Shown: piece after piece, positions 1-10,674 of the stretch
Layout of the letters: every line of letters begins with the position of its first letter
Numbering within the stretch: the stretch's first letter is position 1
From: a bacterium
GTDB taxonomy: Bacteria; BMS3Abin14
DNA length: 10,674 bases
Assembly: GCA_020349685.1 (NCBI GenBank)
Contig: CP070698.1
Span: 1,585,077 to 1,595,750 of the forward strand
Direction of reading: 5' to 3'
Notes under the pieces: generated by a model
What the model was told of the DNA's origin: nothing
The model's database searches: none
The model's input: the letters and a program-made list of their open reading frames with translations, nothing else
Program-made: the position numbers and the translations under genes

Positions 1-1026
1 GATCTGTTCCTGGATGCTTTCGGCTCTGGCGGTGAGGGTCTCGATGCGGGCCCGCAGGATCTCCTTCTGAGCGTCGTCCTTCGTTTCGGCCAGCTCTTTT
101 TCAAGGGCTTTTATTCTGGCCCTGGTGTCCGACTCCTGGTCCAGACGTTCTTCTATATTCTCCGCGATGTCGGCCCTGTCGAAGGCGATCTTCTCCAGTT
201 TTGCCGTCTGAGGCGGTTCAGGAGTCACCTGGACCTCGCCGGGGATAAAGATCCTGTCCTGAACCTGGCGTGTGTTCATGAAGGTGGGCGAGACGATCTC
301 CACTCCCCCGTGGTGCAGATGGTCGATGACGGCGGTCTTCAGACTGGATTGGGAGGTCAGGAGTTTGTCCGTGTCCTTGAGCAGGCCACGGACGCAATAG
401 GTCACGGAGAAATCCCCTAATTCCATGATGAGTACGAAGGGGTCCTCGAGACCGATGGAACCCGCTGCCTTGAGCAGGCATTCCTGGATAATCTGGCGGG
501 CCACGTCGTACCCCAGGGAGACCTCCGCCGATATGATGGTCCCTTTAGACCTTATGACCTTGACCGGGTTGGTGGCGATGAAAAGGTTGGGGATGTTGAC
601 GAGATCGCGATTCTGGGTCTGGATCTCCACGTGGAAGAGGCCTCTTCCCGAGACCCGCCCGAAATACTCCTTAACCTCGATAAAATCGCCCCCCCGGAAG
701 CTCTTCTGGGACCTCAGAAGTATACCCGCAAGGGCGTTACCCAGAAAGGTTGTGGAACTCAGGGCGATGGTGGCGCTGAGGATGATACCCAGAAGGGCGA
801 GGATCTGTCCGCGGAGACTTTCGCTGATGGGCAGTGAAATGACGAGTGCGATGGCGCTTGCGAAAGTCAGGAGAGTCATGATGACCTGCCTGGCGACCTG
901 GTGACCCCGCGGGGATTTCATCCTCACGGCCATGATGTGGTTGACCAGGATGAGTGCGCCGACGATCAGGATGAGCGCTGCGCCAAACCCTGCGACAGGT
1001 TTCCATTGAGGCCAGATATTTGCCAT
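1..1026 (-). CDS. mscS: Small-conductance mechanosensitive channel (MscS family), 3' end runs off the window
   Basis: Translated by hand, since it is not in the ORF track (no stop in window). ATG at 1026-1024 has a GGAGGGG SD. Open for 342 codons: MANIWPQWKPVAGFGAALILIVGALILVNH...LLGIILSATIALSSTTFLGNALAGILLRSQKSFRGGDFIEVKEYFGRVSGRGLFHVEIQTQNRDLVNIPN...SLGYD...LGDFSVTY...GVEIVSP. Three N-terminal TM segments, the MscS 'N..AG......F..GD.I.V....G.V' and 'IPN' motifs, and a charged coiled-coil-like tail. Confidence 0.88.
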   Translation of the reverse strand, partial: MANIWPQWKPVAGFGAALILIVGALILVNHIMAVRMKSPRGHQVARQVIMTLLTFASAIALVISLPISESLRGQILALLGIILSATIALSSTTFLGNALAGILLRSQKSFRGGDFIEVKEYFGRVSGRGLFHVEIQTQNRDLVNIPNLFIATNPVKVIRSKGTIISAEVSLGYDVARQIIQECLLKAAGSIGLEDPFVLIMELGDFSVTYCVRGLLKDTDKLLTSQSSLKTAVIDHLHHGGVEIVSPTFMNTRQVQDRIFIPGEVQVTPEPPQTAKLEKIAFDRADIAENIEERLDQESDTRARIKALEKELAETKDDAQKEILRARIETLTARAESIQEQI

Positions 1027-1204
1027 TTCCCCTCCGGTGCGCTTCGGTATCTTTATGACCGACTGCCGAAACTATAATCACTATACCACGGCTTTGCCCG
1101 CAATGATCATAATACAGGATCGGGCGGCTTTTCCGGGAGGGCGAAATCCCCGATCCATACCCTCCCGACCTCGCTCCCGGGCGCAGGGCAGCAGGGTTTT
1201 AACG

Positions 1205-1234
1205 TTGACGCGGTTTACGCCGCTATGGTAAGCA
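1205..1234 (+). promoter_or_regulatory. Possible sigma70-type promoter for the leader/operon
   Basis: TTGACG at 1205-1210, 18-nt spacer, then TAAGCA (1229-1234) preceded by an extended -10 TG at 1226-1227. Lies about 45 nt before the leader ATG. The -10 match is weak. Confidence 0.4.
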
Positions 1235-1262
1235 GGAACCTGAAGTCTGAAATCTGGAATCT
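1235..1262. repeat. Degenerate heptamer tandem repeat (4 units)
   Basis: GGAACCT GAAGTCT GAAATCT GGAATCT. Confidence 0.7.
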
Positions 1263-1277
1263 GGAAAAAGAACTGTA

Positions 1278-1373
1278 ATGACCCTTTTCGCTTCTTTCGA
1301 CACGTTTATTCTTACCAACTGGTCCTGGTGGCCCAGCGATAGAACACCGTGCGAGCCGGGAGGCCAGGGATAG
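1278..1373 (+). CDS. Trp-rich attenuator leader peptide (TrpL-like), 31 aa
   Basis: ATG 1278, TAG 1371-1373; MTLFASFDTFILTNWSWWPSDRTPCEPGGQG. TGG-TCC-TGG-TGG at 1320-1331. Purine-rich GGAAAAAG lies 7 nt upstream (weak SD). Stop codon is about 27 nt before an intrinsic terminator. Confidence 0.8.
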   Translation: MTLFASFDTFILTNWSWWPSDRTPCEPGGQG

Positions 1374-1429
1374 CGTATACCGTAGAACCTTAAGTAAACA
1401 GGCCCCGCCCACCGGCGGGGCTTTTTTTT
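1320..1429 (+). promoter_or_regulatory. Ribosome-dependent transcription attenuator (Trp-sensing)
   Basis: 1:2 hairpin: UCCUGGU 1323-1329 with GCCAGGG 1363-1369, plus CCC 1332-1334 with GGG 1358-1360. 2:3 antiterminator: GG-A-GGCC 1359-1365 with GGCCCC 1401-1406. 3:4 terminator: 1402-1409 with 1414-1421, then U8. Segments 2 and 3 each take part in two mutually exclusive helices. Confidence 0.75.
1400..1429 (+). terminator. Rho-independent terminator (attenuator 3:4 hairpin)
   Basis: GCCCCGCC-CACC-GGCGGGGC (8 GC pairs, 4-nt loop) followed by T8 (1422-1429). The only upstream + strand ORF I can support is the leader peptide. Confidence 0.9.
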
Positions 1430-1469
1430 AAAACAGATCAAGACAGGAGGAGGTGAGAAGAGAGGAGAG

Positions 1470-1504
1470 AGGGAAAAGGGTAAAGGGAAAAGGGAAAAGG
1501 GAAA
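1470..1504. repeat. Heptamer tandem repeat (AGGGAAA)x5
   Basis: AGGGAAA AGGGTAA AGGGAAA AGGGAAA AGGGAAA. Confidence 0.85.
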
Positions 1505-1506
1505 GG

Positions 1507-1663
1507 TTGATGCCTTTCCAAAAATCATCAACGCGCCCCGGTGGGGGCGCCCGGATCAACGACAGACATTATCTGGTCTTTGATCCGTGAGGAAAGGGAA
1601 AATGACACTTTTCCCTTTCCGTGGAGCGAAAAGTCCCACCCGGACTTTTTGCGACCCTATCAA
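1507..1663. repeat. MITE/REP-like palindromic element, about 157 bp
   Basis: Imperfect terminal inverted repeats: TTGATGCCTTTCCAAAAATC (1507-1526) versus the reverse complement of the right end (1643-1663), TTGATAGGGTCGCAAAAAGTC. Internal hairpins at 1533-1550, 1591-1620 (perfect 12 bp) and 1626-1652. Confidence 0.45.
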
Positions 1664-1765
1664 GGGACGGCTAGTACCGAAAGAAAGGCAAGAAACCCGA
1701 TTGTTTTATTGTCTGAGACTTGATAATCAATTCTAACGTCAAAGAGGGTGGGAAAGGAGATGGAA

Positions 1766-2917
1766 ATGAAGAGGAAGGGGAAAATGAAAGTAGTTGCGCT
1801 GGTTGCTGCCGCCGGTTTCCTGCTGCTGGGTCAGGGGATGGCCCATGCCGCCGACACCTTCAAGATCGGGGCCGCCTTCGCCCTCACGGGGCCGGCTGCC
1901 GTCATCGGGGACCCCTCTGCGAAGATCGCCGAGATGCTCCTCGAGGAGATCAACGCCGCCGGCGGCGTCAACGGGAAGAAGATCGAGATGATCACCTACG
2001 ACACCGAATCGGACCCCACCAAGGCGGTCACCGTGATCAAAAGGCTCATCGATAAGGACCAGGTCCTGGCCATCATCGGCCCGACCACCACCGGTTCGGC
2101 CATGGCGTCCCTCAAGTTCGTCCAGGACAGCGAGGTTCCCATGGTGGCGTGCGTGGGCGGTGCGCCGGTGGTGGTTCCCGTGAAGAAGTGGGTTTTCAAG
2201 ACACCGCAGTCCGACACCCTGGCGGTGGAGCGGCTCTACGACTACTTCGTCGAGAAGGGCATCAAGAGGGTGGCCATCCTGACCTCCGCCGGAGGTTTCG
2301 GGGACAGCGGCCGCAGGGGCCTGACGGAACAGGCGGGACCCCTGGCGATCCAGATCGTGGCCGACGAGCGGTACGGGGACCGGGACACGGACATGTCGGC
2401 CCAGCTCACCACCATCAAGGGAAAGGACGCCCAGGCCGTCGTGGTCTGGGGCATCGGGCCTGCGCCGGCCATCATCACCAAGAACGCCAGGCAGCTCGAC
2501 CTCGGGATCCCCATCTTCATGAGCCACGGCGTGGCAGACCCCAAGTTCATCGAACTGGCTGAGGAGGCGGCCGAAGGAGTCATGATGCCTGCCAGCCGCT
2601 TCATCGTCGCGGACAAGCTGGACGACTCCGATTCCCGGAAGGCGTTCCTGATGGACGTGAAAAAGAGGTACGAGGAGAAGTACGGGCCGGTGAGCACCCA
2701 CACCGGGTACGCTTACGATGCCCTCAGGATCATCGAAAGAGCTCTTACCGTCGCCGGCGCTGACAGGGCGAAGATCCGCGACGCTATCGAGAACACCAAA
2801 GGCTACGTGGGGATCAACGGCACCTTCAACATGTCCCCGGAGGATCACAACGGCCTGACCAAGGACTCACTGGTCATGGTGGGTGTCAAGGACGGAGGCT
2901 GGGTGATTGTCCCCTGA
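1766..2917 (+). CDS. ABC transporter substrate-binding protein, LivJ/LivK (HAAT) family; probably binds an aromatic acid
   Basis: Signal peptide MKRKGKMKVVALVAAAGFLLLGQGMAHA|A; motifs KIGA..ALTGPAA..G, INAAGGVNGKKIE..YDT.SDP, IIGP, YAYDA, GINGTFNMSPEDHNGL. ATG 1766 chosen for the AAGGAG SD 6 nt upstream; 1748, 1760 and 1784 are alternative starts. Confidence 0.92.
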   Translation: MKRKGKMKVVALVAAAGFLLLGQGMAHAADTFKIGAAFALTGPAAVIGDPSAKIAEMLLEEINAAGGVNGKKIEMITYDTESDPTKAVTVIKRLIDKDQVLAIIGPTTTGSAMASLKFVQDSEVPMVACVGGAPVVVPVKKWVFKTPQSDTLAVERLYDYFVEKGIKRVAILTSAGGFGDSGRRGLTEQAGPLAIQIVADERYGDRDTDMSAQLTTIKGKDAQAVVVWGIGPAPAIITKNARQLDLGIPIFMSHGVADPKFIELAEEAAEGVMMPASRFIVADKLDDSDSRKAFLMDVKKRYEEKYGPVSTHTGYAYDALRIIERALTVAGADRAKIRDAIENTKGYVGINGTFNMSPEDHNGLTKDSLVMVGVKDGGWVIVP

Positions 2918-4850
2918 CCTTCCTCCGGATAATCCCAAAAGGAGCCCGGGAGGAGGCCATCGCCTCCTCCTGGGCAACGAAGCCATGGCCCAGGGACTTT
3001 ACGAGGCCGGCTGCCGGGTGGCGGCGGCCTACCCCGGGACCCCTTCCACCGAGATCCTCGAGAGTCTGTCGACCTACCAGGCCGGGAACCTTCACCTGGA
3101 GTGGTCGGTCAACGAGAAGATCGCCGTAGAGGTGGCGGCCGCCGCTTCCTGCGCGGGCCTTCGAAGCGCGGCGGTCATGAAGCAGGTGGGGCTCAACGTG
3201 GCCCTCGACCCGCTCATGAGCCTCGCCTACACGGGAGTTGTTGGAGGGATGGTCATCATCGTGGCCGACGACCCGGGCCCCCACAGTTCCCAGACCGAAC
3301 AGGACACGCGCCTCCTGGCCATGGCGGCCGGTGTTCCGGTGCTCGACCCGGTCACGCCCGAGGAGGCCAGGGAAATGGTCCACCAGGCCTACCTCATCTC
3401 TGAAAGATACCAGACCCCTGTGATCCTCCGGCCGGTGCTGAGGATCTGCCACTCGCGGGGCCCGGTTGGGCCGGTCTCGGACAGGTACGAGGGTCCCGGG
3501 CCTGCTTTCGTCAAGGACACCAACCGGTGGGCCGCCACGCCCAGGCACCGCCTCACCCTTCACGGCGAGCTGAATCGCAAGCTGGAAAAGATGCCTTCCG
3601 ATCCCCTGGTCTCGGGGATGAACGGCCTCTGGCGCCCGTCCAAGGGCCAAGGGGAGGCGGCCATCCTGGCCTCGGGAACTTCGGCGGCCTACGCCATGGA
3701 TCTCATTGCGGAGAGGGGAATGGACGAGGAAATGCCCCTGTTCGTGGTCCGTTGTCCCTGGCCCCTGGGCGAGGAAGGGGTCGTCGAAACCCTCGGTGGC
3801 TTCAAGAGGATCCTCGTCCTCGAGGAGACAGGACCTTTCCTGGAGATACTGCTGCGGCACCGGCTGAATGTGTCCGGCCGCACCGACGGTCTCGTTCCTT
3901 CCGAAGGGGAGGTGACGCCGGATGTTGTTTCGGAAGCGATGGACGCGTTCTTTGGAATCTCAAATCTCAGATCTCAAATCTCAAAGTCCGGTGAGGGTGA
4001 GCGGGAGAGGCTTCTCTCTGATCCGGGATCCGGGATCGGAAATCCTTTATCCGAGGAGCCAGGAGCCGCTGCCGGCGCCAAACCCAGTCCGCCGACCCTG
4101 TGCGCCGGGTGCCCGCACCGGTCATCCTTCTGGGCTCTCAAGAAGACCATGCCCGGAGCGATCTACACCGGGGACATCGGGTGCTACACCCTGGGCATCG
4201 AACTGGGGGCGGTGGACACGGTCCTGTGCATGGGGGCCTCCATCTCCCAGGCCGCCGGGTTCTACTGGGCTTACCGTCAGTCCGAGGGCCCTGCCCAGCC
4301 CATCGCCGGCGTCATCGGCGATTCCACCTTCTACCACGCCGGGGTTCCAGCGCTCATCAACGCGGTCCAGCAGGGGGCGGCGTTCGTCCTCGTGATCGTG
4401 GACAACGGCACCACCGCCATGACCGGCTGCCAGCCCACCCCGGGGACCGGCGAGCTTCTTTCCGGCAAGGAAGGAAGGGACGTCCCCCTGGAGGAGGTGG
4501 TGAGGGGGTGCGGCGTAAAGAAGCTCTGGATCGTTGATGCCCTGGATTTCGATGCTTTGAGCAACTCCATCTCCACAGCGGCGGCAGCTGCTGCGGAGGG
4601 GGAGATGGCGGTGGTGATCAGCCGTTCCCCCTGCGTCCTGAACATCACCGAGCGGCAGGGGGCCGTTCCCGCAGTGGACCTTGAAATATGCACCGCCTGC
4701 GGTGTTTGCACGGACCGTTTCGGCTGCCCGGCCCTCGTCATGGAGGAAGACGGCGTCCATATCATCGCCGACCTCTGCCCGGGGTGCGGCATCTGCATCG
4801 AAGTTTGTCCCACCGGGGCCATCGCTGCCCCGGGAGGTAGAAAAGGATGA
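2907..4850 (+). CDS. iorA: Indolepyruvate:ferredoxin oxidoreductase alpha subunit
   Basis: LLGNEA, YPGTPSTE, WSVNEK, KQVGLNVA.D, DDPGPHSSQTEQD, LCAGCPHR, GDIGCY, TPP-binding GDSTFYHAG...DNGTTAMTG, and C-terminal ferredoxin motifs CTACGVC..CP and CPGCGICIEVCP. TTG start with GGAGG (2894-2898) 8 nt upstream, overlapping the SBP gene by 11 nt. Confidence 0.95.
   Translation: MSPDLPPDNPKRSPGGGHRLLLGNEAMAQGLYEAGCRVAAAYPGTPSTEILESLSTYQAGNLHLEWSVNEKIAVEVAAAASCAGLRSAAVMKQVGLNVALDPLMSLAYTGVVGGMVIIVADDPGPHSSQTEQDTRLLAMAAGVPVLDPVTPEEAREMVHQAYLISERYQTPVILRPVLRICHSRGPVGPVSDRYEGPGPAFVKDTNRWAATPRHRLTLHGELNRKLEKMPSDPLVSGMNGLWRPSKGQGEAAILASGTSAAYAMDLIAERGMDEEMPLFVVRCPWPLGEEGVVETLGGFKRILVLEETGPFLEILLRHRLNVSGRTDGLVPSEGEVTPDVVSEAMDAFFGISNLRSQISKSGEGERERLLSDPGSGIGNPLSEEPGAAAGAKPSPPTLCAGCPHRSSFWALKKTMPGAIYTGDIGCYTLGIELGAVDTVLCMGASISQAAGFYWAYRQSEGPAQPIAGVIGDSTFYHAGVPALINAVQQGAAFVLVIVDNGTTAMTGCQPTPGTGELLSGKEGRDVPLEEVVRGCGVKKLWIVDALDFDALSNSISTAAAAAAEGEMAVVISRSPCVLNITERQGAVPAVDLEICTACGVCTDRFGCPALVMEEDGVHIIADLCPGCGICIEVCPTGAIAAPGGRKG
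3954..4053. repeat. Two nnATCnn heptamer arrays inside iorA
   Basis: GGAATCT CAAATCT CAGATCT CAAATCT (CAAAGTC) at 3954-3988; TGATCCG GGATCCG GGATCGG AAATCCT TTATCCG at 4019-4053. Confidence 0.75.
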
Positions 4851-5395
4851 AAGCCGTTTCCTCCTACGATATCGTTCTGGCGGGGCGGGGCGGGCAGGGG
4901 GTGATCTACCTCTCGAGGATCATGGGTCAGGCCGCCCTCCTTCAGGGTCTTAGGATCAGGACCACCGAGACCCACGGGATGGCCATGCGGGGCGGCTCGG
5001 TCCAGTGCTTCGTCCGCGTCGGGGAGGTGCACGGACCTCTTTTCAGGAAAGGCTCCGCCGCTCTTGTCATGGCCCTTCATCCCGGCGAAACGTCCCTCGC
5101 CCTGCCTCACCTCCGGGAGGACGGGACGGTCCTCATTAGCGGCGGAGAAGGGGAAAAAACAGGGATCAGCCTGGCTGGCTCTCAAAAACTCCTTGCCCTC
5201 GACGCAGACGCCATCGCCGTGGAGCAGGGAAACCCCCGGTCGGCCAACCTGGCCCTGCTGGGGGGCGCCGTCGGGAGTGTGAAGGGTTTTCCCCTCGAGG
5301 CCTGGTCCATCGAGGCGGCCATCGCCGGAATGGGACCGGCAGGAACTGTGGAGAGGAACCTGGAGATCTTCCGCAAAGGTTTAAATAGTTTCTAG
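4847..5395 (+). CDS. iorB: Indolepyruvate:ferredoxin oxidoreductase beta subunit (POR gamma-like)
   Basis: IVLAGRGGQGV, ETHGMAMRGGSV...VR.G, GNPRSAN.ALLG, N..IF..G; ATGA overlap with the iorA stop. Confidence 0.93.
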   Translation: MKAVSSYDIVLAGRGGQGVIYLSRIMGQAALLQGLRIRTTETHGMAMRGGSVQCFVRVGEVHGPLFRKGSAALVMALHPGETSLALPHLREDGTVLISGGEGEKTGISLAGSQKLLALDADAIAVEQGNPRSANLALLGGAVGSVKGFPLEAWSIEAAIAGMGPAGTVERNLEIFRKGLNSF

Positions 5396-5430
5396 TTCTA
5401 GCTAGAACCAGACACCAGAACCAGACACTG
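5390..5430. repeat. Short CTAGAA/CCAGACA repeat cluster with palindromic centre
   Basis: TCTAGT TCTAG|CTAGAA CCAGACA CCAGAA CCAGACA CTG; same units as the 6756-6881 array; overlaps the iorB TAG. Confidence 0.75.
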
Positions 5431-5444
5431 AATTGGGAGTCCAC

Positions 5445-6713
5445 ATGTATCAACCCGAAATAGAGGCCATGGACCGGGAACAGCTTGTTTCCCAGCAGCT
5501 GGAAAGCCTGCGCCGGACTTTAGCCCGGATCCAGGAACGGAACCCTGATTATCACCGGAGGCTCGGGTCGGTTCAGCCGGGGGACGTGAGTTCCCTTGAG
5601 AACCTCGCCGGTCTGCCTTTCATGGACAAGGACGATCTGCGGGAAGCCTATCCTTTCAAGCTGACCTGCGCCCCCAAAGAGGATTTCGTCCGTTTTCACA
5701 TGAGCTCGGGGACCACGGGGACGCCTATTTTGAATCCCTATACGAAGGCGGACGTGGATCAATGGGGAGAGATCATGGCCAGGTGCTACGCCGCCGCGGG
5801 CGTGGGGGCGGAAGATGTGGTCCAGATCACCCCCTCCTTCGGTCTTTTCAACGGCGGCTTCGGGTTCCATTACGGAGCCACCCGCCTGGGCTCCTTCATC
5901 GTTCCCATCGGCGCCGGCAGAAGCACCCTGCAGCTCCAGTTCATCGAGGACCTGGGAACGACCTGCCTGACCGCCATCGCCTCCTACCCCCTGCGCCTCA
6001 TCGAGGTTGCCCGGGAGGAGGGGTTCGACTGGAGGTCGACCAACCTGAGGGTGGGGATCTTCGGCGCCGAGGTGTGGAGCGACGAGATGAGGGGCCGCAT
6101 CGAGGAGGAGATGGGGATCACCACCTACGACATCATCGGCATGACGGAGACCGGCGGCGTGGGGATGGGCATCGACTGTGAGGACCGGTCGGGCATCCAC
6201 GTGTGGGAGGACCATTACCTTGTGGAGATCGTGGACCCTGTTACAGGTAGGACCCTGCCCGACGGGGAGAGGGGAGAGATGGTGGTGAGCACCCTGACCC
6301 GCGAGGGGCTGCCCCTCATCCGTTTCCGGACCCGGGACATCACGTCCGTCCTGTCCCGGGACCGATGCGGCTGCGGCAGGACGCACCTGCGCATCGCCCG
6401 CATCACGGGACGCAACGACGACATGATCAAGGTCAAGGGGATCAACTTCTACCCGCAGCAGATCGAGTCGCTGCTTTTAAGGGAGCCCGGAGTGGGGAAC
6501 GACTATCTCCTTACCATCGACCGCGTCGCCGGGGCCGACCGGCTGGAGATAAAAGTGGAGGTGCAAAACCCCGGGGACGACACCCTGGCCGGACGGCTCG
6601 CCCGGATCTTGAGGGATTTCCTGGCGTTTAACGCCGATCTCGAGCTGGTGCCCCTGGGGAGCATCGAGAGGCCCCCGGGCAAGGCGGTCAGGGTGGTGGA
6701 CAGGAGGAAATAA
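5445..6713 (+). CDS. paaK: Phenylacetate-CoA ligase family (PaaK-like) arylacetate-CoA ligase
   Basis: LPFMDKDDLR..YPF, HMSSGTTGTP P-loop, GIFGAEVWS, DIIGMTE, HVWEDHY.VEIVDP, PLIRFRTRDI, GRNDDMIKVKGINFYP, GKAVRVVDRR. ATG 5445 has a GGGAG SD 5 nt upstream and is preferred over TTG 5433. Substrate is uncertain. Confidence 0.93.
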   Translation: MYQPEIEAMDREQLVSQQLESLRRTLARIQERNPDYHRRLGSVQPGDVSSLENLAGLPFMDKDDLREAYPFKLTCAPKEDFVRFHMSSGTTGTPILNPYTKADVDQWGEIMARCYAAAGVGAEDVVQITPSFGLFNGGFGFHYGATRLGSFIVPIGAGRSTLQLQFIEDLGTTCLTAIASYPLRLIEVAREEGFDWRSTNLRVGIFGAEVWSDEMRGRIEEEMGITTYDIIGMTETGGVGMGIDCEDRSGIHVWEDHYLVEIVDPVTGRTLPDGERGEMVVSTLTREGLPLIRFRTRDITSVLSRDRCGCGRTHLRIARITGRNDDMIKVKGINFYPQQIESLLLREPGVGNDYLLTIDRVAGADRLEIKVEVQNPGDDTLAGRLARILRDFLAFNADLELVPLGSIERPPGKAVRVVDRRK

Positions 6714-6730
6714 AGGAAAAGAAGGTTCTA

Positions 6731-6756
6731 GAATCCAGAGTCTGGAGTCTGGATTC
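6731..6756. terminator. Hairpin between convergent genes; possible bidirectional terminator or pause site
   Basis: GAATCCAGA (6731-6739) / TCTGGATTC (6748-6756), built from inverted repeat units. No U-tract follows on the + strand. Confidence 0.35.
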
Positions 6757-6881
6757 CAGACACCAGACACCAGACACTAGAACTAGACACTAGAACCAGA
6801 CACTAGAACCAGACACTAGAACCAGACACCAGACACTAGAACCAGACACCAGACACTAGAACCAGACACTAGAACTAGACA
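6756..6881. repeat. 126-bp mixed heptamer/hexamer tandem array
   Basis: 19 contiguous units: 12 x C(C/T)AGACA and 7 x CTAGAA. The last unit supplies the TAG stop of the permease gene. Confidence 0.95.
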
Positions 6882-9211
6882 CTGTTTTCTTCCTCTTCTG
6901 TCTCCTTTTCCAGCACCTCTTCTCCTTCTGAGGTTTCCTCCCCCGTCTCCGTACCTTCCCCCTCCGGCACCCCCGGAACATCCTCCACCACGCGGTCGAT
7001 GTCGATCTCCCGAAGGGTGTTGACGAAGAGGATGCTGCCCAGTTCGTCGTACCCCTCGAAGATGCCGGCCCCTTCGTGCCGCAGCAGCTCCCCCCGGAAA
7101 CCGATGAGGACAAGGTCCGCGTCCCTCGATAGCTCGTTGATCCTGGCCCGGCCGTCTGCCCCGTGGGGGAGGGGAACGGTCTCGATGTTCCTGGTGGAGA
7201 TGGGGAGGCGCCCCTCCCGCACCATTTTGAGAAGCTCCTCCTTGCTCTCCTCCACCACCTCCTCCGGGAACATGGTGAAGATCCTGATGATTCCCCCCAT
7301 CCACTCGGGATGTCCCAGGATGATGTATCCGAGGAGGATCATGAGGTTGACGTTCTCGTAGTCGGCCGGCGTGATCCAGATGTGGATCTCGCCGTGGTAG
7401 CCGAAGCCCCTCTCGCTGGAAGCTAAAATGCACACGTCGAAGTCCGCCGCGACCGCCAGGCGGTAGTTCTCGATGATCTGTTCCACTTCCTCGGTTTCTC
7501 CCTTGGCGAACTCGAAGAGCACCAGGTTGTTCTCCTTGCCCGAGATGCTCGGCAGCTGCACGAGCTGGGATACAGCCGCGCCGTAAGATGGGCTGATGAC
7601 GGTGTCCACGTAGACGTTGCTCTCGCTGGCGCCCGCAAGGTGCAGGAGGCGCTGGAGGACGTCCCGGGACTCCTCGTTGGCTGCTCTCGAGAAATGCCCC
7701 TCGATGAAGTGGATGTAGGTGCCGAATCCATACCGGTGGGAGATCCAGCGCATGAGCTCGAAGGCCGAGAGGCGTTTGAAGGAATCCTTGGATATACACA
7801 CCACGGAGGGCCGCCATGTGGCCTCGGCCGACCTGTGGGCCTTCTGCAGGAAAACGTGCAGCTTGCGGCTCACCTGGAAGATGGCGCCCTGGAAGAGACT
7901 GGCAAGGCCCCTCTTCTCGGGGTGGATGCGGGCCACCGCCACATAGATGCTCACCATGAAGAGGATGGACAGGGAGGCGTAGGCGGGGCTCATCTCGAAC
8001 ATGAACCACACGCACGCCAGGGCCCCCACGAGGGAGATGTACCAGCGGGACCGGAAGGAGGGCCGGTAGGAGGGGTCGGCCGCAAAGTGCTCGAGGGTGG
8101 AGATGAGACAGATGGTTCCGTAGGTTACCATGAAGATCATGGAGATGATCCGGGCCACGAAATCCACGTCCCCTATTGTGACGAAGAAGAGGGCGATGGC
8201 CACGGTGACGAGGGTACCGTTGAAGGGCTCCCCTGTGTCCCCGCGTCCGAAGGACACCCACTTGTTGAACCGCGCGCCGGGGAAGATCCCGTCGTGACCC
8301 AGGGCCTGCAGGGTGCGGGGTCCTACCAGGATGGAGCCCAGCGCCGAGGAGAAGGTGGCGCACCCCAGCCCGATGGGGATGATGGGTCCCCACAGGGCGA
8401 TGCGGCTCATGATGAGCTGATCCGCGGCAAGGTCCGCAGGGCTCGCCGACACAGAGAGTTTCCAGGCGATGGCGAGGTAGACGACCATGCCCACGAGGGC
8501 CGCGGAGAGGGTTCCCAGCGGTATGGATCTCCTGGGCCGTTTCAGGTCGCCCGAAAGCCCCACACCGGCGGTGACGCCGGTAAAGGCCGGGAATATGATG
8601 GCGAACACCAGGAAGAAGGTGTCGGGCGAGGAGACATGTCCGGTCCACAGGTCCGCCGTCCCGGCAGGAGCGTACCCCGTGCTCCCCACGAAAAAGAGGA
8701 CCAGAGACACGAAAAGGGTGCCCACGACGAGGTAGAGGACGCGGACCCCCAGGTTGGCCCCCTTCGCCAGGACCAGGGCTCCAAGGATGAGGACACCGGG
8801 GATGCTGACCAGCCTCGGGTCGTTCAGGGCGTACCCGTAAACCTCGTTGAGGTAGGCGTAGACCGGACGGAAAGCCTCCGCGAAGGCGATGCTGTAAAAG
8901 GCGACGCTCACAGCCTCCGAAAAATAGAGGGCGACACCGATGGCCGCTCCCACGGTGATGCCGAAGGAGCGGGAGATGATGTAATAGGAACCGCCTCCTT
9001 CCACCTTCTGGTTGGTGGCGATCTCCGCGATGGCCATGGCAGTGGGGATGGTGACGATGTGCCCGAGAAGGATGATGACGAAGGTGCCCAGCAGCCCCAC
9101 GTGGGCCACGGAATACCCGAAGCGCAGGAACATGATGGCGCCGAGGATCGTGGAGATGGCGGTCATGAAGACAGGCGCCGTGCCGAGGCTTTTCCTTCTG
9201 GGTTTTTCCAT
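6875..9211 (-). CDS. APC-superfamily permease, prokaryotic cation-chloride cotransporter (SLC12/CCC)-like, 778 aa
   Basis: About 12 TM segments with CCC motifs ILGAIMFLR, AIATN..V.GGGSYYIISRSFG..VG.AIG, FPAFTG..AG..LSGDLK.P.RSIP.GTL, PRTLQAL..D, PSYRPSFR, and a cytoplasmic C-terminal domain starting WRP. GGGGAG SD upstream of ATG 9211. Acidic tail. Confidence 0.9.
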   Translation of the reverse strand: MEKPRRKSLGTAPVFMTAISTILGAIMFLRFGYSVAHVGLLGTFVIILLGHIVTIPTAMAIAEIATNQKVEGGGSYYIISRSFGITVGAAIGVALYFSEAVSVAFYSIAFAEAFRPVYAYLNEVYGYALNDPRLVSIPGVLILGALVLAKGANLGVRVLYLVVGTLFVSLVLFFVGSTGYAPAGTADLWTGHVSSPDTFFLVFAIIFPAFTGVTAGVGLSGDLKRPRRSIPLGTLSAALVGMVVYLAIAWKLSVSASPADLAADQLIMSRIALWGPIIPIGLGCATFSSALGSILVGPRTLQALGHDGIFPGARFNKWVSFGRGDTGEPFNGTLVTVAIALFFVTIGDVDFVARIISMIFMVTYGTICLISTLEHFAADPSYRPSFRSRWYISLVGALACVWFMFEMSPAYASLSILFMVSIYVAVARIHPEKRGLASLFQGAIFQVSRKLHVFLQKAHRSAEATWRPSVVCISKDSFKRLSAFELMRWISHRYGFGTYIHFIEGHFSRAANEESRDVLQRLLHLAGASESNVYVDTVISPSYGAAVSQLVQLPSISGKENNLVLFEFAKGETEEVEQIIENYRLAVAADFDVCILASSERGFGYHGEIHIWITPADYENVNLMILLGYIILGHPEWMGGIIRIFTMFPEEVVEESKEELLKMVREGRLPISTRNIETVPLPHGADGRARINELSRDADLVLIGFRGELLRHEGAGIFEGYDELGSILFVNTLREIDIDRVVEDVPGVPEGEGTETGEETSEGEEVLEKETEEEENSV

Positions 9212-9290
9212 GGATATCTCCCCAAAAGATGCAGAACACTTTCACAACATTAAACACCCGGCGAAGGGACTTGTCGAGGAAGGATAGTTT

Positions 9291-9318
9291 AAAGGTGAAA
9301 GGAAAAAGGGAAAAGGGG
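9291..9318. repeat. Heptamer repeat (AAAGGnn)x4
   Basis: AAAGGTG AAAGGAA AAAGGGA AAAGGGG; resembles the 1470-1504 array. Confidence 0.65.
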
Positions 9319-9328
9319 GGAAATGAAA

Positions 9329-9360
9329 GGGGCCCGCGGTCGCTGGTGATCGCGGGCCCC
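9329..9360. other. Strong GC-rich hairpin (REP-like or terminator-like)
   Basis: GGGGCCCGCGGTCG-CTGG-TGATCGCGGGCCCC, 14-bp stem including two G-U pairs on the + strand. Confidence 0.55.
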
Positions 9361-9435
9361 CTCTCGAAAAGTGGTGCCGTCTGCCGCATGACTGGTAGTC
9401 GAGTAAATGTTACATGAAAAGGAGGGGGAAGGGAA

Positions 9436-9484
9436 TATTCCGGATTCCGAGTTCTGGATTCCGGGTCGGTGCCCGGAATGACGG
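9436..9484. repeat. Heptamer run merging into a REP-like palindrome
   Basis: TATTCCG GATTCCG AGTTCTG GATTCCG, then ATTCCGGG (9458-9465) / CCCGGAAT (9472-9479) followed by GACGG. Confidence 0.6.
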
Positions 9485-9506
9485 CTTCCCCTTATCGTAG
9501 ACCTTC

Positions 9507-9537
9507 CTTTGCGTACCTCCGCGTACTCTGCGGTAAA
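9507..9537. repeat. Degenerate 9-10-mer repeat
   Basis: Minus strand reads TTTAC CGCAGAGTA CGCGGAGGTA CGCAAAG. Confidence 0.5.
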
Positions 9538-9559
9538 TAAACGACGCATTTACTTGAAT

Positions 9560-9582
9560 AAAAAAGGCGGCCAAAGGCCGCC
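9560..9582 (-). terminator. Rho-independent terminator of the MalY/PatB gene
   Basis: GGCGGCC-AAA-GGCCGCC (9566-9582) with A6 at 9560-9565 (U-tract on the minus strand), about 40 nt after the stop. Confidence 0.8.
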
Positions 9583-9589
9583 GTTCTCT

Positions 9590-9617
9590 TAATCCGGAAC
9601 CCTGAATCCGGAATCAT
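9590..9617. repeat. Degenerate heptamer repeat (4 units)
   Basis: TAATCCG GAACCCT GAATCCG GAATCAT. Confidence 0.55.
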
Positions 9618-9621
9618 GTGT

Positions 9622-10674
9622 CTAGCTTTTAAACGCCGCGACCAGCCTTTCCAGCGCATTCTCCAGCATGGACCGGGGACAGGCGAAGTTGAGCCTCATG
9701 TGAAGCTCCCCGCCGGGTCCGAAGGTGCGGCCGTGGTTCAGGGCGAGCCGGGCATCCTCCTGGACGCGGCGCACGATCTCATCCATGGATAAACCCGTTC
9801 CGGAAAAATCCAGCCAGGCCAGATAGGTTCCTTCCAGGGGCATGCTCGTCACACCCGGCATCTCCCTGTCCACGACCTCCATCACCCGGTCGTGGTTCCC
9901 CTTCAGGTAGGTCAGGAGTTCCTTCAGCCACGGCTCGCCGTGGTCGTAGGCCGCGGCCGCTGCCAGGGGACCGAAGCTGTTGGGCATGGTGATGCCGCAC
10001 CGGGCTGCCTGGAGCTTGAAGCGGCGGCTTAACGAACCATCGCCGATGATGACGTTTCCCGTCATGGTCCCGGCCAGGTTGAAGGTCTTGCTGGCGGAGG
10101 TGGTGGTGATGGTCCGGCGGGCGACCTCGGGTCCGAGGGAGGCCAGAACCGTATGGGTGTTCCCCTGGTAAACGAGGTCGTGGTGGATCTCGTCGGAAAC
10201 CATGAGGACACCGCGGGAAAGGCACAATTCGGCCAGCGCCGTCATCTCTTCCCTGTTCCTGACACGACCTCCCGGGTTGTGGGGGCTGCACAGGATGAGC
10301 AGGCGGGTCCGTTCGTCCATCTGCCGGGCGAGGCTGTCCAGGTCCATGATGTACCGTTCACCGGCTTTGGCAAGCCGGTTGTGGACCAGTTCGCAACGGT
10401 TGTTGGTGACGGCACCGAAGAAGGGGTAGTAGACAGGGGATTGGACCACCACCTTGTCGCCCGGCTCGCAGAAAGCCTGGACAATGAGGTTCACGGCGTT
10501 GACGATGCCGTGGGTCGTTGATATCCACTCCGGCTCGACTTTCCAGCCATGCCGGCGCTCCATCCACCGGATTATGGCGTCGTGGTGGAAGGCGGGACTG
10601 CCGAAATAGCCGTGGATGCCGTGGTCGGCGGCGCGCCTGATCGCCTCGTTGACCTGGGGAGGGGGGAGGAACTC
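9622..10674 (-). CDS. MalY/PatB family PLP-dependent enzyme (cystathionine beta-lyase / class I-II aminotransferase fold), 5' end outside the window
   Basis: The frame stays open upstream of ATG 10563 to the window edge (EFLPPPQVNEAIRRAADHGIHGYFG...AIIRWMERRHGW). Motifs PVYYPF, LCSPHNPGGRV, SDEIHHDL, PLP-lysine SASKTFNLAG, EGTYLAWLDF, RLNFACPR. Confidence 0.92.
   Translation of the reverse strand, partial: EFLPPPQVNEAIRRAADHGIHGYFGSPAFHHDAIIRWMERRHGWKVEPEWISTTHGIVNAVNLIVQAFCEPGDKVVVQSPVYYPFFGAVTNNRCELVHNRLAKAGERYIMDLDSLARQMDERTRLLILCSPHNPGGRVRNREEMTALAELCLSRGVLMVSDEIHHDLVYQGNTHTVLASLGPEVARRTITTTSASKTFNLAGTMTGNVIIGDGSLSRRFKLQAARCGITMPNSFGPLAAAAAYDHGEPWLKELLTYLKGNHDRVMEVVDREMPGVTSMPLEGTYLAWLDFSGTGLSMDEIVRRVQEDARLALNHGRTFGPGGELHMRLNFACPRSMLENALERLVAAFKS

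Follow-up and report, generated by a model that had tools for sequence, protein, structure and literature searches.

Leader-peptide attenuators carry their own functional label, in that the amino acid of the repeated codon names the signal. TnaC of the tryptophanase operon senses free tryptophan (Trp) and requires a fixed W...D...P-stop motif and Rho. Attenuator-controlled amino-acid transporters were reportedly predicted by Vitreschak et al. in 2004, and it has long been known that anaerobes make aromatic amino acids from aryl acids. According to excerpts of one article (PMC1262725), trpL-type attenuators are predicted also in Corynebacterium and Streptomyces, and further attenuators precede trpS and leuS in Streptomyces and pheST in gamma-proteobacteria. 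On the metabolic side, an IOR-dependent route from aryl acids to aromatic amino acids is established in Methanococcus maripaludis (Porat et al., 2004, as cited in a passage of PMC4162585).

Here, a Trp-codon leader with a terminator is described upstream of a four-gene operon in the window, i.e., the whole 10,674-nt stretch of bacterial DNA that was analyzed. With a probability of roughly 0.78, the element is a ribosome-mediated leader-peptide attenuator that senses charged tRNA-Trp and gates an operon for a substrate-binding protein, an IorA-like and an IorB-like subunit, and a PaaK-like ligase. The layout of leader and terminator suggests induction of the operon at Trp shortage in these uncultured sediment bacteria. 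The leader elements and the operon genes are as follows.

1278..1373, + strand: leader ORF, 31 sense codons MTLFASFDTFILTNWSWWPSDRTPCEPGGQG followed by TAG (ATG at 1278-1280, TAG at 1371-1373)
1320..1331, + strand: putative regulatory Trp codons (W-S-W-W, codons 15-18; TGG at 1320-1322, 1326-1328, and 1329-1331)
1348..1369, + strand: segment 2, containing GCCGG (1355-1359) and GGG (1367-1369), both invariant across three subgroups, and ending at the stop codon
1400..1429, + strand: intrinsic terminator, with 5′ arm 1401-1409 (segment 3), loop 1410-1413, 3′ arm 1414-1421 (segment 4), and U8 at 1422-1429
1760..2917, + strand: periplasmic substrate-binding protein (SBP; Peripla_BP_6), first gene, with a start at 1760, 1766, or 1784
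2907..4850, + strand: IorA-like 2-oxoacid:ferredoxin oxidoreductase alpha subunit (Pfam POR_N, TPP_enzyme_C, and Fer4)
4847..5395, + strand: IorB-like beta subunit (Pfam POR)
5433..6713, + strand: PaaK-like aryl-acetate-CoA ligase, AMP-forming (TIGR02155)

Reading the frame from ATG 1278-1280 to TAG 1371-1373 bore out both the 31-codon ORF with W-S-W-W and the weak SD (AAGAA) that the first-pass annotation had noted. A search for conserved Trp-codon uORFs with terminators before orthologous operons found a Trp-rich leader ORF and a terminator preceding the orthologous SBP gene in 11 sequences of three subgroups (the window, G002, G006, G007, G008, G011, G012, G013, L073, L088, and L089; L073 looks identical to the covariance-model match in G015). 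The common layout consists of a promoter-like motif, an SD, an ORF with two to three Trp codons, a terminator, and the SBP-iorAB operon. The ATG is present in all 11 leaders, and the purine-rich SD-like stretch before it is clear in the 10 relatives and weak in the window, where AAGAA stands in place of the AAGGA of G002, the closest relative. The equivalent ORFs of the 10 further sequences are 22-34 codons long, and their first Trp is codon 14-18. In 11/11 sequences, an ATG lies 13-17 codons upstream of the Trp triplets in the same frame, and two to three Trp fall within four codons. The leader peptides of the three subgroups have only the Trp run in common (WxWW, WxxWW, WWW, or WW); a few residues 3′ of the run recur within the subgroup of the window only, and the last codons differ among the sequences (G, A, V, D, or G). 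The position of the stop codon shifts among the leaders, from 22 to 34 codons, and the distance from the first Trp codon to the end of the terminator is constant at 119-125 nt in 11/11.

The element is linked to this operon. A covariance model (R1) gave strong matches (84-102 bits) in nine of 16 family genomes, one per genome, and each of the eight whose flank was read adjoins an SBP gene; this recurrence, together with that in the 11 sequences, exceeds chance and supports the original reading of the element as a trpL-type attenuator. Ten inspected weaker matches (at most 41 bits) contain no Trp ORF, several of them directly following a coding region, and are read as ordinary gene-end terminators. 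The genes upstream of the leader vary (MscS-like and divergent in the window, others in G008, G011, and G012), so the leader element travels with the operon. One genome (G003) has the operon and lacks the leader, and the control is thus dispensable. When 103 loci were fetched from genome and metagenome collections with an SBP alignment, six were flagged, all with an SBP at least 70% identical to the query, and one orthologous locus with a leader (L068, the same as G013) escaped that scan owing to its interrupted T run. Geobacterales homologues (47-48%) have a different gene order and no leader directly upstream. Among 112 loci with paralogous IOR or SBP genes, drawn from relatives and metagenome contigs, the sole leader found was one with Tyr codons. 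It stands before a paralogous SBP-livHM cluster on the metagenome contigs L121 and L122 and is a hint that leaders for aromatic amino acids label a broader set of uptake and salvage systems.

The same genome has a second Trp leader. When the whole 2.03-Mb sequence was scanned for short ORFs with WW or WxW and a terminator after them, 10 candidates emerged, of which only two are convincing leaders preceding genes, namely the window leader and a leader (WWW) with a terminator directly before trpE. Leaders rich in other amino acids and followed by a terminator were sought across the whole genome, and nothing convincing was found. A Trp leader precedes trpE in 13/13 evaluable relatives, with trpA on that contig 5.6-6.5 kb further downstream. 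The window leader and the trpE leader of the lineage have no sequence similarity by blastn.

The terminator, described at first as strong and with U8, proved to be so: the terminator scan placed a site at 1400-1423 with 10 pairs (8 G-C), a 4-nt loop, and a T run, eight T occupy 1422-1429, and the terminator is conserved in 11/11 sequences. Segment 2 can pair alternatively with segment 1 or with the terminator 5′ arm, and its GCCGG block is unchanged in its nucleotides in G002 although it is read there in another frame. For the first alternative, RNAalifold keeps a sole non-terminator helix in 11/11 sequences, the 5′ strand of which (bases 1326-1330) is the UGGUG of the Trp codons, paired with the invariant GCCGG block; RNAalifold found no compensatory pairs, and the 1:2 duplex is better than shuffles in part only (p = 0.02-0.47). 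An additional partner of segment 2 lies further upstream.

1283..1304, + strand: extended 1:2 partner in the 5′ half of the ORF, which pairs with segment 2 in the minimum free energy fold of the window (no-ribosome state) and encloses the Trp-codon hairpin

This extended helix is restricted to the subgroup of the window and is not conserved family-wide, and the region 1270-1432 folds with unremarkable energy (z = -1.35, with 14/200 shuffles folding as well).

For the second alternative, the pairing of segment 2 with the terminator arm exists as first described, and its length, given then as about 6 bp, was slightly short: RNAduplex pairs 1355-1365 with 1401-1408 in 8 bp with two bulges at -11.8 kcal/mol. 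The corresponding energies range from -9.8 to -15.0 kcal/mol in the 11 sequences and are no better than those of dinucleotide shuffles in any of them (p = 0.11-0.66; p = 0.43 in the window). On the alignment, 80% of the proposed 2:3 pairs are formed vs. 39-60% for slid controls, with 318/500 shuffles equal or better and only one two-sided change; covariation was not significant. The ribosome states were folded on the RNA 3′ of the ribosome; these folds replaced unconstrained stalled-ribosome folds, in which the 5′ RNA was allowed to pair across the ribosome and confusing structures resulted. With the ribosome at the last Trp codon, the terminator 5′ arm pairs with segment 2 in 10/11 sequences (exception G008), including 8/8 arm bases in the window; moving the ribosome to the stop codon leaves the arm essentially unpaired (no pairing stronger than -3 kcal/mol) in 9/11 (exceptions G008 and G013); and in the absence of a ribosome, segment 1 sequesters segment 2 in 9/11 (exceptions G007 and G013). 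The first-pass annotation had anticipated 2:3 pairing in the stalled state and terminator pairing in the stop-codon state, and constrained folding agrees with it in these proportions, although the 2:3 energy does not go beyond that of the shuffles. The antiterminator is plausible as modeled in the constrained folds.

The conserved nucleotides might instead belong to an untranslated structured RNA, in which the UGG repeats are maintained because they pair or because a protein or ligand binds them, the ORF being fortuitous. Such an RNA would be in keeping with the UGGUG-GCCGG helix, with the invariance of the GCCGG and GGG blocks as nucleotides, and with the weak SD of the window. It is nevertheless highly improbable, given the in-frame Trp triplets of all 11 sequences, the SD-like stretch before the ATG in 10/11, and frames that remain open through the very different sequences of the three subgroups. 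In addition, Rfam at its gathering thresholds recognizes no family anywhere in the window. Below threshold, RF00513 (Trp_leader) is among the top two weak matches of the window, with 22.3 bits at 1320-1428 against a gathering score of 41 and with the UGGUGG, the stem, and the terminator aligned; this model is insensitive in the lineage, as the genome's own trpE leader is unmatched at E <= 1.

The attenuator reading presupposes that the operon is transcribed through the terminator, and the flanking elements that bear on it are listed below.

1205..1231, + strand: promoter-like motif TTGAC, 16 nt, TGnTA (-35 and extended -10-like), 73 nt before the leader ATG
1235..1266, + strand: heptanucleotide tandem repeat GGAATCT x4.6, lying in the putative 5′ UTR of the leader transcript
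1470..1504, + strand: heptanucleotide tandem repeat AGGGAAA x5, 3′ of the terminator
1502..1666, + strand: inserted dispersed-repeat copy of ~160 nt, which makes up much of the long spacer and has a hairpin and T run at 1629-1650

The TTGAC-N16-TGnTA motif occurs at equal spacing in 11/11 leaders, 47-106 nt before the ATG, and is otherwise rare. Counting both strands, the genome has 16 matches, a single one of them in the window (1205) and none in 1400-1800. A generic sigma-70 scan of 900-1900 gave no promoter; the motif is a putative promoter. Different 7-nt repeats occupy the position of the GGAATCT repeat in the relatives. The first gene was said to begin about 335 nt after the terminator, and that distance is right (about 330-355 nt); it is not an intrinsic feature, because the gap is long in the window owing to the insertion of the dispersed repeat, which has more than 20 other genomic copies by blastn (73-92% identity) and at which contigs of three DNA runs have raised depth and many loose ends (1520-1663). 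The hairpin and T run of the insert could add polarity. In four relatives (G006, G012, G008, and L073), the terminator is separated from the SBP start by ~45-52 nt, as counted on the sequences, and the operon must therefore be transcribed through the terminator. Leader and operon would accordingly form one transcription unit, with a promoter upstream and none between the terminator and SBP. The RNA run X20, which consists of contigs in which starts and ends are invisible and is thus uninformative on the leader transcript, has nothing on 1100-1480 and one near-identical contig inside the SBP gene (2482-2677, three differences). Other X20 pieces are repeat copies or conserved parts of other organisms.

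The long spacer of the window invites the view that the element is an independent small RNA or small protein gene beside an operon that has its own promoter, with any regulation exerted in trans. Excerpts of two articles on Sinorhizobium (PMC6614838 and PMC7298713) describe attenuator-derived RNAs and leader peptides that can act in trans, and the operon of G003 exists without the element. The short gaps of the four relatives, the absence of a promoter-like motif from 1400-1800, the confinement of strong covariance-model matches to the vicinity of SBP genes (in the eight flanks read), and the origin of the long spacer in an inserted repeat all oppose this separation, which is the least improbable of the alternatives and still very unlikely. 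A role in trans could exist on top of the role in cis.

The same insertion raises the question of whether the window holds a decaying relic of an attenuator that is functional in the relatives and has lost its function here. Besides the ~160-nt repeat with its hairpin and T run, the change of the SD from the AAGGA of G002 to AAGAA and the loss of the whole element from G003 could be taken as signs of decay. By contrast, the ORF, the Trp codons, segment 2, the terminator, and the promoter motif are all intact in the window, and G007 and G013 likewise combine long spacers with intact leaders. A DNA-run contig is identical to the window over 1100-1583 except for one 7-nt repeat unit, and a further DNA run, which comes from a different study, has a contig identical to it over 1100-1473; one AGGGAAA unit is absent in contigs of three DNA runs, and no variation of the leader was seen in the DNA-run contigs. 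A relic is the least probable explanation of all those considered.

As a cis-acting attenuator, the element would operate as follows. Transcription would start ~35-40 nt before the leader ATG, from the TTGAC-N16-TGnTA motif. If no ribosome is loaded, segment 1 would hold segment 2, the 1401-1421 hairpin with U8 would form, and transcription would stop. If Trp-tRNA is plentiful, the ribosome would reach the TAG at 1371-1373 and cover segment 2 (1348-1369), and the terminator would again form. If Trp-tRNA is scarce, the ribosome would stall on W-S-W-W (1320-1331) and leave segment 2 free, which could then pair with the terminator 5′ arm before the 3′ arm is made, so that the polymerase would enter the operon.

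The gene products suggest what such a switch might serve. The nearest solved structures of SBP are 3uk0, 3ukj, 3tx6, and 4jb0 (E 1e-38 to 1e-40, vs. ~1e-16 for LivJ/LivK), and the 3uk0/3ukj/3tx6 group is one that we take to be aromatic-acid binders. The best matches of the oxidoreductase subunits are TIGR03336 (IOR_alpha; 604.9 bits, below the equivalog cut-off of 650.9) for the IorA-like protein and TIGR03334 (IOR_beta; 128.1 bits, below the cut-off of 205.8) for the IorB-like protein; the label IOR-like is justified by these best-matching families, with a putative substrate. The PaaK-like protein scores 383.8 bits with TIGR02155, below the equivalog cut-off of 646.3, and its nearest solved structures (4r1l and 2y27) are phenylacetate-CoA ligases. 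Genes for an aminotransferase or an ABC permease are absent from the operon. The combination of a binding protein with an AMP-forming ligase fits the uptake and activation of an acid. On this basis, the probable function of the operon is the salvage of an indolic aryl acid, which would be turned into Trp via reductive carboxylation. SBP would import the acid, e.g., indole-3-acetate, when de novo supply fails; the PaaK-like ligase would form the CoA thioester; IorAB with reduced ferredoxin would carry out the reductive carboxylation to indolepyruvate; and an aminotransferase encoded elsewhere would convert indolepyruvate to Trp. The first-pass description of a non-trp operon is probably misleading, since the attenuator logic and the gene content suggest Trp synthesis from an aryl acid.

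The opposite assignment would make the leader a TnaC-like arrest peptide that senses free Trp, with the operon induced at abundant Trp and degrading it from indolepyruvate to indoleacetyl-CoA. IOR is mostly described as an oxidative, catabolic enzyme (e.g., in the excerpts of PMC5817080), which counts against the anabolic reading, and the leader does contain Trp, with the few recurrent residues after it in the subgroup of the window. Conservation of the peptide across the three subgroups is nevertheless confined to the Trp run and the C-termini differ; the stop codon moves while the RNA spacing is fixed; termination would occur by an intrinsic hairpin and U tract, and the leaders have no W, D, P-before-stop motif. 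Furthermore, the same lineage has its tandem-Trp leader at trpE, where only starvation sensing makes sense, and an AMP-forming ligase with a binding protein is unsuited to an ATP-yielding fermentation. Induction by abundant Trp is scarcely more probable than an untranslated RNA. If the starvation-responsive attenuator is extended to both loci, a two-operon Trp-starvation regulon governed by attenuation alone can be proposed, in which one leader opens the trp operon and the second, unrelated one opens a salvage operon for indole-3-acetate or a related indolic acid; we advance this tentatively, at somewhat less than even odds.

The label of the present leader would thus be that an operon normally annotated as catabolism of aromatic compounds or amino acids is turned on by Trp shortage, which would reverse the expected role. 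This yields a testable gene assignment for the formation of Trp from indoleacetate by reductive carboxylation in anaerobic bacteria; if true, it would be the first regulatory signature that ties specific bacterial genes and a physiological direction to the anaerobic formation of aromatic amino acids from aryl acids. It would also place classical attenuation at two loci of a little-known uncultured lineage, with two unrelated leaders, neither of which is recognized by the Rfam model, and would imply that IOR/PaaK operons should not be assumed to be catabolic. The first-pass statement that such a leader was undescribed before SBP-iorAB-paaK agrees with a literature search, covering few subscription journals, that found no IOR, PaaK, or SBP target.

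Among the known systems, the E. coli-type trpL is matched in the short ORF, which holds two or three UGG in tandem, in the G+C-rich terminator and U tract that follow it, and in a middle segment with two alternative partners, one upstream and the other the terminator arm; the stop codon is placed such that a terminating ribosome would cover the middle segment. Unlike in trpL, the regulated genes are those of SBP, the IOR-like oxidoreductase, and the PaaK-like ligase and include no trp genes, the window leader falls below the gathering score of RF00513, and the predicted antiterminator is without statistical support. As in the attenuators of trpS, leuS, and pheST, the target would raise the supply or use of the cognate amino acid by means other than de novo synthesis, whereas the targets of those attenuators are tRNA synthetases and those of the present one are SBP, IOR-like, and PaaK-like proteins. 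TnaC resembles the present leader in that its peptide contains Trp and controls an operon that is related to Trp and is not biosynthetic; TnaC blocks Rho-dependent termination, whereas only the Trp codons are conserved here, in tandem, and termination is predicted to be intrinsic. Finally, although the IOR route of M. maripaludis, as outlined in a passage of PMC4162585, is archaeal and without an attenuator, and direction and substrate are deduced here from regulation and gene content, the two would have in common an IOR that works in the reductive, anabolic direction and leads from aryl acids to aromatic amino acids.

Reading positions 1000–1900 reproduced base for base the leader ORF, Trp codons and terminator of the first-pass annotation. 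The features of the leader, its operon and the surrounding short repeats are as follows.

Features of the window (positions in nt)
1–1026, minus strand: MscS-like channel gene, the divergent upstream neighbour
ATG 1278 to TAG 1371–1373, plus strand: leader ORF of 31 codons, MTLFASFDTFILTNWSWWPSDRTPCEPGGQG, read from 1000–1900
1320–1322, 1326–1328 and 1329–1331, plus strand: three Trp codons of the leader, read from the sequence
1401–1409 (5′ arm), 1410–1413 (loop), 1414–1421 (3′ arm) and 1422–1429 (T8), plus strand: G+C-rich terminator
From 1760, plus strand: Peripla_BP_6 binding protein (SBP) gene, first of four downstream genes
2907–4850, plus strand: IorA-like gene; best NCBIfam match 604.9 against an equivalog cut-off of 650.9
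4847–5395, plus strand: IorB-like gene; best NCBIfam match 128.1 against an equivalog cut-off of 205.8
5433–6713, plus strand: PaaK-like ligase gene; best NCBIfam match 383.8 against an equivalog cut-off of 646.3
1235–1266, 1470–1504, 5404–5428, 6738–6883, 9298–9317 and 9437–9464: intergenic tandem repeats of 7-nt period (or 13/20/33-nt compounds)
3956–3985: tandem repeat of the 7-nt-period type within iorA

The terminator comprises 10 pairs, 8 of them G-C, according to the terminator scan, and because the upstream gene is divergent, it must end something that starts within the intergenic region. The SBP, IorA-like and IorB-like genes abut or overlap, and the PaaK-like gene begins 37 nt further on; since the scores of the last three are all below the equivalog cut-offs, their names are kept at "IOR-like" (indolepyruvate:ferredoxin oxidoreductase) and "PaaK-like." The leader RNA of the window (1270–1432) has, by itself, an unremarkable fold energy (z = -1.35), and all Rfam families stay below their gathering scores over the window. 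Among the weak matches, the Trp_leader model ranks in the top two (22.3 bits; threshold, 41), and its alignment takes in UGGUGG, one stem and the terminator; this model is insensitive in the lineage, as the trpE leader of the same genome is unmatched at E ≤ 1. It is the comparison of sequences among relatives, and not the single RNA, that is decisive in showing that the leader exceeds chance.

The collection contains 16 genomes of the family, each from an uncultured organism, and 11 of these contain an IorA orthologue (59–74% identity, compared with at most 39% for paralogues). A scan of the stretch 5′ of the orthologous SBP gene for short WW/WxW ORFs showed that seven of the nine orthologous loci of other genomes (G002, G006, G007, G008, G011, G012, and G013) have a Trp-rich leader ORF and, 3′ of it, a terminator. 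G004 was left out of the verdict because the SBP start falls inside an N gap. In G003, the orthologous SBP-iorA operon lies behind a 215-nt intergenic region (L032, G003:C1, printed upstream stretch ~716–930) from which leader ORF, terminator and covariance-model match are all absent, whereas its genus-mate G011 has both leader and terminator; the predicted attenuator is one that has been naturally lost or gained between the two. A search with the SBP alignment through genome and metagenome collections yielded three further leaders (L073, L088, and L089), and among the 103 loci from those collections the leader is restricted to loci whose SBP shares ≥ 70% identity with the query. Trp-codon upstream ORFs with terminators before orthologous operons, by which the first-pass annotation had proposed to judge its attenuator, are therefore seen in 11 sequences including the window. 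A covariance model derived from these leaders gives strong matches (84–102 bits) in nine of the 16 family genomes, one in each, and these adjoin the SBP gene in all eight cases whose flanks were read; the new match, in G015, looks identical in sequence to L073. Ten weaker matches (≤ 41 bits) were inspected and none contains a Trp ORF; as several lie directly 3′ of a coding region, they are read as ordinary gene-end terminators.

By sequence, the 11 leaders form three subgroups. The encoded peptides of 22–34 residues have only the Trp run in common (WxWW, WxxWW, WWW, or WW), which starts 13–17 codons 3′ of the ATG; the stop codon shifts from 3 to 15 codons past the last Trp, yet the span between the first Trp codon and the terminator end stays at 119–125 nt in every leader. 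The invariant blocks of the alignment are the UGG codons, GCCGG, the terminator, and the GGG beside the usual stop codon, and in G002 the stretch from GCCGG to GGG is conserved as nucleotides despite a different reading frame. This pattern is as expected for a leader peptide in which the regulatory codons would be the sole meaningful residues, within a constrained RNA. A TnaC-like sensor of free Trp would suit the control of a catabolic operon, but such a sensor depends on a conserved peptide, whereas conservation of the peptide here is confined to the Trp codons; furthermore, TnaC-type sensing requires Rho, and the terminator of the leader is intrinsic. An ATG in frame in 11 of 11 sequences and an SD-like stretch in 10 contradict the idea of an RNA with a structural role only.

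For the folding of individual states, only the RNA left free by the ribosome was considered, and the stalled state was folded before the 3′ arm of the terminator is made. With the ribosome stalled at the last Trp codon, the terminator 5′ arm (segment 3) pairs with segment 2 (1348–1369) in 10 of 11 sequences; in the window, this pairing takes in all eight arm bases, with -16.0 kcal/mol as against -17.9 for the terminator alone. With the ribosome at the stop codon, the 5′ arm is essentially free in nine of 11, the exceptions (G008 and G013) having early stops, and with no ribosome segment 1 holds segment 2 in nine of 11 (exceptions, G007 and G013). For the middle region and the terminator 5′ arm, the most stable duplex ranges from -9.8 to -15.0 kcal/mol over the 11 sequences, and its site overlaps the segment-1 pairing site in each. 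However, it is no better than the duplexes obtained after dinucleotide shuffling of this region (p = 0.11–0.66); the 1:2 duplex beats shuffles in some sequences only (p = 0.02–0.47). RNAalifold retains two helices in all 11 sequences, the terminator and UGGUG of the Trp codons (1326–1330) with GCCGG (about 1354–1358), both with zero compensatory changes. The 2:3 helix drawn by hand is 80% paired compared with 39–60% for slid controls, but 318 of 500 shuffles reach its pairing, and it has one two-sided change. The attenuator geometry proposed from the window is thus right and recurrent in the state folds, while shuffles and covariation lend its antiterminator no statistical support; the 2:3 pairing is inferred.

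TTGAC-N16-TGnTA is found 47–106 nt 5′ of the ATG in 11 of 11 leaders, and at exact spacing it occurs 16 times in the whole genome, both strands included. In the window it occurs once, at 1205, and the stretch from terminator to SBP gene has no copy; although a generic scan found no promoter, we read it as the putative promoter of the leader. In G006, G012, G008, and L073, approximately 45–52 nt (counted by eye) separate the end of the terminator T run from the SBP start codon, and this spacer contains the SD; it is too small for a promoter of its own, and the operon there must consequently be transcribed through the terminator. The genes 5′ of the leader vary among genomes, which implies that the element belongs to the operon. 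These short spacers and the strict linkage to the operon contradict a free-standing gene for a small RNA or small protein; the terminated leader RNA could have a role in trans alongside that in cis, as reported for Sinorhizobium. The 335-nt spacer of the window, a caveat of the first-pass annotation, is real, but much of it (~1502–1666) is a copy of a ~160-nt dispersed repeat that the genome contains over 20 times elsewhere (73–92% identity). A hairpin with a T run (1629–1650) lies inside this copy, and over 1502–1666 contig depth is raised and many contigs have loose ends in three sediment DNA runs. The repeat has the look of a small, non-coding element of mobile or REP-like type. Immediately 5′ of it is AGGGAAA in five tandem copies (1470–1504), an array one unit shorter in contigs from three DNA runs. 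Relatives have other heptamers at matching places, e.g., in the leader 5′ UTR and 3′ of the terminator. In the window, an 857-codon ORF without Pfam or NCBIfam match (6816–9389, minus strand) overlaps at its 3′ end a tandem array of 13-nt period. The weak SD and the inserted repeat may suggest that the leader has decayed in this genome only, but all its functional parts are intact. DNA contigs from two other studies cover it, one over 1100–1583 with zero substitutions and one 7-nt repeat unit fewer, the other identical over 1100–1473. The only RNA run with word matches to the region contributed a single near-identical contig, within the SBP gene, and none over the leader, which carries no weight for or against a leader transcript.

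Ten candidates came from a genome-wide scan for a short WW/WxW ORF with a terminator behind it; the clear leaders among them are that of the window and one other (G000:C1 ~737767–737958; L063 768–911), a 27-codon ORF with WWW and a terminator ending ~50 nt before trpE. This trpE, identified by Pfam Anth_synt_I_N and Chorismate_bind, is interrupted by an N gap and runs on into an unrelated MscS C-terminus. The two leaders have no nucleotide similarity and their terminators differ, and the genome yielded no leader for any other amino acid. All 13 family genomes that could be evaluated have an equivalent trpE leader; a 14th locus, which ends too early to judge, was left out. trpA is detected in 14 of the 16 family genomes and lies 5.6–6.5 kb 3′ of trpE on one contig in eight of the evaluable ones, so that these organisms are likely Trp prototrophs with a classical attenuated trp operon. 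trpA was not found in the genome of the window, a 2.03-Mb scaffold assembled as a "single contig" with 34,231 N, and owing to these gaps absences from it mean little.

The operon would be expressed when charged tRNA-Trp is scarce, and Trp breakdown would then be senseless; the gene content fits the opposite, synthetic direction. Briefly, the SBP would capture the substrate, the AMP-forming PaaK-like ligase would activate the aryl-acetate, and the IOR-like enzyme, in the reductive direction, would carboxylate indoleacetyl-CoA to indolepyruvate, one transamination short of Trp. The nearest solved chains to the SBP are 3uk0, 3ukj, 3tx6, and 4jb0 (E 1e-38 to 1e-40), which we take to be binding proteins for aromatic acids; LivJ/LivK are far weaker (E ~1e-16). 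Rumen anaerobes convert indoleacetate to Trp. In Methanococcus maripaludis, IOR supports aromatic amino acid synthesis from aryl acids (Porat et al., 2004, as cited in PMC4162585). The operon contains no permease genes. Elsewhere in the genome of the window, a paralogous cluster (G000:C1 ~593.3–596.8 kb; L060) encodes a PaaK C-terminus following an N gap, an ACT-domain protein, an SBP 48% identical to that of the window, LivH and LivM, in an order that recurs in Geobacterales homologues and without a leader; that its permease also serves the window operon is a guess. Two metagenome contigs (L121 and L122, 1298–1435) carry a 27-codon ORF with seven Tyr, including YYYY, and a terminator ~80 nt before a paralogous Peripla_BP_6 SBP-LivH-LivM cluster; this candidate tyrosine attenuator on a transporter would tie aromatic-codon leaders to the SBP family in at least one other organism. 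Salvage of an aryl acid into Trp fits the predicted genes and their leader; against it count the scores of IorA, IorB, and PaaK below equivalog cut-offs and the usual description of IOR as catabolic (PMC5817080).

Leader-peptide attenuation is a textbook mechanism. Attenuators before non-biosynthetic genes have already been described for trpS, leuS, and pheST (PMC1262725). The first-pass annotation knew of no such leader before SBP-iorAB-paaK, and our search of the full-text literature, mostly non-subscription main texts without supplements, agrees with it, as no IOR, PaaK, or SBP operon preceded by a Trp leader came to light; comparative-genomics tables may hold a prior mention. The interest lies in what the Trp regulatory label implies about the physiology of the operon.

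Follow-up and report, generated by a model that had tools for sequence, protein, structure and literature searches.

A trpL-type leader ahead of an indolepyruvate oxidoreductase operon suggests tryptophan synthesis from scavenged indole-3-acetate

Gene clusters that combine indolepyruvate:ferredoxin oxidoreductase (IOR) with a PaaK-like ligase are very common in the genomes of anaerobes, and are routinely annotated as amino acid or phenylacetate degradation. The locus described here raises the question of whether such a cluster serves degradation or, on the contrary, the synthesis of tryptophan. We analysed a bacterial DNA stretch of 10,674 nucleotides (the window), in which positions 1278–6713 hold a leader ORF and a terminator followed by the genes of a periplasmic binding protein (SBP), iorA, iorB and a PaaK-like ligase. 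The best explanation, which we consider probable, is that a trpL-type, ribosome-mediated attenuator responding to tryptophan acts on a four-gene operon that would turn scavenged indole-3-acetate into Trp.

The operon and its proposed switch

The features of the locus, all on the forward strand, are the following:

1205–1231, forward: promoter-like box, TTGAC, 16 nt, TGGTAA (from its recurrence upstream of leaders)
1278–1373, forward: leader ORF of 31 codons, MTLFASFDTFILTNWSWWPSDRTPCEPGGQG* (translation; conserved Trp cluster)
1354–1374, forward: G-rich "region 2", GCCGGGAGGCCAGGG (conserved alignment block, overlapping the end of the leader ORF)
1400–1431, forward: intrinsic terminator, GC-rich hairpin and eight-T run (terminator scan, folding)
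1432–1759, forward: repeat-rich spacer from attenuator to SBP, with the heptamer array AGGGAAA x5 at 1470–1504
1766–2917, forward: orphan periplasmic SBP, Peripla_BP_6, HAAT type, with a signal peptide (Pfam E 3e-60)
2907–4850, forward: iorA, IOR alpha subunit (TPP, 2x[4Fe-4S]; Pfam, NCBIfam)
4847–5395, forward: iorB, IOR beta subunit, POR domain (Pfam, NCBIfam)
5445–6713, forward: PaaK-like arylacetate-CoA ligase (AMP-binding and AMP-binding_C_2; alternative TTG start at 5433)

The gene set proposed in the first-pass annotation was confirmed at these positions by Pfam and NCBIfam, and the tight coupling it described agrees with the junctions as re-read: SBP and iorA overlap by 11 nt (given the iorA start TTG 2907), iorA and iorB overlap by 4 nt, and iorB and the ligase are separated by 49 nt with ATG 5445 or by 37 nt with the upstream TTG 5433. 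The SBP ORF spans 1748–2917, with its likely ATG at 1766 (or 1760), and its AF2 model reached a pLDDT of 83.7. The IorAB architecture is complete, with POR_N, TPP-binding (TPP_enzyme_C) and C-terminal 2x[4Fe-4S] domains in alpha, a POR domain in beta, and adjacent genes. IorA scored 604.9 bits against TIGR03336, under the NCBIfam equivalog cut-off of 650.9, a result that supports family membership and leaves the exact specificity uncertified. IorB (128.1 bits against TIGR03334, cut-off 205.8) is likewise assigned at the family level, and the ligase (383.8 bits against TIGR02155, cut-off 646.3) is PaaK-like at the family level only. As all three lie below their equivalog cut-offs, the family names do not fix the specificities. 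The operon proteins contain 0.55–1.08% Trp against a genome mean of 0.85%; they are not Trp-poor, which counts against our main reading.

The leader ORF has three Trp in four codons (codons 15, 17 and 18; positions 1320–1322, 1326–1328 and 1329–1331), about 40 nt ahead of its stop codon at 1371–1373. The terminator stem (1400–1423) consists of 10 pairs, 8 of them G-C, followed by eight T, with a folding energy of −17.9 to −20.7 kcal/mol; generic terminator scanning, for its part, showed no enrichment (6 sites vs 5.1 ± 2.2 in shuffles). The first-pass annotation had placed the operon behind a Trp attenuator. Leader and terminator are indeed present, but about 330 nt separate the terminator from the SBP start, which it does not directly precede.

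Mechanistically, when charged tRNA-Trp is plentiful the ribosome would reach the stop codon and cover the G-rich region 2, the terminator would form and transcription would halt. When tRNA-Trp is scarce, the ribosome would stall at the three Trp codons (1320–1331), leaving region 2 free for the 5' arm of the terminator, and RNA polymerase would continue into the operon. The orphan SBP would hand an aryl carboxylate to an ABC permease of the LIV type, encoded elsewhere in the genome, and the PaaK-like ligase would convert indoleacetate to indoleacetyl-CoA. IorAB, working in reverse with reduced ferredoxin and CO2, would then give indole-3-pyruvate, and a general aminotransferase would form L-Trp. 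Class I aminotransferase paralogues are present in the genome, and a PatB-family PLP enzyme is encoded outside the operon at 9622–10674 (minus strand, convergent).

Leaders in the family and on the trp operon

Within the GTDB family of this organism, a Trp-cluster leader and terminator stand ahead of the orthologous four-gene operon in 8 of 10 loci (G000, G007, G008, G011, G013, G012, G006 and G002); the other two are a locus cut by the contig end and a complete one without leader (G003). The order SBP-iorA-iorB-ligase is found in 7/7 longer loci. The only conserved parts of the leaders are the Trp cluster (2–3 Trp), the G-rich box and the terminator core, GCCCCGCC-loop-GGCGGGGC plus T run (8/8), while the peptides belong to three unrelated types. 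All eight also carry TTGAC-N16-TGGTAA/TGTTA 40–70 nt 5' of the leader ATG, an arrangement that recurs upstream of the trp leader in the genome of the window; the box at 1205–1231 is thus a putative promoter. Purine-rich SD-like motifs can be read in the sequences ahead of most of the eight. The closest public IorA relatives, PFL40 (65%) and bin676 (62%), were uninformative, with the upstream region missing (contig ends or N gap).

In the window leader, region 2 forms a duplex with the Trp-codon segment (−22.0 kcal/mol), and this 1:2 pairing is fairly strong in G000, G007, G002 and G011 (−22 to −28 kcal/mol, shuffle fraction 0.004–0.12). The pairing of region 2 with the 5' arm of the terminator, at −8.5 kcal/mol in the window leader, is no better than in shuffles. 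A 2:3 antiterminator can be drawn in all eight family leaders (−7.4 to −12.1 kcal/mol), with 9–89% of shuffles equalling it, and the targeted duplex tests against shuffles gave this duplex no statistical support in the family. MFE folding of whole leaders always yields the terminator and is no better than shuffles, the z-score for the window being −1.07. Both the antiterminator pairing and readthrough on Trp starvation are proposed features of the switch.

The length of the spacer bears on another reading, according to which leader and terminator constitute a free-standing small gene or sRNA and the operon is driven, outside Trp control, from a promoter inside the 330-nt spacer. The spacer is long, repeat-rich and unalignable among relatives (terminator-to-conserved-SBP-motif distance, 142–432 nt), and could hide a second promoter; the leaderless operon of G003, which counts against conserved Trp control, also speaks for it. 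However, in G012, G006 and G008 the SBP starts only about 45–50 nt past the terminator, with no room for a promoter, and a sigma-70-like site is absent from 900–7000 in a scan stricter than the match to the TTGAC box. Furthermore, the gene upstream of the leader is divergent, which leaves no other gene for the terminator to act on. We regard an independent small RNA as most improbable.

The attenuator reading gains from the trp operon of the same genome, which is co-regulated by the same device. Searching the whole 2.03-Mb assembly for small ORFs that encode WW or WxW and lie ahead of a strong hairpin with a T-run, we found seven candidates, of which only two had three Trp codons and hairpins of −19 kcal/mol or lower: the ior operon leader and a leader lying 137 nt before trpE. 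Each of the remaining five encodes two Trp, and their hairpins range from −13.3 to −16.1 kcal/mol. Across the family, a leader with a Trp cluster (WWW in six, WRW in one) and a terminator are present at 7 of the 8 trp loci fetched; in G007 the genes behind the leader are trpE, G, D, C, F, B and A. At the DNA level, the likeness of the ior leader to its own genome's trp leader is not above chance (score 20 vs 16.6 ± 2.2 in shuffles).

Whether trpEGDCFBA had been kept or lost was a question of the first-pass annotation, and the answer is that it is kept: trpD is over cut-off in 14/16 family genomes and trpB in 15/16, so the family is not a Trp auxotroph. Since the de novo operon is retained, the ior route would be a supplement and not a replacement. 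The same fact makes the need for salvage less than obvious, which counts against our main reading.

The regulation also bears on a catabolic role, namely oxidation of aromatic amino acids or arylacetates with the leader being irrelevant or a Trp-inducible arrest peptide like TnaC. Such a role would suit the best family names (indolepyruvate oxidoreductase, phenylacetate-CoA ligase), and IOR in fermenters is usually oxidative according to PMC13290082. The leaders, on the other hand, share Trp clusters and an intrinsic terminator only, over unrelated peptides; TnaC-like induction is rejected because no arrest-peptide motif is conserved. In the same genomes trpE is under the same design, and an AMP-forming ligase spends ATP, a misfit with energy-yielding oxidation. 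Moreover, aerobic ring degradation (PaaA/PaaC) was found in 0/16 family genomes and the HGD-D/benzoyl-CoA-reductase family (class I) in 1/16, so that no catabolic outlet for aryl acids is evident among the two kinds of ring degradation searched. A catabolic operon appears very unlikely.

The anabolic role put forward in the first-pass annotation is instead supported by the conserved leaders, the same device on the trp operon, the parallel lineages and the relatives of the SBP (both below). It is because of the regulation, that is the Trp leaders, that this role is well supported; the substrate and the direction of IOR are proposed ones.

Parallel lineages and the likely substrate

In Syntrophales and a Desulfobacteraceae MAG the same regulatory logic is repeated with different parts, a TRAP transporter taking the place of the ABC-type SBP. 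A Smithella MAG has a WWWW leader and terminator before iorA-iorB-dctP-dctQ-dctM, with two PaaK-like genes flanking, and its trp operon likewise has a WWWW leader. The Smithella antiterminator is clear (−15.7 kcal/mol vs −8.8 ± 2.3 in shuffles) and the ior leader is kept in 4/5 orthologous loci. More broadly, a Trp-cluster ORF lies directly upstream of the iorAB-TRAP unit in 16 of 20 iorA-linked DctP loci (Syntrophales and one Desulfobacteraceae MAG), four of which have a separate Trp leader upstream of the neighbouring PaaK-like gene. At one locus (L155), divergent ior-ligase and TRAP units have one Trp leader each. The window IorA is 43% identical to the Smithella IorA behind the Trp leader, and the window ligase 38–39% identical to both Smithella ligases flanking the attenuated unit. 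In a set of 80 loci collected by IorA, for the most part from Desulfuromonadales and Desulfobulbales and about 46% identical, the Smithella locus was the only one with a Trp leader and terminator in an intergenic position.

These arrangements are relevant to the idea that the transporter brings in indole-3-pyruvate, or another indole acid, for direct transamination, with IOR and ligase in a side function such as CoA-ester balance. A close solved relative of the SBP, 4DQD, binds 3-phenylpyruvate, and the structures presumed to be Dde_0634, matched by the Smithella protein, reportedly include an indolepyruvate complex. Nevertheless, a co-transcribed IOR, if oxidative, would destroy the imported Trp precursor, and the presence of a separate Trp leader on the ligase or the IOR unit, in L155 and four Syntrophales loci, suggests that cells starved of Trp require every part. 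Import for direct transamination is, in our estimate, highly improbable, and indoleacetate, carboxylated by IOR, is kept as the proposed precursor.

The binding proteins offer clues to this substrate. The best solved relatives of the window SBP are binders of p-coumarate, caffeate and 3-phenylpyruvate (E 5e-40 to 5e-36, Z 41.5–42.5), with weaker sequence matches to amino acid binders (LivJ 4GNR, E 1e-32; E. coli LIV-BP, E 1e-16); by fold, aromatic-acid binders and LivJ are not told apart (Z 42.5 vs 40.7). In Smithella, DctP residues 31–322 match 4PGN/4PGP and 4NAP at E 1e-101, structures that we take to be those of Dde_0634. Dde_0634 is reported in the literature as an indole-3-acetate binder. 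A single-sequence AF2 model of the Smithella DctP was set aside (pLDDT 35.9). Indoleacetate is thereby suggested as the substrate of the operon.

A broader variant keeps the switch and the anabolic direction but extends them to aryl acids in general, phenylacetate giving Phe, 4-hydroxyphenylacetate Tyr and indoleacetate Trp, Trp being no more than the regulatory signal. Broad specificity is frequent among IOR enzymes and PaaK-like ligases, iorA, iorB and ligase all fall below their equivalog cut-offs, and the solved relatives of the SBP bind phenyl and not indole acids. The closest solved structures of the ligase are phenylacetate-CoA ligases (4R1L, E 6e-113; 2Y27, E 2e-100), and the Methanococcus maripaludis pathway, with a single IOR, takes aryl acids generally (PMC4162585). 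Against this, all leaders found have Trp clusters, and the nearest relative of the TRAP binding protein in the parallel systems is a reported indoleacetate binder. The first-pass annotation had asked for paralogous ior-paaK operons with Phe- or Tyr-type leaders; none was found in this genome. It does encode another IOR and two additional PaaK paralogues, all without leaders, which could handle other aryl acids. On balance we find the general variant unlikely and prefer indoleacetate.

Relation to known systems

The trpL attenuators (RF00513; E. coli and Sinorhizobium trpL) share with the window leader tandem Trp codons in a short ORF, an intrinsic terminator close behind it, and a G-rich segment able to pair with the Trp-codon region or the terminator arm. 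They control trp biosynthetic genes, whereas the window leader precedes an operon for uptake, IOR and CoA ligase and is followed by a 330-nt spacer. The Rfam Trp_leader model matched 1320–1428 with 22.3 bits (E 0.78) against a gathering score of 41; by its architecture the leader would work like RF00513, yet it is no sequence member. When the entire window was compared with Rfam, allowing E up to 1, all matches fell below threshold, and the best of them (MIR6450, 6736–6838) is a tandem-repeat artefact.

A route from aryl acids to aromatic amino acids was reportedly found in rumen anaerobes by Allison and Robinson in the 1960s. In M. maripaludis, IOR is the step through which aryl acids enter aromatic amino acid synthesis (Porat et al., cited in PMC4162585). 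Arylacetate activation to the CoA ester, reductive carboxylation by IOR and transamination would be common to that route and to the one proposed here. The window system differs in being bacterial, clustered with a dedicated binding protein (TRAP in the parallel lineages) and equipped with a Trp-specific attenuator.

With regard to uptake, the Dde_0634-type TRAP proteins resemble the Smithella DctP, while the window has an ABC-type Peripla_BP_6 protein instead. The best window-SBP matches are CouP/RPA1789-type SBPs of Rhodopseudomonas palustris (4F8J, 4JB0, 4EYQ; E ~1e-38 to 1e-40, Z 42, 28% identity), which serve lignin-derived phenylpropanoid catabolism; a LivJ-type fold is nearly as close. 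The iaa operon of Aromatoleum/Azoarcus (PMC8360864) serves the anaerobic degradation of indoleacetate; it encodes an indoleacetate-CoA ligase and IaaM, which is a predicted SBP. A PaaK-like ligase for indoleacetate and an SBP predicted for uptake would be shared with the window, where the substrate is a proposed one. The iaa operon, however, degrades indoleacetate via benzylmalonyl-CoA, whereas the window ligase is coupled to IOR, the proposed switch is Trp starvation, and iaa-type downstream genes are absent from the operon.

A prior link of IOR to a Trp attenuator or T-box did not appear in the titles and abstract openings of the matches listed, a search that stops short of subscription journals and supplements. 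We give about even chances to the wider proposal that these Trp-codon attenuators mark a previously unrecognised Trp-salvage regulon of anaerobic sediment and syntrophic bacteria, in which indoleacetate is taken up through ABC or TRAP systems and carboxylated by IOR toward Trp when charged tRNA-Trp is low. Indole-3-acetate is a common end product of Trp fermentation. If the proposal is true, biosynthesis is the actual role of many iorAB-paaK clusters now labelled degradative, the indoleacetate-binding proteins of the Dde_0634 type work for anabolism, and indoleacetate passes between members of anoxic communities as an equivalent of Trp.

A starvation-sensing Trp leader would provide sequence-readable evidence of physiological direction, which for reversible ferredoxin enzymes of uncultured organisms is difficult to come by in other ways, and would cleanly illustrate how the codon content of an attenuator can reveal the function of neighbouring genes. 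The old observation in methanogens and rumen bacteria that aromatic amino acids can be made from aryl acids becomes testable at defined bacterial loci, indoleacetate-binding transport proteins acquire candidate physiological roles, and indoleacetate cross-feeding is suggested in sediments, where the DNA of this organism occurs. No RNA run containing the stretch was found among the 20 runs listed; all are DNA, from sediment, estuary and marine sediment metagenomes of 8 studies.

Organization of the operon and its leader

The window is a complete contig of a metagenome-assembled genome (MAG; G000, 2.03 Mb in total, 343 pieces linked by 100-N runs, 81.9% complete, 57% G+C). As a single marker, ribosomal protein S3 of this lineage is nearest to Desulfuromonadales (73%), a hint of affinity with that order. 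The features of the window are listed below.

1-1026, minus strand: MscS-like gene, divergent
between the MscS-like and binding protein genes: non-coding stretch of 730 nt
1766-2917, plus strand: Peripla_BP_6 solute-binding protein (SBP) with signal peptide
2907-4850, plus strand: iorA
4847-5395, plus strand: iorB
5445-6713, plus strand: PaaK-like CoA ligase
6875-9211, minus strand: APC-superfamily protein, 778 aa, K-Cl-cotransporter-like (TIGR00930, 285 bits, under cut-off)
9622-10674, minus strand: PatB-family PLP enzyme, C-S lyase/aminotransferase (TIGR04350, 391 bits, exceeding the cut-off of 340)

The junctions described in the first-pass annotation (an 11-nt overlap, a 4-nt overlap and a 49-nt gap) are correct, given a ligase start at ATG 5445. 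The APC and PatB-family genes are convergent to the operon and lie outside it, and the hairpin at 6727-6760 is the minus-strand terminator.

Trp attenuators of the trpL kind open when charged tRNA-Trp is scarce. The leader ORF (1278-1373) has 31 codons, with Trp at codons 15, 17 and 18, and its terminator, a 10-bp GC-rich hairpin followed by eight T, begins 26 nt past the stop codon. A G-rich block, GCCGGGAGGCCAGGG, follows the Trp codons and precedes the hairpin, overlapping the final codons of the ORF. It can form a strong pairing with the Trp-codon segment (-22.0 kcal/mol) and a weaker one with the terminator's 5' arm (-8.5 kcal/mol). This geometry is that of trpL. Mechanistically, a ribosome at the leader stop codon would cover the G-rich block, while a ribosome stalled on the Trp codons would leave it free. 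The antiterminator pairing has no statistical support in the family of the window, where shuffled versions of the G+C-rich leader do roughly as well in pairing with the terminator arm, and the enterobacterial Trp_leader model of Rfam scores the window at 22.3 bits, below its threshold of 41.

Orthologues of the SBP are found in all 15 other genomes of the GTDB family (72-83% identity), and leader conservation was judged on ten family loci; the genomes compared are fragmentary MAGs, and counts are to be read with related genomes not taken as independent observations. Eight of the ten loci have a short Trp-cluster ORF and, after it, a shared terminator core (GCCCCGCC-loop-GGCGGGGC-T run), and a TTGAC-N16-TGGTAA box lies upstream of all eight leaders. 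The clusters read NWSWW, NWCWW, NWSCWW, SWCWW, FWW, FWWW and, twice, SWWW, while the peptides belong to three types that are mutually dissimilar beyond the cluster, the pattern expected if the codons rather than the peptide are selected. One locus (G004) is cut at SBP residue 57. The complete genome G003 keeps the four-gene operon behind a 210-nt upstream region (locus L096, 1236-1450) with neither Trp leader nor terminator, so that this genome has lost or replaced the attenuator. Gene order from SBP through iorA and iorB to the ligase is intact in all seven longer loci.

The SBP start lies about 45-50 nt past the terminator in three relatives (G012, G006, G008). In G000, G007, G011 and G013, attenuator and SBP are separated by an inserted spacer that varies in sequence and length, is filled with repeats and reaches ~330 nt; the spacer of G002 is shorter. 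A promoter inside the spacer could uncouple the operon from the leader, but that arrangement fits fewer observations and we regard it as very improbable.

The spacers of G000 (1432-1759) and G013 (locus L097) contain palindromes based on GGGCGCCC together with GCAAAAAGTCC...GGACTTTTTGC-type hairpins, resembling a small REP/MITE-like dispersed repeat. Tandem repeats of 7 and 13 nt crowd the intergenic regions of the window (1235-1266, 1470-1504, 5404-5428, 6756-6883), with arrays of GGAATCT (x4.6), AGGGAAA (x5) and, 3' of the ligase, CCAGACACTAGAA (x9.7); the heptamer arrays of relatives differ from these at corresponding places. An Rfam match to MIR6450 (6736-6838) is false, being produced by the repeat array. 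Heptamers also occur inside iorA (3956-4037; AATCTCA x4.3, GATCCGG x2.6), coinciding with a low-complexity insertion of ~29 residues (approximately residues 367-395) that the Smithella IorA does not have.

Biosynthetic genes and the Trp-leader regulon

The family retains de novo Trp synthesis: trpD scores above cut-off in 14 and trpB in 15 of 16 genomes, and G007 carries trpE, G, D, C, F, B and A behind a Trp leader. The sole genome with neither trpD nor trpB is G000 itself, an assembly ~82% complete. Leaders with a Trp cluster precede seven of eight fetched family trp loci (six WWW, one WRW), with their own, different terminator.

A whole-genome leader scan of G000 gave seven candidates, only two of which combine three Trp codons with a hairpin of -19 kcal/mol or stronger: the leader of the window and one at 737767-737850, which lies 137 nt upstream of a trpE truncated by the contig end. 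When the scan was widened to leaders enriched in any amino acid, no further convincing attenuators emerged in this genome. Thus, to judge from the G000 assembly, the Trp-leader regulon consists of trp biosynthesis and the window operon. By sequence comparison, their leaders are not recent copies of one another. The paralogous operons with Phe- or Tyr-type leaders envisaged earlier did not appear in G000; its second indolepyruvate:ferredoxin oxidoreductase (IOR) and two PaaK paralogues are leaderless, and we infer that they serve other roles.

G000 also has a second, divergent trpC-trpF pair (C1:318392-322357, locus L011), whose genes share only 37% and 33% identity with their operon-type counterparts in G007. 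The pair lies apart from the contig with the trp leader and trpE, next to a small ORF resembling Lrp/ACT and a riboflavin pyrimidine reductase of archaeal type. A TrpB-like protein of ~457 aa (C1:1356204-1357238, minus strand; 151.7 bits against a trpB cut-off of 392) occurs in all 16 family genomes beside canonical trpB and may be TrpB2-type; no Trp leader was found ahead of its gene in G000.

A parallel system in Smithella and other anaerobes

Of the 80 loci retrieved by way of IorA, only a single further one, in a Smithella MAG, carries a Trp leader that is intergenic and followed by a terminator. There, a WWWW leader is followed by iorA, iorB and the TRAP transporter genes dctP, dctQ and dctM, with PaaK-like genes on both sides. 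Its antiterminator, encoded by the final codons of the leader, is plain (-15.7 kcal/mol vs -8.8 +/- 2.3 for shuffled sequences). Orthologous loci of the Smithella family have the leader in four of five cases, and the Smithella trp operon has a WWWW leader of its own.

With the TRAP binding protein DctP as query, 80 loci were found, and 20 of these are linked to iorA. In 16 of these 20, a relaxed scan (terminator not required) placed a Trp-cluster ORF directly 5' of the gene that opens the unit; seven of the 16 (L145, L152, L153, L155, L157, L158, L187) also passed a strict scan for an intergenic leader with terminator, as did L151, solely through a leader ahead of the ligase gene. In four Syntrophales loci (L149, L151, L153, L158), a PaaK-like gene upstream of iorAB-TRAP has its own conserved IVRYD.YWW(W) leader and terminator, a second Trp attenuator inside ~1.5 kb. 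The ior-ligase and TRAP units of L155 are divergent with one leader each, and L187, from a Desulfobacteraceae MAG, reads leader-dctPQM-iorA-ligase. The four iorA-linked loci without a leader are of the Desulfospira/Desulfobacter type, and one of them is cut. Taken together with the window, these loci tie transporter, IOR and ligase each to Trp leaders; the association spans three lineages or more and involves transporters of two unrelated classes.

Proposed direction and substrate of the pathway

For an operon opened by scarce charged tRNA-Trp, the sole sensible product is Trp or a Trp-sparing compound, and we infer that the operon is anabolic. An aryl-acid route to aromatic amino acids is known in Methanococcus maripaludis (Porat et al., cited in PMC4162585), and the ATP-consuming, AMP-forming ligase and reversible ferredoxin oxidoreductase of the window match it. 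The two enzymes together do not fit an energy-yielding oxidation. Ring-degradation genes, first noted as absent from the window, were sought in the 16 family genomes as aerobic and class I types: PaaA/PaaC occur in none of them and the HGD-D/benzoyl-CoA reductase family in only one. A catabolic role fits fewer observations and is, in our estimate, improbable.

Trp attenuators are known, as is the aryl-acid/IOR route. In the open-access papers searched, judged by title and abstract opening, we found no prior account of the two combined, with Trp leaders placed ahead of operons for uptake, IOR and ligase in more than one lineage of anaerobes.

TRAP systems are transporters of organic acids. Solved entries that match the Smithella DctP are 4N6D, 4PGN/4PGP and 4NAP (E 4e-110 to 2e-101), of which we take 4PGN, 4PGP and 4NAP to be complexes of the Oleidesulfovibrio alaskensis protein Dde_0634 with indolepyruvate, indole-3-acetate and D-Trp. 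Import of indolepyruvate itself, in place of indoleacetate, fits fewer observations and has a slim chance. PMC9973260 and PMC9543091 report that Dde_0634 binds indole-3-acetate, and PMC10443332 describes a D-amino acid in 4NAP and an indoleacetate binder in the DctP family.

In both sequence and fold, the closest solved relatives of the window SBP (AF2 model, pLDDT 83.7) are Rhodopseudomonas palustris proteins whose structures hold p-coumarate, caffeate and 3-phenylpyruvate, with LivJ-type proteins nearly equal to these aromatic-acid binders in fold score. Among solved structures, the window ligase most resembles phenylacetate-CoA ligases, but it scores far under the PaaK equivalog cut-off. 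The main alternative to the proposed indoleacetate route, unlikely yet deserving weight, is a broader aryl-acid specificity for which Trp is merely the signal. The SBP is an orphan; its 49%-identity paralogue elsewhere in G000 belongs to an ACT-SBP-livH-livM-livG cluster, which could supply the permease. The ACT-domain-pair protein lies directly 5' of the paralogous SBP-livH-livM-livG genes (C1:593613-598141; locus L225, 3082-7610), and ACT proteins encoded next to genes of the PaaK-like or LIV type may sense amino acids.
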